Source: Dehalococcoidia bacterium
GTDB taxonomy: Bacteria; Chloroflexota; Dehalococcoidia; DSTF01; WHTK01
NCBI GenBank assembly: GCA_965197795.1
Contig: OZ240228.1
Coordinates: 1,529,898-1,593,897, forward strand
Reading direction: 5' to 3'
DNA: 64,000 bases
Shown: piece by piece, positions 1-64,000 of the stretch
Position numbering within the stretch: position 1 is the stretch's first letter
Layout: the number at the start of each line of letters is the position of its first letter
Translations under genes and position numbers: made by a program
Notes under the pieces: generated by a model
What the model saw: only the letters and a program-made list of their open reading frames with translations
Database searches by the model: none
What the model was told of the DNA's origin: nothing

Positions 1-1276
1 CAACGCCTACGAGCAGGCAGTGATACGGGCTTGTACCTACCGCTTCGAGGTCGAACGCGAAGCGCTTTGCCTCCTGCGCCCGTTGCACCAGCGCGCCAAG
101 CTCCGCTTCGTCTGAAATCAGGCGGTAGTTCTTCTCGGACGGTGGCGTCGCAGCCGCCCCGTCTGGTGACTGCGCGAAGCCTTCTTCGACCGAGGGCAGG
201 CGCGGCACCAAGGTTCGGAACTCGAGGTCGCGGAGCAGGTCGAGCACGCGCTGTCGGTCGTAGCGCCCGACCACCGCCTCTTCCATATCCAGCGCGACAT
301 CGGGCACGTCGAGACGGATCGTCGCCATGTCGAGCGCGTTGCGCACCTGGTCCTCGTGCGCACGCAGGTTCTCGCGCAGCTTGTCCGGCTTCACGTCCTC
401 GATGTGCGCGTAAATCTCGTCGACGCCGTCGAACTGAGCCAGCAGCTTCGTCGCCGTGCCGTCGCCGACGCCGGGGACGCCCAGGATGTTGTCAGAGCTA
501 TCACCGCGTAGCGCCTTGTAGTCCGTCATACGCTCCGGTTCGAAGCCGTAGCGCTCGATGGACGACTCCCGCGTGTAGACCACGTGGTCGCGCTGATAGG
601 GACGCATCATGTACAGCGTCACGTCGGGCTGGATCAGCTGCACCAGGTCGGAATCCAGCGTGACGATGTACGTATCGATCCCTTGGGTCACGGCCTGTAC
701 TGCCAGCGTGCCGATCACGTCGTCGGCTTCGTAGCCCTCGGCGCTGAACACCGGGATGTTGAACGCCTCCATCATCTCCAGGCAGCGTCCGATCTGCCGC
801 CCCAGGTCCCAACTGGACTCGACCGGCGACAGGGCGCGCTCGATCGCGAGGCGTGTGTCGGCGTCGATTCCCGCGGCCTCCGCCGTGCCGTAAACGCCCT
901 CTTTGATCTGATCACGGCTCTCTGCCACAGTGACAGCCTTCGCGATGCCGGAGAGCACCTTCTCATCCAGGTCCGGGACGGTGGCGAGCGCGTTGGCGAC
1001 CTGCGCCTTGACGTTCTCGAAACGAGTCGCCTTGTAGCTGGCGTCGCGGGCGTGACGAAACGTTGGACCTGGCAGGTCAACCGCGACGACCAGATGGGTC
1101 GGCTTCAAGTCGTCGATCACGGCGAGCAGCGTGTTGGTGAAGCCGAAAACGGCGCTCGTGTTCTCGCCGGTGCGCTTCGCGACCAGCGGCGCGTCCTTCA
1201 GCGCGTAGTAGGCGCGGTGAATGATGCCGTGCCCGTCGAGGATGGCGAGGAGGGGCTTGCGATCTGCGTCTGCCAC
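1..1276 (-). CDS. polA: DNA polymerase I, N-terminal part (5'-3' exonuclease and start of 3'-5' exo domain); gene runs off left edge
   Basis: Reverse-complement translation reads VADADRKPLLAILDGHGIIHRAYYAL...TGENTSAVFGFTNTLL and later ...NLRAHEDQVRNALDMATIRLDVP...RFAFDLEAVGTSPY, which are typical Pol I N-terminal motifs. High GC3. Start assigned to GTG whose complement lies at 1274-1276, directly after GGAGG. The ORF track omits it because it is partial. Confidence 0.85.
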   Translation of the reverse strand, partial: MADADRKPLLAILDGHGIIHRAYYALKDAPLVAKRTGENTSAVFGFTNTLLAVIDDLKPTHLVVAVDLPGPTFRHARDASYKATRFENVKAQVANALATVPDLDEKVLSGIAKAVTVAESRDQIKEGVYGTAEAAGIDADTRLAIERALSPVESSWDLGRQIGRCLEMMEAFNIPVFSAEGYEADDVIGTLAVQAVTQGIDTYIVTLDSDLVQLIQPDVTLYMMRPYQRDHVVYTRESSIERYGFEPERMTDYKALRGDSSDNILGVPGVGDGTATKLLAQFDGVDEIYAHIEDVKPDKLRENLRAHEDQVRNALDMATIRLDVPDVALDMEEAVVGRYDRQRVLDLLRDLEFRTLVPRLPSVEEGFAQSPDGAAATPPSEKNYRLISDEAELGALVQRAQEAKRFAFDLEAVGTSPYHCLLVGV

Positions 1277-1375
1277 CTCCGGATTATACCTGTCGCGACC
1301 TGTGCCGGCCTGCTTGAGCTAATCCTCAACTCGTGCCCCGAGCCACTGCGGCGTGGCCTACAATGGCTTATACGC

Positions 1376-4300
1376 ATGGGTGGCTTCCTCAGCGTCATCC
1401 CGATAGTCGTCAGGCGCGTCAGGGCTAACGTCCGCTTGCTCTTCGCGGTCGTCATCGGCGCGGTGCTCGCCGCGGCGCTTCTGTCGACCACGTCGATCTA
1501 CACCGACGCTATCCGCGATCTTGGTCTCAAGTTCGCCCTCGGCGACCGCGGCCAGGACGCGATCAACTACCGCCTCGGTAGCACTTCACAGAGCTCTATC
1601 CCGGAGGTCTTCGAGCAGAACCAGGCGTTCATCAAGGAAGCCACCGACGCTTTCCTCGGCCCTTTGGCCAACGGCGAGCCGACGTCGATCGGCAGGAGCG
1701 CCACGTTTTTCCCGACTCTGCCTGGAGGCACGGTATCGGAGAATGACGGCAGGCCGCGAGCCCACTTCACCTTTGTCACAGGCGCCGAGGAACAGATCGA
1801 GCTTGTCGACGGCAGGCTGCCGGACACGGTCTCCGCCATCTCGGGCGCGCCTGAGCTGGAAGTAGCCATCGGCGCTGAGACTGCAGCGCGCCTCGGTATC
1901 GCGCTTGGGGCCGAATACGACCTGCACCCCTTCTGGCGCGACGACGTCGAGCCCGTGTACGTCACTGTCGTAGGTATCGTCCGGGCCAGCGACCCCGAGG
2001 CGGAGTTCTGGGTCAACGAGGACGACGTCTTCAGCGTCCATACGGCGTCATGGGACACAATCCCGATGCTGATCTCGAAGGACACCTTCTTCGCCGCCCT
2101 GTCGGCTTACCTGCCGAACATGGTCAACGACTACAAGACGCTGATCTACGTCGACACCGGCGCGATTAACGCGGGCAACGCCGACACGGTCTCGATCGCT
2201 CTGCGGCGGTTCGACAGCACGATCCGTAACAACGTCGTCCGGACCGCGGTCGAATCTGAGCTACCGGACGTCCTCGCGACGTACGACGAGAAGCTTTTCT
2301 TCACGCGCATACCGTTGCTCGTCCTCGTGCTGCAGATCGCCGCCATTGTCCTGTACTACCTCTTCATGGTCTCAACCATGCTCATCGAGCGCCAAGGGGG
2401 AGAGATCGCGCTGCTCAAGAGCCGCGGCGCCACCACCGCCCAAGTCATGAAGATCTACGTTATCGAGGGCCTGGCGATATCCGGCATTGCCATCCTGGCG
2501 GGCCCGCCGTTGGCCGCGACTGTCATCAGCTTCCTGGGCCAGACGCCGCCATTTACGGACCTGACGGGCGGTTCCAACTTGCGGGTCACGCTGTCTGCCG
2601 GCGCCTACCTCTGGGCCGCCGCCGGCGCGCTGCTCGCCTTCGTGACGCTGCTGCTGCCGGCGTACGTGGCGACCCGGAATACCATCGTCAATCAGCGAGC
2701 CGGCAGCTCCCGGCCTACCCGGCAGCCGTTCTTCATGCGCTACTACCTCGACCTCGGACTCGCCGCGGCGGGTGGCGTGCTGCTCTACCAGCTCGACCGG
2801 CGTGGCAGCCTGGTCACGGAAGGCTTCTTCGGCGACCGCTCCGTCGACCCGGTCCTGCTGCTGGCGCCCGCGTTCTTCATCCTGACCGTGGGGATCGTCT
2901 TCCTGCGCACGTTCCCGCTCGTGCTGCGCCTGCTCACCTGGGCCGTCGCGCGGGCCCAGGGCGCCGCCGTCATCATCGGCATGTGGCAGTTGGTGCGGAA
3001 CCCAGTACACTACTCACGCTTGGTCCTGCTGTTGATGCTGGCGACCGCCGTAGGCATGTTCGCCGCCAGCTTCGGCGCCTCGCTTGACACCAGCTACACC
3101 GACCGCGCCCGCTTCGAGTCCGGTTCGCAGCTGAGCCTGACCGACGTCCGCATAGTGCCAGGGCCCGGGCCTTTCGACACGGCGCAAACCGTGGCCGGCC
3201 TCACAGGCGCCAGTCAGGGCACCGCGGTTTACCGGTTGCAAGGCAGCCAGGGCCCACTCACGTCGCGTCAGACCGTCGAATTCCTCGGCGTGGATAGCGA
3301 AACCTTCGCCGAGATCGCCTACTTCCGTGAGGACTTCGCGGATCAAACGCTCCCAGAGCTCATGGACAAGATCAGCCACGGACGGCCCTCGACGCTCGGC
3401 GTAACGTTGCCGGCCGACGCGCGCTGGCTCGGGATCTGGATCGACCCGGTCGACATGCCGAGTGAGTTCAGCCTTCGCTTCGAGGCGATCGACGCCACAG
3501 GGCGTTACTTCAGCTATCTGCTCGGCCCGGACTTCGTCGAGGAGATGCCGCCAGGTTGGCATCTGCTCGTTTCGGACCTCCAACGTCCCGGCGTCTTTTT
3601 CGGCGAACGCCGCTTCCGCGGCGGGAGCCTGAGACTCAATAACGGTCCCTTCCCTGTGCTCGAGCCTCAGATGCCGATCACCATCACATCGATAACCCTG
3701 CGCTCCCCGACCCGCTTCGCGGCGCCCGCCGGCACCATCGTGTTCGACGATCTGCACGCGAGCAGCGCCGCGCAGCTCGACCCGGACCTCATGCAGGCGA
3801 AGCGCCTCTTCGACCCGCAACGCGCCATCGGGGGGTTGCCCGACGCCGTACATCTCGTGGATTTCGACGGCGTGGCTGACTGGGTCCCGCTGGACGGCCT
3901 GCTGGCCAACCCGCTCAACGACGAAATCCGGACGGTGGCGCGCGACAGCCACGCCGGTATCGAACTGAGCTGGGAGCCGCAACCGGGTCAAATTACAGCG
4001 CACGGACTCCAGTTCGCCGGCACGCTTGACACCATCCCCGTGCTCGCCAGCGAGGGGTTCCTCAGGAACAGCGGCCTCCAGGTCGGAGACACCACGACCG
4101 TGTTCAGCAGCAGCCTCTACCTCGACGTCGTCATAGCGGGCGCCTATGACCTCTTCCCCACGCTGGGCGATTCCCGAGAGCAGCCCTCTCTGATCGGCGA
4201 CGGACCCACGCTCGCGGCCTCCCTCAACGCGAATCCGTCCGGGCCCCTTAGGTACCCGGACGAAATCTGGCTGCAAGGCGGCGACGCGACTCTGGAGGCG

Positions 4301-4822
4301 ATCCGCGGGCTGAGCGAGGAAGGCGCGCTGCTGGGCGGCATTAGCAGCTTTGATGAGCTCCAGGCGGCGCAACAAAGCGATCCGCTCGTCGCGGCCGGCT
4401 GGGAGGGAATCCTCTTCATCAGCTTCGCCGCAATTCTGCTCCTCAGCGCCATCGGCTTCTTGATCTACTCCTACCTGACGGCGCAGCGTCGAACGTTGGA
4501 GTTCGCGGTGCTGCGCACGATGGGGTTCTCGAAGCCGCAGATCGCGGCCCTCGTCGGCTTCGAGCAGATTTTTGTCATCGGACTCGGGATGATCGCCGGC
4601 ACGCTGCTGGGCATGCGCCTCGGCAGCCTCATGATCCGTTACATGGGGATCACGGAGACCGGTGAGGAAGTCTTACCACCGATGCTGCTCGAGATCAGTT
4701 GGTTCACGGTTGGCATGGCATGGCTGGTCCTCGGCCTTGTGTTCCTTGTCACGATCGGCGCCGTCGTCTTACTCTACTCACGCCTTGCTCTGCATCGCGT
4801 ACTCCGAATCGGCGAGACATAG
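1376..4822 (+). CDS. ABC transporter permease with two FtsX domains and large extracytoplasmic loops (MacB/FtsX-like)
   Basis: In-frame ATG at 1376 inside the 584..4822 ORF; the first 264 codons of that ORF are antisense to polA. Two FtsX-like 4-TM blocks (LVLVLQIAAIVLYYLFMV... and ILLLSAIGFLIYSYLTAQRRTLEFAVLRTMGFSKPQIAALVG...) with long soluble inserts. Followed directly by two ABC ATPase genes. Confidence 0.8.
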   Translation: MGGFLSVIPIVVRRVRANVRLLFAVVIGAVLAAALLSTTSIYTDAIRDLGLKFALGDRGQDAINYRLGSTSQSSIPEVFEQNQAFIKEATDAFLGPLANGEPTSIGRSATFFPTLPGGTVSENDGRPRAHFTFVTGAEEQIELVDGRLPDTVSAISGAPELEVAIGAETAARLGIALGAEYDLHPFWRDDVEPVYVTVVGIVRASDPEAEFWVNEDDVFSVHTASWDTIPMLISKDTFFAALSAYLPNMVNDYKTLIYVDTGAINAGNADTVSIALRRFDSTIRNNVVRTAVESELPDVLATYDEKLFFTRIPLLVLVLQIAAIVLYYLFMVSTMLIERQGGEIALLKSRGATTAQVMKIYVIEGLAISGIAILAGPPLAATVISFLGQTPPFTDLTGGSNLRVTLSAGAYLWAAAGALLAFVTLLLPAYVATRNTIVNQRAGSSRPTRQPFFMRYYLDLGLAAAGGVLLYQLDRRGSLVTEGFFGDRSVDPVLLLAPAFFILTVGIVFLRTFPLVLRLLTWAVARAQGAAVIIGMWQLVRNPVHYSRLVLLLMLATAVGMFAASFGASLDTSYTDRARFESGSQLSLTDVRIVPGPGPFDTAQTVAGLTGASQGTAVYRLQGSQGPLTSRQTVEFLGVDSETFAEIAYFREDFADQTLPELMDKISHGRPSTLGVTLPADARWLGIWIDPVDMPSEFSLRFEAIDATGRYFSYLLGPDFVEEMPPGWHLLVSDLQRPGVFFGERRFRGGSLRLNNGPFPVLEPQMPITITSITLRSPTRFAAPAGTIVFDDLHASSAAQLDPDLMQAKRLFDPQRAIGGLPDAVHLVDFDGVADWVPLDGLLANPLNDEIRTVARDSHAGIELSWEPQPGQITAHGLQFAGTLDTIPVLASEGFLRNSGLQVGDTTTVFSSSLYLDVVIAGAYDLFPTLGDSREQPSLIGDGPTLAASLNANPSGPLRYPDEIWLQGGDATLEAIRGLSEEGALLGGISSFDELQAAQQSDPLVAAGWEGILFISFAAILLLSAIGFLIYSYLTAQRRTLEFAVLRTMGFSKPQIAALVGFEQIFVIGLGMIAGTLLGMRLGSLMIRYMGITETGEEVLPPMLLEISWFTVGMAWLVLGLVFLVTIGAVVLLYSRLALHRVLRIGET

Positions 4823-4825
4823 ACC

Positions 4826-5740
4826 GTGACAAGGAATATTGACGAGCCGCTCACCGGCGGCTCCGAGCCCTACATCCTCTGCGAAGACCTCTTCAAGATT
4901 TACAAGCTGGAAGACCTTGAAGTCGTCGCGCTGCGTGGCCTCGATCTCAAGGTGCAGCGCGGCGAGCTCATGGCGATCGTCGGCGCGTCCGGTTCCGGCA
5001 AGTCGACCCTGCTCAACATCCTCGCTGGACTCGCTGTGCCAAGCGCCGGCCGTTGCCTGGCTGGCGGACGTAACCTGCTGACCATGACGCCCGGCGATCT
5101 GGTTACCTATCGCCGCAACGAGGTCGGCTTCGTCTGGCAGCAGACATCCCGTAATCTTCTGCCTTACCTGACGGCAGTCCAGAACGTTGAGCTGCCGATG
5201 ATTCTCGAGGGCGGTGAACCCGGCCCTTCGCGCAGCCGCGCCCACGAACTGCTCGAGATGGTCGGCCTCAGCGATCGTAGCGACGTGGCGCCGGACCGCC
5301 TCTCCGGCGGCGAGCAGCAGCGCGTCGCCATCTCGGTGGCGCTGGCCAACGACCCGCCTCTGCTGCTGGCCGACGAACCCACAGGCGAGCTCGATTCCCA
5401 GACCGCCACTGAGGTATTCGATGTGTTCCGCGGCCTCAACGCAGAACTTGGCGTCACCATCGTCGTCGTCACGCACGACCCGGCCATCGCGAACCAGATC
5501 GACCGCGTCGTCGCGATTCGGGACGGCCGCATCAGCACCGAGAGCTTCCGCCGCGTCTCGTTCCAGGGCCGCGAATCCTACGTCTACCACGACGAATACG
5601 CCGTCGTGGACCGCTCCGGCCGCCTGCAGATCCCAAAGGAGTATCTCGAGCGCCTCGATATCAAGGAGCGAGCGCGCCTCGAGCTCGCCGAGGGCATGGT
5701 CGAGGTCTTGCCTGAAGACGCTCCAGGGGAGGAAACATGA
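4826..5740 (+). CDS. ABC transporter ATP-binding protein (MacB/LolD-type) with ~80-aa C-terminal extension
   Basis: Walker A GASGSGKST, signature LSGGEQQRVAI, Walker B LLLADEPTGELD. Starts 4 nt after the permease stop. Confidence 0.9.
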   Translation: MTRNIDEPLTGGSEPYILCEDLFKIYKLEDLEVVALRGLDLKVQRGELMAIVGASGSGKSTLLNILAGLAVPSAGRCLAGGRNLLTMTPGDLVTYRRNEVGFVWQQTSRNLLPYLTAVQNVELPMILEGGEPGPSRSRAHELLEMVGLSDRSDVAPDRLSGGEQQRVAISVALANDPPLLLADEPTGELDSQTATEVFDVFRGLNAELGVTIVVVTHDPAIANQIDRVVAIRDGRISTESFRRVSFQGRESYVYHDEYAVVDRSGRLQIPKEYLERLDIKERARLELAEGMVEVLPEDAPGEET

Positions 5741-6639
5741 CGGCCAGCGGCAGCAGCGAGCCGCTGGTCCGCGTCGAAAGCCTCAGCCGCACCTTCGAGG
5801 TCGGCAGCCAGACGATCAACGCGTTGAAAGACGTGACGTTCGACGTCTCAGCCGGCGAGTTCGTTGCGGTGATCGGCCGCTCTGGTTCGGGAAAAACGAC
5901 CCTGCTCAACGTTATCGCCGGCCTCGATCACCCGTCCAGCGGACACGTTTACATTGCTGGAGAGGACGTCTCAACCATGACGGATTCGCAGCTCACCAAG
6001 CTGCGGCGTCATCAGCTGGGCTTCGTCTTCCAGTCTTTTGGCCTGCTGCCGTTGCTCTCTGCCTACGAGAACGTCGAAGTCGCCCTGCGGATCGCCGGCG
6101 CGCCGATTCGCGAGCGTGGACGCCGCGTCCGCGAGCTGCTCGACCTGGTGGGGCTCGAAAGGCGTTCACACCACCGGCCTTACGAGCTCTCCGGCGGCGA
6201 GCAACAGCGCGTCGCGATCGCCCGCGCCCTCGCCAACCGACCGCCGCTGATCCTGGCCGACGAACCGACCGGCGAGCTGGACTCCACCACGGCCACGCAA
6301 ATCTTCCAGCTCTTGCTCGACGTCATCGACCAGGAAGGCGTCACCGTCATCACGACGACGCACGACCGCATCGTCATGGAGAAGGCGCACCGCGTCATCG
6401 AGCTTGCGGACGGGGAGCTGCAAACCGGGCCGACTTACTTCGAACGCGACCGCAAAGAGGCCGTCGCGGTGCCTTGGCAACCTCCGGCAGGCGCAGATGC
6501 TCGTAGGCCCGCCGGCGCGGACCAACCCGAGGCCGACGACGCTGGTGGGGAAGCCGTACGGCGAGGTTGGCGCCGTCCAGCGCCGCAGGAACGGCGCGCG
6601 CCATACACGCCGCCTCCGTCGCCCTGTGAACCCTTGTGA
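5737..6639 (+). CDS. second ABC transporter ATP-binding protein; C-terminal ~70 aa low-complexity and uncertain
   Basis: GRSGSGKTT, LSGGEQQRVAIARAL, ILADEPTGELD. ATGA start/stop overlap with the upstream ATPase (translational coupling). The tail after ...ELADGELQTG has lower GC3. Confidence 0.85.
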   Translation: MTASGSSEPLVRVESLSRTFEVGSQTINALKDVTFDVSAGEFVAVIGRSGSGKTTLLNVIAGLDHPSSGHVYIAGEDVSTMTDSQLTKLRRHQLGFVFQSFGLLPLLSAYENVEVALRIAGAPIRERGRRVRELLDLVGLERRSHHRPYELSGGEQQRVAIARALANRPPLILADEPTGELDSTTATQIFQLLLDVIDQEGVTVITTTHDRIVMEKAHRVIELADGELQTGPTYFERDRKEAVAVPWQPPAGADARRPAGADQPEADDAGGEAVRRGWRRPAPQERRAPYTPPPSPCEPL

Positions 6640-7205
6640 GTCAGCAGGTCCTTCATCTCGACTTCGTGTCTCTTAACCAGGAAGCGGGCGCGCAGGATCG
6701 TGAGCACCTCCTTGAGGCGGCTTCGCGGCTGGCGGCGTTGCCTCAGGTGCTGTCACTTGGCGCGATCGATGCCGATCCGGAATCTGAGTCCGACTTCGAT
6801 CTGGTCTTCTACTTCCTGCTTCCCGATTTCAGCGCACTGGAGCCATTCGGCACCGACTCACGCTACGCGGGGTTCCTGCAAGGCGAAGTAGCGCCGCGCC
6901 TCAAGGGCTTCACCGGCGCCGACGTTCGCCTCGAGACCGATTTCGTCGCCGGTGGCGTTCACGCCGCCTGCTTCGCGCTGATGGCGCCGGACGAAACCTA
7001 CGACTGGGAGGTGCGCGAAGCGCTAGAGACGTGGTGTGATTCCGCAGCCGGCGCCACCAGCGTTGCCGGCCTCGCCGTGGGGGAGAAGCAGCTCTACCGT
7101 GGCGCCGGGCTCGCATTCACGGCCGCCCCGGTTTCTGTCGCCAGGCCGGACGCCTCCCGGTTTCGCTCGACGCTGGTTGTGGGTACGGCCAGGACCCTGG
7201 CTTGA
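6636..7205 (+). CDS. Dabb (stress-responsive alpha/beta-barrel) domain protein, putative
   Basis: GTG start. VLHLDFVSLNQEA...LVFYFLLPDFSALEPF pattern resembles Dabb-family proteins. Moderate GC3. Confidence 0.45.
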   Translation: MSQQVLHLDFVSLNQEAGAQDREHLLEAASRLAALPQVLSLGAIDADPESESDFDLVFYFLLPDFSALEPFGTDSRYAGFLQGEVAPRLKGFTGADVRLETDFVAGGVHAACFALMAPDETYDWEVREALETWCDSAAGATSVAGLAVGEKQLYRGAGLAFTAAPVSVARPDASRFRSTLVVGTARTLA

Positions 7206-7741
7206 CACGCTCGCGGCGCGGTTGGCTCGTGGTCCTGGTGCTGCTCGCGATCGTTAGCACCGTGGCCGGCATTCCCTACCTGGTCGCCAGCGACGACGCG
7301 CAACGCCCGCCGCTCGAACCGCAGCTCACGCCTCTTATGCTTCCGGACGGCATGACGCTCGAAAGCCTGCGCGAGGTCGAGGTCGAAGAGGTGATCGACG
7401 GCGACACGATCGACGTGCGCCTCGACGGCATCGAAACCCGGATCCGTTACTTCGGCGTCGACACGCCGGAGCGCGGCCGCGCCTGCTACCGCGAAGCGAC
7501 CGACCGCAACGAGATGCTAATCGGCGACACGGTCCTGCTCCTACCCGACGCGCGCACCGAGGACGACTTTGGGCGGCTGCTGCGCTACATCTTCCTGCCT
7601 GACGGAACGTCCATAGACGCCACGCTGGTCGCCGAGGGCTTCGGTGAAGCATGGACCAGCGACGGGCGCTATCGCGACCAGATCGTAGCGCTGGAAGCTG
7701 AGGCCCGCGCCGCTGGACGCGGCTGCCTCTGGGCGCCGTAA
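7202..7741 (+). CDS. membrane-anchored thermonuclease (SNase-like) family protein
   Basis: N-terminal TM segment (WLVVLVLLAIVSTVAGIPYLV) followed by the SNase motif VIDGDTIDVRLDGIETRIRYFGVDTPE. TTG start overlaps the upstream stop. Confidence 0.75.
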   Translation: MTRSRRGWLVVLVLLAIVSTVAGIPYLVASDDAQRPPLEPQLTPLMLPDGMTLESLREVEVEEVIDGDTIDVRLDGIETRIRYFGVDTPERGRACYREATDRNEMLIGDTVLLLPDARTEDDFGRLLRYIFLPDGTSIDATLVAEGFGEAWTSDGRYRDQIVALEAEARAAGRGCLWAP

Positions 7742-7755
7742 GTCCATCGAGCAGG

Positions 7756-8454
7756 CTACTTCAGCTCGAATATCAGGTCGCGGTCGTTGTCGTAGCGCAC
7801 GAGCTGGCGCTGCGGCGTGTTGGCGTACCACGCCACCTGACGCGCGTTGCTAGTAGTAATCACGAGCCGCCAGGCCTCGAAGCTGCCGGCCGGCACCGTC
7901 ACGCGCTCCAGACCCTCGACGCGCAGATTGACCTTTTGCCGCGTGCGGTGGTTAGTGATGATTGTGGTGTAGCTGCCCTCGTAGCCCTCCGTGAACGGCA
8001 GCGTGCGCCAGAGGAACAACGACGTGTCGTTGTCGTAGGAATGCTCCGGAACGCTGAGTCCGCTCTGCTTGTCATCGCCCTGTCGGATCAGCGCCCCGTC
8101 TTCCGTGTACTCGACCTCGATGCGTTCCTCGTCGCCGTCGGGTTCGCGTATCTCCCGTTCGGAGGCGATCGGTTTCAACGTGACGCTGTCCACGGTCACC
8201 GTGGTCGTGTCCTCCGCGGTCGCGCTCTCGAACTGCTGCGACAACGTCGTGCGATCGCCGTCAATCTCGACGCTGAGCGCCGCCTGCCCCAGTTCGCGGC
8301 CGTCGTCATTGACCAGCACGTAGGTGTAGCTCTCGCCGTCCGTCCACGGCGCAGTGCCGGCCACGTCAGAGGTGGGCGGGCCTGCCTCGCCGCTCGAACA
8401 GGCCAGGATGGTTATCAACAGGAGAAATGCGGGAAATGTCGCCGAAAGGCGCAC
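7756..8454 (-). CDS. lipoprotein of unknown function
   Basis: Signal peptide plus lipobox (LLITILACSSG). Good GC3. Start overlaps the ltaE stop by 1 nt. Confidence 0.6.
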   Translation of the reverse strand: MRLSATFPAFLLLITILACSSGEAGPPTSDVAGTAPWTDGESYTYVLVNDDGRELGQAALSVEIDGDRTTLSQQFESATAEDTTTVTVDSVTLKPIASEREIREPDGDEERIEVEYTEDGALIRQGDDKQSGLSVPEHSYDNDTSLFLWRTLPFTEGYEGSYTTIITNHRTRQKVNLRVEGLERVTVPAGSFEAWRLVITTSNARQVAWYANTPQRQLVRYDNDRDLIFELK

Positions 8455-9500
8455 TAACTTAGCGACGCCGTCACCTCACGAATCGATCCGAGTGCGTGAT
8501 CGATGTCATCCCGCTCGATACCGTAGTGGGTCAGCATTCGCACGCGACCGCGAACCATGCTGCAGAGCACGCCTCTTTCGCGCAAGCGTCCCGCCAGCGT
8601 CGTCGTATCAATGGTCTGGTGGTTCCAGAACAGGATGTTCGTCTGCACCAGAGACGGGTCGACCGTGACGCCCGGTATTTGCGCCAGGCCTTCGGCCAGG
8701 TGCCTCGCGTTGGCGTGGTCGTCCGCCAGGCGCTCCACCATCTCGTTCAGCGCCACGATACCCGCCGCCGCGATCACGCCGGCCTGCCGCATGCCACCGC
8801 CGACCATGCGCCGGTTGCGTCGCGACCGCGCGATGAAGTCGGCGCTGCCGCAGAGAACCGAGCCCACCGGCGCCGAAAGGCCTTTCGACAGGCAAAACGT
8901 CACCGATTCGGCCCCACGCACCAGCTCTTTAGGCGTCGTCTCCAACGCGATCGCCGCGTTGAAGAGACGCGCGCCGTCGAGGTGCAACGACGCGCCCGCG
9001 TCGTGCGCGATCGCCGCGATTTCCGACGTGTAGCTGGCAGGAATCGCGGAGCCGTTGCAGAAGTTGTGCGTGTTTTCCAGGCAGATCAGCGCCGTACGCG
9101 GCCCGGCCCCGCCCGGCGGCCGGATCTTCGACTTGACCTCGTCGAGGTCCATCAGGCCCTGGGCGTCGTTACTCACCTGGCGCAGGTTGACGCTGGCCAG
9201 TCCAGCCGCGCTGCCCAGCTCCGCCTGTACCATGTGGGCAAGGTCGCCGGCGATTGCCTCGTCGCCGCGCTGGCAGTGCGTCAGCAGCGACACCAGGTTG
9301 CCCATCGTGCCGCTGGCGACGTAGAGCGCGGCCTCTTTGCCCATGCGCTCCGCGGCTATCGCCTCCAGACGCTGAACCGTCGGATCGTCACCGAGCGCGT
9401 CGTCGCCAACCTCGGCGTTGGCCATCGCCTCACGCATCGCGGGCGTCGGGTGAGTCACCGTGTCGGATCGCAGATCTATGGTGCGAGCTGGAGTAGTCAA
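8454..9500 (-). CDS. ltaE: low-specificity L-threonine aldolase
   Basis: Near-collinear with E. coli LtaE: TIDLRSDTVTHPTPAMREAMANAEVGDD...GKEAALYVASGTMGNL...ICLENTHN...HLDGARLFNA...LSKGLSAPVGSVL...GGGMRQAGVIAAAG. Start set to the TTG whose complement lies at 9498-9500, just before TIDLRSDT. The ORF-track start at 9578 would add a non-conserved extension. Confidence 0.85.
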   Translation of the reverse strand: MTTPARTIDLRSDTVTHPTPAMREAMANAEVGDDALGDDPTVQRLEAIAAERMGKEAALYVASGTMGNLVSLLTHCQRGDEAIAGDLAHMVQAELGSAAGLASVNLRQVSNDAQGLMDLDEVKSKIRPPGGAGPRTALICLENTHNFCNGSAIPASYTSEIAAIAHDAGASLHLDGARLFNAAIALETTPKELVRGAESVTFCLSKGLSAPVGSVLCGSADFIARSRRNRRMVGGGMRQAGVIAAAGIVALNEMVERLADDHANARHLAEGLAQIPGVTVDPSLVQTNILFWNHQTIDTTTLAGRLRERGVLCSMVRGRVRMLTHYGIERDDIDHALGSIREVTASLS

Positions 9501-9934
9501 CTCAGCTGCGAGCCTCTCAGGGTGCGGTACGGCTCTTCGCCGCGAACCGCCTTGATCTCCTCGCGGCGTTCCTCCCATTGCAACTCATGCAACACCGCCA
9601 GCAGGGCACTGTCGGCAACGCCAGACGAGGTTAGACGATCCGAGATCGCCTGCCATACGCCGGACTCGACCAGCGTGCGCACGGTGCGCGGCCACTGGAA
9701 CGCGATGATCTTCTCCGGCGAAGTCAGCTTCGGCCGCAGCCGCATCAGCTCGCGGAAGCGCTCGTCCGAGCTGCGCACACGGTCGACGATCCGGATCAGC
9801 GGTAGATCGTGTTCGGAGGTGCGCGCATCGACCAGTAGCCGCCGTTCAAAGAGGTGAAACATGACCACGAAAACCTCAGAGGAGTTAACCACGTTGAGGA
9901 TCTCGCTAAGGTCTACGCCAAGATCGTCTTCCAC
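9497..9934 (-). CDS. hypothetical protein (145 aa)
   Basis: ORF with moderate GC3. Its TGA overlaps the ltaE TTG start (TTGA). No domain recognised. Confidence 0.4.
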   Translation of the reverse strand: MEDDLGVDLSEILNVVNSSEVFVVMFHLFERRLLVDARTSEHDLPLIRIVDRVRSSDERFRELMRLRPKLTSPEKIIAFQWPRTVRTLVESGVWQAISDRLTSSGVADSALLAVLHELQWEERREEIKAVRGEEPYRTLRGSQLS

Positions 9935-9984
9935 GAGTTCTCATTCTAGGCCAGGCCGATTCATCGCGACAGCCCTCTGAATCG

Positions 9985-10227
9985 CTACACGTCCTCATCT
10001 TCCGTTTCGTCATCGAACAGCGACGTATCTTCCTCGATACCGAGCAGGCGCCGGCGCGCCTCATCATACTTGTACTTCGCGCGCGCTTCCCGATTAAGGA
10101 GCCCCTTCAGTTGGGGCGGAGGAATGCGCTGCTTCTCCAGGAAGAAACCGTGCAGCGCGCCGAGGTGACGCTGCCACGTCTCGTAGGCTTCTCTGTAGCT
10201 TGCCACCTTGTCTTCGGACTCGGACAC
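9985..10227 (-). CDS. hypothetical small acidic protein (80 aa)
   Basis: ORF with coding-like third-position bias. Co-oriented and upstream of 9497..9934. Confidence 0.35.
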   Translation of the reverse strand: MSESEDKVASYREAYETWQRHLGALHGFFLEKQRIPPPQLKGLLNREARAKYKYDEARRRLLGIEEDTSLFDDETEDEDV

Positions 10228-10270
10228 CGTCCAAGTATAAGACGAGTCGTCATGGCCTATCCTCTAGGCA

Positions 10271-11675
10271 ATGCGACCAAAGGACAGGCAAGGCACCGTC
10301 ATCGAACAGCTCCGGGCGCTGCTTGGGCCGGAAGGCGTCGAGGCTGGGCTGGACGAGCTGCGTCACTTCGCCGAGGACGCTCTGCGTGGTCGCGGCAGCG
10401 GTGACGCGGCGGCAACGCCGCTGGCCGTCGCCCGCCCTGCAACGGCCGCCGAGACTGCGGCGCTCCTGAGGTTCGCCAGCGATAGCGGCGTGCCGGTGGT
10501 CCCTTACGGCGCCGGCACGGGATTGATGGGCGGGGCGCGCAGCTATCGGCCCGGCATCTTACTCGACACGGTGAGGCTGGCCTCCATCGAGCCGCAACCG
10601 GCGGACAGGCTGATCTGGGCCGGCGCCGGCGCTGTCCTGCAGGATGTCGACGCCGCGCTCGCGCCTCACGGCCTCTGCCTCGGCCACGATCCGTGGACCT
10701 TCCCGGTCGCGACGGTCGGCGGCACGCTCAGCACCAATGGCCTCGGCTACAAGGGTGGCCGCTACGGCGGCATCGGCGATCAGGCCCTCGCGCTCGAGGT
10801 CGTGCTCGCGGACGGTACCCTGTTCCGCACCCGTGCGGTGCGCCGCCACTCCGCCGGACCCAACCTGGCGTGACTCTTCATCGGCGCCGAAGGTACGCTG
10901 GGCGTGATCACCGCCGCCGCCCTACAGGCGCACCGCGTTCCGGAGGCACAGGACCTGCGCGCCTTCAACTTCGACAGCTTCGAGCAGGGCTTCAAGGCCA
11001 TCGACGAGATCGCGGCTATGGGACTGCGGCCCTCGTTGCTCGACTACGGCGAGGAGCACGCATCTCCCTGGCCTGACCTTGCGCCGCGTCAGGATGAACC
11101 GCCGCTGCTCTACCTCGGCTTCGAAGGCCTTGGCGAAGAGGTCGACTTTTCGATGCGCCGTGCGTTGGCGTTAGTCGAAGCGAACAGTGGGCGCGAGCTG
11201 CCTCGCGAGCGGGCGCAGTCCTTCTGGCAACGCCGCCACGTCGTGGCGCAGCGATTCGCTCGTGGTGAGCCGCGTGACCGCGACCGGCGCAGCCCGGACG
11301 TGGCGTACGACTATTTGCACGTTGCCGTACCGCCATCGCGGGTTCTGGCGTTCCGCGAACGCTGCCACGCCGAGACCGCGAGTGCCGGAGTGGCGCTACT
11401 GGAGTGCGGACTGTGGACCGCGCCCGACTTCTTCTCCGCCGTCTTTGCCCTCCCCGTCGAAGGTGGCGGACAGGAACGCCTCGGTGTCGTCATGGATACG
11501 CTTTTACGAACCTGCCAGGACCTCGGTGGGTCTATGGAGTACGTCCACGGCGCCGGGCGGCAGGCTGGCCCACCTCATGCCGCGCGAGCACGCCGAGGCC
11601 TTCGACGTGCTACGCCGCATCAAAGCAGCGGTGGACCCGCAGGGAATTCTCAACCCCGAGAAGCTTGGTCTCTGA
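10271..11675 (+). pseudogene. FAD-linked oxidase (GlcD / D-lactate dehydrogenase family) disrupted by in-frame TGA and a frameshift
   Basis: N-terminal FAD-binding domain (VVPYGAGTGLMGG...). TGA at 10871-10873 interrupts ...SAGPNLA*LFIGAEGTLGVIT in the same frame; the canonical family has G.DLTRLF.GSEGTLG, i.e. Arg at this position. The C-terminus ...HGAGR jumps frame near 11550-11565 to ...LAHLMPREHAEAFDVLRRIKAAVDPQGILNPEKLGL, the canonical tail. Confidence 0.7.
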
Positions 11676-11790
11676 GCGATCGCGATGCGATAGGTCCGTA
11701 CGCACCTAGACCTACCGTCCCACGTGACCTAATGTCTGTTCGAAGCTGCGGGGGCCCGAGTAGCCCTCCCTTCTGAATCTGGGGGTCACT

Positions 11791-12708
11791 ATGGCCGGTC
11801 TAAAGGCTCTCATTCCGCTGGACGGGACCAAACTCTCTGAAACCGCCTACGAGCTGCTGCCCTTGCTCAAGACGCTCGGCGTGGAAGACATTCGACTGGT
11901 CAGCGTCTGGGAAAGCGCGTGGGAAGAAACTGAATCGGATGGCAAGAAGCAAGCGTTTGGAGAAGCAACGGAGAAGGGCCGGGCCTATCTGCAGGCGTAC
12001 CTTGCGCAACAGGCTGAGCAGGTCACCAAGGGCGGCTTCAGGGTCGAACATGAGGTACGCGTCGGCCGCGCTTCAGATGAGGTCCTGGCTGCCTGCGCCA
12101 ACATCGACCTCGTCCTGATCGCGACCCATGGACGCACCGGCGTTGCGCGTTGGTGGCTCGGCAGCGTTGCCGACCTCGTAATTCGGGAGGCTGGCTGCCC
12201 GGTGGTTGTCATCGGGCCCAACGTGAGCCAGGATCTGTCGCCGGCGGTCAAGCGCATCCTCCTGCCGCTCGACGGTTCTGCCGAAGGGGAGGAGGCCCTG
12301 CCGGTGGCGACCTGGATCGCCGGACTCACGGGCGCGGAGATCGACGTGGTGCGCTCCCTCTCGCTGACACCGGTTGCCTACGACCCCGGCACGGGGGTCT
12401 ATTCCGCGGACTTGATCGATTCCATGGAGGAGGCGGTGCAGGCCTATCTCGCGGAGATCAATACCCGGCTCGAGGGCAAGAAAGTTACGACGTCGATGCG
12501 CGTCGGTAGTCCAGGAGAGGTGCTCTACCAGCATCTCGAAGAGCGGCCGGTGGACCTCGTGGTCATGACCTCCCACGGACGCTCCGGGGTCCGGCGCGCG
12601 GCCCTGGGCAGTGTCACCGATCGGCTGCTGCACGGTCCAACGCCGGTCCTCGTAATTCGTGCCGGTGAGACGGCCGGCAACCTGGTCAAGCAAGCTCGAT
12701 CTGCCTAG
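11791..12708 (+). CDS. universal stress protein, tandem UspA domains
   Basis: Two UspA-like halves (LIPLDGT...ATHGRTGV...PVVVI and LLPLDGS...TSHGRSGV...PVLVI). Confidence 0.85.
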   Translation: MAGLKALIPLDGTKLSETAYELLPLLKTLGVEDIRLVSVWESAWEETESDGKKQAFGEATEKGRAYLQAYLAQQAEQVTKGGFRVEHEVRVGRASDEVLAACANIDLVLIATHGRTGVARWWLGSVADLVIREAGCPVVVIGPNVSQDLSPAVKRILLPLDGSAEGEEALPVATWIAGLTGAEIDVVRSLSLTPVAYDPGTGVYSADLIDSMEEAVQAYLAEINTRLEGKKVTTSMRVGSPGEVLYQHLEERPVDLVVMTSHGRSGVRRAALGSVTDRLLHGPTPVLVIRAGETAGNLVKQARSA

Positions 12709-12840
12709 CAAAACACAACGCGGCACTGGACAGGCACGCCTGGGAATTGTGCTATCCTTTCCGGCGCAACCATAGTTGAGCCGCGCCCCCGGCAACCCAA
12801 GGCCGACTCCGACTAGGAACACTAACAGGAGGCTTTCGAG

Positions 12841-13185
12841 GTGCCGTTCACAGACAAGACATTGGTGTGCGCAGACTGCGGACAGGAGTTCACCTTCGGC
12901 GCGGACGATCAGGAGTTCTACTCGACGCGCGGCTTCAGCGATCCCAAACGCTGCCGCTCCTGTCGCGCGCAGCGCCGCAACGGGCGCGAAGGCGAGATGG
13001 GCGGTGGAGGCGGCTTCTCGCGAGGCCCACGCGTCGAACGTGAGTTGTTCGACGTTGTCTGCAGCAGTTGCGGCCAGCAGACCAAGGTCCCCTTCCAGCC
13101 GCGCGGCGACCGGCCGGTATACTGCCGCGAATGCTTCGAGCGCGTCGGCAGGCCCAGCGGAGGTGGCGGCGGCACCTACAACTAG
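12841..13185 (+). CDS. duplicated CxxC zinc-ribbon domain protein
   Basis: GTG start 9 nt after AGGAGG. Two repeats of the C..C...C..C pattern (CADCGQEF...CRSCR and CSSCGQQ...CRECF) plus Gly-rich tails. Confidence 0.7.
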   Translation: MPFTDKTLVCADCGQEFTFGADDQEFYSTRGFSDPKRCRSCRAQRRNGREGEMGGGGGFSRGPRVERELFDVVCSSCGQQTKVPFQPRGDRPVYCRECFERVGRPSGGGGGTYN

Positions 13186-13206
13186 GCGTAGTAAGGACTC
13201 TTCCGA

Positions 13207-13243
13207 ATTGACCCGCCACGACGCTGAATGCTATATTCAGCGT
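13207..13243 (+). promoter_or_regulatory. putative sigma70-type promoter of infC with overlapping perfect 10-bp inverted repeat
   Basis: TTGACC (13207-13212), 18 nt, TATATT (13231-13236). GACGCTGAAT-gctat-ATTCAGCGTC (13219-13243) spans the -10 box, ~30 nt upstream of the infC start. Confidence 0.45.
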
Positions 13244-13275
13244 CAATCTAGGTTTGTCGATCGAGGCTGCTTGCC

Positions 13276-13848
13276 ATAGCCCGAGAACTCAGAGTCAACG
13301 ACCGCATCCGAGCCCGAGAAGTCCTCGTCATAGACGGGACCGGCGAGCGGCAAGGCATTATGCCTCTGACGCAGGCGCTTGAAATGGCGCAAGAAGCCGA
13401 CCTCGACCTTGTGGAAGTAGCCCCGACGGCCGTGCCGCCGGTCTGCCGCATGCTCGACTACGGCAAGTTCAAGTACGAACAAGCAAAGAAGGACCGCGAG
13501 TCGCGCAAGCTGCAACACGCGTCCGTGCTGCGTGAGATCCGCATGCGCCCCAAAATCGATACACACGACCTGCAGATGAAGGCCCGTAACGCGGAGAAGT
13601 TCCTCAAGAGCGGCGACAAGGTGAAGGTCACAGTCATGTTCCGGGGCCGCGAGATGGTCCATCCCGAGATCGGGCGCGCCATCCTCGAAAGGGTCGCCGA
13701 GCAACTCAAGGAAGTCTCGGTCATCGAGAAGCCGCCGAACATGGAAGGAAGGTTCCTCTCCGCCATCCTGGCCCCGGGTCACACCAAGACGGCCAGGGAC
13801 GAGGCCCCTACACCACAGCTCGCCGAACAGGAAACAACGAATGCCTAA
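13276..13848 (+). CDS. infC: translation initiation factor IF-3, probable non-AUG (ATA) start
   Basis: ...ELRVNDRIRAREVLVIDGTGERQGIMPLTQALEMAQEADLDLVEVAPTAVPPVCRMLDYGKFKYEQAKK...VKVTVMFRGREM matches IF3 throughout. The frame is open back to 13195 with no ATG/GTG/TTG before the conserved N-terminus. ATA at 13276 is preceded by GAGG with 9-nt spacing. infC is known to use AUU/AUA starts. Confidence 0.75.
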   Translation: MARELRVNDRIRAREVLVIDGTGERQGIMPLTQALEMAQEADLDLVEVAPTAVPPVCRMLDYGKFKYEQAKKDRESRKLQHASVLREIRMRPKIDTHDLQMKARNAEKFLKSGDKVKVTVMFRGREMVHPEIGRAILERVAEQLKEVSVIEKPPNMEGRFLSAILAPGHTKTARDEAPTPQLAEQETTNA

Positions 13849-14044
13849 GCTCAAGACCCACAAGGGCGCCAAGCGCCGCTTTCACATCACCGGTACCGGC
13901 AGAGTAATGCACCGCAAGGGTCGCATCAGCCATCTCCGGGAGCGCAAGTCGAGGCACGCTCGCCGGCAGATCGACAAGTACGTCATGGCTGCCGACCCGA
14001 TGCAGAAGCGCGTGCACCGGCTTTTGCCTTACGGCCTTCGCTGA
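13841..14044 (+). CDS. rpmI: 50S ribosomal protein L35
   Basis: MPKLKTHKGAKRRFHITGTGRV... Overlaps the infC end by 8 nt. Confidence 0.9.
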   Translation: MPKLKTHKGAKRRFHITGTGRVMHRKGRISHLRERKSRHARRQIDKYVMAADPMQKRVHRLLPYGLR

Positions 14045-14087
14045 TACGCTAAAGGCCTCGCCGCAATGAGGCGCTGAGGAGCCACCA

Positions 14088-14444
14088 ATGAGCCGCGTAA
14101 AGAGGGGCGTCACCGCCCGCCGACGCCACAAGAAGATCATCGAGCTGGCCAGGGGTCATAAAGGACAGCGCCATCGGCTGTTCCGTCGCGCCAACGAGTC
14201 TGTCCTGCACGCGATGGATTACTCGACGCGTGACCGCTACGACCGCAAGGGCGACTTTCGCCGTCTCTGGATCATGCGGATCAACGCCGCGATCCGGCCG
14301 CATGGCCTGTCCTACAGCCAGTTCATCCACGGCCTCAACCTCGCCGGCGTCAGCGTCGATCGGAAGGTCATGGCAGACCTCGCGGTGCGAGATGATGTCG
14401 CCTTTGGCGCACTCGCCACCAGAGCAAAAGCCGCCCTCGCTTAA
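14088..14444 (+). CDS. rplT: 50S ribosomal protein L20
   Basis: MSRVKRGVTARRRHKKIIELARGHKGQRHRLFRRANESVLHAMDYSTRDR... Confidence 0.95.
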   Translation: MSRVKRGVTARRRHKKIIELARGHKGQRHRLFRRANESVLHAMDYSTRDRYDRKGDFRRLWIMRINAAIRPHGLSYSQFIHGLNLAGVSVDRKVMADLAVRDDVAFGALATRAKAALA

Positions 14445-14464
14445 ACACTCTGCGAGAACCGAGA

Positions 14465-14495
14465 AGCCGGGCTCAGCCCGGCCTCTTTGTTTTCT
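14465..14495 (+). terminator. rho-independent terminator after rplT
   Basis: AGCCGGGC-tca-GCCCGGC followed by CTCTTTGTTTTCT. Confidence 0.6.
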
Positions 14496-14821
14496 GCGCC
14501 CGTCAGGTTACGGCAGATGAACTGATTGCGGGCTGAAGCACTCGTACCCGGTCTCGGCGTAAGCGGCGACGATCGGGCCATTAATGTCTCTGCCGGCCCG
14601 TGGTCGTGCACGAAGATCGTTGCCTCCGCTACAGCCGCATCGCCCAAGGCTTGGCATAGCGACGAGTACGGCAACGAGTTCTGGCATCCGCCTACGCTGT
14701 CCTCCAGGAAACGCGTACCCACGTCCAGCTTGCCGCTCGACCCGGCAGTGAAGCTGCCTCCGAAGTGCACCCCGATTCCGACGGGATTCACGCCTGTCGT
14801 CAGCGCTCGGCTCGTCGGTGG

Positions 14822-17233
14822 CTAACCCCCACGCAGCTCAGCGCCAACTTCGTGCTGCAGGCGCCGGACGATGCGTCCGCGTGCGTCCGCGACCTCTTGA
14901 TCGGTCAGCGTCTTCTCAAGCGACTGAAAGTGCACCGCGTAAGCCAACGAGCGCTTGCCTTCCGGTAGCGGCGGACCCTCATAGACGTCGAACAGCTTGA
15001 CCTGCGCGACTTGCGCGCTTGACGCGATCGCCTGGGTCACCTTCGCCGCCGGCACCGACGAGTCGACCAGCAACGCCAGGTCCTGGATCACTGCCGGGAA
15101 GCGTGACGTTGCCTGGTGACGCACCATGTCTTTCACCGCCGGCAACAACTTCTCGACGTCCAGCTCGAACAGGTATACCGGTCCGCTGATCTCGAACTGG
15201 GCCGCCACTTGGGGGTGCACCTGTCCCAGGACACCGGCTGGTTCGCCGTTTGAGGTGATCGCCGCCGTACGGCCACGCAGCAGGCCGTACTCCTCGGCAG
15301 CCTCGAAGCTGACCGCGGCGCCGATTCGCTCCACTGTGTCCTCCAGCAGGCCCTTTGTGTCGTAGAAGTCGATCTCATCCGTTGTCGGCTCGCCCCAGCG
15401 GCCCTGCCGCATTCCCGCGATCGCGCCAACGATCAACTCCCGCTCCTGCGGCAGGTCGCCTTGTAGCGTCATGTAGGCTCGCGCCGCCTCGAAGATCGCC
15501 ACCGTGCCGCGCTCGCGGCGTAGGTTAGCCGCGACCGCCTGCAGCACGCTCGCCCGCAGCGAGGTCCGCATGACGGACTGCTCCACGTTCAGCGGATTCT
15601 GGACTCTCAGCGGTGGATGAACCTCCAGGGCGTCCGCGGATTGAACCCACAGCAGCACATCCTGAGAGGTCAACGGATAGGTAATCACTTCTTGCAACCC
15701 GGCGGCTACGGCCGCGTCGCGCAGCCGTTCGCGCAGGTCTCGAATCGGGTCGACGTAGGGTTCAGGGATTGATCCGGCAAGCGAGAGCGATTCCAGGCGG
15801 TCATAGCCGACGACGCGAGCCAACTCCTCGGCCACGTCGTCCGCCTGGGTCACATCCGTGCGCCAGTACGGCGCGCGCACGATGTAGCGGTCCGGCGGCA
15901 CCCAGCGGCAACCGAATCCGAGATCGGTGAGCGCCGTGCGCACCTGCGTCGTGCTCAGATCGACGCCGAGGACCCGTTCGATGCGCTCCCGCGTAACCAC
16001 GACCCGCGTATCGGCGCGCTTCGCTGGGTAGGCGTCCACGATGCCTTTGGCTGCGCGGCCTCCCGTGTGATCGACCAAGAGCTTCATGGCGCGACGAATC
16101 GCGGTCGAGGCCAGCTCTGGATGCAGTCCCTTCTCAAACCGGATTGAGGCCTCCGTGCGCAGGTTCAGGGCACCGCTGGTGCGTCGCACGTTGACGGCAT
16201 CGAAGTTAGCCGACTCCAGCAGGATCGTCGTCGTCCCCTCGCCTACTTCGCTCTCGGCGCCGCCCATGACGCCGGCTATCGCCACCGGCTTGTTAGCGTC
16301 GGCGATGACGGGCATCTCGGCAGTCAGCTCACGCTCCACGTTGTCGATCGTCCTGATCCGTTCGCCTTCTACGGCGCGCCGCACGATGATCTTGTTCCCA
16401 CCCAACTTGCACAGGTCGAAGGCGTGCAGCGGCTGACCAGTTTCCAGCATGACGAAGTTAGTTATGTCCACAACGTTGTTGATCGGACGCATTCCGGCCG
16501 CTGTCAGGCGTTCCTGCATCCACTCCGGGGACGGACCCAGCTTGACCCGTTCGATGATGCCACCGAGATAACGGGCGCAAAGGTCCCGATCTTCGATCGT
16601 CGCCGTGGTGCGTGACGTCGCGACATTGCTGCCGGCCTCGGCATAAACGCACTCCGGGTCCCGTACCTTGACATGCGTCTGTGCCGCGACTTCCCACGCC
16701 ACGCCCAGCATCGACATGTGATCCGGGCGGTTCGGCGTCACCTCAATCTCGAAGATCGTATCGCCGTAGTAGTCCTGCAGCGCTTCCCCGATGGGGGCGT
16801 CGTCCGGCAGCTCCAGGATGCCCTCGTGGCTTTCCGAGATGCCCAGCTCCTTCTCCGAAAGCACCATGCCCGCCGACTCGACACCGCGAATCTTCGACGC
16901 CTTGAGTACGGACCACTCTCCGGTGTGGCCGTCGCGTAGCCGTGTTCCGGCCTGCGCAAACGCCACCTTGAGTCCGACCACTACGTTCGGGGCGCCACAA
17001 ACCACCGTGGGCTTTGCGTCCTCTGCCACATCCACCGTGACCAGGCGCAGGCGGTCCGCGTTGGGATGCGGGTTGACCTCCAGCACCTGCGCCACGCGAA
17101 CCCCTTCCCACTGATCGCGCTGCGAGATGACGCGCTCTACCTTGACGCCGCAGATGCTGAGGCGCTCCGCCAGTTCCTTGACCGGTAGAGTCAGCGGTAC
17201 GTAGTCGGACAGCCATTTCAGCGAAACGAGCAT
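14822..17233 (-). CDS. pheT: phenylalanine--tRNA ligase beta subunit
   Basis: 803 aa. tRNA-binding N-terminus, B3/B4 and B5 domains; typical PheT sequence throughout. Confidence 0.95.
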   Translation of the reverse strand: MLVSLKWLSDYVPLTLPVKELAERLSICGVKVERVISQRDQWEGVRVAQVLEVNPHPNADRLRLVTVDVAEDAKPTVVCGAPNVVVGLKVAFAQAGTRLRDGHTGEWSVLKASKIRGVESAGMVLSEKELGISESHEGILELPDDAPIGEALQDYYGDTIFEIEVTPNRPDHMSMLGVAWEVAAQTHVKVRDPECVYAEAGSNVATSRTTATIEDRDLCARYLGGIIERVKLGPSPEWMQERLTAAGMRPINNVVDITNFVMLETGQPLHAFDLCKLGGNKIIVRRAVEGERIRTIDNVERELTAEMPVIADANKPVAIAGVMGGAESEVGEGTTTILLESANFDAVNVRRTSGALNLRTEASIRFEKGLHPELASTAIRRAMKLLVDHTGGRAAKGIVDAYPAKRADTRVVVTRERIERVLGVDLSTTQVRTALTDLGFGCRWVPPDRYIVRAPYWRTDVTQADDVAEELARVVGYDRLESLSLAGSIPEPYVDPIRDLRERLRDAAVAAGLQEVITYPLTSQDVLLWVQSADALEVHPPLRVQNPLNVEQSVMRTSLRASVLQAVAANLRRERGTVAIFEAARAYMTLQGDLPQERELIVGAIAGMRQGRWGEPTTDEIDFYDTKGLLEDTVERIGAAVSFEAAEEYGLLRGRTAAITSNGEPAGVLGQVHPQVAAQFEISGPVYLFELDVEKLLPAVKDMVRHQATSRFPAVIQDLALLVDSSVPAAKVTQAIASSAQVAQVKLFDVYEGPPLPEGKRSLAYAVHFQSLEKTLTDQEVADARGRIVRRLQHEVGAELRGG

Positions 17234-17286
17234 GCCTTTTCGCCTGCCGGCGCCATCAATGACGCCTTGGGCGCAGGTCTCCTCTC

Positions 17287-18315
17287 CTAGAACTGGCGCA
17301 GGAAGCGCAGGTCGTTTGCGTAGAAGTGCCGGATGTCATCGATACCGTGCCGCAGCATGGCGATACGTTCGACGCCGAAGCCGGCCGCGAAGCCGGTGTA
17401 GCGGTCGGCGTCGTAACCGACGTTCTCGATAATCTCGCGGTGCACCATGCCTGCCCCGCCGATCTCGAGCCAGCCGTCGTTCCCGCAGGACCGGCAACCC
17501 TCACCGCCGCAGAGATCACACTGGATATCCACCTCCGCGCTCGGTTCCGTGAAGGGGAAGTAGTGACAGCGGAAGCGCACGGCGCGGTCGCGCCCAAAGA
17601 TCGTCTGGGCCATCTGGGTCAGCGTGCCCTTCATATGCGCCATGTTGATGCCATCGTCCACGGCCAGCAGCTCGATCTGAGAAAACATCCACTCGTGCGT
17701 CGCGTCCGTCGCCTCGTAGCGATAGACGCGACCGGGTACCGCGATGCGAATCGGCGGATCGTGCTCCTCCATGAAGCGAATCTGATTTGGCGAAGTGTGC
17801 GTCCGCAGAAGGATGCGGCCCTGGTCGGACGGGTGGTCGACCCAGAACGTGTCCTGAGTGTCGCGCGACGGATGGTGTTCGGGAATGCGCAGCGCGTCGA
17901 AGTTGTAGTGCTCCCACTCGACTTCCGGCCCCTCAACGACCTGGAACCCCATCTCGCCCAGCGACGCGAGCAGGTCGCGGACCGTCTGCGTAATCGGATG
18001 CAGTCTCCCGACAAGGCCGCGACGCCCCGGCAACGAGACGTCGATCGAGCCCGCTTCGAGAACCTCGATCGCGCTGCGCTGTAGCTCGTCGCGACGTGTC
18101 TCCAACGCCGTCTCAAGTTCGCCACGCAGCGCGTTGGCGGCCGCACCGGCTTCGCGACGAAGCTCCGGCGTCAGCTCGCTCAAGCCGCGCAGCAAAGCCG
18201 TCACGACTCCCTGGCGGCCCATGTAGGCGCCACGCCAGGCGGCCAGATCTTCCTCCGTCGCGACGGCCGAGAGATCTGAGAGAGCGCGAGTACGAATGGC
18301 GTCAGCGTCGGCCAT
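17287..18315 (-). CDS. pheS: phenylalanine--tRNA ligase alpha subunit
   Basis: Class II aaRS motifs (FRCHYFPFTEPSAEVD, GAGMVH). Start moved to the internal ATG (MADADAIRT...; complement at 18313-18315), giving 343 aa. The longer ORF-track start would overlap the promoter. Confidence 0.9.
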   Translation of the reverse strand: MADADAIRTRALSDLSAVATEEDLAAWRGAYMGRQGVVTALLRGLSELTPELRREAGAAANALRGELETALETRRDELQRSAIEVLEAGSIDVSLPGRRGLVGRLHPITQTVRDLLASLGEMGFQVVEGPEVEWEHYNFDALRIPEHHPSRDTQDTFWVDHPSDQGRILLRTHTSPNQIRFMEEHDPPIRIAVPGRVYRYEATDATHEWMFSQIELLAVDDGINMAHMKGTLTQMAQTIFGRDRAVRFRCHYFPFTEPSAEVDIQCDLCGGEGCRSCGNDGWLEIGGAGMVHREIIENVGYDADRYTGFAAGFGVERIAMLRHGIDDIRHFYANDLRFLRQF

Positions 18316-18349
18316 GGATGCTCCGTGCAGCAGTCTAAGAGTAGGGGCA

Positions 18350-18399
18350 TTATCGGGGCGTGACCGAACTGGGTCAACGCGCTGCCGCGCTCCCGCGGT
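18350..18399 (-). promoter_or_regulatory. putative pheST promoter plus palindrome
   Basis: On the minus strand TTGACC (18373-18378), 17 nt, GATAAT (18350-18355). CGCGGT-g-ACCGCG palindrome at about 18387-18399, just upstream of -35. Confidence 0.5.
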
Positions 18400-18412
18400 C
18401 ACCGCGTGTCTT

Positions 18413-21400
18413 TTATTCGAACAGGCTATCGACCAGCGCCGCCGGAATGATTTGCACGTGGTTTAGTTCAACGTCGCTGAAGGCGAATCCACCGTCTTGC
18501 GTGGCGACCACGCCGACGGGGGCCGAAGACTGCAGCGGCTGCCACGTGCCGATCTGATCCCCAGCGTCTGTGAACAGCACCAGGCGCCCAACCTCCGGGT
18601 AGGACACGAGGATGCGGCCGTCGGTTAGCACCGCGACGTACGGTTTGTCCAGGACGTCGCGGCTCGTCCAGCCTGCCCTGATCTCGCCGATGTAGGCCGC
18701 GTCCGGGCCGAATCGCAAGATGTCGCCGCTCCAGGCATCCGCCACGAGCAGGCTGCCGTCAGCCGTCAGTGTCACACCCACCGGCTCGCTGAACGCCGCT
18801 TGCGCCCCTGGGCTGTTGACTATTCCCAGTGGTTCCCCATCTGGCCTGAAGTGCAGCAGACGGTTGTTGCCGGTGTCAGTCACCCAGAGCGTCCCGTCCG
18901 GCGCGATCGCGATGTCGCGCGGGCCGAAGAGGATCAACGGGTCGTCCACGGAGATCCCAGGTTCGCCCCAGGTTCGCACCAGCGTGAGGTCCGGCGTGAA
19001 CTTCTGAATGCGATGCTGCCACGTGTCGGCGACATAGACAAATCCCTCCGCGTCGACCGCTACGGACCACGGCTCGTTGATGCCGCCGGGCGCCGCGCCT
19101 GCGCTGCGGATCTGCGCCAGGAAGTTGCCCTCAGCATCGAATTTCTGTATGCGGTTGTTGAGCCCATCAGCCACCCAGAGGTTGCCCTGGGCATCGGCAA
19201 ACAGGTCCGCCGGCTGCCGGAACTCGCCCGGCGCGCTGCCCGCCTGACCGCCGCCGCTGATAACGATGCGCCCGTCAGCGAGCGTCACCGGTGGCTGTGG
19301 CTCCGTGAGTGGCCCGGCCGCGCGATCGAACGCCGAGAGTGTCAGCGGGAAATACGCCACGCCATCGACGGACCCGGTATTGTTGGCCACGGGCCGTCGG
19401 TTCAGGAAAAACTGCCCCAGCGCCTCCGCGCCATCCCAATCCGTCACTCTCTCCGAGGCGTCCTCGAAGGAGAGATCGCGATACGTCTCGTTGAACCACC
19501 AGCGGTGCTTGTACGGGGCGAAGGAATACATCGCCTCATCGATCAGCGACGTGTTGCTGCGGTTCACCAGAAGTACGGCTCCCGGAGGCGGTTGGTAGCC
19601 GCCGTCAACCGTGATAAACGCGACCTCATGGTAGTCGCGCAGGTACCAGGCCCAGGGCCACGCGAAGCTGTCGGCGGTGTCCACCACGATGGGCAGGTTG
19701 TTGCCGAGCCCGCTAACCTCCGCCAGGGAGTCGATGCGATCTCGGATCTGCGGCACGTCGGGCGACGTCTGAGTGTACACCAGCAGCTCGACCGGAGTGT
19801 CCTCGTTGTTGAACGACGCGTTGAAACCGGTGCGGATCGTCAGCGTCATCAGGACAGCCACCGCGACCACGAGCAGTCCGCGCCCGAATGCCTTGCTCGA
19901 CGTCATGAGGTGAGCCACGACGTAGCCCAGCAGCCCGACGGGCAATACGGCGGCAGCCCAGACCGCGGCGAACTGATCGACGCCGAACTTCCCGCTGAGC
20001 GCTAGCAGGGCCAGCAACACGGCGGCACCGGCGCCGATAACCGCCGTCAGCAGCAGCTCGTTTGCCGCCAGCGCCCGCGGCAGCGTTTTGAGGAGGCCCA
20101 CGGGCAACTCCCGCACGAGGCTGGCTACCAGCCAGACGCCCAGGCCGGCGAACACCGCGACACCGGCAAGCTGCACCGCGCCATCGCCCTCAATAACCAG
20201 GATGGCGGCCACCGCGGTTGTCGCCGCCGCGCCAGCTGCCATGAGCCAGTGACGGCCTCTCAGCTCCAGCGCTTCGATTGCCTTGGCCAGCGCCAGTGCG
20301 CCGATCAGCGCCATCGGCAGCGCGATGTGGGTTTCCAGCCACGGCATCTTCTCGCCGGCCAGCGTCAGGCCCAGGAACATGCCGCCCAGCCAGAATAGCA
20401 ACCAGCGCCGTAGCGAATCGCCGCGCAGCAGCAGCCAGGCCCCGCCACCGAATGCGAGAAGCATGGGCAGGAATTCGTACAGCGGCGTCACCAGGGCGTA
20501 GTAGTAGCCCGGTTGGTTGCCGCGCCTGACGTCCTGCTGGTCGAGCCAGTAATCCAGCGAGCCCCAGATCCCGCCGAAGAACCCACCTTCGCCGTTCCAG
20601 AAGGCGCCGGTCCACGGTCCAGGCTGGTTCGTGAAGAACGTTGTGTAGAGAAGCACGTATGGCACGAAGAAGCACGCCTCCGCGATCAGGAATAGCTTCG
20701 GGCGCCACAACAGCCCGCCGTAGGCCATCACCACCAGCAGAGCCACTACCGTAACGACCTGCAGCGTGCTTTCGCCACCGGCCGCGATGCCGTGGTTTGT
20801 CACGAAAGGCAGCAGCTGGACCGCCGCGGCGAACTGCGGCAGGGCCAGAAGTCCCATCAGCATCAGCACGTCGCCGACAGGTGGTAGCTTGGCAAATCCA
20901 CGGATCCGATTGGGAAATACGGGCACGAGTGCCGCCATAATCCACGCCACCGGTGCGATCAGTAGCGTCCGCAACACAACATCTACCTTCGAGACCTGTT
21001 CGCCTTCACGGCGCTTGCCGAACTCGATCGCCATCATCAGGTCGAGGAAGAGCAGGAAGATCGCCACCGTGATGAAAGTGACTTCCTTGGTGGCGAAGCT
21101 GAACGCCAGCACAGCGGCCATGATGTAGAGATAGCGCTCCTTTTTCTCGTCGAAGTAACGCCAAATGCAGACCACGAGTGCCAGGCTCCATACGGCCATG
21201 TAGATGTCGTTACGGAAGAAGCGGCTGAAGTAGAGCAGCGTCGGCGAGAACGTCAGCAGCACCGCGGCGATGATCACCGCCGGCATGCCGATCTGCTTGC
21301 GCAGCAGGTACGGCATGCCCACCAGAGCAGCGCCGAAGATCGCCGGAATCAATCGCGAAGTCGCGTCGGAGTCACCGAAGAAAAAGAAGCCGAGCGCCCC

Positions 21401-21658
21401 GGAGTGAAACAGGAACGGGCCGTGCATCAAGGGGTTGTGCTGATAGCCCTGGCCGTCGAACAGGAGCCAGGTATAACGCGCGTGCAGGCTCTCGTCGTGG
21501 TGCAGCGCCTGCGCGCCAAGGTCCCAGAAGCGCAGGACCGCTGCCAGCAGCATGAGTGCTGCGATCGCGATGAGCTCCTTGTGCACCACCACCCAATCGA
21601 GGGCGCTTTCGAGGCGCAGCGGCGCGTAGAGCCGGTTGCCTAGCGCAGTCTCAGCCAT
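18413..21658 (-). CDS. polytopic membrane protein (TIGR03663-like, GT-C/PMT-like fold) fused to C-terminal NHL-repeat beta-propeller
   Basis: About 14 TM helices in the N-terminal ~600 aa. The C-terminal ~350 aa carries 4-5 NHL-like repeats (GNLWVADGLNNRIQKFD, GFVYVADTWQHRIQKF, GTLWVTDTGNNRLLHF, GSLLVADAWSGDILRF). Confidence 0.8.
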   Translation of the reverse strand: MAETALGNRLYAPLRLESALDWVVVHKELIAIAALMLLAAVLRFWDLGAQALHHDESLHARYTWLLFDGQGYQHNPLMHGPFLFHSGALGFFFFGDSDATSRLIPAIFGAALVGMPYLLRKQIGMPAVIIAAVLLTFSPTLLYFSRFFRNDIYMAVWSLALVVCIWRYFDEKKERYLYIMAAVLAFSFATKEVTFITVAIFLLFLDLMMAIEFGKRREGEQVSKVDVVLRTLLIAPVAWIMAALVPVFPNRIRGFAKLPPVGDVLMLMGLLALPQFAAAVQLLPFVTNHGIAAGGESTLQVVTVVALLVVMAYGGLLWRPKLFLIAEACFFVPYVLLYTTFFTNQPGPWTGAFWNGEGGFFGGIWGSLDYWLDQQDVRRGNQPGYYYALVTPLYEFLPMLLAFGGGAWLLLRGDSLRRWLLFWLGGMFLGLTLAGEKMPWLETHIALPMALIGALALAKAIEALELRGRHWLMAAGAAATTAVAAILVIEGDGAVQLAGVAVFAGLGVWLVASLVRELPVGLLKTLPRALAANELLLTAVIGAGAAVLLALLALSGKFGVDQFAAVWAAAVLPVGLLGYVVAHLMTSSKAFGRGLLVVAVAVLMTLTIRTGFNASFNNEDTPVELLVYTQTSPDVPQIRDRIDSLAEVSGLGNNLPIVVDTADSFAWPWAWYLRDYHEVAFITVDGGYQPPPGAVLLVNRSNTSLIDEAMYSFAPYKHRWWFNETYRDLSFEDASERVTDWDGAEALGQFFLNRRPVANNTGSVDGVAYFPLTLSAFDRAAGPLTEPQPPVTLADGRIVISGGGQAGSAPGEFRQPADLFADAQGNLWVADGLNNRIQKFDAEGNFLAQIRSAGAAPGGINEPWSVAVDAEGFVYVADTWQHRIQKFTPDLTLVRTWGEPGISVDDPLILFGPRDIAIAPDGTLWVTDTGNNRLLHFRPDGEPLGIVNSPGAQAAFSEPVGVTLTADGSLLVADAWSGDILRFGPDAAYIGEIRAGWTSRDVLDKPYVAVLTDGRILVSYPEVGRLVLFTDAGDQIGTWQPLQSSAPVGVVATQDGGFAFSDVELNHVQIIPAALVDSLFE

Positions 21659-21679
21659 CGCGACGGGGTCCGTTCATAC

Positions 21680-24052
21680 TCATCTCGACGTTTCTATCGG
21701 TTCGCTGACCGGTGTCCGGTAGATCACTGTTTCGCCGGAGCGAAACACGGTGGACAGCGCCGACTCGAACTTGAGCAGCCCTTCCGACGGGTACTGTTCC
21801 CGCTCCTGCCGGCCTATAAAGACATAAGTCACGTCATATTGTTGCAGAATCGCCAGCGCTTCTTCCAGCGAGGCCGTCTCGTACACTCGGTTAACGTCGG
21901 CCCTGCGTTGCGCTAACAGGTCCCCGTCACGGCCCCACTGCACCTCGTGGCCGGCCCAGCCCAGCACGGTCGGAATGCCCGTCCGCGCCGACACGCGGCC
22001 GGCGGCTGAATACGGGTTGCCCGCCGCCTCGATGACACGCTCGCCCAGCCCCGCCCGGCTGCGCAGGTACTCGATGCCCTGGTAGTCGTCGCCTGTTTCG
22101 GCCAGAGTGAAACGAAGTCCGTCCAGGCTGCGAGCCTGACTGCCCAGCCCTCCGGTTCGCGACAACGTCGCGCCCAGCGGATACAGCAGCCCGGCCGTGA
22201 TGCACAACGTCGCCAGGCCAACGGCGGCGCCGCGTGTCACCTGAAGACCCGTAGATGGTAGCGAGACCTGCCGCAGCAGCCACCAGGCGCTGAACCCTCC
22301 CGACACCGCCAGCAACAGCCAAGCCTGGTAATACAGCTTGAACACGCTGTTCAACCGCGTGCCAAAGAGGTCCCGCACGAAGAAGAATTCAGCGCCCAGC
22401 ACCAATAGCAACCCGACGCTGGTCGCCGCCAGTGCCGGGGTCAGCGCTGAATTATCCTCGTCCAGGGACTCCAGGCTGCGCCACAGCGCCAGCACGCTAA
22501 CCACGAGCGCGGACACAAAGAACAGTGCCGTGCCCCAGTTCCAGCCCCGTGCAGCCACCGCATCCCACAGCGATCGGTCATCGATCGCGAGCAGCAACGC
22601 CCAGAGCAGAAGCAGTCCCAGCAACGGCGCCACGCAGGCCATAATGCGCCGCGTCGTCCTCGCCGACGGGTCAATCACGACGCGGAGCAGCGGCAAAGGC
22701 AGAGCCACGGCGATCAGCGGGCCCCAAAACAACGCACTGTGCAAGGGCCGCGTCGCGCCGTCGCTTACTGCGGCCAGGCCGTCCGCTTGCGACCCGAAGC
22801 CCAGGTAGAACGGTGCGTAGAGCGCCACGGAGAGTATGGCCAGCGGCGCCACGAATCCGGCTGTATCGGACAGTCCGCGCCTCAGGTCACGACCGGTCAG
22901 GTTGCGGAGCAGTACCAGCAGCGCGACCAGGAAACCGAAGGTCGGCAGGTCCCAGGCGTTGAGAAACGCCAGGCCTCCAACCAGGATCGCGCTCAGCAAT
23001 AACAAAAGCGGCCGTCTGCGCCACGTATCGAAGCGAAGCGGTGTTTCCGACCGCCAGAACGAGAGGCCAAGTGCGAATACTGTCAGCACGTACGGTATCG
23101 CCATCACGTGCGGGTGCAGGTCGCCTAGGATGAAGCTGAAGAACGGGAACTCGGTGATGCTGTTCGCGTCCGGCGAGATGCGCGTAGCCCGCCACCACCA
23201 CCAGAAGCTCGACTGCTCGTCGGGGTACTTGATGCAGGCGACCGGCAGCAGGCAAGAATCGCTCTCCTGCGCTGCATCCAGGTTGGCGATGTCGACGCTG
23301 TTGACCGTCGAGGCGTTCAGCGCCCCGTTGGCGACGCCAAACTCGAGCGCTCCCTCCAGGTTGCCCAGCAACGTCACGAAAACGGCCGCGGCAATTCCGA
23401 CGCCGAGCGCCGTGCGCAGCGCGACGCGACGCAGCAGCAATGCGAGGTCGTATCCCAGCCCGAACGCCGCTGTGGCGGCCAGCGCCGCCGTGCTCACTAG
23501 TCCCAGATTGAAGGTCACCGAAGTCTTGACCGCAGCCAGGTTGCCGACCATCGCCTGGATCAGGAAGCCGAAGTAGTAATAGCTGACGTCGAAGCCGGCC
23601 AGCCATGGGTCTTCCGGCGGATAGAAGCGGCTGCGATCGACGGCGTTGAGGTACAGGAAATCCATCGGTTTCTCGGTGCCGGCGATCTCCGGTATGTAGG
23701 AGCGAATGTGGGTGCCCGCGAACAGTGCCACGAGGAACACTGCCTCAACCGCCAGGATCAGTCCGAAACGTGACTTGAAGGCATCGCGAATCTCCGTGCC
23801 GCGTCTTCGCCAGATCAAAATATCGATCGCGACGAGCAGCAAAAGAACCCAGACGATACTGCCGGGGCGGTTGGGCAGGATGTGTGCGGTGAGGGCGAGC
23901 CAGAACAGGTAGCCCGTGAGCAGCAGCCCCAGCGGTTTCGCGAAGGCGTACCCGGCGCCGGGCAGGCGACGGAACAGGACGAACGCGATCGGTAGGGCAA
24001 CCAGCCCAAACGCTCCGAGGACCAGCCACCAGGCAAAGGTCTCGACGATCAT
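21680..24052 (-). CDS. Chlor_Arch_YYY (TIGR03662 / DUF2298) family membrane protein
   Basis: Large polytopic membrane protein with the signature FDVSYYYFGF motif. Lies immediately upstream of the TIGR03663-like gene, as is typical for this pair. Confidence 0.8.
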   Translation of the reverse strand: MIVETFAWWLVLGAFGLVALPIAFVLFRRLPGAGYAFAKPLGLLLTGYLFWLALTAHILPNRPGSIVWVLLLLVAIDILIWRRRGTEIRDAFKSRFGLILAVEAVFLVALFAGTHIRSYIPEIAGTEKPMDFLYLNAVDRSRFYPPEDPWLAGFDVSYYYFGFLIQAMVGNLAAVKTSVTFNLGLVSTAALAATAAFGLGYDLALLLRRVALRTALGVGIAAAVFVTLLGNLEGALEFGVANGALNASTVNSVDIANLDAAQESDSCLLPVACIKYPDEQSSFWWWWRATRISPDANSITEFPFFSFILGDLHPHVMAIPYVLTVFALGLSFWRSETPLRFDTWRRRPLLLLLSAILVGGLAFLNAWDLPTFGFLVALLVLLRNLTGRDLRRGLSDTAGFVAPLAILSVALYAPFYLGFGSQADGLAAVSDGATRPLHSALFWGPLIAVALPLPLLRVVIDPSARTTRRIMACVAPLLGLLLLWALLLAIDDRSLWDAVAARGWNWGTALFFVSALVVSVLALWRSLESLDEDNSALTPALAATSVGLLLVLGAEFFFVRDLFGTRLNSVFKLYYQAWLLLAVSGGFSAWWLLRQVSLPSTGLQVTRGAAVGLATLCITAGLLYPLGATLSRTGGLGSQARSLDGLRFTLAETGDDYQGIEYLRSRAGLGERVIEAAGNPYSAAGRVSARTGIPTVLGWAGHEVQWGRDGDLLAQRRADVNRVYETASLEEALAILQQYDVTYVFIGRQEREQYPSEGLLKFESALSTVFRSGETVIYRTPVSEPIETSR

Positions 24053-24082
24053 CAGGCTATCGTTGCCAAGCCCGCCATCTCG

Positions 24083-25039
24083 CTACTCGAACAGCGCTTC
24101 CACGAAGGCGCGCGGGTCGAAGGGGTTGAGGTCGTCCTCCCCTTCACCGGTGCCGACGAAGCGCACAGGCAAGCCCAACTCGTCGCTGATTGCGAAGACG
24201 ATGCCGCCCTTGGAAGTTCCGTCCAGCTTCGTCAGGGCGATCGCAGTCACATCCACCGCCTCAGCGAAGGCCTTTGCCTGGATCAGCGCGTTCTGTCCCG
24301 TCGTGGCGTCCAGGACCAGCAGCACCTCGTGCGGCGCGCTGGCGTCGCGGCGCTCGATGACGCGCCGCACCTTGCGCAGCTCCTCCATCAGGTTGAATTT
24401 GGTGTGCAGTCGGCCCGCCGTGTCGATAATCGCGGCCGCGGCGCCGCGGCTCTGTGCAGCGCCGATCGTGTCGAAGGCGACGGCGCTGGGGTCGGCGCCC
24501 TCCTTGTGCGCCACGACCTGCGCCCCGACCTGGTCGGCCCAACTGGTCAGCTGCTCGATTGCCGCGGCGCGGAACGTATCGCCGGCACCGACAACGACGC
24601 TATCGCCCTCGCTGACGTAGAGGTGCGCCAGCTTGCCGATGCTGGTCGTTTTGCCGGTACCGTTGACGCCGACGACCAGGATGACGCCGGGCCGTGGGGG
24701 TGTAGCTACGTCTTCGCCCCACAGCGCACCCCTCAGCGGCACACGCTCCAGCAGCGCGATCAGCTCATCCTTCAGAATGTCGCGCACGCCTTGCGCTTCG
24801 CGGATGTGTTCCGTTTCGACGCGGCCTTTGACGGCCTCGAGGATCTTCTCAGCGGTCTGCAAGCCGACGTCGGCGCCCAGCAGCACCTCTTCCAGCTCGT
24901 CCCACAACTCGTCGTCGATCTTGCCGCGGTCGAGGATGCCGCCGATGCGCCCGAACCAGCTGCGCCGCGTGCGGGTCAGCGCCACCTCGGTCTTCTCTTC
25001 GACCTGCTCCTGGGGTGCGGCGTGTCTGAACAGCGGCAA
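24083..25039 (-). CDS. ftsY: signal recognition particle receptor FtsY
   Basis: VGVNGTGKTTSIGKLA, DTAGRLH, LTKLDGTSKGG. Confidence 0.9.
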   Translation of the reverse strand: MPLFRHAAPQEQVEEKTEVALTRTRRSWFGRIGGILDRGKIDDELWDELEEVLLGADVGLQTAEKILEAVKGRVETEHIREAQGVRDILKDELIALLERVPLRGALWGEDVATPPRPGVILVVGVNGTGKTTSIGKLAHLYVSEGDSVVVGAGDTFRAAAIEQLTSWADQVGAQVVAHKEGADPSAVAFDTIGAAQSRGAAAAIIDTAGRLHTKFNLMEELRKVRRVIERRDASAPHEVLLVLDATTGQNALIQAKAFAEAVDVTAIALTKLDGTSKGGIVFAISDELGLPVRFVGTGEGEDDLNPFDPRAFVEALFE

Positions 25040-25102
25040 GCGGGGCTCCTGGCTAGCTAATGGGCTGAATCGATCTTAGCAGTCGGCGACGGTGCACCGA
25101 AG

Positions 25103-28100
25103 CTAGTTGTTCAGGTCATCCAGGCGCAGGGAGAGGATGCGCGACGTGCTGTCCGCGCCCATCGAGACGCCGTAGATCGAATCCGCCGCCTCGATCGTGC
25201 GCGGGTTGTGCGTGATCACGATGAACTGCGTCTTCTGCTCCAACGCCCGCAGCGCGTCGACGAAGCGCCCGACGTTCGTCTCGTCCAGCGCCGCGTCCAC
25301 CTCGTCCAGCACGCAGATCGGCGACGGGTGCGCCTCTAGCAGCGACAGCAGCAGCGCCAGCGAAGTCAGCGCCCGCTCGCCGCCGGAGAGCATCGCCAAC
25401 ATGTGCACCCGCTTGCCGGGCGGCTGCGCCACGATCTCGACGCCCGTGTTCGAGAAGTCGTCCGGCTGCGTCAGGCTGAGATGCGCCCTGCCGCCGTCGA
25501 AAAACGCCTCGAAGTAGCGCTGAAACTCCCTATCCACCACCTCGAAGGTCGTTTTCAGGCGTTCACGGATGTTCATTTCCAGCTCGTCGATCGCTTCGAG
25601 CAGCGTCTGCTCCGAGCCCTGCAGATCTTCGACCTGGCCTTGCAGGAAGTCAAAGCGCTCCTTGCTCTCGTTGTAGTCCTCCGCCGCCTCTTCGTTCACG
25701 GGACCCATGCCGCGAATCGAGGCTCGCAGTGTGCCCACGCGTGTCCGCAGCGTGTCGGTATCGACCTCTGCGGCGCCTCTGATCGGCGGCATACGGCCCT
25801 GCTGCTCGACGATCGTGCTGCCCTCGGCCAGCAGGACGCGGTCGCCGTCGGTCCGGAAGCCCTCGCCTTCGATTGTCTCCCTCAACGCTTCGATTTCGTC
25901 CGAATGCAGCTTCACCGCGGCTTCGGTCTCCAGCTGCGCCCGCTCCGCGTCCAGCAGCCGCGCCCGCGCCGCGTCGAGTTGCTCTCGCATGGCGTGCTCG
26001 CGGCCGGCGAGGTGCTGCAACTCGCCCTCCGCGGGCTCCATCTCGCCTTGCAAGCCTGCTAACTCCTCGCGGACCGTCGTCAGCTCCTGGCTGCCGCCGC
26101 TGCTCTGTGTCAGCTCCGCGATCTCCGCGTCGAGTGCCCGCAGTGACTCTTCCCGGCCGCCAATCCGCTGCTCGGCTCGCGAAACGCCTGCGTTGACCAG
26201 TTCGAGCTGTCGCGTCAGTGAACGTGCCTCGCCCTCCAGGTCGGCGTGCGCCGCCGCGGCCTCGGTTACCGAGTCGATACAGGCGCTGCGGCGTGGCGTT
26301 AGCTGCGCAAGCGCCTCGCGCTCCACGGCGATCGACTTCTCGAACTGCCGCACCTCGGCGCGGTAGCGCTCTATCTCCTCGGTCAGTCGCACCCGGCGGC
26401 CAGCCCAGTCCCTCTGATCGTCGCCGCGGGCCAGCTGGGCCTGCAACGCCTCCGCTTGGCTGCGTAGCAGCACCAGCTGGCCGCGGCCTTCCAGCATCTC
26501 GGTTTGCTGCCACGAACGGTCTTCGCGCAGCTCGTAGAGGTGAGGCTCGATACGCTTCAGCGCTTCGCTCGTGCTCGTCAGCCGTTCCTGCTCGCGACGC
26601 AGCGCAACCACGAGGTCGGCTTTGCGCTCCCCGGCCCGCGCCATCTCGCCGGGAATCTCCTCGAGTTCGTGCTGACGGCTGAACGACTGGCCTGCGGTCC
26701 GTGTCACGCCACCGGACAGCGATCCGTTCGGCCGCAGCATGACGCCGTCCATCGAAACTACGGAGCCTAGGCCGCGACGCAGCACTTGCTGCGCCAACGA
26801 TACCGTCTCCACCACTATGACGCGCCCGAGCAGCAAATCGACCAACGGCCGGAAGCGGTTGTCACACCGTACGAGCGCGGCCGCCACCCCGATGACGCCT
26901 TTTTCGCGCATCAAGTTCAGCGGCGGTGACGTGCGGATCGTGTCCAGCGGGTAGATGATTGCCCGGCCCGCCTCACGCTGCTTTAGCGCATCGATCGCCT
27001 GCAATGCCAGTGGCAGGTTCTCGAACACGAGCGCCTGCACGTTCTCGGCCAGCGCGGCCTCAATGGCGCGCTCCAATCCGGGCGGCACGCGGACGATGTC
27101 CTGAACCAGCCCCACCAGGCCTTCGATGGCGTGCTGGTTGTCCTCCTCTCCCGCTTCGCTCAGCAGGAACCGCGCGCCCGAATCCGCCCCGTCCTGCGCG
27201 CTCTGCAGGCCGCGCAACATTGCCTCTCTTGCACTCAGCTGGCCGAGCTGCCCGTCGAGCTGCATCGCCTCACGCTCGAGGCGCAGGACCGCCTCTCGCG
27301 CGCTCTCCATCGCGCTGAGCAGGCCGTTGCGCTCGTCTTCCGCCTCGGCGATTTCTTCGTCCAGCCGGGTTATGCGGGCCTGGTGCTCGCCTGCAGCCTC
27401 TTCCAGGCTCTCGATGTCGGCCGCGAGTTGCTCCTGATTCATGCCTTGCTGAGAAAGCTGGCCTTGCGACCGCTCCTCGTCCTCCGCGAGGCGCGCCAAG
27501 GACGCTTCGGTTTCCGCCACGCCGCGCTGCGCACGCTCAATGCGGTCCTCGCTCTCGGCGATGCGCCGGCGCAGCGCCGAGTACTCCTGCTCCAGTTCGT
27601 TCATCTCCTGACGCCGCGTTTCGATCAGCGCCTTGGCCGCATCGATCTCGGGCAGGATCGATGCGCCGCGTTCCTGCGCCTGCGTCAGCGAAGCCTGCAG
27701 ATCGGAGCGCTCGTCGCGTAGGGACTGCAGTTCCGTCTCAATTTCGACGCGCCGCCGCGTCTGACTCTCCAGCCGCTCACCATCGAAAGCCTGGCGCTGC
27801 TCCAGGGAGTGCACCTGGTCCGCCACGTCGCGCTGCCGCGTGCGGCGGTCGGTCAGCTCCTTCTCGCGTTCCTCGACCGCTACGCTCAGCGCCACGAGGC
27901 CCTCGCCGCAGGCCTTCACTTCGTCCTGCGTAACGACCATCTCTTGCTGCTTCTGGTCCAGCGCGGCCTGCGAGGACGTCAGCTTTTCCTGCGCCTCTTG
28001 CCAGAGCCGGCCGTACAACTCCCGCAGCGTCTCCTGCAATTCGGCGGCCAGGCGGCCATGCTCGGCGGCGCGGTCGGCCTGGCGCTCCAGCTGTCTCAGA

Positions 28101-28702
28101 CGGGGCCCGATCTCCTCCAGCAGCAGGTTGACGCGCTCGAGGTTCTCGCGCGTCGCCGCCAAACGATCGCGCGCCTCGTCTAAGCGTTGACGCAGCAGGC
28201 GCACGTCGGCAGCTTCTTCCAGCAAGCGGCGGCGCTCTTCCGGCCGCATCACCAGCACTTCTTCGACCAGCCCCTGGCCCATGAAGGCGTAGCTGTTCTG
28301 GCCCACTCGAGCGCGCATGAAGAGGTCAACGACGTCGCGCAGACGCACCTTGTTCTTGTTGATCAAGTACTCGCTCTCGCCATTGCGATAGGCGCGACGC
28401 GAGACGACAACCTCGCCGTAGTCAACGGGTAGCCAGCCCTCCGAGTTGTCCAGCGTGATCGAAACCTCGGCCATGCCTAGGGCAGCCTTCTGGCTCGAAC
28501 CGGAGAAGATCACGTCCTCCAGGCGGCGCGCGCGAACGTTGCGCGACTGCTGCTCACCCAGCACCCAGCGCAGCGACTCGGCAACGTTGCTTTTGCCCGA
28601 GCCGTTGGGCCCCACGACGGACGTGAGGCCGGGCCCGAACTCGAACAGCGTCTTGGTCGCAAAGCTCTTGAAGCCTTGCAGCTCGAGTCGCTTGAGGTAC
28701 AC
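25103..28702 (-). CDS. smc: chromosome segregation protein SMC
   Basis: N-terminal Walker A (GPNGSGKSN), long coiled coils, hinge, C-terminal LSGGE / DEVDAALD. Confidence 0.95.
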   Translation of the reverse strand: MYLKRLELQGFKSFATKTLFEFGPGLTSVVGPNGSGKSNVAESLRWVLGEQQSRNVRARRLEDVIFSGSSQKAALGMAEVSITLDNSEGWLPVDYGEVVVSRRAYRNGESEYLINKNKVRLRDVVDLFMRARVGQNSYAFMGQGLVEEVLVMRPEERRRLLEEAADVRLLRQRLDEARDRLAATRENLERVNLLLEEIGPRLRQLERQADRAAEHGRLAAELQETLRELYGRLWQEAQEKLTSSQAALDQKQQEMVVTQDEVKACGEGLVALSVAVEEREKELTDRRTRQRDVADQVHSLEQRQAFDGERLESQTRRRVEIETELQSLRDERSDLQASLTQAQERGASILPEIDAAKALIETRRQEMNELEQEYSALRRRIAESEDRIERAQRGVAETEASLARLAEDEERSQGQLSQQGMNQEQLAADIESLEEAAGEHQARITRLDEEIAEAEDERNGLLSAMESAREAVLRLEREAMQLDGQLGQLSAREAMLRGLQSAQDGADSGARFLLSEAGEEDNQHAIEGLVGLVQDIVRVPPGLERAIEAALAENVQALVFENLPLALQAIDALKQREAGRAIIYPLDTIRTSPPLNLMREKGVIGVAAALVRCDNRFRPLVDLLLGRVIVVETVSLAQQVLRRGLGSVVSMDGVMLRPNGSLSGGVTRTAGQSFSRQHELEEIPGEMARAGERKADLVVALRREQERLTSTSEALKRIEPHLYELREDRSWQQTEMLEGRGQLVLLRSQAEALQAQLARGDDQRDWAGRRVRLTEEIERYRAEVRQFEKSIAVEREALAQLTPRRSACIDSVTEAAAAHADLEGEARSLTRQLELVNAGVSRAEQRIGGREESLRALDAEIAELTQSSGGSQELTTVREELAGLQGEMEPAEGELQHLAGREHAMREQLDAARARLLDAERAQLETEAAVKLHSDEIEALRETIEGEGFRTDGDRVLLAEGSTIVEQQGRMPPIRGAAEVDTDTLRTRVGTLRASIRGMGPVNEEAAEDYNESKERFDFLQGQVEDLQGSEQTLLEAIDELEMNIRERLKTTFEVVDREFQRYFEAFFDGGRAHLSLTQPDDFSNTGVEIVAQPPGKRVHMLAMLSGGERALTSLALLLSLLEAHPSPICVLDEVDAALDETNVGRFVDALRALEQKTQFIVITHNPRTIEAADSIYGVSMGADSTSRILSLRLDDLNN

Positions 28703-28706
28703 GTCC

Positions 28707-29426
28707 TTAACCGACGCCTTTCAGCGTCGAATCCTCCGAGGCCTCCAGGTCGACAAGTGCGTTTTGTGCCGCCTCTCGTTCTGCTTCCTGCTTGCTGTGC
28801 CCGGTGCCCTGCGCCAGCGCGTTTCCCTGAACTTGAACCTCGACCGTGAACACTTTGCGGTGCTCCGGCCCCTCTTCGAACACGGTGCGATAGCTCGGTG
28901 CCCGCTGCCACTTGGCCTGCACCATCTCTTGCAGCCTCGACTTCGGATCGACGGGTGTTGGGCGTCCTTCCAGGTTGATCTCATCGCCGATCGCGTCGAA
29001 GATGAAGCGCCGCGACTCGGTCAGGCCGCGGTCAATCGCAATCGCGCCGACGACGGCCTCGAACAGACTCGCGAGGTTTTGGGCCCGCTCGCGTCCTCCC
29101 GCACCCTCTTCTCCGTGTCCCAGCAGCAGGAAGTCACCGAGGCCCTTAACCCGTGCGAACTGCGCCAAGCTGTCACGGCGTACCAGGTAGCCACGCCATT
29201 CGGTGAGGTCGCCTTCTTGACACTCCGGACAGTCGCGAAACAGTCGCTCCGCGACCACGTAGCTGAGCACGGCGTCGCCGAAAAACTCCAAGCGTTCGTT
29301 TGATTCTATGTCCGGTGAAGGGTTCTCGTTGAGGTACGAGCGATGCACGAAGGCCTGGTGCAGTGTTTGCGGCTTCTTGAACTTGACGCCGATGCGCTGC
29401 TCCACCTCCTGGACGAAGTCGATCAT
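28707..29426 (-). CDS. rnc: ribonuclease III
   Basis: ERLEFFGDAVL signature plus a dsRBD C-terminus. Confidence 0.95.
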   Translation of the reverse strand: MIDFVQEVEQRIGVKFKKPQTLHQAFVHRSYLNENPSPDIESNERLEFFGDAVLSYVVAERLFRDCPECQEGDLTEWRGYLVRRDSLAQFARVKGLGDFLLLGHGEEGAGGRERAQNLASLFEAVVGAIAIDRGLTESRRFIFDAIGDEINLEGRPTPVDPKSRLQEMVQAKWQRAPSYRTVFEEGPEHRKVFTVEVQVQGNALAQGTGHSKQEAEREAAQNALVDLEASEDSTLKGVG

Positions 29427-29704
29427 CGGCCGGCGCTCCGGCCCGAGAACGAGGCAGTTTCACGGCAGGCCATGATGGACTTCCGGAGATGCATTTGGGG
29501 GAGTTTTCTGGGGGTGCTGGTCACCCGATTTCCTCCAAACAAGGGAGGGGCACCTCTCCGACATCGGTGGTAGCCTGAGGGGCATAAAGCCCCGCCCATC
29601 GGCAGGGAAGCGCCCGCCAGGCCCAAAACAGCCTCGATGATAGGCGTGGCGCCAATAGAGTGTCAAGATAATCATAGTAAAACGAGTAGGCGGTATAGCA
29701 ATAA

Positions 29705-30982
29705 ATGGCCGAGTCCGCGCAAGGCGCTGAGCTCCTTTCCCGGCTGCACCGGCAACTCAAGCCTGCGGCGCGCGACGCACTCACCGCAATCGAGCAGGCC
29801 TGCGTGGACGAGGGCGCCCGCCTCTATCTGGTGTGCGGCACGCTGCGCGATCTGGTGCTGCAGCGCGAACCACTCGACGTCGACCTCGCTGTCGAGGGTG
29901 CAGACGCCCCGTCCATAGCTCAACGCGTCGGCAACCAGATCGACGGCCACGTCGTGCTACACCGGCGCTTCGGCACTGCCAAGCTCTCCAGCCGTGACCT
30001 CCAGTTTGATATCGCCGGCACCCGCCGCGAGACCTACCCCCACCCCGGTTCCTTGCCCCAGGTTCAGCCGGCAACGCTGGCCCAGGATCTGACCCGCCGC
30101 GACTTCGCGATTAACGCCTTCGCCATGCAACTCGCGCCGGAGCCGGGAGACGTCATCGACCCCTTCCGGGCCGTCGACGATCTGCGCGGCGGTCTGATCC
30201 GAGTCCTGCACGAGCGCAGCTTCCAGGATGACGCGACGCGGATGCTGCGGGGCGTCCGTTACGCGACACGCTTCGGTTTCAAGCTGCAGCGCGACACCGA
30301 GGCGCTGCTGCGCCGCGACCTGCCGTATCTCAGACGCGTCAGCGGCCCCCGACTGCGCCGTGACCTGGCGCTCCTGTTTCAAGAGCCGGACGCCGTCGAA
30401 AGCGTCCGGCTGGCGCAGCGCCTCGGCATCCTCGAGGCGATTCATCCGGCACTCGGCCTGCGCGAAGACGTGGCCCGGCGTTGGGCCGACGCGCTGCGCG
30501 GGCGCCACGAAGCCCCGCTGGACGAGACCGGCTTCTGCGTTACCGCCGATCCTCGCGACGAGGGCACCGCGGCCTCTGTAACGAAGTGGCTCCACCTTGC
30601 GGGCCGCGTCGAACGCGCCCTGAATCATCTCGTGCGTCTGCGCGAGCTGTCGTCTAAGCTGACGGAGGCAGCGGCATCACCCGCCGCCGCGGTCGAGCTG
30701 CTGGAGCACCACACGCCGTCCGCTATCTGGGCCTTCTCGATCCTGGACGGCGGCAAGGCCGGTGACGTCTGCCGCGAGTACCTCTCGCGCTGGCGTCACG
30801 TGCGTCCGCTGCTCGACGGCGACGACCTGCTGGCGCTGGGTGTGACGCCAGGCGTCGCGGTGGGCGAGATGCTGAAACAACTGCACAGGGCGCAGCTACA
30901 GGTGAACGGCATGACAAGAGACCAGGAAATCGAGCTCGTCCGCGCCGCGCTTCCCGCTAGAGGTGTAACCCATGCCGACTAG
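29705..30982 (+). CDS. cca: CCA-adding tRNA nucleotidyltransferase / poly(A) polymerase family
   Basis: LYLVCGTLRDLVL...DVDLAV head domain; RRDFAINAFA. Confidence 0.85.
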   Translation: MAESAQGAELLSRLHRQLKPAARDALTAIEQACVDEGARLYLVCGTLRDLVLQREPLDVDLAVEGADAPSIAQRVGNQIDGHVVLHRRFGTAKLSSRDLQFDIAGTRRETYPHPGSLPQVQPATLAQDLTRRDFAINAFAMQLAPEPGDVIDPFRAVDDLRGGLIRVLHERSFQDDATRMLRGVRYATRFGFKLQRDTEALLRRDLPYLRRVSGPRLRRDLALLFQEPDAVESVRLAQRLGILEAIHPALGLREDVARRWADALRGRHEAPLDETGFCVTADPRDEGTAASVTKWLHLAGRVERALNHLVRLRELSSKLTEAAASPAAAVELLEHHTPSAIWAFSILDGGKAGDVCREYLSRWRHVRPLLDGDDLLALGVTPGVAVGEMLKQLHRAQLQVNGMTRDQEIELVRAALPARGVTHAD

Positions 30983-31298
30983 GAAGCGCCGGGACAAGGA
31001 GCCACCGCGCGACTTCGACTTCTTCCGTTACGAGGTCTGGTTCGCTATCGCAATCGGCTCACTGATCGCAATCGTGCTCTCGCTGTTCGTCTGGCCTGTC
31101 GTGCTGCTCGTCTCGACTCTCGGCGTCTCCTGGGGTTTGACGCACCTGCTCGGGCGCTGGATGTTGCGCGGCCGGCTCGATCGCCGTCAGCGGCGCGAAA
31201 ACGAGGATGAGCAGGAACGGCGCGCCCTCGCCAACCGCGAAGCCGCCTCGTTGGGCAACGAGCAGGCCTCACGGCGTCGTCACCGCCGCCGCCGCTAA
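30972..31298 (+). CDS. small membrane protein (2 TM), hypothetical
   Basis: ORF overlapping the cca stop. Two hydrophobic helices and an Arg/Glu-rich tail. Confidence 0.4.
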   Translation: MPTRKRRDKEPPRDFDFFRYEVWFAIAIGSLIAIVLSLFVWPVVLLVSTLGVSWGLTHLLGRWMLRGRLDRRQRRENEDEQERRALANREAASLGNEQASRRRHRRRR

Positions 31299-31828
31299 TG
31301 AAGTCGGAGCCGTCTGGATCCTTTTGTCTTATCGTCTTGATCCAACTCGTCATTTAACTCGAAAAAGTCCATTGAGGGCAGGCGCCTAATCACTTCGAAC
31401 GCGGCAATTGCAACGCGCTCCAAACTTTCCACCCAGAAAAGTAGGCTCACGAAAAACAACGCGATTATTGGCGGAAGAGTTAATAGCGTGAGAACTATGT
31501 CCCCAGTGCTTCCTCCTGGTGCCCCTTTTCCGAGGACAAGAATATAGGCGCCCCAACTGAGTAGCGCTGGGACGAGGATCGCAATCCCCATCATTACCAA
31601 CGCTGAAACGGCTAGAAGTATCCAGCGAGTTGGAATAAGGGCGAAGGAGACTGGCCTTGCCGTTAACCTCACTAAATCACCCGCGTCCGCTAGCTTGTTA
31701 GCTATGACTGCTGAGAGAAGATGGCGGCTCTTGAAGCGCCCCTTTTCATCAAACACTAAATAACGCCTTCCAGTTTGTTTCCGACATGTCAACCATCCCG
31801 CCCCGCATACAACCAGATTAGCACGCAT
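31295..31828 (-). CDS. hypothetical membrane protein in low-GC islet
   Basis: 177-aa ORF with 3 TM helices. Local GC ~50% against ~67% background. Confidence 0.5.
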   Translation of the reverse strand: MRANLVVCGAGWLTCRKQTGRRYLVFDEKGRFKSRHLLSAVIANKLADAGDLVRLTARPVSFALIPTRWILLAVSALVMMGIAILVPALLSWGAYILVLGKGAPGGSTGDIVLTLLTLPPIIALFFVSLLFWVESLERVAIAAFEVIRRLPSMDFFELNDELDQDDKTKGSRRLRLH

Positions 31829-31922
31829 GTGCCTACCACGAATACGAATGCCTCGCCAATTAGGAACCCTCCGAAGTTCTGGTCTGTCCCAAGAACGAAG
31901 CTAGCTATCACACCCCCACCAA

Positions 31923-32114
31923 TCAAGGTCCCGAATGTGATACCGAGCAGTCCTCTGGCCTCCTTCGCAGTGATAGGGTGTTGTTTACCACCAGCCCTCG
32001 GGTGAGGCTGAATGAGACGGCAAGCGCGACGGTACCTACGATTGCGCCAGCTGCGATCGAACCCGCAAAAGGGACGTAATGCATGCTGAGGCGACAGTCT
32101 ACCGAAAGATACAT
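31923..32114 (-). CDS. possible small membrane protein (63 aa) in low-GC islet
   Basis: One TM helix (FAGSIAAGAIVGTVALAVSFSL). Lies between the M20 peptidase gene and 31295..31828. Weak. Confidence 0.25.
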   Translation of the reverse strand: MYLSVDCRLSMHYVPFAGSIAAGAIVGTVALAVSFSLTRGLVVNNTLSLRRRPEDCSVSHSGP

Positions 32115-32148
32115 CCTAAGGTCTATCTCGTACGTTTATCTCGAATGG

Positions 32149-33513
32149 TTATGTTGCGTGCACGCTGAACCGGTACAGGATCGCCGCGATGTGCTTCGTG
32201 CCGCGGCGGAAGTCCTCGATGCGTATATGCTCGTCCGGCGCGTGGTCACGGCCGCCGACGTAGTTGATCCCCGCCATCACCGTCGGCAGGTTGAGGTCGT
32301 GCACGAAGTGATACATCGGACCCGTGGCCGCCATACTCGGCACGATGTACGCCTCACGCCCGTAGACGTCGCGGGCCGCCGTCTGCGCTATGTCGACGAA
32401 CGGATCGTCCATGGCGCTGCGGGCCGGCTTCTCCATCGACGAGCGCTGGATCTGCACGTCCTCGAAACCGAGCCGATCGAGGTGCGTCCGTAGCTTGGCG
32501 ATGATGTCCTCCGGGTCCTGCTGATCCACGAGCCGAAAGTCGAGTTTCGCCGAGGCGCGCGCCGGCAACACCGTCTTCGTGCCCTCGCCCTGGTAGCCCG
32601 AGGTCAGGCCGTTGATCGTCGCCGTCGGCTCGAAGATGTGCCGCCGTCGGTAGTCGACGTCTTTCACGCCGAGCACTGCGGCGTGCAGCCCGAGGCTGGC
32701 AAGGAACTCCGTGCCCTCGTCCGGCAGGATACGCAGCGTCGCCAGCTCTTCCTCGGTCGGGTCCTTTACGTCGTCGTAGAAGCCGTCGATCAAAATGCGC
32801 TCGTCCGGCGCCTTGATCCCCGCCAGTGCCCACGCCAGGCGCCACGCCGGGTTGGGCACGACGGTGCCGAAGGACGAATGCACGTCGCGGTTCGCGCCGC
32901 CGACGCTGAGGTCGACGCAGAGCAGACCCTTGGCGCCCAGCATCAGCGTCGGGCTGCCGTCCCACAGCGCGTAGCCCCACTCCCAAACGCAGGCGTCTGC
33001 CGCCAGCAAGTCGCGGTGCCGATGCACGAACGGCGCGATCTGGGGGCTGCCGATCTCCTCGTCACCCTCGATGCAGAACTTGATCTGGCACGGCAGCTCG
33101 CCGAAGACCTGCTTCAGCGCCCGGATCGCCAGCATGCGCGAGACGATGTTGCCCTTGTCGTCCGAGACGCCGCGCCCATAGAGCTCGTCGCCGCGGCGCT
33201 GCGGCTCGAACGGAGCGGAGGTCCACTCGTCCAGCGGATCAGGCGGCTGGACGTCGTAGTGGTTGTAGAACAACAAGCGCCGCGGGCTCTTGCCGGCGTG
33301 CTCGGCGTAGACCACCGGGAACGCACCGTCCTGCTTCGGCAGTACCTGGGCGGTGAGCCCTTCCGCTTCAAGCAGACGCACCGTGTGCTGCGCCGTCTCC
33401 TCGATAGCACTGCCGTGGGCGCTGACGGTCGGCAGCTTGCAGTACTCGACCACGTCCTCCAGCGCGCGTTCCAGGTTGTCGTCTATGTAGCGAAAAACGT
33501 CCTCGAGGCTCAC
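32149..33513 (-). CDS. M20 family peptidase (ArgE/DapE/CPG2-like dipeptidase)
   Basis: LLFYNHYDVQP, GRGVSDDKGNI, dimerisation-domain pattern. Confidence 0.85.
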   Translation of the reverse strand: MSLEDVFRYIDDNLERALEDVVEYCKLPTVSAHGSAIEETAQHTVRLLEAEGLTAQVLPKQDGAFPVVYAEHAGKSPRRLLFYNHYDVQPPDPLDEWTSAPFEPQRRGDELYGRGVSDDKGNIVSRMLAIRALKQVFGELPCQIKFCIEGDEEIGSPQIAPFVHRHRDLLAADACVWEWGYALWDGSPTLMLGAKGLLCVDLSVGGANRDVHSSFGTVVPNPAWRLAWALAGIKAPDERILIDGFYDDVKDPTEEELATLRILPDEGTEFLASLGLHAAVLGVKDVDYRRRHIFEPTATINGLTSGYQGEGTKTVLPARASAKLDFRLVDQQDPEDIIAKLRTHLDRLGFEDVQIQRSSMEKPARSAMDDPFVDIAQTAARDVYGREAYIVPSMAATGPMYHFVHDLNLPTVMAGINYVGGRDHAPDEHIRIEDFRRGTKHIAAILYRFSVHAT

Positions 33514-33553
33514 GCAGGCATCATGGCAGACACATCGGTGCTTGTCGCCTACC

Positions 33554-34054
33554 TTACTCGCTATCTCGCAGCATCCAGATGCCCCGCACCGGCTCAGGCG
33601 AAAGCCCGACGAGCGCGCCGGGCGAATTCGGCGTCGTCAGCGGCCGGAAGCCCAGGCGCAGCCAGAAATACACCGCCAGCCCGCGGCCATCGGGTACCGG
33701 TGCGTACACCTTCGAGACACCCTCGCTCCTGAGCTCGGCGTCCAGCGCCAGTCCAGCCTCGCCGCCAAGACCGCGGAACCGCCTCTTAGGCTCGATGGCC
33801 AGAAAGGGTACGGTGGCGCTATGCGCGCTGGGCACGTCCCGCAGGACGACGGCCACGCCGATCGCGATGCCTTGCGAGTCGCTGATCAGCACCCCGTTTC
33901 CGCCCGCCACCGCGGCTTCGACGTCGAATGGCGACCACTCCGACGCGAGCGCCGTCTCGAGCCACGGCATGCCTGTGAGCTCGCCTTCGGTCAGCGGGCC
34001 GAGGCGTACCCTTGACGCTTCAATCGTGTTGCCTGCGGGGAGGCTCCCTGTCAT
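33554..34054 (-). CDS. GNAT family N-acetyltransferase
   Basis: GNAT motif A-like (RFRGLGGEAGLA...) with typical size. Confidence 0.7.
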   Translation of the reverse strand: MTGSLPAGNTIEASRVRLGPLTEGELTGMPWLETALASEWSPFDVEAAVAGGNGVLISDSQGIAIGVAVVLRDVPSAHSATVPFLAIEPKRRFRGLGGEAGLALDAELRSEGVSKVYAPVPDGRGLAVYFWLRLGFRPLTTPNSPGALVGLSPEPVRGIWMLRDSE

Positions 34055-34110
34055 GATTCGCGCCCTTCGACAAGCTCAGGACGAACGGCAGGCAGAGCGA
34101 CTCGTCGCCT

Positions 34111-34163
34111 GAACCCGTTCATGGTGAGCCTGTCGAACCCGTTCATGGTGAGCCTGTCGAACC
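34111..34163. repeat. 24-bp tandem duplication (2.2 copies) at the 3' end of the dinG-like gene
   Basis: GAACCCGTTCATGGTGAGCCTGTC occurs at 34111-34134 and 34135-34158, followed by a partial GAACC. The second copy encodes the last 7 codons and the TGA stop; the first copy lies just downstream. Confidence 0.9.
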
Positions 34164-36965
34164 ATGCTGCGTCAGCCATGCTTCGACCGCTCCCGCGACC
34201 TCGCGCGAAGCCAGGTCTCTCAGGGTGCAGCGCGGCAGCGAACGCAGGAAGGTGTCGCCGTAGGCCCGCGCCCGCAAACGCCGGTCGAGCACCAGCAGGA
34301 CGCCACGGTCGGTCTTACTGCGGATTAGCCGGCCGAAGCCCTGGCGGAAGCGCAGGATTGCGTTCGGTACCGCGTACTGCTCGAAGGGCTCGTCGTACAG
34401 CGCCGACCGGGCCTGGTAGATTGGGTCGGACGGCACTGCGAACGGCAGACGGGCGATGACCAGCAAGGACAACGCTTCGCCGATCACGTCCACGCCTTCC
34501 CAGAACGAGGCCGTGCCCAGCAACACGGTGCGCGGGTTCTCGCGCAAAGCAGTCAGCATCTGCCGCGGCGATCCATCGATGCCGTGGCCGAGCACCAGGA
34601 TTCCTTCGGCTTCCAACGGCGCCTTGATCGCCTCGTAGACACCGTTCAGCGCCCCGTAAGACGTGAACAGCACCAGCGCCCGTCCCTGGCTGGCGCGAAA
34701 GGTCTCGATCAGAAGCTCACCGACGCTGGCGACGAATTCACCGTGGTTCGGGTCCGGCAGGTCGGCGGGCAGCGCGATCATCGTCGACGCCTCGAAATCG
34801 AAGGGCGAGCCGAGCAGCAGTTCATCCGCGTCGTCGATGCCGACGCGCTCGCGCAAGAAATCGAAGCGGTCGTCGGTGCTCAGCGTGGCGCTGGTCAGGA
34901 TCACGCTGTCCTTCGTCTCGAAAAGCTCTCGCCGCAGAACCTCGGCCACCTCCAGCGGCGCCGTGTGCAGCGCTACGTCACCAGAGCGCCGCTCACGTTC
35001 CAGCCAGCAGATCAGCGAAGCGTCTTCCTCCAGCAAGGCGTGCGACCAACCAAACTGCAGCTCAGCTCCCATCTGGCAGAGGTCTGCCGTTTCCGACGCG
35101 ATTGCGTCCTGTTCCAGCAGGCCTTGATCGCCCAGCTCGAGCATGCCGCGCACGTCCTGCAGCAACGCCATCAGGTCGGTCATCGCCGCGTCCAGGTTCT
35201 CAGCCGATATCTCGAGGTCCGACCAGACCCGTTGCACCCGCGTCGATCGAGTCACGAGCAAGCGCCCGTCGCCCGCATCACGATCGTCCGGGCCGCATTC
35301 GGCCAGCACCCGTCCCAGCAAGCCGTACGGCTCGCTCAGCCTGGCGCGCACTCGTGCCGTCGCGGTCACAAGCGAGGCGGAGACGCCCGCCATGTACGCC
35401 CCCGGCGCCAGCAGGTCCCCGGCGCCGCCACGCGACGCCTCGTTGATCGAGCCGGCCAGGCCTGACGCCCTCTCGCCGGTCCGGCGTCCGATGCGGTCCA
35501 GGAAGTCGTTGAAGTCGGCCTCCGTGGCCGAGAAGGCGAGTCGCGAGGTCGCTTCGTCCTCCAGATTGTGTGCTTCGTCGATGATCAGGCGCTGATAGGG
35601 CGGTATCACGTGCCCGCTGGTCGCGATGTCCGAAAGAAGCAGCGCGTGGTTAACCACGAGCACGTGAGCGGCGTCGGCCCGCTTGCGTGCGCGATACAGG
35701 AAGCAGGTCCCGTTCTTCACGAACGGGCAGGCCGTCTGCAGGCAGGCCGTGTTCTCAGCCGTCATTCGCGACCAGGCGCCGTCCAGGTTGGAATGCAGGT
35801 TCAGCTCTGCCCGGTCGCCCGTTTGGGTCCGTTGCAGCCAGACCAGCAGCCGCGCCATGAGCCGCGCCTCGTCCTTGTCGGCGGGGGCGGCGTGTCGCAG
35901 CGCCGACCAGCGCTGCAAACAGAGGTAGTTGCGCCGTCCCTTTAGCGACGCGACGCGAAGCGGCTCCGATTCGACGCCCGCGAGCAGCTCCTTGACCGCC
36001 GGCAGATCCTTTTCGATCAATTGCTCCTGCAGCCCGATAGTATCGGTGGAAATGACGACGCGTTCACCGCTTCGGATTGCCTGTAGCGCGGCGGGCAGCA
36101 GATACGCCAGCGATTTGCCGGTGCCCGTCCCTGCCTCCACGAGCAGGTGGTTGCCCTGGGTCAGCGCCCGGTTTACCGCTACGGCCATCTTCTCCTGCTC
36201 CGGCCGCTGCTCGAAGTCTGCGAAGTGCCGCGAAAGCCCCCCGGCCTGCCGCAGCAACTCGATGACCTCAGCTTCCTGCACCGCGCCGCTGCCGCCACCG
36301 CTGAGCGGCTTGCCGGGCTCCTCGGGCATGGTCAGCAGCTGGGATACCAATCCCGATTCCGCCTCGATGCCCGCGGGCCGTTCCTCCAGGACTTCGGCCG
36401 CCAGCGAAGCCAGCGGCCACTCAGCGGCTGTCGCGAGCCGTTGTACTTCGTCAAGCAGCCAGGTAGGAAGCTCGGCGAGTCGGCGGCGCAGGGCCAGAAA
36501 CACGGAACGGGTCGCGTCGGCGTCTGCATAAGCGCGATGCCGCACCGGGAAGTCGACTTCGAGATGCTCCGCGATGCCGCGCAAGCTGTAATCGTGCAGA
36601 CCTGCGAGCAGCAGTTGAGCCAGGTCGTGCGTGTCGTACTGCGCGCCGGGTACCCAGACGCCGGCGCGCGCCAGGAACGTCGTATCAAACTCGATATTCT
36701 GGCCCACGACAGGGCTGTCGCCGACAAACGCTGCAATCTCGGACGCCACAGCAGCGAAGTGCGACGCGTGCGTCAACTCGGCGGCCTGAATGCCAGTCAA
36801 TCGCTCCACGCGGTACGGCGGCGGGTGGACCGGCTGGACCAGCGTGCGGTACTCATCGAGCACGCCTTGGCAGTCGAAGGCGATCGCCGCGACCTCGATG
36901 ATCTCGTCGCTCTCCGGGTCAAGCCCTGTGGTCTCGGTGTCGATGGCGACGTAGCGGGTTGTCAC
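34143..36965 (-). CDS. dinG: bifunctional DnaQ-like 3'-5' exonuclease / DinG-family ATP-dependent helicase
   Basis: N-terminal exonuclease motif (AIDTETTGLDPESDEIIEVAAI). Helicase core with DEAH (IIDEAHNLED) and C-terminal helicase motifs. Confidence 0.9.
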   Translation of the reverse strand: MTTRYVAIDTETTGLDPESDEIIEVAAIAFDCQGVLDEYRTLVQPVHPPPYRVERLTGIQAAELTHASHFAAVASEIAAFVGDSPVVGQNIEFDTTFLARAGVWVPGAQYDTHDLAQLLLAGLHDYSLRGIAEHLEVDFPVRHRAYADADATRSVFLALRRRLAELPTWLLDEVQRLATAAEWPLASLAAEVLEERPAGIEAESGLVSQLLTMPEEPGKPLSGGGSGAVQEAEVIELLRQAGGLSRHFADFEQRPEQEKMAVAVNRALTQGNHLLVEAGTGTGKSLAYLLPAALQAIRSGERVVISTDTIGLQEQLIEKDLPAVKELLAGVESEPLRVASLKGRRNYLCLQRWSALRHAAPADKDEARLMARLLVWLQRTQTGDRAELNLHSNLDGAWSRMTAENTACLQTACPFVKNGTCFLYRARKRADAAHVLVVNHALLLSDIATSGHVIPPYQRLIIDEAHNLEDEATSRLAFSATEADFNDFLDRIGRRTGERASGLAGSINEASRGGAGDLLAPGAYMAGVSASLVTATARVRARLSEPYGLLGRVLAECGPDDRDAGDGRLLVTRSTRVQRVWSDLEISAENLDAAMTDLMALLQDVRGMLELGDQGLLEQDAIASETADLCQMGAELQFGWSHALLEEDASLICWLERERRSGDVALHTAPLEVAEVLRRELFETKDSVILTSATLSTDDRFDFLRERVGIDDADELLLGSPFDFEASTMIALPADLPDPNHGEFVASVGELLIETFRASQGRALVLFTSYGALNGVYEAIKAPLEAEGILVLGHGIDGSPRQMLTALRENPRTVLLGTASFWEGVDVIGEALSLLVIARLPFAVPSDPIYQARSALYDEPFEQYAVPNAILRFRQGFGRLIRSKTDRGVLLVLDRRLRARAYGDTFLRSLPRCTLRDLASREVAGAVEAWLTQHGSTGSP

Positions 36966-37039
36966 CGTGCCTCCGGGGGTGTCGAACAGATGCGCGGATC
37001 GTACAGGAACCGGTCAGCACGGACAAGGAACCCGAGTCG

Positions 37040-37465
37040 CTAGGAGTCGAACGAGCTCCATTGCGCCAGGTACGGCGTGAGCCAGCCGAAGACCAGGATC
37101 GCCAGCAGGATGCCAGGCAGAGTGACGCGTCTTAGCGACGGCAGCAGCACGACCAGCGGCGCCCCCAGCGCCACGAACATCCCGGCGACGAACAACGTGT
37201 ACTGTGCGTTGAGGCTCCCCAGTGCCTCGCCGGCGCCCCGCATTCCCAGCAGGACGAGTCCGAGGAGCAACCCCACGCCGGTCCAGAACAGCGCCAGCGC
37301 GCCGTGCAGGATCAGGCTCATCGAGACCGCGCTGGCACCCTCGGGCAAGAGTCGCGCCATCAAAGCGCTCTCCATCCGCAGCCTGACCAGCCAGACCGAC
37401 AGCAGCGGCGTCGTAATCACGGCCATGGCGTAGCCGGTCACGAAACCCGCGAACACCTCGGCCAC
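37040..37465 (-). CDS. hypothetical membrane protein (4 TM)
   Basis: ORF downstream of ispE. Start tentatively the GTG 2 nt after the ispE stop (or the ATG at 37426). The ORF-track start overlaps ispE. Confidence 0.4.
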   Translation of the reverse strand: MAEVFAGFVTGYAMAVITTPLLSVWLVRLRMESALMARLLPEGASAVSMSLILHGALALFWTGVGLLLGLVLLGMRGAGEALGSLNAQYTLFVAGMFVALGAPLVVLLPSLRRVTLPGILLAILVFGWLTPYLAQWSSFDS

Positions 37466-37466
37466 G

Positions 37467-38360
37467 CTAGCGCTCCAGCATGGCGACAGAAGCCCTGCGG
37501 CCCAACGTGCGGCAGGCGACCGCCCGCACGCTCCAGTCGCGCTCGAGCTCCTGTAGCAGCGGCGGCGGCAGGGCACCGACGGCGGCCGGTGTGAAGAATC
37601 CGGGACCGCTGCCTGCGGCGAACACTGCGAGGTTCTGCTCGCGACACAGCGCCATCGCCGAAGCTACCTGCGGCGCCAGCTCACCGACGTGCCGGTCGAA
37701 GGCGTTGTACAGGTCGTGCTGCCTCAGCGGCAGGCTGCGGCGCAGGCTCTCGGCCGCCAGCCGCGCCTTGCGGCCATCCGTGAAATCAGCCGGGCTCAGC
37801 ATGCCGTACATCTGCCGCGTCTTGTCCTCCAGCTGCATGCTGGTCATGAATAGCGTCAGGTCCAGTGCCTCGACGTCCGGCAGCGGCTCAATCAGTTCAC
37901 CTCGCCCGCCGGCGACCGCTGTGCCGCCGTGCAAGAAAAACGTCACGTCCGAGCCTACTGCCGCCGCTACCTCACCCAGCGCTTCTGGCGCCAGGTCCAG
38001 GTTCCAAAGCCGATTCAAACCGCGCAGGACGGCCGCCGCATCAGTGCTGCCGCCGCCCAGCCCCATGCCAGCCGGGATCTGCTTCTCCAGCTCGATGCGT
38101 ACGCCCAGGCTGGGATTTCCGGCCGCCTCGGCCAGCGCGTGCGCCGCGCCGAACGCCAGGTTGCGTGGGCCTTCCAGCGGCACACCGCTGCGCGCCTCAC
38201 CTGATACGTCTATCTCGATCGACGAGGCCGGCTCCAGACGCACCGTATCCGCCAGGTCGATAGTCTGCATGACGGAAGCGATGTCGTGGTATCCGTCCAC
38301 GCGCTGCCCCGTCACTTCGAGCACGAAATTCAGCTTCGCGGGTGCGATCAGCTCCAGCAT
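37467..38360 (-). CDS. ispE: 4-diphosphocytidyl-2-C-methyl-D-erythritol kinase
   Basis: PAKLNFVLEVTGQRVDGYHDI...IPAGMGLGGGSTDAAA (GHMP kinase). Start at MLELIAPAKLN; TGATG overlap with the ksgA stop. Confidence 0.85.
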   Translation of the reverse strand: MLELIAPAKLNFVLEVTGQRVDGYHDIASVMQTIDLADTVRLEPASSIEIDVSGEARSGVPLEGPRNLAFGAAHALAEAAGNPSLGVRIELEKQIPAGMGLGGGSTDAAAVLRGLNRLWNLDLAPEALGEVAAAVGSDVTFFLHGGTAVAGGRGELIEPLPDVEALDLTLFMTSMQLEDKTRQMYGMLSPADFTDGRKARLAAESLRRSLPLRQHDLYNAFDRHVGELAPQVASAMALCREQNLAVFAAGSGPGFFTPAAVGALPPPLLQELERDWSVRAVACRTLGRRASVAMLER

Positions 38361-39270
38361 CAGCGTGATTCCGTCCCGGCATACTCGGCTGCAAGCCGCA
38401 GCCAACCCTCCAGCGGCACGTCCTGCGGACGCAACGTCGGTTCCAGGCCTGCCGCCTCGATCAGCTCGGTGGCCTCCGCAGCCGGGATGCCGAGACCCTG
38501 CGAGAGCGTGTTGCGCAGCTGCTTCCTCGGCGCCCTGAACCCGGCGCGGACCGTCCGGAAGAACTGCTCACGCTGCTCCGGCGCGATCAACGGCTCCTCG
38601 AGCGCATCGAGCCGGATCACACTCGACGTGACGCGGGGTGGTGGGTAGAAGGCGCGCGGCGGCACGTTAAACAGCTTTCGCGCCCTGGCGTAGACCTGCA
38701 CGGAGACACCTAGCAGACTCATCCTCCCAGGCGCCGCCGCGATCGAGTCTGCCACCTCTCGCTGCAGCATGGCGACGATACTGCGTGGCGGCGATTCGGC
38801 TTCGAGAAAGTGCCGTAGGATCGCGGCTCCAGCGTTGTACGGTAGGTTTCCTACCACGGAGTAAGGCGTCTCATCCTGTAACCCCACCTCAGTCAGGATC
38901 GACCCCGGCGTCAGCCTGAGCACGTCGTGCTCGAGCACCGTTACGTTGTCCTGCGCTAAGAAGCGCTGCCTCAGGCGCTGCGCTAGGTTGGCGTCGATCT
39001 CGACCGCGATGAGGCGTCCCGCGGTCTCGACGATCCGCTCAGTAAGCACACCGAGCCCCGGTCCGATTTCGATGACGGTATCGTCCGGCCCGCAGTCGCT
39101 TGCTGCCACGATACGACCGACCACGCCGTAGTCGCGCAAGAAATGCTGCCCCAGCGATTTCGCGGGCCTGACGCCGGCAGCTCTGACCTCGCGCGGTCTA
39201 CTGGGTCGAGATGAACGGCTGCGAGCGCGAAGCCCGGCGAAAGGAGCGCTACTCCAGGATGAAAACGTCA
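38360..39270 (-). CDS. rsmA: 16S rRNA (adenine1518-N6/adenine1519-N6)-dimethyltransferase
   Basis: LGQHFLRD, VIEIGPGLGVLTE, LPYN motifs. Start uncertain: there is no ATG/GTG between the upstream gene's end and the conserved core, and an in-frame TTG near 39270 is the best candidate. The ORF-track ATG at 39343 lies inside the upstream gene. Confidence 0.75.
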
Positions 39271-40799
39271 ACCCAACCCGTGTGCCAGTCGACGGCGACG
39301 CCGTCCGGATAGCCCATGTCGATCCTGTCGCCGATGATGCCACCGCCCGTGTCTCCCGCCACAGCGAAGCCGTAGCCAGGAACGTAGAGGCGCGTGCCCA
39401 GAGGGATCACGTTCGGGTCCACCGCCACGATGCCCTTGGTCAGCGGAACGCCAGATCGAGTGATGCCGTACGCGGGGTGTGTGGCCGGCTTACCTGAACT
39501 GGCAGCGTTGTACCACGTCGCGTACATGCGCATCGTGCTCGCAACCTTCAGATTGTCCGCTGCGTCGGTCGAATTGACCGCCGAAGCCGAGTAGTAGATC
39601 ACGGTATTAACCGGCTCGGGATCGAAGGACTCGGCGACAAATACGCGCTCGATTTCGACACCGTCCTCGATAACGATCTCGTACTCCATGATACGCACGC
39701 CGTCGTGACCCTCGATGCGGCGAGTCTGAGGACCGGTCAGCGAATCGTCAGGGCTGAATACTGTTATGTGGATCACGTCCTCGCGTTCGAAGAACGCCTG
39801 ACCCGTCACGCGCACAATCCTCGCGACCATATCGTTGGTCACGGCGACACTCAGCGCCGGTTCTACGCGGTCGTCCGGTCCGAACCTGTAGCCGGCTTCG
39901 AGCAAGGCTGCTTCCAGCGTCTCTGCCTGGGAGTAGATGACCTGTGATTGCTCACCCAAGCGCAAGTGGATCGCCTTGGCATGGCTGACCTCGATCTGCA
40001 TGCCTGCGTTCAGTCCCGTGGCTTCCGGCGGGAACACCTTGTCGGCGGGACCCAGGCTAATTCCAACCTCGATCAGGACGTCTTTTACGGTCTCGACGCT
40101 GGTCTGTAGCGTCACGGGACGGCCGTCCTCGACCAGGGTCACAGGCACGGCGCGCTTGATGTCAATGATGATGCCCTGCACGTCCCCCGGGGTCTCGTTG
40201 TAGATACCAAAGCTGCCTAGAGATGAGGTGTTGATCGGCGTCGGGTAGATGGGATCGGTAACCGCGACGCGCAGGCCGTTGTAGTAAATCGCGTCGTGCG
40301 GACTGACATCGATTCGGAGCTCGCGCAGAAGACCTTCGACGCTAATCGCGCGCGTGCGCCAAGCCATCGTCACCCCATCGAACTCGACGACGACCGGGAT
40401 GGCGCGTTCGACCGTGATCCCGTTGCTGGAGACCACAAATACATCGCCCGGGTCGCGATCGACGCCCGCCGAACCCAGTAGCGTCGCGATGTCCTGCTGC
40501 CGGCTCACCACCGTTATTGCCCTGCCGTCCGCCTGCACCAGCAGTTCGCGGGGTGGAAAGACCAGAAACGCCAGCATTCCGGCAATGGCCAGCGTGGCTA
40601 TCAAGGCCAGGCGGAGACGGGCGCGTGTCGTATTGAGGTGCCGGACTTCGACGTTGGGAAAACGAGATAGAGGACGAGCCCCGGCACGCAGGCGCAAGCT
40701 TGGTAGCCAGTACGCCAAACGCTCCCTCCTTGGACTTGGTCCCGGTCTCAGAGCGTCTCGCCCTGAGTTGGTCGTGCACCCGCTGTCGATCCGGTTCAC
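39249..40799 (-). CDS. YabE-like cell-wall protein (N-terminal TM, DUF348/G5-like repeats, C-terminal 3D domain)
   Basis: GTG start. The C-terminus (MYATWYNAASSGKPATHPAYGITRSGVPLTKGIVAVDPNVIPLGTRLYVPGYGFAVAGDTGGGIIGDRIDMGY) is a 3D/RlpA-like domain. Confidence 0.8.
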   Translation of the reverse strand: MNRIDSGCTTNSGRDALRPGPSPRRERLAYWLPSLRLRAGARPLSRFPNVEVRHLNTTRARLRLALIATLAIAGMLAFLVFPPRELLVQADGRAITVVSRQQDIATLLGSAGVDRDPGDVFVVSSNGITVERAIPVVVEFDGVTMAWRTRAISVEGLLRELRIDVSPHDAIYYNGLRVAVTDPIYPTPINTSSLGSFGIYNETPGDVQGIIIDIKRAVPVTLVEDGRPVTLQTSVETVKDVLIEVGISLGPADKVFPPEATGLNAGMQIEVSHAKAIHLRLGEQSQVIYSQAETLEAALLEAGYRFGPDDRVEPALSVAVTNDMVARIVRVTGQAFFEREDVIHITVFSPDDSLTGPQTRRIEGHDGVRIMEYEIVIEDGVEIERVFVAESFDPEPVNTVIYYSASAVNSTDAADNLKVASTMRMYATWYNAASSGKPATHPAYGITRSGVPLTKGIVAVDPNVIPLGTRLYVPGYGFAVAGDTGGGIIGDRIDMGYPDGVAVDWHTGWVDVFILE

Positions 40800-40859
40800 T
40801 GGCTTGCCGCCGCTCGACAGCTCAGGCCAGGTTTTCCTACGGCGCCCGAAGATGTCTAC

Positions 40860-41045
40860 TTACCGCTGCTTCCTTCCGGATCTGACGGGGTTCAGCAGTT
40901 CCTCGCCGCGTAGGGCCAAGCCATCAACACCGCGTAGTTTTGGCAGTCCCCGTTAGCCAGACCTCGAGCGGGAATTCGACCCCGCTATAGCGGGTTGCGG
41001 GTACAGGGCACCGCTAGCTCCCCGTCTAGCACGACCGTGCGAATC
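40860..41045 (-). ncRNA. candidate ydaO-type (cyclic-di-AMP) riboswitch in the 5' leader of the YabE-like gene
   Basis: The minus-strand leader contains GACGGGGAGC, GCGGGGUCGAAUUCCCGC (compare ACGGGGUGAAUCC), AACGGGGACUGCC and AACCCCGUCAGAUCCGGAAGGAAGCAGC (compare CACCC..CCCGAAGGAAC). It is preceded by TTGACC...GATAGGAT promoter-like sequence near 41050-41075. By-eye match only. Confidence 0.35.
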
Positions 41046-41094
41046 CTATCACAAGCACGTCTGCCTGGGTCAAGGAATCGGCGTTGCGGAAACG

Positions 41095-41499
41095 CTACGA
41101 CTGACCTGTGCTGCGTAGTTCGCGCATCGCGCGCAGCGCGACGTGGTGGCCAAGCGTGAAGATCAGCAGCGCACCCAGGACGTGCATGGACCCGAGGAAC
41201 TCATCCTCGAACTCGGTAACCCAGAAAGGCTGAACCAGCGACAGGATCGCCAACGCCAAGGCCAGGAACAACGTCACGCGCCCCACCTTGGCCAGGTAGG
41301 CAACGATCAGGATCAAGACGGGCGTGGCGTGCAACGCGGCCCAGCCGAATCCCCGATGCAGCTCCCAATCTTCACCCCCCAGCAACGCCAGGCCGGCGAA
41401 GAAGAACTGCAGCACCACGCCCAGCAGGAATAGCAATGACACGATAACCAGGATCCGTCTGGCAGCCAGCAACCTCGCCTCCCTACCCTGGGGCCACAT
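41095..41499 (-). CDS. hypothetical membrane protein (4 TM)
   Basis: ORF with hydrophobic helices. Overlaps the hydrolase stop by 17 nt, so the start may be further downstream. Confidence 0.5.
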   Translation of the reverse strand: MWPQGREARLLAARRILVIVSLLFLLGVVLQFFFAGLALLGGEDWELHRGFGWAALHATPVLILIVAYLAKVGRVTLFLALALAILSLVQPFWVTEFEDEFLGSMHVLGALLIFTLGHHVALRAMRELRSTGQS

Positions 41500-42307
41500 T
41501 GGCCCGTAGCCAATCGTCGACTCGGGGAGCCGTGGCGGCCACGGCTGCGCCGTGACAAACGATACCCCAATGGCCCGTCTGTGGCACGGCCAACGCGTCG
41601 CCTGCCAGGTATATCGCCAGGCTTCGATGGTACTCAGGCGCGAAGTTCGCGTCCTGTTCCCCGAACACGACCAACGATGGCGCCTTCACGGCTCCGGGCT
41701 CCAAGGACACGCCGCGTCGCCGCTGCCTTCGGGCCATGCCGCTCTCCTCGGTGCCGCGCACCCGCTCGAGCACACCGTGAGCTTCGTCCTCGCTGAGATC
41801 GTGCAAAGCTTGACGTGAGGCGGCAGGGTCGTCCGGATGCAGTCCGTACACCTCCGGGCCGAACGGCCCGGAGGGCGTCGACCGTACAACCTCGGGGTCA
41901 GCGCGACCAGTCACCTCGGCGGGTGGGCTCGGCGCGAAGAGCAGCAGTCCTGGAACCTCTGGTTGGTTTGCGCCGTACATCATCGCCACCAGGCCGCCCA
42001 TAGCCCAACCGCCGACGATCGGCTGGCGCCCCCGCGCCTGGGCGATCTGGTCTGCCACCGATTCGACGTCCGCGACGTAATCCTGCATCGTGATGATAGA
42101 GAAATCGACCGGTAAACTGTGGCCGTGACCGCGCAAATCGAGCACGTTGACTTCCCAGCCAAGGGTGCCCAGGTGCTCCCGCCAGAGGTCCCAGATCCAG
42201 GCTGCGGTGATGCCGCCGTGTACCAGTAAGATCGACGGATACGCCACGTCTTGCTCCCGATCTTTCATCGAATAAGGCACGTCTATCTGACCGCTGATTT
42301 CGTACAA
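41483..42307 (-). CDS. alpha/beta hydrolase fold protein
   Basis: ILLVHGG...HGHS nucleophile-elbow pattern (GWAMGG). Confidence 0.8.
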   Translation of the reverse strand: MYEISGQIDVPYSMKDREQDVAYPSILLVHGGITAAWIWDLWREHLGTLGWEVNVLDLRGHGHSLPVDFSIITMQDYVADVESVADQIAQARGRQPIVGGWAMGGLVAMMYGANQPEVPGLLLFAPSPPAEVTGRADPEVVRSTPSGPFGPEVYGLHPDDPAASRQALHDLSEDEAHGVLERVRGTEESGMARRQRRRGVSLEPGAVKAPSLVVFGEQDANFAPEYHRSLAIYLAGDALAVPQTGHWGIVCHGAAVAATAPRVDDWLRANVAPG

Positions 42308-42483
42308 CTCTCAGGCGAATCCGGGTAGTGGGTCAGTTTGAGGCTGGAGGGCTTCGGCTTCTGCTGCTTGCTAGGAGTAGGCATCATACCCTTAATGCCA
42401 TTAGGACGGGTGTTTGAGTTGTGTAGCGTTGTCGTTAGTACCTATACTCCCCCTAGTCAAACCTTGCACATGGAGAAGGAAAC

Positions 42484-43825
42484 ATGAGCACGGCTAACCG
42501 ACTCTACTTTGGCGACTGCCTCGACGTGATGCGGGAGAATCTCCCCAGTGAGTCCGTGGACCTTATCTATCTAGACCCACCATTCAACTCCAAGCGGCTC
42601 TACAACGCCTTTATAGGTGGAGCGCAGTGGGTAGCTTTTGACGACACCTGGCGTTGGCATGAGGCCGTGGACGATTTTCACGAGGTTGCAAGGCTACCTA
42701 GCTATGCTGGCCTCATGGAAGGATTGCGGTCGATGCTGGGAGAAGGACCGCAGTTAGCCTATCTGTCCTACATGGCTAACCGCCTGCTTGAGTGTCGCCG
42801 GGTACTCAAGCCAACCGAGTCTATCTACCTGCATTGCGATCCGACAATGAGCCACTACCTCAAGGCCGTTATGGACGGGCTGTTTGAGCGTCGTAACTTC
42901 ACTAATGAGGTTGTCTGGCATTATCGCAAGTGGTCAGCAGGTAAGTACACATTCCAGCGGAACCATGACGTTATTCTGTTCTACACAAAAACCTCAACTC
43001 GTGAGCGTGTCTTTAATCAGCAGTTTATGCCTCGGGCAGAATCAACTCTCAAACGTTTTGGCAAGGCCAAAATCGTATCTGGCTACGATGAAATGGGCCA
43101 ACGATTACCTTCTCAAGTTGAAGATAAAGAATCTGAAGGGGTACACCAAGACGACGTATGGGACATCAATCGAGTGCCACCTGTTCAACAGTTATACCCC
43201 ACACAAAAGCCCATATCTCTATTAGAGCGGATCATCCAAGCAAGCTCCAACCCTGGCGATGTAGTCCTTGACCCGTTTTGCGGATGCGGGACAGCGATTC
43301 ACGCGGCACAGAACCTTGACCGACACTGGATCGGAATAGACATTTGCGTCAACGCCTGCAAGGTTATCGAAGAACGCATTAAGGGCCACTTTGACAGCCT
43401 GTGGTCTGAGGTGGAATTCGTAGGACTGCCCAAGACCCGCGACGATGCTCAGTTTATGGCTTCCAGCAACCCGTTCCGCTTTGAGCGCTGGGCAGCCTCC
43501 CTTGTGGACGGCATGGAGGCCAACAAGAAGCAACGGGGGGGACAGCGGGATAGACGGCTGGGGGCGCATTCCGGTGAAGACGGGTGAGTTCATAGACGTG
43601 GTCTCACAAGTCAAGGGTGGAACGACCAGCCCGGGACACGTCCAGGCGTTCAACGGGGCGCGGCAACAAGCCGGAGCGGACCTGGGAGTGTTCACCTGCT
43701 TTGAAGGCCGCGTGACCACGGGAATGCGCAACACTGGTTTATTCATGGATGCGCCAGTAGTCCAGATTTACACCGTGGAAGACTACTTTGAAGGCCGTAG
43801 ACCCAAGCTGCCATTAGCGGTATAG
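42484..43825 (+). CDS. beta-class N6A/N4C DNA methyltransferase fused to C-terminal Mrr-like (PD-(D/E)xK) domain; frame broken at a G7 tract. As sequenced, MTase-only product ends at 43587
   Basis: Motif IV IYLDPPFNS is N-terminal and motif I VLDPFCGCGTAIHAA is C-terminal, the beta-class order. In frame +1 from 43536 the sequence continues ...DSGIDGWGRIPVKTGEFIDVVSQVKGG...GADLGVFTCFEGRVTTGMRN, which resembles the Mrr catalytic domain. Removing one G from GGGGGGG (43535-43541) would give a continuous ~447-aa fusion. Local GC ~50%. Confidence 0.7.
43535..43541 (+). repeat. G7 homopolymer at the MTase / Mrr-domain junction (possible slipped-strand switch or sequencing error)
   Basis: Seven consecutive G exactly at the point of the reading-frame change. 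Confidence 0.9.
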
Positions 43826-44027
43826 CCGATGCCATGTCCCGTCTATCTTGCTTGCCCAGGTTCAGCGGGAAAAGTTGGCGGCGTCAAAATGACCCACTAC
43901 CCGAATCCGGGGCTTGTTGACACCACTTATGCCCTATGCTACGTTGCCGCCGCTGGCGGCCCCTTCGGGGGATTCGCTGTATTATGGATGTTGGGATTGC
44001 TGGCGACGCCTACTCGTTGGTGTTCAT

Positions 44028-44103
44028 GGGCCGCTAGCTCAAATGGAAGAGCAGGTGACTCTTAATCACCCGGTTCCCGGTTCGAGTCCGGGGCGGCTCA
44101 CCA
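44028..44103 (+). tRNA. tRNA-Lys (anticodon CTT)
   Basis: Cloverleaf folded by hand: acceptor GGGCCGC/GCGGCTC, D arm GCTC...GAGC, anticodon stem GGTGA/TCACC with loop CTCTTAA, T arm CCCGG-TTCGAGT-CCGGG, encoded CCA. Confidence 0.85.
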
Positions 44104-44137
44104 AGACTAGCAACAAGCCGGTGAAATATGCCGGCGA

Positions 44138-44222
44138 GGGGAAGTGTCGGAATTGGTAGACGAGCATGACTTAGGATCATGTGCCGCGAGGCGTAGGAGT
44201 TCGAGTCTCCTCTTCCCCACCA
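44138..44222 (+). tRNA. tRNA-Leu (anticodon TAG), type II with long variable arm
   Basis: Acceptor GGGGAAG/CTTCCCC, anticodon stem CATGA/TCATG with loop CTTAGGA, 13-nt variable arm, T arm AGGAG-TTCGAGT-CTCCT, encoded CCA. Confidence 0.85.
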
Positions 44223-44307
44223 CCTCGCATTCAGTCGGCTTAGGGGCCGCGGGAGCTACTCAGCCTGCGGCGCGTACGAAACTCCTTAACGGGATGAAGG
44301 GGGAGTA

Positions 44308-45306
44308 ATGCCGCCACTGCTGCAGGTTAAGGACTTAAGGACCTACTTCTACACCGAAGAAGGTCTGGTCAAGGCCGTAGATGGAGTCACGTATGACGTC
44401 CAGGAAGGCGAAACCCTCGGCCTGGTCGGCGAGAGCGGTTGCGGCAAGAGCATCAGCGCCCTCTCTCTGCTCAAGCTGATCCCGGTCCCGCCCGGCCGCA
44501 TCGTTTCTGGCGAGGTCCTCTTCGAAGGCGACGACCTCCTCAAGCTCGACGAATCCCAGATCCGCAAGATCCGCGGCAACCGCATTTCGATGGTGTTCCA
44601 GGAGCCGATGACTTCACTGAACCCGGTCCTCACCATCGGCAAGCAAATGACCGAAGCGCTTGAGCTGCACCTCAAGCTGGACCGTAAGGCGGCGAACGCA
44701 CGTGCCGTCCAGCTGCTCGAGATGGTCGGGGTCGCCGAGGCCGGGCGTCGCATCACGGACTATCCGCACCAATTCTCCGGCGGCATGCGACAGCGGGTCA
44801 TGATCGCCATGGCCATGGCATGCAACCCGAGGCTTCTCATCGCCGACGAGCCCACGACGGCGCTCGACGTCACGATTCAGGCGCAGGTCCTCGAAGTCAT
44901 GGCGCGTCTTAGCCACGAGTTCGGCACGGCGGTCATCATCATCACCCACAACCTCGGCGTCGTCGCCCGTTACGCCGACCGCGTCAACGTCATGTACGCG
45001 GGCAGGATCATCGAGACCTCCACCGCCGAGAACGTCTACGGTGACCCGCGACATCCCTACACCCTGGGATTGCTGCGCTCCGTACCGCGCCTCGACCAGG
45101 GAATGGGCGAGAAACTAATCCCAATCGAAGGTCTGCCACCGGATCTGGGGCATCTGCCGGAAGGCTGCACCTTCTATCCGCGCTGCACCTTCCGCATCGA
45201 TAAGTGCCGCGAGGAGTATCCGCCGCTGGTGCTTGTCGCTGAGAATCATTATGCCGCCTGCTGGGTGGACGTGACGGAGCAGAAGGGGGCCGAGAATGGT
45301 AACTGA
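44308..45306 (+). CDS. oligopeptide/dipeptide ABC transporter ATP-binding protein (OppD/DppD-like)
   Basis: [23 protein letters not shown]-terminal oligopeptide-ABC extension (CTFYPRC...C). Confidence 0.9.
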
Positions 45307-46315
45307 GACGGCAGGAGCACCGGGCGGCGGGACGCAGGCTTCAGAGGATCTCCTACTCGACTTACAGGACCTGCAGGTCCACTTCCCGGTCATGGCCGGC
45401 TTCATCGTTTCGCGCAGAGTCGCGGAGAACAAAGCGGTGGACGGAATCACGTTCAACGTCAAGCGCGGCGAGACCGTCGGCCTTGTCGGCGAAAGTGGCT
45501 GCGGCAAGTCAACCACCGGTCGCGCGATCCTTCAGCTCTATAAGCCTACCAGCGGCCGCGTCCTCTTCGACGGCAGGGACATGGCTGAACTGCATGGTGA
45601 AGAGCTGCGGCGGACTCGCCGCCGAATGCAGATGATTTTTCAGGACCCCTACGCTTCCTTGAATCCTCGCATGTCGATTCGCGACATCGTTGGTGAGCCG
45701 CTGATGATTCACAAACTCGGCACCTCTGCCGAGCGACGCGAACGGGTCGCCGAGTTGATGCGCATCGTCGGCCTCAACCCGTACTACGCGACGCGCTTCC
45801 CGCACGAGTTCTCTGGCGGCCAGCGACAGCGCATCGGCATCGCCCGAGCACTGGCCGTCTCGCCTGACTTCATCGTCTGTGACGAGCCCGTGTCTGCTCT
45901 CGATGTATCGATTCAGGCTCAGATCATCAACCTGCTGGAGGAACTGCAGGAGCAGTTCGGCCTGACGTATCTCTTCATAGCCCACGATCTTGCTGTCGTT
46001 CGCCACATCAGCGACCGCGTCGCGGTGATGTATCTCGGTAAGCTGATGGAGTTGTCAGACCGCAACGAGATCTACGACAACCCGCTGCACCCCTACACCA
46101 AGGCACTTCTCTCAGCCGTGCCGATTCCCGACCCGGTTATGGAGCGCAAGCGTGAACGGATCATTCTTACCGGTGACGTTCCCAGCTCCCTGCGTCCGCC
46201 GCGCGGCTGCGTCTTCCACACCCGTTGCCCGATCGCCATCGATGAATGTCGTGAAGTCATACCGGAGTGGCGTGAAGTACAGCCAGGCCACCGGGTAGCC
46301 TGCCATCGGGTCTAG
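45296..46315 (+). CDS. oligopeptide/dipeptide ABC transporter ATP-binding protein (OppF/DppF-like)
   Basis: [25 protein letters not shown]-terminal Cys motif ([14 protein letters not shown]). Confidence 0.9.
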
Positions 46316-46357
46316 CTGCTTCGCTCCGGCAAGCCAACGAAAGCGACTCCGCCGTCC

Positions 46358-47185
46358 GTGAGTGACATCCATACCTTCGATCCCTTCGCCAAGGAGCCGG
46401 CGTACATCCGCGTCAATGAACGGCTCATTGACCGCGTGATGAAGCACCTCGCGGGCGCCAGGACCATCCGGCTGCTTGAGGTGGCCGCGGGCACCGGCCT
46501 GCCCACGGCGCTGATGTACAAGCGAGCCCGGGAGACCGGCGTCAAGCTCGTCGCCACGCTCCTCGATCTCGACCTGCCTGCCCTTTATCAGGCCAAGATC
46601 GAGGTCGACGAAGACAACGCGAACTATGTCTACGGCTCCGCCTACGCGCTCCCCTTCGGCGAGCAAGGCTACGACGCGGTGTTCTTCGCCAACGGTCTGC
46701 ACTTGCTGGACGCTGAGGCCAAACGAGATGCGCTCAAGGAAAGCAACCGCGTACTCAAACCCGGCGGGCTTTTCGCCATGAACACCACGTTTTACGACGG
46801 CGCCTACCCGGAGGAGAGCAAGCCCTTCTACGGCCGCTGGATCCGTCGCTCGATCGTCGAGATCAACCAACGTCTTCCGGGCCGCGATAAGAGCGAGAAG
46901 GTTCAAGCTATGGAGTTCCTCACGGCCGACAACTATCGCGACCTGGTCAACGAAGCCGGCTTCGAGATCGTCGAATCGCGCGAGCGCCGCGTCATGCTAA
47001 GCCAGGCCGCGGTGCGTGCCATCAGCTCCTACAAGGACTTCGCGATGGGCGCTCTGCACGCAACCGAGGAAGACGCTGAGCAGGCCGCCGGATCGCTTCA
47101 GGCTACGGTACGTCAGACCTTCCACGACCTGCAGATGAAGTACCTGCCGCGCACCTGGCTGGAGATCGTTGCAGTCAAGGCCTGA
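46358..47185 (+). CDS. class I SAM-dependent methyltransferase
   Basis: GTG start. LLEVAAGTG motif I; LKPGGLFAM. Confidence 0.7.
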   Translation: MSDIHTFDPFAKEPAYIRVNERLIDRVMKHLAGARTIRLLEVAAGTGLPTALMYKRARETGVKLVATLLDLDLPALYQAKIEVDEDNANYVYGSAYALPFGEQGYDAVFFANGLHLLDAEAKRDALKESNRVLKPGGLFAMNTTFYDGAYPEESKPFYGRWIRRSIVEINQRLPGRDKSEKVQAMEFLTADNYRDLVNEAGFEIVESRERRVMLSQAAVRAISSYKDFAMGALHATEEDAEQAAGSLQATVRQTFHDLQMKYLPRTWLEIVAVKA

Positions 47186-47278
47186 GGCGCTTTTGCTGGT
47201 ATTCCTCGCCGCCGCTTCATAGGACTTCCTTAACGCGTCCTTAAGCACCTCGTAAGAACGATCCACTATCCTGAGTTC

Positions 47279-48706
47279 ATGAAGTTGCTGCGCTTTGCCG
47301 TTCTGCCCGCCGTGGCGTTGCTGGTAGCCTGCGGTGGCCAGGACACGCCCGGCTCCGCTTCGTCTGGGGGCGCCGCCACGGCCGTCCCCACGCTTGGCAT
47401 TGCCGAAGTTCTTCCCGCCGACCTCGTCTACTGGGACAACCTCTTCGATAACCTCGGCGGCCCCGGCGCCCGCCACGAAGCCGCGCTTGCAGCGATCGGC
47501 GCCGCGGCCCAGGACGACGATGCTTACCGCGCCTTCCTCATCGACCTTGCGCTCTATCCATCGCCTTACCGCGACCAGGCTTGGGATGCGCTCGACACCG
47601 GTGAGGAGTTCTCCAGCAGCGCCGTCCTGGCCCTCTTCGGCGACCTCGGCTCCGCCACGCCGGAGGATGACCTGTCATCTTATGTCGACTTCAAATCGCG
47701 GCTGCTCGGCTCGATCGATTCCGGTTTCGAAGGATTCCTCGACCCTGAGGCTGACCGACTGATCTCGGCTCAGGAGGTCATCTGGGGTGGAGTCCCGGTC
47801 GACGGAATCCCGCCGCTCCACGAGCCCGCTTTCGTCTCGGCCGAGGAAGCCGCCGACTGGATCCTGCCCTCCGACCTGATCATCGGCGCTGAGATCAACG
47901 GCGACGCTCGGGCCTATCCGCGCCGCATCATCGACTGGCACGAGATGGTCAACGACACCGTCGGCGGCGTGCCGGTCTCGCTCGCCTACTGCACGCTGTG
48001 CGGCTCCGCCATCCTCTACGACGGCCGCGCCGGCGACGAAGTGCTTCGCTTCGGCACCAGTGGCCTGCTCTACCGATCCAACAAGCTGATGTACGACACC
48101 ACTACGCGTACGCTCTGGGAGCAATACACTGGCGAACCGGTCTGGGGCGAGCTCGTCGGTTCCGGCGTGCGCCTCGAAGTGCTGCCGGTGGTCCACGTCA
48201 CCTGGGCCGAATGGCTTGCCGACCACCCCGACACCAGCGTTCTCGACATCGAGACCGGGTTCCGCCGCAACTACGACTCCGGCGTAGCCTACGCCGACTA
48301 CTGGGCCAGCTCCGACCTACGCTTTCCAGCGCCCGACGCTCAAGGCCCTCTCGCCCTCAAAGACGTCGTCTACACGATCCGGCTCGACGGCGAGACCGTC
48401 GCCTATCCGATCGATTTGCTGGCTGAGCGAGGCCTGATCCACGACGAGGTCGCGGGAACCAACGTTATCGTCGTCGCCAGCGAAGACGGCAAAGGCGGCC
48501 GCGCCTACGAGAGTAGCGACGTCAGCTTCACATCGCTGGTCTCAAATGGGGATGCGTTAGCTAGCTCCGACGGTCGCGAGTGGAGCATCACTGAAGACGC
48601 GCTGACCGCTTCCGATGGCGCCGAGCTCGCGCGGCTGCCGGGGCACAACAGCTTCTGGTTCGCCATCGTCAACCACACGACGAACTGGCGCCTCTACCAG
48701 GAGTAG
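47279..48706 (+). CDS. DUF3179-family lipoprotein
   Basis: Lipobox LLVACGG; conserved AYCTLCGS motif typical of DUF3179. Confidence 0.65.
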   Translation: MKLLRFAVLPAVALLVACGGQDTPGSASSGGAATAVPTLGIAEVLPADLVYWDNLFDNLGGPGARHEAALAAIGAAAQDDDAYRAFLIDLALYPSPYRDQAWDALDTGEEFSSSAVLALFGDLGSATPEDDLSSYVDFKSRLLGSIDSGFEGFLDPEADRLISAQEVIWGGVPVDGIPPLHEPAFVSAEEAADWILPSDLIIGAEINGDARAYPRRIIDWHEMVNDTVGGVPVSLAYCTLCGSAILYDGRAGDEVLRFGTSGLLYRSNKLMYDTTTRTLWEQYTGEPVWGELVGSGVRLEVLPVVHVTWAEWLADHPDTSVLDIETGFRRNYDSGVAYADYWASSDLRFPAPDAQGPLALKDVVYTIRLDGETVAYPIDLLAERGLIHDEVAGTNVIVVASEDGKGGRAYESSDVSFTSLVSNGDALASSDGREWSITEDALTASDGAELARLPGHNSFWFAIVNHTTNWRLYQE

Positions 48707-48772
48707 TCTTTGGGTCCAGGCTCGAAAGGCCCTCGGCTGGCACTCGGCGTCAGCTACTAAAGCGCCCCGGAT

Positions 48773-48811
48773 GCCCCTTTAGTCGGGGTCCCGGGCCGAG
48801 CCCGGCTTCAG
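48773..48811. repeat. hairpin-containing ~40-nt repeat, copy A (downstream of convergent lipoprotein and nitroreductase genes)
   Basis: GCCCCTTTAGTCGGGGTCCCGGGCCGAGCCCGGCTTCAG with inner stem CCGGGC/GCCCGG and outer AGTCGGGG/CCCCGACT. About 80% identical to copy B. Confidence 0.6.
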
Positions 48812-48832
48812 TTATCAAGGCCCCGACTTTAC

Positions 48833-49345
48833 TTACCCAAACGGCGTCCCGAAGCGTCCCTTGTGCACCACCTCGCCGAACGGCTTGCGGTTCTTCTTGC
48901 CTTTGCCGAGTTTCTTTTGCGGGTAACCGAAGGGCAGCACGCCGACCAACTGAACGCCCTCGGGCAGACCTAGCTCCACACCGACTTCGTTGATCATGCC
49001 ATCGAAGCCGACCCAATTCGAGCCGACTCCTTCTGACCACGCTGTCAGCACCATCGACTGGATGGCGCGGCTGGTGTCGGACAGCCCGAACAGCGATTCC
49101 TTCTCGTATCCGACGACGATCGCCAGCGGCGCCCGTTCGATATAAGCGCCCGTTCTCGCTAGCGGCGTGATGCGACGCAGCGTCTCCTTGTCCTCGATCA
49201 CGATGAAGTGCCACGGCTGGCCGTTCTTGCTGCTGGCAGTCAGGTGCGCTGCATCGACAATACGCCGGATCACGTCCGCGGGGACGGGCTTGTCCTGATA
49301 GGCGCGTACCGCCAGCACGGTCCGTACCGCCTCGAATACTTCCAT
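48833..49345 (-). CDS. nitroreductase family protein
   Basis: RAYQDKPVP...SSKNGQPWHFIVI pattern. Confidence 0.8.
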   Translation of the reverse strand: MEVFEAVRTVLAVRAYQDKPVPADVIRRIVDAAHLTASSKNGQPWHFIVIEDKETLRRITPLARTGAYIERAPLAIVVGYEKESLFGLSDTSRAIQSMVLTAWSEGVGSNWVGFDGMINEVGVELGLPEGVQLVGVLPFGYPQKKLGKGKKNRKPFGEVVHKGRFGTPFG

Positions 49346-49371
49346 TTCGGTTCTTTCTAGCTAAAGCCTGG

Positions 49372-49824
49372 TTAGACGGCCACCTTCTTCGCGGCCTCCG
49401 CCACGTCATCGGCGATCGTTTTGTAGTCCTCGTCGCTGATCCTGTGCAGGTTGCCCTGAAAGGCCAGACGCCAGTGCTCACTGCGGCGACGCGTCATCTC
49501 CAGGCGCGTCGCGTATTCCTTCACGTCCAGCCACTGGCCATCGACCAGCAGCGTATCGGGCGACGTCTTGACACGGAAGGGGTAGTCCTCGCCGGGCTTC
49601 TTCTCCGTCTTGAATACCGGCGTATGGTCCTCGAAGACCTCCGACTCAACCTTGGCGATGCCGCCAAACCGCATCACTCCCGTGAGGTAGAAGATCAGCT
49701 TGTCGCCGGGCTTCATCTCGGCTGACTCGCGACGGCGGGTGCTCTTGAAGCCGAACATGTCGAATCCACGCTCGCGCGCGATCTCGTAGTTCTCCGGCGA
49801 GCCAACGACGATCCAGTAAGTCAT
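49372..49824 (-). CDS. EVE (PUA-like) domain protein
   Basis: MTYWIVVGSPENYEIARERGFDMFGF... Confidence 0.7.
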   Translation of the reverse strand: MTYWIVVGSPENYEIARERGFDMFGFKSTRRRESAEMKPGDKLIFYLTGVMRFGGIAKVESEVFEDHTPVFKTEKKPGEDYPFRVKTSPDTLLVDGQWLDVKEYATRLEMTRRRSEHWRLAFQGNLHRISDEDYKTIADDVAEAAKKVAV

Positions 49825-49885
49825 ATCTTGCCTCCTGAAGTTATCTACCGCGGGGAACTGGTCCAGCCAGAAACCAGCCTCATGC

Positions 49886-49925
49886 GCCCCTTTAGTGGGG
49901 TCTCGGGGCGAAGCCCCGGCTTCAA
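49886..49925. repeat. hairpin-containing ~40-nt repeat, copy B
   Basis: GCCCCTTTAGTGGGGTCTCGGGGCGAAGCCCCGGCTTCAA with stem CGGGGC/GCCCCG. Confidence 0.6.
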
Positions 49926-49950
49926 AGAAAAACGCCCTCCAACCGAAGGG
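49926..49950 (-). terminator. rho-independent terminator of the erpA-like gene
   Basis: Minus strand CGCCCT-TCGGTTGG-AGGGCG followed by TTTTT. Confidence 0.6.
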
Positions 49951-49974
49951 CGCTTGATTCTTAGTCGCGGCGGC

Positions 49975-50349
49975 TTAGCAGCAGGACTTCGCCTGGCCGG
50001 AGCCGTCGCTTGTCTGGAAGCTGGAGCCGCAGGCACAGCTGTGCGTTGCGTTCGGGTTGAAGATCGTGAAACCGCTCTTCATCAGGTCGTCAACGTAATC
50101 GACCTCGGCGCCTTCCAGTAGTGGCGCGCTCTCGGCGTCGACCAGAAGGGTGATGCCGGATGCTTCGATAGCGATGTCATCTTCCTCGCGGTTGCGGGCG
50201 ATGGCCATGCCGTACTGGTAGCCCGAGCAGCCACCGGAAACCACGAATACACGCAGAGCGCCGTCCTCGACGCCGCGCTCTGCCAGGATGCCCTTGGCCT
50301 TCTCGGCGGCCTTATCGGTGACGGTGACGATTGCGTTGCCAGTTACCAT
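49975..50349 (-). CDS. erpA: iron-sulfur cluster insertion protein (HesB/IscA/ErpA family)
   Basis: FVVSGGCSGYQYG...NATHSCACGSSF, the three conserved Cys. Confidence 0.85.
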   Translation of the reverse strand: MVTGNAIVTVTDKAAEKAKGILAERGVEDGALRVFVVSGGCSGYQYGMAIARNREEDDIAIEASGITLLVDAESAPLLEGAEVDYVDDLMKSGFTIFNPNATHSCACGSSFQTSDGSGQAKSCC

Positions 50350-50435
50350 GTTTGCTCCTTCAGGGGCGCAGTAGCAATAACTTCATAAGTATCGTCGGAT
50401 TGCCGCCTTTTGACAATACCCTGGGCTGTTCGGCC

Positions 50436-51062
50436 CTAGACCTTGACCAGGTAGCTGCACGCTTCCTCTGTCTCGAGGTCCTTCTGCAGATCAGCCCGCA
50501 GGAGCTTGCCAAGCATCGCTTCTGAGCGACGGCATACGGCCTCCTGCGCCGATCCCGCGCAGCGGCAAGGACAATCTCGAACCGTGATCTGAAAGCCGTC
50601 CGGCTGAGCCGCCGTGTCCAGCATCAGGCCGCCGGCCGAAAGCGCCTCTACCGCCTGCTGTAGCCGGCCCGCCAGGCTCGGCGCGGTCACGCGACCCTCA
50701 CAGGCCTGCAGTAGCGCCCGATTCATGCGCTCGAACGCCAGCAAGGCCACCGCCGCGCCGTCCTTGCCGTGCGTGTCGGCGGCCGTCAAGGCCAGGAGTT
50801 GCGACATCACAAGCTCCACCACACCGGCGTAGTGTCCCGGCGCCAGGTCACGTCCTGCTTGCGTCAGTTTGAATACGTAGTGTGGCCGGCCTGTCGACCG
50901 GCGCACCGCTTCGCGCTCGACGTGGCCGTCGCGCTGCAATACGTCAAGGTGGCGCCGCACAGTCGCGGCCGCAAGCCCCAGCGACTCGGTTAGCGCTTCG
51001 ACTGTCAGGCCGTTACGGTGCTGCAGCAGCTCGACGATGCCTGCCCGTGTGCCGTCCATCAT
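50436..51062 (-). CDS. winged-helix (DeoR/ArsR-type) transcriptional regulator with C-terminal Cys cluster, SufR-like
   Basis: N-terminal wHTH (IVELLQHRNGLTVEALTESLGLAAATVRRHLDVLQRDGHV). C-terminal CPCRC...C...C. Divergent from iscS. Confidence 0.55.
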   Translation of the reverse strand: MMDGTRAGIVELLQHRNGLTVEALTESLGLAAATVRRHLDVLQRDGHVEREAVRRSTGRPHYVFKLTQAGRDLAPGHYAGVVELVMSQLLALTAADTHGKDGAAVALLAFERMNRALLQACEGRVTAPSLAGRLQQAVEALSAGGLMLDTAAQPDGFQITVRDCPCRCAGSAQEAVCRRSEAMLGKLLRADLQKDLETEEACSYLVKV

Positions 51063-51117
51063 GAAACAAGGTATCAGAATCCCTGCGACTCGCCATGCGT
51101 GTTAACCTCGAAGCCTG

Positions 51118-52299
51118 ATGCCAAATCAGCGACGCGTCTACCTCGACCACGCGGCGACCACGCCGCTCGACCCGCGTGTGATCGACGCCATGCGTCCCGT
51201 CCTCGAGTCCACCTGGGGCAACCCGTCTAGCATTTACGCCGAGGGGCGCGAGGCCCGCCGCGTCCTGGACGCGGCCCGTCGTGACGTCGCCGAGGTGATC
51301 GGCGCGCGGCCCAACGACATCGTCTTCACCGGCGGCGGCAGCGAGTCCGACAACACTGCGATACGCGGTGCCGCGTTCGCCTCCGCGCGACGCGGCAAGC
51401 ACATCGTTACCTCCGCCATCGAGCATCACGCTGTGCTGCACACGGTCGAGCAGCTCGAGCGCGAGGGCTTCAGCGCGACCTACCTGCCGGTCGACGGCGA
51501 GGGCTTCGTCAGCGCGGACGAGCTGCGCGCCGCCCTACGTCCCGACACCACGGTCGTCTCGATCATGTACGCCAACAACGAGGTCGGCAGCGTTGAGCCG
51601 ATCGCGGACCTTGTTCGTGCCGTCAAGGATTTCGACCGTCACATCGTCTTCCACACCGATGCGGTGCAGGCGGCGGGAGCCCTCGACCTCAACGTCGAGG
51701 CGCTTGGCGTCGACATGCTTTCGTTAGCGTCGCACAAGTTCTACGGGCCCAAGGGCGTCGGCGCGCTTTACGTCCGCCCCCGCATGCCGTTCATCGGCCA
51801 GCTCCTCGGCGGCGCCCAGGAGCGCAACCGCAGGGCCGGCACCGAAGACGTGGCCGGCGCCGTCGGCTTTGCAAGAGCGCTGCAATTGGCCGAAGCCGAG
51901 CGCGAGGCCAACGTGGCCCACCTGCGCGGCCTGGGCGACCACCTCGCCGCCGAACTGCCGCGACGCATGCCGGGCGTCCGCCTCACGGGCCCCGTGGACC
52001 CGGCAAAGCGCCTGCCAAACAGCTTCAGCTGCTGCCTCGAAGGCGTCGAGGGCGAAGCCGTCTTGATCCAGCTCGACCTCAACGGCATCAGTGCCAGCAG
52101 CGGCTCAGCCTGCACCACCGGCTCGCTGGAACCCTCGCACGTCCTGACCGCGATGGGGGTGCCTACCGACCTCGCGCGCGCCAGTCTGCGCATCACGCTG
52201 GGTCACGAGAATACTGGGGAAGACGTCGACCGCCTGCTCGCCACGCTGCCGCGCGCAGTCGAGAAGCTGCGCGCTCTGGCTCCACAGGCCACCGTCTAA
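51118..52299 (+). CDS. iscS: cysteine desulfurase (IscS/NifS family)
   Basis: PLP-lysine SHKFYGPKG; active-site SSGSACTTGS. Confidence 0.9.
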   Translation: MPNQRRVYLDHAATTPLDPRVIDAMRPVLESTWGNPSSIYAEGREARRVLDAARRDVAEVIGARPNDIVFTGGGSESDNTAIRGAAFASARRGKHIVTSAIEHHAVLHTVEQLEREGFSATYLPVDGEGFVSADELRAALRPDTTVVSIMYANNEVGSVEPIADLVRAVKDFDRHIVFHTDAVQAAGALDLNVEALGVDMLSLASHKFYGPKGVGALYVRPRMPFIGQLLGGAQERNRRAGTEDVAGAVGFARALQLAEAEREANVAHLRGLGDHLAAELPRRMPGVRLTGPVDPAKRLPNSFSCCLEGVEGEAVLIQLDLNGISASSGSACTTGSLEPSHVLTAMGVPTDLARASLRITLGHENTGEDVDRLLATLPRAVEKLRALAPQATV

Positions 52300-52338
52300 T
52301 TTCTGATTCGGGGGACGTTTCCTTCCCGAAGTGGAACT

Positions 52339-52971
52339 CTACGTTACAGACGACTTAGGGCTGCCGGTAACTTCGACGGTCCCTTCTTTGAAAACGACCT
52401 GGTAGCTGTGCTGAAGGTCCAGTTTGCCCAGCACTTCGTCCAGCCCATCGTTCGCGTCCAGGCCGATGGTTTCCGCCACGTCGACCAGGAACCCCGGTAC
52501 GGATCCAACTTCAACCTTATCGACGCTGGCCTTGGCTGGATCGCTGCTGAGGTCTACGGAGCCTTTCATGCGGATCTCCGCGCCGACGCCGATTCCGCTA
52601 TTCAGCTTGCCCGAAACCTCGGCAAACCCGTCATGGAAGCAAACTCGCAGATCGTCGACATCCACGTCCGTCTCCTCCTTGACGAACTGATCAGCGCGAG
52701 ATGAGACCTCGCTCTCGGTGAAGGTCACAGCTGACGGTGAACCTGACTCCAGCAGCTGATCGAAGGCGTCCCACTTTTGCTGGAAGGCCTGAGCATTGGC
52801 GGAGGTAACGGAGATCGGCCCGCCGCCCGGCGTGCAGGCGCCGGGCCCGCCGCTAATCGCGAGTCCAACGCTAGCGATCGCGACGACTACTACGCCGACA
52901 ACGGCGACGACGACCAACGTGACGACTATTCCGATAGGCGACGAGAGCATGTTTGGCCTCGCTTCGCACAT
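52339..52971 (-). CDS. membrane-anchored hypothetical protein
   Basis: Single N-terminal TM (IGIVVTLVVVAVVGVVVVAIASV) then a soluble domain. Start taken at internal Met (MCEARPN / MLSSP). Confidence 0.5.
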   Translation of the reverse strand: MCEARPNMLSSPIGIVVTLVVVAVVGVVVVAIASVGLAISGGPGACTPGGGPISVTSANAQAFQQKWDAFDQLLESGSPSAVTFTESEVSSRADQFVKEETDVDVDDLRVCFHDGFAEVSGKLNSGIGVGAEIRMKGSVDLSSDPAKASVDKVEVGSVPGFLVDVAETIGLDANDGLDEVLGKLDLQHSYQVVFKEGTVEVTGSPKSSVT

Positions 52972-53159
52972 CGTACCGCCCAGAATGCAGGGTTCAAGGG
53001 CCGTTTCGCCGGATGTGACCCCATCCAGCGGGCGGCGGTTGGGTCCAGCAGATAGGCCCAGTCCCATGGCAATCGTCGTGCCGGTGAGGTTAGGTCAGGG
53101 GTCAGCCAGTCCCTGGCGTAGTTGTCCCAACCCGCGAAACGCTTCTATGATCGCTGGGT

Positions 53160-53912
53160 ATGGCCGAACACGACCTCAGCATTCCGATGTACCAGCCGCA
53201 GGCAACGACGGTCGAGCAGGATCTCGAGCAGAACCTCATGCTCGGCTCCGTCGAGAGCCTGTTGAACTGGGCCCGCAGCTCCTCGCTGTGGCCGGCGATG
53301 TTCGGCCTGGCCTGCTGCGCCATCGAGATGATCGCGACGGCCACCTCGCGGTACGACATCGCCCGTTTCGGCGCCGAGGTGTTTCGCGCCTCGCCGCGTC
53401 AGGCCGATCTCATGATCGTCGCGGGCACCGTGACCTGGAAGATGGCCCCGGCCGTGCGCCGCGTCTACCTCCAAATGCCGGAGCCGAAGTGGGTCATCGC
53501 CTTCGGCGGCTGCGCCACCATGGGTGGACCCTTCGCCTTCGGATACAGCACGCTACCCGGCGTCAACCTGATCCTGCCGGTCGACGTCTACGTGCCCGGC
53601 TGTCCGCCGCGACCGGAGTCGCTGCTAACCGGGCTGATGATGCTGCAGGAGAAGATCCGTAAAGGACACGGTGGCGGACTGACGCGGAGCGAGCCGGTTG
53701 GCGACTACTCGCAGTTCCTGCCGCCGGACGACCCGATCCGTCTGGAGCTCGAATCGCTGTTCCCGCCCTTCACCGGCCCGGCCCAGCATCGCCAGCTCGA
53801 GTGCGCCTATTGCCACCGCACGTTCAACGCGGAGCAGCTCGGCGATCCGGCCTGGAACTGCCCCACGCCGCTCAACGAACGCCCTGACGGCCGCTGCTAC
53901 TTCCGATCCTAG
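53160..53912 (+). CDS. NuoB-like (NADH:quinone oxidoreductase 20-kDa subunit family) protein with Cys-rich C-terminal extension
   Basis: [27 protein letters not shown] (N2 cluster ligands). Extra ~80 aa with CAYCHRT...C...C. No other nuo genes nearby. Confidence 0.75.
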
Positions 53913-53935
53913 GAACGTACCGAAACGAGGCGCCG

Positions 53936-54325
53936 ATGAGCGAAGCGAACCGTTTGACATTGGTAGTCCTTGAAGTGACCGATCTGGATAAATCGACAGC
54001 GCTATACCGTGACGGCTTCGGTGTTGACCTACATCAAGGCGTCGACAACGTCGCGGGCGAAGATCGCTGGATCAGCGGCCCCCATGCAGAAATCTCGTGG
54101 CGAGAAGGGGCATACCTGCACTTCGCGCTCTACCAGGCCAAGACAGGCCAGGCGAGCGCCATGACCCAAGTCGGGTTTCTGACGGATGACCTCGATGCAG
54201 CGCACATCCAGGCATTGACTGCCGGCGCGCTACTCATCCATGAGCCGCGTCAGGAGCCCTGGGGCCGCACGGCTCGTTATTCAGACTTCGATGGCAACGT
54301 CGTCAGCCTCACCCAGTCGCGCTAG
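53936..54325 (+). CDS. VOC/glyoxalase family protein
   Basis: Size and the LVVLEVTDLDKSTALYRDGFG N-terminus are typical of VOC-family proteins. Confidence 0.6.
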   Translation: MSEANRLTLVVLEVTDLDKSTALYRDGFGVDLHQGVDNVAGEDRWISGPHAEISWREGAYLHFALYQAKTGQASAMTQVGFLTDDLDAAHIQALTAGALLIHEPRQEPWGRTARYSDFDGNVVSLTQSR

Positions 54326-54720
54326 TAGCGAAACCAAACCCGCCCTGCGATATCAGACGTCTTCACGGGCCCTAGCTCGCGGCTGTCGGTGCTTTCGTCC
54401 AGGTTGTCGCCCAGCACGTACCACTCGTCCTTGCCCAGGAAGTCTGGCTCGCCACGCACGGTCACCTCAGCGCCCTGCCCCGCCGCGATGCGCTTGAGGT
54501 CCAATCGACCCTCCGTCGCCGTCTGACGCACCACGACCACCTCGCCGATACACGGCGCACGAAACCGGTAGCTGCAGCCCTCGACGACCAGCCTGTCCCC
54601 CGGCGCGAAGGCCCGCAACATGCTGCGCCCCTCGACGACGTATCGTCGCACCAAGCGACCCGAGAGCAGGCCGGTTACGACCAGCCCGGTTCCCAGCATC
54701 GTCGCCAGAAGCTTCTTCAT
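54322..54720 (-). CDS. sodX: S26-family signal peptidase, Ni-SOD maturation protease (SodX-like)
   Basis: GRSMLRAF...GDNLDESTDSR pattern. Immediately downstream of sodN. Confidence 0.7.
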   Translation of the reverse strand: MKKLLATMLGTGLVVTGLLSGRLVRRYVVEGRSMLRAFAPGDRLVVEGCSYRFRAPCIGEVVVVRQTATEGRLDLKRIAAGQGAEVTVRGEPDFLGKDEWYVLGDNLDESTDSRELGPVKTSDIAGRVWFRY

Positions 54721-54811
54721 GCACCCCTAGCCCCGGCGCCTGCGTCGATCCGGCGCCCAGACAGAAGCCGGGCCAAATGACCCGGCTTCCTTCGTCTCTA
54801 AGTTACGGTCG

Positions 54812-55327
54812 CTAGTTGACGTAGACGAGCTCGCCGCCGACCGCCTGGTTGGAGCCGGCAACACGCGTCGCCACGCCCTTGGTCTCCCAGAAGATCTGCG
54901 CGATATCACGCACCGCCGCCAGCAACTCTTCCGCTGCCGCCGTGTCGTTTGTCTGCTTGTTGCGCGAAGCCAGCTTGTTGATGTTCCAGACCTTGGTGTG
55001 CAGGTCGGGGTATTTCTCAACGTGCTCGGGCCGGAAGTAGTCGTGCCAGAGGATGTCGATTTCCTTCTTGCAGATCTCGGCGTGCTCTTCCTTCGCCTTG
55101 ACGTAGCGCGACATCGAGTTCAGGCCGGCCTTGGCCGCCGCCGGCTCTGCTTGCGGGGGCCGCTCCAGCGCGTCGATCAGCTGGTTCATGCGCAGCACCG
55201 TGAGCGCCGCGATCTGCGCCGAGTGCGGGTCATAGATGCCGCAAGGAATGTCGCAGTGTGCCGAGACCGTCTCCGGCGGCGAAACGCGGTCGATCAGCCG
55301 GACCAGTGGGCTGGCGAAACGATTCAT
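54812..55327 (-). CDS. sodN: nickel superoxide dismutase precursor
   Basis: Ni-hook HCDIPCGIYDP directly after a ~23-aa propeptide. Confidence 0.85.
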   Translation of the reverse strand: MNRFASPLVRLIDRVSPPETVSAHCDIPCGIYDPHSAQIAALTVLRMNQLIDALERPPQAEPAAAKAGLNSMSRYVKAKEEHAEICKKEIDILWHDYFRPEHVEKYPDLHTKVWNINKLASRNKQTNDTAAAEELLAAVRDIAQIFWETKGVATRVAGSNQAVGGELVYVN

Positions 55328-55474
55328 ACTTCCTCCTGAAATCTATCGCTAAACGAAAGCGGGGATGCCCCAAAGGGCGACGCCCGGATCATAGCGCACG
55401 ACCTCCCGATGCGACAGACATGCCGAAGATCCAGGCTAGGCTGAGTCCAAACGGAGCAGTTCAGAAAGACTACC

Positions 55475-56395
55475 GTGCTACAATCCGAGCCGAATCTAGA
55501 CTCAACGAGGTGCGCCCTGCATCCAGTCCGCAAGGCAGTCATCCTGGCCGCCGGCTACGGCACGCGCATGCTTCCAGCCACCAAGGCGCTCCCCAAAGAG
55601 ATGCTCGCGCTGGTCGACCGGCCCGTGATCCATTACGCAGTCGAAGAGCTCGCCAACTCCGACATCGAGCAGGTGATCATCGTCACGGCGGCCGGCAAGG
55701 GCGCCATCGAGGACTACTTCGACCGCTCGCGCGATATCGAAGACCTCTTGCAGCAGAAGGGCGATGTGGAACGTCTCGAGCAGGTCCGCCTGGTCTCGAA
55801 AATGGCCGACATTTCCTACGTGCGTCAGCCCCAGGCCCGCGGCCTCGCCGACGCGGTCAACACCGCTCGCGCTCAGGTCGGCGACGAGCCCTTCGTCCTC
55901 GTGCTGCCGGACGACATCGTCGCCGCTGAAACACCCGCGACGCGGCAGATCCTCGATTGCTTCGAGCAATATCGCGGCAGCGTCGTAGCGGTCTGCGAGG
56001 TACCGGAAGCCGAGGTGTCGAGCTACGGCATCGTCGCCGGCGAGGCGATCAACGACCGCGTCACGAAACTCTCGCACATGGTCGAAAAGCCCTCCGTCGA
56101 GAACACCCCGAGCCGGCTCGCCATCGTTGGCCGTTACGTGCTGACCCCGGCGGTCTGGAGCGCCATCGATCGAACCGAACCGGGATTTGGCGGTGAGCTG
56201 CAGATCACGGACGCGCTGCAGATGCTGGCGACGGAGGAGGGTATGTACGCTTGCCGCCTGGAAGGCGAATGGCTGGACACCGGCCGGCCGATAGCCTTCC
56301 TGCGCGCCTCGATTTCGCTGGCGTTGCGCCGGCCCGACGTTGGCCCCGACCTGCTGAAATACCTGCGTGGCCTCGACCTGGACGGCGAAGCCTGA
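55475..56395 (+). CDS. galU: UTP--glucose-1-phosphate uridylyltransferase
   Basis: RKAVILAAGYGTRMLPATKALPKEML...VEKP. Exact start uncertain; a shorter N-terminus is possible. Confidence 0.85.
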   Translation: MLQSEPNLDSTRCALHPVRKAVILAAGYGTRMLPATKALPKEMLALVDRPVIHYAVEELANSDIEQVIIVTAAGKGAIEDYFDRSRDIEDLLQQKGDVERLEQVRLVSKMADISYVRQPQARGLADAVNTARAQVGDEPFVLVLPDDIVAAETPATRQILDCFEQYRGSVVAVCEVPEAEVSSYGIVAGEAINDRVTKLSHMVEKPSVENTPSRLAIVGRYVLTPAVWSAIDRTEPGFGGELQITDALQMLATEEGMYACRLEGEWLDTGRPIAFLRASISLALRRPDVGPDLLKYLRGLDLDGEA

Positions 56396-57750
56396 TGCGT
56401 ATCCTCTCGATCGGCCAGGGCATGCCGGACGCGGCGATTGACAACTACAACTGGGCCAGCGCCCTCTCTTTCTTTGACTTCGACGCGCTGCTTATCGAAC
56501 CCATGCTCGGCGTCTCGAAGTTCGTCGAGGACGTCGCGCGTGGCGAGGGCGAGTACGAGACGTACGACGAGCTCCCCATCTCCGAGGGCTTCACCAATGC
56601 GGACGCCGTCGGCGTGGTCGATATCCTGCGCCGCCGCCGCGATGAGACGGAGCGCTTCCTGGCCCGCGGCGGCCTCGTCGTCTGCTTCGCCTACCCGGAC
56701 GTGGCGCACACCCGCGTCCTCGGCTTCACAGGATTCCACCGCTATCACTGGCTACCCGCGCCGGAGGGCGCCGACTACGGACCGGCGTACCTAAAGCCCG
56801 CCAGTGGACGCTCCGTCAAGGTCCTCGACTGGGAGCATCCTTTCGCGAACTTCCTCGATAGCACGACCGCCTTCCTCTACCGCGCCTCGATCGCCGAGGG
56901 CGCGGCGGGCTTCCCCGGCGCCAGGGTGATCGCCCGCAGCTCGGGCGGCGCCGCCGTCGCCGTCGACGTGCCCGTCGGCGCAGGACGCGTCATCTTCATA
57001 CCGGCGCTTGCCCTGAACCTGGCCGCTCAGCAGCGTTCGCAGATCGCCGGCTCCCTCGCAGCCGCCATCCGCAACACGCTGCTCACCGAAGCCGAGGGCT
57101 CGGCGCCGGAGTGGATCGAGGAGGTCTCGCTGCCCGGCATCGAAGACGCGCGCACCCGGATGGAGGACGCCGAAGCGAAGCTGGACGAGCTCGAAGCGGA
57201 CCTCGACGCCGCGCGCAACGAGTACCGCGGTCTCGACCGCTACCGCCGCATCCTCTGGCAGCAGGGCAAGTACGGCTTCGAGTTGCCGGTACGCGACGCG
57301 TTCACCCTGCTCGGAGCCACGGGCTACAGCCAACCGGACGAGCCCGCCATCTTCAACATGGGCTCCGCGACCGTCATGGTCGAAGCCGAGTCCAGCCTCG
57401 GCGAGGTCGGCATGGAGCCGCACTACCGCCTGCGCGAGCGCATTGAGAGCCGCATCGCCACCGACAAGCGACGCGCGTTCGGTCTCATCGTGGTCAACGG
57501 CCACAGCCAAGTCGCCCCTTCGGAACGCGAACGGCAGTACACCGACCCCTTGCGCATTGCCGCCGAAAGCATGCGCTACTGCGTGATCACCGCGACCGAC
57601 CTCTTCGACGCCGTGCGCGACAAGATCGAGGGCAAAGGCGACGCCAAGTCATTTCTCCGCCGCCTGGTCGAGACCGAAGGCGTCTTCACGCCGCCCGAGC
57701 CTGAACCGGAAGCCGAACCAGCCACCGCGGAATCATTCGCCAGCGACTAG
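56395..57750 (+). CDS. hypothetical protein (451 aa) with central coiled coil, translationally coupled to galU
   Basis: ATG at 56395 overlaps the galU TGA (TGATG). High GC3 throughout; coiled coil around EDARTRMEDAEAKLDELEADLDAARNEYRGL. No domain recognised by eye. The ORF-track start at 56251 is inside galU. Confidence 0.6.
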   Translation: MRILSIGQGMPDAAIDNYNWASALSFFDFDALLIEPMLGVSKFVEDVARGEGEYETYDELPISEGFTNADAVGVVDILRRRRDETERFLARGGLVVCFAYPDVAHTRVLGFTGFHRYHWLPAPEGADYGPAYLKPASGRSVKVLDWEHPFANFLDSTTAFLYRASIAEGAAGFPGARVIARSSGGAAVAVDVPVGAGRVIFIPALALNLAAQQRSQIAGSLAAAIRNTLLTEAEGSAPEWIEEVSLPGIEDARTRMEDAEAKLDELEADLDAARNEYRGLDRYRRILWQQGKYGFELPVRDAFTLLGATGYSQPDEPAIFNMGSATVMVEAESSLGEVGMEPHYRLRERIESRIATDKRRAFGLIVVNGHSQVAPSERERQYTDPLRIAAESMRYCVITATDLFDAVRDKIEGKGDAKSFLRRLVETEGVFTPPEPEPEAEPATAESFASD

Positions 57751-57759
57751 GAGAAACCA

Positions 57760-58560
57760 ATGAGCTCAGAAAGCAAAGGCTGGGCGCTGATCCTCGGCGC
57801 CTCCAGCGGTTTCGGTGGCGCTACGGCACGCGAGCTGGCTAAAAACGGCTTCGACGTTTTCGGTGTCCACCTCGACATGCGCGCCACGCTGCCCAACGCC
57901 GAGGCGATCCAGAAAGACATCGAGGCCGCCGGCAGACGCGCCTTCTTCTTCAACGTCAACGCCGCCGACGCCGCCAAGCGCGCCGACGTGATGCAAAAGG
58001 TCATCGAGGAGACGTCGAAGGACGGCTCCTTCGTGCGCGTCGTGCTGCACTCGCTCGCCTTCGGCGCCCTGCAGCCCGTCATCGGCGAAGACGCCAAGTC
58101 GTCTCTCAGCCAGCGCCAGCTCGAAATGACGCTCGACGTCATGGCCAACAGCCTCCTCTACTGGGTGCAGGACCTCGTCGCCGCCAACCTGCTGCGTAGG
58201 GGCAGCCGGGTCTTCGCCATGACCAGCTCGGGCTCGACCCGCGTCATGAAGAGCTACGGCGCCATCTCCGCCGCCAAGGCCGCGCTGGAGTCCAACCTGC
58301 GACAGCTCGCCATCGAGCTCGCGCCGATCGGCGCCACCGCCAACGCGATCCGCGCCGGCGTCACCGACACGCCGGCGCTGCGCCGCATCCCGGAGGGCAT
58401 CACGCTGCTTGAACGTGTACAGAAGAGTCACCCGATGGGCCGTGCCACGACGCCGCAAGACATCGCCCAGACGATCGCGGTGCTCTCGGACGAGCGCCTG
58501 CAGTGGCTCACCGGCAACGTCCTCGGCGTAGACGGCGGCGAAGAGATCACGCTTATCTAG
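57760..58560 (+). CDS. SDR-family enoyl-ACP reductase-like oxidoreductase (FabI/FabL-like, Y-x6-K)
   Basis: ILGASSGFGGATA Rossmann motif; SYGAISAAK (Y-x6-K). Confidence 0.65.
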   Translation: MSSESKGWALILGASSGFGGATARELAKNGFDVFGVHLDMRATLPNAEAIQKDIEAAGRRAFFFNVNAADAAKRADVMQKVIEETSKDGSFVRVVLHSLAFGALQPVIGEDAKSSLSQRQLEMTLDVMANSLLYWVQDLVAANLLRRGSRVFAMTSSGSTRVMKSYGAISAAKAALESNLRQLAIELAPIGATANAIRAGVTDTPALRRIPEGITLLERVQKSHPMGRATTPQDIAQTIAVLSDERLQWLTGNVLGVDGGEEITLI

Positions 58561-58692
58561 GCAGGTTCCCTGCACCGGGAGGCTGCCGCGCTGGTTACTC
58601 GGCTAACGCTGTTAGCGCGTAGCCTGCGGCCGGGACGAGACGTCTATTAACCGAATCAAGGGCAAGGCCCGCTTCTTCGAGCGCTACGGCGC

Positions 58693-58989
58693 CTAGGAGC
58701 AGTTCCTCGCCTTCTTCAACCACGGCGCAATAGGTATAAAGGCTGGACCGCCCAGCGAAATGCGAATCTGGGCAACGGCTCTGGTCTCTCGTGCACCATT
58801 CGCCAGGATGAACTCTCGTTCTTCCTCAGCCGCAATGCCGAGTGCGTCAAAGACTGACCGCGGAAGCCAGGTGTATGTCGAACCCGTATCCACCCACGCC
58901 TCGAGTTCGTTCACGGTACGACCTGACCTGTCGAGTACTCGCAGCGTCTCGCGGAAGAGTCCCATACGCGGATCATACACTTCTGACAC
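58693..58989 (-). CDS. retropepsin-like (clan AA) aspartyl protease
   Basis: AWVDTGSTYTWLP (DTGS active-site motif), ~98 aa. Confidence 0.55.
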   Translation of the reverse strand: MSEVYDPRMGLFRETLRVLDRSGRTVNELEAWVDTGSTYTWLPRSVFDALGIAAEEEREFILANGARETRAVAQIRISLGGPAFIPIAPWLKKARNCS

Positions 58990-59029
58990 CCTCTAGGCCG
59001 GATCCTGCCCTGGTTAATCGAACTTAACC

Positions 59030-59059
59030 TTGACGGATAATACGCCAGCGGCCGATAAT
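59030..59059 (+). promoter_or_regulatory. putative promoter of the HTH-ino1 gene
   Basis: TTGACG (59030-59035), 18 nt, GATAAT (59054-59059). Confidence 0.4.
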
Positions 59060-59081
59060 AACTGTCAAGAAAGCTTTACCT

Positions 59082-60458
59082 ATGCTCAATACCCGGCTCT
59101 TCGACGTACTCGACCAGCGTGGCCAGAAACAACGCTGGCTGCTGACCGAGCTCGCCCGCCGCGGCTACGAGCTTAGCGAAAGCTACCTTTCCCAGATCAA
59201 GGCCGGCAGCAAGGCCCCGTCGCAGCGCTTCATGGCGCTCGCCAGCGAGATCGTTGGCTTGCCGCAATCAGACCTCTTCTACGACGATGAGCCCGGCGCG
59301 TCTCCCATCGGCGCTGAGCGCCAGACTGCCACGCACGGCACAGCCAAAGGAGATTCGCGCATGGAGCCCATCAACGTAGCCATTGTCGGCGTCGGCAACT
59401 GCGCCTCGTCCCTCGTGCAAGGCGTGCACTACTACAAGGACGCCGACGAGGAGGCCGAGATTCCCGGCCTCATGCACGTCAACCTCGGCGGCTACCACAT
59501 TCGCGACATCAACTTCGTCGCCGCCTTCGACGTCGACAAGGAGAAGGTCGGCAAGGACCTCGGCACCGCGATCTTCTCCGGCCAGAACAACACCTATAAG
59601 TTCGCCGACGTGCCGAAAGAGACCGGCGTCATGGTCCACCGCGGCCGCACCCTGGACGGCCTCGGGCTCTACCTCAACCAGGTCATCGAGAAGGCAGACC
59701 CACCCTCCGCCGACGTGGTCAAGGTCCTCAAGGAGTCCAACGCCCAGGTCCTGATCAACTACCTGCCCGTCGGGAGCGAAGAGGCAACGAAGTGGTACGT
59801 CGAGCAGGCGATGCAGGCCGGCTGCGCCATCATCAACTGCATGCCCGTCTTCATCGCCTCGGACCCCACCGGCTACTGGCCGCAGCGCCTGCTCGACGCC
59901 GGCGTCCCGATCGTCGGCGACGATATCAAGTCGCAGGTCGGCGCCACCATCGTGCACCGCGCCCTCGCGCACCTATTCATGAACCGCGGCGTCAAAATCG
60001 ATCACACGTACCAGCTCAACTTCGGCGGCAACACCGACTTCCTCAACATGCTGGAGCGCACCCGCCTCATCTCCAAGAAAATCTCGAAGACGCAGTCCGT
60101 CACTTCCCAGATCGACTACCCGATGATGTCTGACGACATCCACATCGGCCCCAGCGACCACGTGCCCTGGCTCGGCGACCGCAAGTGGGCCTACATCCGC
60201 CTCGAAGGCACCAGCTTCGGCGACGTGCCGCTCAACGTGGAGCTCAAGCTCGAGGTCTGGGATAGCCCCAACTCGGCGGGCGTGGTCATCGACGCTATCC
60301 GCTGCGCCAAGCTCGCCCTCGACCGCGGCCTCAAGGGCCCCATCGCCGAGCCGTCGGCCACGTTCATGAAGTCGCCACCAAGGCAGTTCACGGACGAGCA
60401 GGGGCACGAGAACCTCGAAGCCTTCATCCGCGGCGAGTCCCAGATCTCGCTCGTCTAG
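59082..60458 (+). CDS. ino1: myo-inositol-1-phosphate synthase with in-frame N-terminal XRE-type HTH domain (fusion), plus strong internal start at 59361
   Basis: Residues 94-458 are bacterial MIPS ([21 protein letters not shown]...). Residues 1-70 look like an HTH_XRE ([30 protein letters not shown]...[10 protein letters not shown]), with high GC3 and no stop between. AAAGGAG sits 8 nt before the internal ATG at 59361. Confidence 0.8.
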
Positions 60459-60500
60459 GTCGACGGCTTTGGCCGACAAGAAAGCCCGTGTATTGCCGGG

Positions 60501-61944
60501 TTAGAGGCCGCGGTAGGCGGGCCATTCTACGAGGACGTGGGTGGAGCCGACGTTCCATCGGGTGATGGGAGCGTCTTGGCCACGGGCGCCCTGGGCGAGC
60601 ACGGTTTCGATGTCCGTGGCGATGTCGTAGAGGACGACTTCATACTCGGGTTCCCGGCCGGGGTTGGCTGGCGAAGGGCCTGCGGTCGCCCGGATCAGAA
60701 CGATCTTGCTGCCGTCGAACGAAGGGTTTGGGTACTCACCGCCCTCGATGCAGGCCAGTTGACGTCGTTTCGATGGACGATGGTGCCCTCACAGGCTTCG
60801 TCATGCCCGCGCGTTACGGCGACGAGGCCTTGATCAGTTGCTACGATGGGCCGCGGGTGGCCGAAGAGGTTTGCGCCGAGCCGGTGTGGGACGCCATCGA
60901 AGGTCTGAACGACTGAACGACTTCGCCAGTGCGAACCTCCACCAAGCTAGACCCTGACCCCTTCCGGAGCCGCTGGTGGCGTAGACGAAGCGACCTGTGG
61001 CGTCGAATTCGCCGGGCGGCTGTAGGCCCGGAATAATGTGCTCGACGCCGGTTTCAAGGTTCGTGATGGCGATGGCATCCGGGCCGGCGTTGCGAAAGAG
61101 GATGTCGGCAACCGGTGACCATTCGATGGCAGGGCCGCACTCTGAGGACCACGTTAGGTCACTCACAGTCCTGCTTGTGAAGTCGATCAGTGTCGCGCGT
61201 TTCCGGGGCCCTCTTTCGATGTGCACGTAATAGCGGCCGCTGGCAGACCATGCGGAGCCGGATGGGCCATCACATCCGCCACATCGCCAGAGCTGCTCGT
61301 GGAGCTGCCAGCGTTCGCCTGTCACCAGGTCCTGAGCCCAGAGCGCGTAGCTGGGGCCCGGAGTGGGGTGTCTGCGTTGCCTCGCCGCTGGGGGCCTGGT
61401 AGACGTGCCAGCGGCCATCGGGCGATACCCCAAACGGCACGATGTACTGTACGGGCTCACCGGCTGAGACGTAGAGCGGTAGGCCCTCGAAGTCGATGCA
61501 CTGGAGCGAGGGGTGCTCACGACCGTTGACGATGACGGGCGCCTGAGCCTCGCAGGCGGCGGGCCGTTCAGGGGCCGGGCCGCTATCGAGCGCGTTGCCC
61601 CGGAGGTCAAATACAATCTGGCTATCACCGCGGACCGACCAGACCGCTGCCCGGTCGCCGTCCTCGCTAAAGCCAGCGCTCCACGCGTCCTCGTCATAGT
61701 CCTGAAGAAGCGTTGTTATTTCACCGGTGGCCACGTTGAGGAGCCAGACGGTACGCGGCGGGTCACCCGACGGCGGCGTGGCCGTGGGCGTGGGCTGGGC
61801 AGCGAGCGTCGAGACTGCGCTGTCAGTTGCGCTGGTGGCTGCTGAGGCAGGCGTCGAGCTTGGGATAGGCGTGGGAGTAGGGCCGTCTGAGCTGCAGCCG
61901 AGGGCGAAGAAAAGAACGGTAGTAAGGAGCGCACGAAGGGTCAC
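60501..61944 (-). pseudogene. lipoprotein with TolB-like beta-propeller repeats, disrupted by at least 2 frameshifts
   Basis: Lipobox LGCSS in the frame of 61270..61944. Propeller-like sequence continues in the frame of 60834..61697 (...YALWAQDLVTGERWQL...) and then in a third frame (...LACIEGGEYPNPSFDGSKIVLIRATAG...VLYDIATD...), with stop at 60501-60503. Shifts lie near 61340-61390 and 60790-60840. Confidence 0.6.
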
Positions 61945-62063
61945 CTGACCAATGTAGCGGCCACAAGAAAGAAATACGACCGATCGCAGGATTCCTCCGG
62001 CACCTCGTTCGAGTACGCCCTACCCGCAGCGCATAACCGCCAAACACGGCATACTTATCCGCA

Positions 62064-63887
62064 ATGAGCCTTCCCTGGCGTAACGCGCGCTGGTTCGTGG
62101 CGTACTGGATCTCCAGGACCGGCGCCTTCTTAGGCCGATTTATCCCCGCTCCGTTCTGGTACGTCCTCGCCGACCCCATCGCGGACCTCTGTTACGTTTT
62201 AATGCGCCGCCGCCGCCGCGTCGTGCAAGAGAACCTGCAGCGCATCGTCGGCCCGGAAGAGGCGCCTGCCACGGCGCGACGCGTTTTCCGCAACTTCGCC
62301 CGCTACGTCATCGACTTCTATCAGCTGCCGTCCCTGAGCAAAGACGACCTCTGCAACCGCATCGAGTTTCACGACTGGCGTCACCTCAACGAGGCGCTGC
62401 AGCCCGGCGCCGGCGGGCTCTTCATCACCCTCCACCTCGGCCAGGCCGAGCTCGGCGCCGGTGCCCTCGCCGCCTACGGCCACGCCCCCAACGCCATCGC
62501 CGAGACCTTCGACTACCCGCCGATGAACCGGTTCATCCAGGGCCTGCGCCGCGATCTCGGCATGAACGTCATCCCGGCGAACAAGGCCACGAAGGGCATC
62601 CTGCGCTGTCTCAACCGCGGCGAGGCGCTCTGCATGATGATCGACGTGATTCAGCCCGGCGAAGGCGTCGCCGTCGACTTCTGCGGCGCCCCCGTCGAGT
62701 TCTCCAGCGCGCCGGCCCGCATCGCCATACGCACCGGCGCCCGCGTCATGCCAGGCGTAGTCGCCCGAACCCCACACGACCGCATGAAGCTGCTGCCCAA
62801 GATCGACTTCGGCCTGCAGTTCGAACCCACCGGCGCCGAAGAAGCCGACGTCCAGGCCCTGACGCAGCTCATCGCCAACTCGCTGGAGGGCTACGTCCGC
62901 CAGTTCCCCGACCAGTGGTTCGCCTTCCGTGCCTCCGGTGACCGTACCGTCGCCACGGAGGCGCCCACCGGGGGCGATTGGCGGATCTGGGCGCTCAAAG
63001 CCGGTATCTGGCTTGCCAACATCCTGCCCCGACAGGCCGCATACGCGGTCGCACGCTTCGGGGCGGACCTCGCTTATCGCTACCGTCACGAAGCGCGAAC
63101 CGCCGTCCAGGACAACATGCGCCACGTCATGGGCCGCGAAGCCTCGCAGGCGTCCGTCGAAGCCGCGGCGCGCGAGGTGTTTCGCAATGTCGGCCGCTAC
63201 TACGTCGACCTCATACGCTTCCCGCGCATGAATCTCGACCGCATGATCGGCAAAGAGATCCGCCTGCATGGCTTCGAACGCCTCAAATCGCGCCTCGATT
63301 CCGGCCAAGGAGTCGTCGTCGCCACGGCCCACTTCGGCAGCATAGAGCTCGCGGTACAGGTCGGCGCCATCCTGGGAATCGACAGCCTGGTGCTCGCCGA
63401 ACCGCTGCAGCCGCCCGCCTTCGCCGACCTGATGCGCCGCCTGCGCTCTACCTTCGGCCCGCGCTACGAGGATGTCGGCTTCACCACGATCATGAACTCG
63501 ATCCGCCACCTGCGCCGCGGCGGGATGCTGGCTATCGCCTGCGACCGCGACATCCAGCACAACGGAGAGCGGATCGAGTTCTTTGGCGTCGAGACACGCA
63601 TGCCGACGGGCGCCGCCGAGATCGCTGCTCGCACCGGCGCAGCCCTGATGCCGGGCTACTGCCGCCGCGCCGAGGACGGCGGCTTCGATATCTACTTCGA
63701 GGAACCCCTGGAGCTGACCGACACCGGCCACGCCAAGCAAGACGCCCTCACCGACACGAAGCGGTTGCTGGAGCGCGCTGAATCCTGGATCGCGGCCGAC
63801 CCCGGCCAGTGGATGCCCCTCGAAGCCATCTGGCCGGTAAGCCCGACAGCGCGGCCCGAATCGGTCGCCGCGTCGTCGGCAGGCTAA
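62064..63887 (+). CDS. tandem-domain lipid A biosynthesis (LpxL/HtrB/PatA-like) acyltransferase
   Basis: Two LPLAT/LpxL-type halves, each with the catalytic H(x4)D-like region (ITLHLGQAELG... and VATAHFGSIELA...) and a C-terminal DxD-like segment. Confidence 0.7.
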   Translation: MSLPWRNARWFVAYWISRTGAFLGRFIPAPFWYVLADPIADLCYVLMRRRRRVVQENLQRIVGPEEAPATARRVFRNFARYVIDFYQLPSLSKDDLCNRIEFHDWRHLNEALQPGAGGLFITLHLGQAELGAGALAAYGHAPNAIAETFDYPPMNRFIQGLRRDLGMNVIPANKATKGILRCLNRGEALCMMIDVIQPGEGVAVDFCGAPVEFSSAPARIAIRTGARVMPGVVARTPHDRMKLLPKIDFGLQFEPTGAEEADVQALTQLIANSLEGYVRQFPDQWFAFRASGDRTVATEAPTGGDWRIWALKAGIWLANILPRQAAYAVARFGADLAYRYRHEARTAVQDNMRHVMGREASQASVEAAAREVFRNVGRYYVDLIRFPRMNLDRMIGKEIRLHGFERLKSRLDSGQGVVVATAHFGSIELAVQVGAILGIDSLVLAEPLQPPAFADLMRRLRSTFGPRYEDVGFTTIMNSIRHLRRGGMLAIACDRDIQHNGERIEFFGVETRMPTGAAEIAARTGAALMPGYCRRAEDGGFDIYFEEPLELTDTGHAKQDALTDTKRLLERAESWIAADPGQWMPLEAIWPVSPTARPESVAASSAG

Positions 63888-63902
63888 GATGACCTGAGCT
63901 GA

Positions 63903-64000
63903 TGGGCAAAGCTGACCTCCACATTCATACGCGGCACGGCGACGGTCTCGATTCGATAGAGCGTATCTTCGAACACGTGGAGGCGCGAACCGACCTCGAC
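63903..64000 (+). CDS. PHP-domain metal-dependent phosphoesterase (partial, N-terminus only)
   Basis: MGKADLHIHTRHGDGLDSIERIFEHV... Runs off the window edge. Confidence 0.5.

Follow-up and report, generated by a model that had tools for sequence, protein, structure and literature searches.

A non-autonomous IS1-related cassette carrying a frameshifted DNA methyltransferase-nuclease gene upstream of a tRNA pair in a Dehalococcoidia bacterium

Introduction

How did a solitary DNA methyltransferase gene of low GC content come to lie beside a tRNA pair, and what does a run of seven guanines within the gene mean for the encoded protein? Both questions are raised by a locus in the genome of a Dehalococcoidia bacterium. 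The locus was analysed within a 64-kb stretch of contig OZ240228.1 (assembly GCA_965197795.1, positions 1,529,898 to 1,593,897), hereafter the window, to which all coordinates refer. A reading made from the sequence only had described an islet of ~1.7 kb with vague borders. The islet was proposed to be a mobile module, in which a methyltransferase is joined to an Mrr-like nuclease domain through a G7 tract suggestive of phase variation.

Results

A transposed cassette with an empty site in a sister strain

No other 1.7-kb stretch of the window has a GC content as low as that of the islet. The islet has 54.0% GC (52% over the methyltransferase region), whereas the window averages 64.5%, values that replace the first estimates of ~50% and ~67%. 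The segment lies between an alpha/beta hydrolase gene on the reverse strand (41483-42247) and a pair of tRNA genes on the forward strand (44028-44222). The tRNA-Lys and tRNA-Leu first described are tRNA-Lys(CTT) at 44028-44103 and tRNA-Leu(TAG) at 44138-44222, and the same pair is found in strains with an empty site.

The insertion of a mobile module beside the tRNA pair, a candidate interpretation in the sequence-only reading, is seen directly by comparison with a sister strain (L008). This strain is 99.5% identical to the window over 8255 nt of flanks, with 41 substitutions and no gaps, and its empty site reads ...CTCTCAGG CGAATCCG GGGCTTGTTGACA..., with CGAATCCG present once. In the window, CGAATCCG is present twice as an 8-bp target-site duplication, with a left copy at 42316-42323 and a right copy at 43902-43909. 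The duplication is formally 8-10 bp because GG follows. Enclosed between the two copies is a unit of exactly 1578 bp (42324-43901, forward strand). The hydrolase and ABC genes are 2060 nt apart in the window but 474 nt apart in L008 to L012, and the difference of 1586 nt equals 1578 plus 8, therefore matching the cassette and its duplication exactly. The site is likewise empty in the related species L009 to L012, so that the comparison of related genomes proposed in the sequence-only reading finds the islet absent from all five. The insertion is recent and at the level of the strain.

The unit is bounded by terminal inverted repeats, which, like the target-site duplication, had been missed before. 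The left repeat (42324-42344, forward strand) is the 21-nt GGTAGTGGGTCAGTTTGAGGC, with a family-conserved 18-nt core at 42324-42341. The right repeat (43881-43901, reverse strand) has the reverse complement GGTAGTGGGTCATTTTGACGC. The two are complementary at 19 of 21 bases, or at 25 of 29 if the quasi-palindromic duplication is counted (42316-42344 against 43881-43909). This inverted-repeat score was reached by none of 500 shuffles, in which the arms were kept separate. That the unit had entered the loop of an existing hairpin was considered and rejected, as the empty site has one CGAATCCG and no palindrome.

The only substantial ORF in the cassette is the methyltransferase gene. Searches by blastx and by tblastn with transposases of sibling elements detected no transposase similarity in the cassette or elsewhere in the 64-kb window. 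The unit at 42324-43901 is hence a non-autonomous mobile insertion cassette: it has no transposase, its repeats are common to transposase-bearing elements, and it is framed by a target duplication with a matching empty site.

Located in the promoter-proximal spacer at a distance of 118 bp upstream of tRNA-Lys, the insertion neither interrupts nor duplicates the tRNA genes. A tRNA-directed integrase island is ruled out, as an integrase is absent and the tRNAs are intact and unduplicated. A TTGACA-containing stretch (43917-43945, forward strand) starts 8 bp to the right of the insertion, with 7 intervening bases, and is conserved in all relatives with an empty site. TTGTTGACACCACTTAT.CCTATGCTACGTTGCC is kept in L008, L009 and L010 (with one substitution in L010), and L012 has ATTGACA with the remainder conserved. 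The stretch is probably the promoter of the tRNA operon. A scan of the islet for consensus promoters and terminators found nothing, and the strict consensus does not call the TTGACA stretch. A 12-nt similarity between 43902-43913 and the T-arm of tRNA-Lys is incidental.

The cassette ends belong to a large IS1-related family

The cassette shares its ends with a large family of IS1-related elements, some of which bear a transposase, while others are cargo-only or MITE-sized. At least 120 metagenome stretches contain the 21-mer end and at least 120 viral-contig stretches the 18-mer end, and the 18-nt core shows no variation across 293 distinct ends at other loci. Members of the family abound in soil, groundwater and 'viral' contigs and range from 36-bp mini-elements up to 4.8-kb cargo carriers. 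A set of 81 complete elements includes 30 with a gene for a DDE transposase (~280-305 aa), 10 with cargo only and 33 of MITE size; perfect 8-bp duplications flank 42 of the 81. A complete copy of 3370 bp on plasmid p_1 of Mesorhizobium loti 582 (CP050295.1, 470343-473712) has perfect ends, the duplication CGCTGGTG and an 18-nt end identical to that in the window.

The assignment to IS1 draws on the sibling transposases, the duplication and the termini. The best model for sibling transposases is NCBIfam IS1 (NF033558; E = 1e-18 and 4e-15), with scores of 56-68 bits against a cutoff of 100, and the Pfam models DDE_Tnp_IS1 and IS240 match weakly. Plasmid homologs with 49-55% identity to the sibling transposases are named 'IS1 family transposase' by PGAP. 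Target duplications of the IS1 family are 8-9 bp long, and the 8-bp duplications in the window, in 42 of the 81 siblings and in the M. loti copy match this value. The sibling transposases are encoded by a single ORF of 280-305 aa with the stop codon within the terminal repeat, and not by the classical InsA/InsB arrangement with a programmed -1 frameshift. Single-ORF subgroups of IS1 exist. Both cassette ends terminate in GGTAGTG, which follows the GGnnnTG pattern described as a hallmark of IS1 and IS6 (PMC6807381) and is not exclusive to IS1, because IS6 has it too.

An IS1595 element was suspected as the parent because an IS1595 transposase adjoins the closest relative of the gene in L003 and because of the 8-bp duplication. 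IS1595 elements also flank other copies of the fusion gene. For this cassette the candidate was rejected, given that the sibling transposases match IS1 best.

Homologs of the passenger gene, likewise encoding methyltransferase-Mrr proteins, are cargo of two elements of the family (L177 and L203), with 33-40% identity to the window gene. No cassette repeats were found around the closest homologs (L003, L004, L006 and L007), and among 60 homolog loci there was one solitary TIR-like sequence (L296) and one neighbouring related element (L269). The cassette itself contains no transposase remnants or shared subterminal sequence, and its likeness to siblings ends 23-38 nt from the termini. A literature search found no description of the fusion protein family or of the element family.

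A complete methyltransferase and a split Mrr-type nuclease domain

As assembled, the passenger ORF (42484-43587, forward strand) encodes the 367 aa initially reported, consisting of a complete beta-class DNA methyltransferase, Mrr Motif I and 14 out-of-frame residues. Gene calls in other assemblies include an identical protein of 367 aa (P0015). Residues 25-296 match Pfam N6_N4_Mtase (PF01555) with E = 6.7e-45 and 154 bits (cutoff 26.7), over profile positions 1-220 of 221. The motifs behind the original assignment to the beta-class N6A/N4C methyltransferases are both in place, DPPF at residues 31-34 and FCGCG at 264-268, with motif IV preceding motif I. Judged from DPPF, the target is probably N6-adenine. 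Solved structures matched by sequence were M.RsrI, M.MboIIA and CcrM, the best being CcrM (6pbd) over residues 235-287. PADLOC recognises the methylase only.

A longer fusion is obtained by removing one G from the tract, as foreseen in the sequence-only reading, and its length is 446 aa rather than the ~447 aa put forward, up to a frame-2 stop codon at 43823-43825 (forward strand). The frame-2 continuation (43541-43825, forward strand) contains the remainder of an Mrr-type nuclease domain, as judged from the G6 translation, Pfam, motifs and fold. The Pfam search matched both N6_N4_Mtase and Mrr_cat, the pair that had been proposed as a check. The C-terminal part scores 24-27 bits with Mrr_cat (cutoff 21) and 26-29.5 bits with NA-iREase1 (cutoff 27).

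Mrr nucleases are defined by Motif I (F-E), Motif II (D-x-G-h-D with an extra Asp) and Motif III (Q-x-K) (PMC2790908). All three are present in the window as FERW, GDSGIDG and SQVK, split over two frames on the forward strand. Frame 1 contains the Phe-Glu of FERW (F333-E334; 43480-43485). Frame 2 contains D-S-G-I-D (D353-x-G-I-D357; 43541-43555) and Q-V-K (43607-43615). The F and E of Motif I are invariant or nearly so in family alignments, and GDxGIDG...SQVK is more than 90% conserved. The fold of the C-terminal domain, taken without the two element-cargo sequences, is PD-(D/E)XK with the order alpha-beta-beta-beta-alpha-beta, and the nearest folds are active cleavage domains. Threshold, motifs and fold agree with the resemblance to Mrr/PD-(D/E)xK noticed at the outset. 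Comparison of the C-terminal domain with solved structures by sequence gave nothing significant, and in a protein search restricted to this domain, all hits were fragmentary gene calls from the family itself, without new domain partners.

The single-chain architecture, initially thought unusual, is common. A protein search returned at least 8000 scored candidates, all significant. Among the matches listed, ~119 are full-length, intact fusions of ~450 aa with 62-91% identity, nearly all with the same Pfam pair. The family is found in 56 species-representative genomes of several phyla, and the combination of an Mrr-family nuclease module with a methyltransferase in one chain is already known from LlaGI (PMC2790908). 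Intact relatives carry both domains in one polypeptide, and no conserved partner gene was found in 51 loci. In ~20 Anaerolineae/Phototrophicaceae genomes, the gene is solitary in one housekeeping neighbourhood (gnd - gene - desaturase). The ~450-aa family probably acts as a self-contained methylase-nuclease, and the conserved motifs suggest that intact relatives have nuclease activity.

The C-terminal module might instead be an inactive, DNA-binding REase-like domain needed by the methylase, as in CcrM, in which case the frameshift would kill the enzyme and leave the cassette inert. The best-scoring C-terminal Pfam model, NA-iREase1, is indeed named for an inactive restriction endonuclease domain, and in the cargo homolog of L203 the Q of Motif III is replaced by S. 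The gnd - gene - desaturase neighbourhood is also more like that of a resident methylase than of a selfish R-M unit. However, the two Motif II aspartates and the Motif III lysine that are essential for cleavage by the Mrr-family domain of LlaGI (PMC2790908) are invariant or nearly so in the family, and so are the F-E of Motif I and the Q of Motif III. Mrr_cat passes its own threshold, the nearest folds cleave DNA, and the methyltransferase domain is complete to within one profile position. This reading, with a complete pseudogene or a non-catalytic domain, is very improbable. The 367-aa product is predicted to retain methylase activity, although DNA binding by the truncated enzyme may depend on the C-terminal domain, which would make the whole gene dead.

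A frameshift inside the nuclease domain

The GGGGGGG tract lies where it was first located, at 43535-43541 (forward strand), and imposes a +1 frame change. It had been placed exactly at the domain junction. The Mrr-like domain begins near residue 328, with Motif I upstream of the tract, and the frameshift is thus inside the nuclease domain, between Motif I and Motif II. The relatives L003 and L004 are without the tract and read CGGGGAGAC (CGG GGA GAC). The route is therefore likely a synonymous A-to-G change (GGA to GGG) making G6, followed by one extra G. A second lesion is the deletion of 12 nt (4 codons) between CAAC direct repeats at 43728/43729 (forward strand). Two other cassette-bearing assemblies, L001 and L002, carry CAACGCTGCGGT at this site, and in the alignment of the whole protein family the window lacks four residues after MRN. 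Because of the G7 shift, the nuclease domain of the window is not in one continuous frame.

The frame-2 continuation has 95 codons and no stop codon. Its nonsynonymous/synonymous ratio of 0.41-0.57 is slightly above the 0.32-0.34 of the N-terminal part. The open frame and the only slightly raised ratio imply that the lesion is very recent, or reversible, or not real.

The last of these possibilities would mean a true G6 and an intact fusion of 446-450 aa, with the extra G introduced as a long-read homopolymer error. The three assemblies with the cassette are low-coverage long-read metagenomes (contig names tagged 3x, 5x), and L001 has 13 indels in 7 kb, with an error profile of 1-nt homopolymer indels. 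A systematic miscall at a true G6 is conceivable for these reasons. The same data source also contains many fragmentary gene calls of the family, some of them frame-changed in the G-rich GDGGIDGWG stretch, and the downstream frame is fully open. Yet G7 is common to all three independent assemblies, while the other indels of L001 are private to it, and the window differs from L008 by 41 substitutions and not a single indel over 8255 nt. The three other 6-mers of the window sit in intact long ORFs. The 12-nt deletion polymorphism is untypical of sequencing error and fits relaxed constraint. An assembly artefact is unlikely in view of these observations.

A reversible lesion would correspond to the classic phase-variation arrangement first seen in the tract, with slippage between G6 (full-length methylase-nuclease) and G7 (methylase only) toggling the nuclease in the population. 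A homopolymer within the ORF does set the frame here, and G6 restores 446 aa with 95 stop-free downstream codons, of which the substitution pattern is only weakly relaxed. Homopolymers are strongly avoided in this genome, and the tract is the sole one of at least 7 bases in the 64-kb window. However, the three assemblies come from different samples and all have G7, neither G6 nor G8. The tract is not conserved, with close relatives reading CGGGGAGAC and the gene being intact and tract-free in the family. Characterised poly-G switches usually have 8 or more bases, for which G7 is short. Furthermore, 4 codons of conserved length are lost downstream in the window, and the off state would remove the nuclease only, whereas known phasevarions switch the methylase. 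Nothing observed favours phase variation, and a switch of this kind is decidedly unlikely. The frameshift appears to be a fixed lesion.

Discussion

The locus is likely explained by a recently transposed passenger gene, nuclease-dead and methylase-intact, in an IS1-related cassette. A DDE transposase supplied in trans would recognise the terminal inverted repeats of 18-21 nt (GGTAGTGGGTCAGTTTGA...). The 1578-bp unit entered the intergenic CGAATCCG, with the hydrolase gene on one side and the probable promoter of the tRNA pair on the other, and the 8 bp were duplicated. Its cargo is a single gene joining a beta-class (DPPF) methyltransferase to a C-terminal Mrr-type PD-(D/E)XK cleavage domain. 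In the lineage of the window, the change of GGA to GGG would have created G6, to which one further G was then added. Because the resulting frameshift would part Motif I from Motifs II and III, the product would be a 367-aa protein with an intact methyltransferase and without a nuclease. The later loss of 4 codons would have affected a part of the gene that is no longer translated, which fits the nuclease half being dead.

A vague low-GC islet is hereby resolved into a transposition event with identified ends, target duplication, empty site, parent family and cargo. Such full resolution is rare for R-M-type genes, for which horizontal routes are usually only inferred. A common fusion family is tied to transposon cargo in three independent forms, namely an IS1-like cassette, IS1-like elements with a transposase or remnants, and an IS1595 composite. 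The window allele would represent a natural nuclease-minus allele, and annotations of the gene should carry a frameshift flag rather than one for phase variation. The 18-nt cassette end can serve as a simple probe for this large family of elements. Should the fusion prove to be a self-contained R-M enzyme with a length of only 450 aa, it would constitute a new and compact type of enzyme, and would serve as a model for selfish R-M genes riding insertion sequences. We tentatively suggest, as a speculative extension, that the family is a minimal class of single-chain R-M enzymes that spread selfishly as cargo on transposons of the IS1-like and IS1595-like kinds. The window allele might then have been caught just after transposition in the expected first state of decay, with the nuclease lost and the methylase kept, and the IS1-related family might be a general vehicle for small defence or regulatory genes.

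The domain layout of the family differs from that of Type ISP and Type IIG enzymes. The Type ISP enzymes LlaGI and LlaBIII have ~1500 aa, an N-terminal nuclease, an SF2 helicase motor and a gamma-class methylase. The window family has ~450 aa, a C-terminal nuclease and a beta-class methylase, and the motor is absent. Type IIG enzymes likewise have an N-terminal nuclease and a gamma-class methylase, and differ from the window family in both respects. The window gene resembles CcrM in being a solitary beta-class methyltransferase with a C-terminal add-on. The sequence match to CcrM is to the methylase only (235-287), however, and the C-terminal fold in the window is that of an Mrr-type PD-(D/E)XK domain. 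As in phasevarions of Type III mod genes, a simple repeat in a methyltransferase ORF sets the reading frame. In phasevarions, strains share the tract, isolates differ in its length, and the methylase itself is switched. The window tract is confined to one lineage, has the same length in three assemblies and leaves the methylase untouched.

As a mobile unit, the cassette shares GGTAGTG termini, an 8-bp duplication and an identical 18-nt end with single-ORF IS1 elements such as that of M. loti 582 p_1. Unlike IS1 elements, it lost or never had a transposase, and many of its siblings carry cargo genes. The sibling transposases also depart from classical IS1 in having a single ORF instead of InsA/InsB, and with 68 bits remain below the NCBIfam cutoff of 100. 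Mobile insertion cassettes are known from Bacillus cereus (MIC231) and from Xanthomonas, where they derive from TnXax1 (PMC4337579). The TnXax1 cassettes are Tn3-like with 5-bp duplications, whereas the window cassette is IS1-related with 8 bp. The cargo of MIC231 and of the TnXax1 cassettes consists of effectors or resistance genes and that of the window of a DNA methyltransferase-nuclease fusion, for which mobilisation in trans is putative. Parallels in cargo are the transposon-like R-M units of X. oryzae and N. gonorrhoeae, which have inverted repeats and an 8-bp target duplication and were proposed to be mobilised in trans (Furuta, Abe & Kobayashi 2010, PMC2853133). Like these units, the window cassette carries R-M-type coding sequence without a transposase, has imperfect terminal repeats and an 8-bp duplication, and has a clean empty site in a sister genome. 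The repeats of the Furuta units are unique to the unit, with no cognate transposase family identified. The window cassette, in contrast, has the ends of a large IS1-related family, and its cargo is a single fused gene with a frameshift.

Insertion of the cassette

A cassette bounded by terminal inverted repeats has transposed into CGAATCCG and brought with it one foreign gene of lower GC content. The passenger gene is surrounded by a 29-nt inverted repeat (42316-42344 and 43881-43909; 25 of 29 bases complementary), the score of which was matched by none of 500 shuffles. On closer reading, its outer 8 nt (CGAATCCG) are a direct repeat and its inner 21 nt (GGTAGTGGGTCA[G/T]TTTGA[G/C]GC) an inverted repeat, as would be expected of a transposon that duplicates 8 bp of its target. 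We tested this expectation by locating the empty site via the neighboring hydrolase gene. The sister strain L008 (a circular 3.03-Mb contig) carries a hydrolase 99% identical to that of the window, and the flanks align without gaps at 99.5% identity over 8255 nt. The spacing from the hydrolase to the ABC gene is 474 nt in L008 versus 2060 nt in the window, and the insertion site of L008 reads ...CTCTCAGG CGAATCCG GGGCTTGTTGACA... The extra 1586 bp of the window is exactly accounted for by the 1578-bp element (42324-43901) and 8 further bp. The islet is also absent from four related species-level genomes. A mobile module beside a tRNA pair, as proposed by the sequence-only reading, is thus borne out by the empty site and the 1586-bp difference.

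The insertion point precedes the conserved TTGACA of the tRNA operon by 8 bp and, on its other side, the start of the hydrolase gene by 76 bp. The right junction CGAATCCGGGGC (43902-43913) resembles the T-arm of tRNA-Lys (CGAGTCCGGGGC, 44083-44094) at 11 of 12 bases, a likeness that is probably coincidental because the same 8-mer stands in the empty site. The islet has a GC content of 54.0% (52% in its methyltransferase part), and the window averages 64.5%. The low GC content had been noticed, with the contrast overstated; no other 1.7-kb stretch in the 64 kb is lower, and the islet lies about 4 standard deviations under the mean.

A methyltransferase with a split nuclease domain

In the assembled sequence, the methyltransferase encoded by the passenger gene is complete and its nuclease domain is split. 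The 367-aa open reading frame (42484-43587) contains a GGGGGGG tract visible in the sequence at 43535-43541, and is followed downstream by tRNA-Lys(CTT) at 44028-44103 and tRNA-Leu(TAG) at 44138-44222. Deleting one G joins the frame to a frame-2 open reading frame, and the product, now 446 aa long, ends at 43825; with one G added it is 356 aa. The tract, the frames and the tRNA pair are real.

On the conceptual fusion, Pfam N6_N4_Mtase matches residues 25-296 (E = 6.7e-45), and the C-terminal part matches Mrr_cat (24-27 bits; cutoff 21) and NA-iREase1 (26-29.5 bits; cutoff 27). Foldseek is in line with an Mrr-type C-terminal domain at weak E-values. The LlaGI study describes Motif I of the Mrr family as a helix bearing F-E, Motif II as D-x-G-h-D, which includes an additional aspartate found in the Mrr family alone, and Motif III as Q-x-K; cleavage needs both Motif II aspartates and the Motif III lysine (PMC2790908). 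In the fusion family all three are present, as FERW, GDxGIDG and SQVK, and conservation of each is complete or exceeds 90%. The window encodes Motif I (43480-43485) in frame 1, with Motif II (43541-43555) and Motif III (43607-43615) following in frame 2. The motifs together with the profile and Foldseek matches thus argue for a PD-(D/E)XK/Mrr fold, and the identification of both domains from sequence was correct. The Mrr-like match starts at about residue 328 and the tract covers codons 351-353, therefore the homopolymer sits inside the nuclease domain and not, as first described, exactly at the domain junction.

Nature and age of the frameshift

At the tract, close relatives read CAA CGG GGA GAC GG. 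(Q-R-G-D-G) and the window reads CAACGGGGGGGACAGC. The window lineage first underwent a synonymous GGA-to-GGG change, which made a run of six, and one G was gained afterwards. Besides the window, two further assemblies (L001 and L002), made from other samples, have G7. Phase variation, in which the tract length would switch the nuclease, had been suggested by the homopolymer itself, but with G7 in all three assemblies and no tract in close relatives we regard it as quite improbable.

An extra G introduced as a homopolymer assembly error is unlikely as well. Such errors do occur: L001 (ERZ25072670, a noisy contig tagged 3x that assembles the same genome) differs from window positions 39484-46587 by 13 private indels and 7 substitutions in 7.1 kb, the indels being mostly single-base homopolymer errors, and two ABC-transporter genes are broken into fragments, which shows how low-coverage long-read contigs produce false frameshifts. 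Fragmentary gene calls of the family are also frequent in the same data source, with breaks scattered over residues 215-370 and some few in the same G-rich stretch. On the other side, the only differences between L002 and the window are a single substitution and one indel of 12 nt, and the window shows zero indels against L008 in 8.25 kb. The window strongly avoids homopolymers. G7 is the only run of at least 7 bases in 64 kb, where base composition predicts about 33. Runs of at least 6 number four (G6 at 3830, C6 at 36237 and 41375, and G7 at 43535) against about 100 predicted G/C runs, with none of A or T, and the three others sit in intact long open reading frames.

Most likely, and with reasonable if incomplete confidence, the frameshift is real, fixed and recent. 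The frame remains stop-free for 95 codons 3' of the tract, and the nonsynonymous/synonymous ratio against the two closest intact homologs (L003 and L004) is only slightly raised downstream of the tract (0.41-0.57, versus 0.32-0.34 upstream), hence the lesion is young. The 12 nt absent from the window (CAACGCTGCGGT, between CAAC repeats) encode four residues kept by the rest of the family, and their loss is a second lesion, in the untranslated part. In decaying restriction-modification (R-M) genes the nuclease is usually lost first, because prior loss of the methylase would be lethal where the nuclease is active. Intact family members would cleave DNA via the Mrr module and protect it via the methylase; in the window strain the nuclease would be inactive and the genome may still be marked by the methylase.

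A widespread fusion family carried by transposons

The fusion had been considered an unusual single-chain architecture, which does not hold. Searched against 5.8 billion proteins, it has at least 8000 significant candidates, and about 119 of the 120 matches listed are intact proteins of ~440-475 aa (62-91% identity), nearly all with the same Pfam pair. Among the matches listed, the 367-aa product is matched exactly only by the window's own genome in other assemblies (P0015). Species-representative genomes with the family include Dehalococcoidia, Anaerolineae, Phototrophicaceae, Planctomycetota, Alphaproteobacteria, Acidimicrobiaceae, Tectomicrobia and others. The Mrr-type module is a generic cleavage domain already part of single-chain R-M enzymes (PMC2790908), so its joining to a methylase is no paradox. 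PADLOC recognised the methyltransferase and nothing else in the fusion. Our literature search found no paper describing this ~450-aa methyltransferase-Mrr family.

No conserved partner gene was found across 51 loci, hence the fusion gene is solitary. About 20 Anaerolineae/Phototrophicaceae genomes carry it between 6-phosphogluconate dehydrogenase and fatty-acid desaturase. Some 20 loci (L256-L272, L290, L291, L301, L304, L308) from these groups and other Chloroflexota share one neighborhood around the intact gene, in the order LacI-type regulator, 6-phosphogluconate dehydrogenase, fusion gene, fatty-acid desaturase and alcohol dehydrogenase. This conserved neighborhood suggests long vertical inheritance of a resident solitary fusion gene. 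The two closest intact homologs stand in dense R-M islands, with Type ISP/Eco57I-like fragments, N6_Mtase, an AAA ATPase and an SNF2 helicase in one (L003:8-1854, 4435-5979) and several N6_N4 methylases, an HNH protein and a Bpu10I-like endonuclease in the other (L004:1-4851). On a Dehalococcoidia chromosome (OZ220473.1; L007:3076-6321), an islet without IS1-like ends holds the intact homolog P0008, a Uma2-family gene and a 186-aa open reading frame, and splits the glycine-cleavage operon between gcvPA and gcvPB.

Elements L177 and L203, siblings of the cassette, carry methyltransferase-Mrr homologs 33-40% identical, and other copies of the fusion gene adjoin IS1595 transposases, at L254 on both sides. 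The fusion gene has thus repeatedly been transposon cargo. At L254:3060-6451 (Dehalococcoidia CAXXCN010000003.1), a homolog of 80% identity stands between two IS1595-family transposase genes, which differ from each other but point the same way, an arrangement resembling a composite transposon. IS1595 transposases adjoin the gene also in L003, L269, L270, L273, L278, L292 and L294. A solitary sequence like the terminal repeat, GGTAGTGTCTCAGTTTGG (L296:3850-3867), is found 150 nt upstream of an intact homolog of 535 aa in which the central (target-recognition) region is enlarged. This is the geometry of the window's left end, but no right end was found at L296. A 2.25-kb element with variant ends (GGTATTGTATCAGTTTGA) is contained in L269:603-2869.

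The parent element family and known systems

At least 120 metagenome stretches contain the 21-mer end, and at least 120 IMG/VR contigs the 18-mer end. The fetched loci yielded 81 complete elements between 36 bp and 4.8 kb long; the 8-bp flanks are perfectly identical in 42 of them and 1-2 bases off in several others. Thirty encode a 280-305-aa DDE transposase with its stop codon within the terminal repeat, 8 hold transposase remnants, 10 are cargo-only and 33 are MITE-sized. The 18 outermost nt are invariant in 293 distinct ends with divergence beyond, a pattern biased by exact-match scans. P63C and HTH-ImmA/IrrE proteins are among the sibling cargo. Contigs classed as viral (L134-L253, IMG/VR) very often contain the same ends, and in them HTH-ImmA/IrrE (Peptidase_M78) and P63C-domain proteins recur as cargo; either the insertion sequences are often in (pro)phage genomes or many of these contigs are not viral. 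Some mini-elements are approximately two abutting 18-nt terminal repeats with perfect 8-bp duplications, at L173:6179-6214 (36 bp, GGTCGCTG), L034:416-484 (69 bp, TCCCTGCG) and L209:852-1004 (153 bp, GACATTTC). The 36-bp element would be near the smallest possible transposable unit.

The best model for the sibling transposase is NCBIfam IS1 (E = 1e-18, under the curated cutoff), with weaker matches to IS1595 and IS6. Plasmid homologs (49-55% identity) are annotated as IS1 family transposase, and GGnnnTG termini are a hallmark of IS1/IS6 (PMC6807381). Mesorhizobium loti 582 plasmid p_1 carries a complete 3370-bp copy (L312:4344-7713; CP050295.1 470343-473712) with perfect 18-nt ends, the 8-bp duplication CGCTGGTG, an IS1-family transposase and genes annotated as histone H1, hypothetical protein and HTH-domain protein. 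The CP050295.1 record has no mobile-element annotation on this copy.

Overall, the observations of the sequence-only reading largely hold. Its interpretation is partly right: it judged the domains and the mobility correctly, but erred on rarity, on where the tract lies and on phase variation. What is new is a cleanly documented cassette, whose cargo family is common and without a published description that we could find. The interest would be greater should the fusion turn out to be a minimal single-chain R-M enzyme. The cassette was probably moved by an IS1-like transposase acting in trans. It contains no transposase or transposase remnant and therefore matches the definition of a mobile insertion cassette (PMC4337579). 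With its inverted repeats, 8-bp duplications and empty sites, it is also like the transposon-like R-M units of Furuta et al. (PMC2853133). The cassette thus belongs to an IS1-related family, as a mobile insertion cassette or transposon-like R-M unit.
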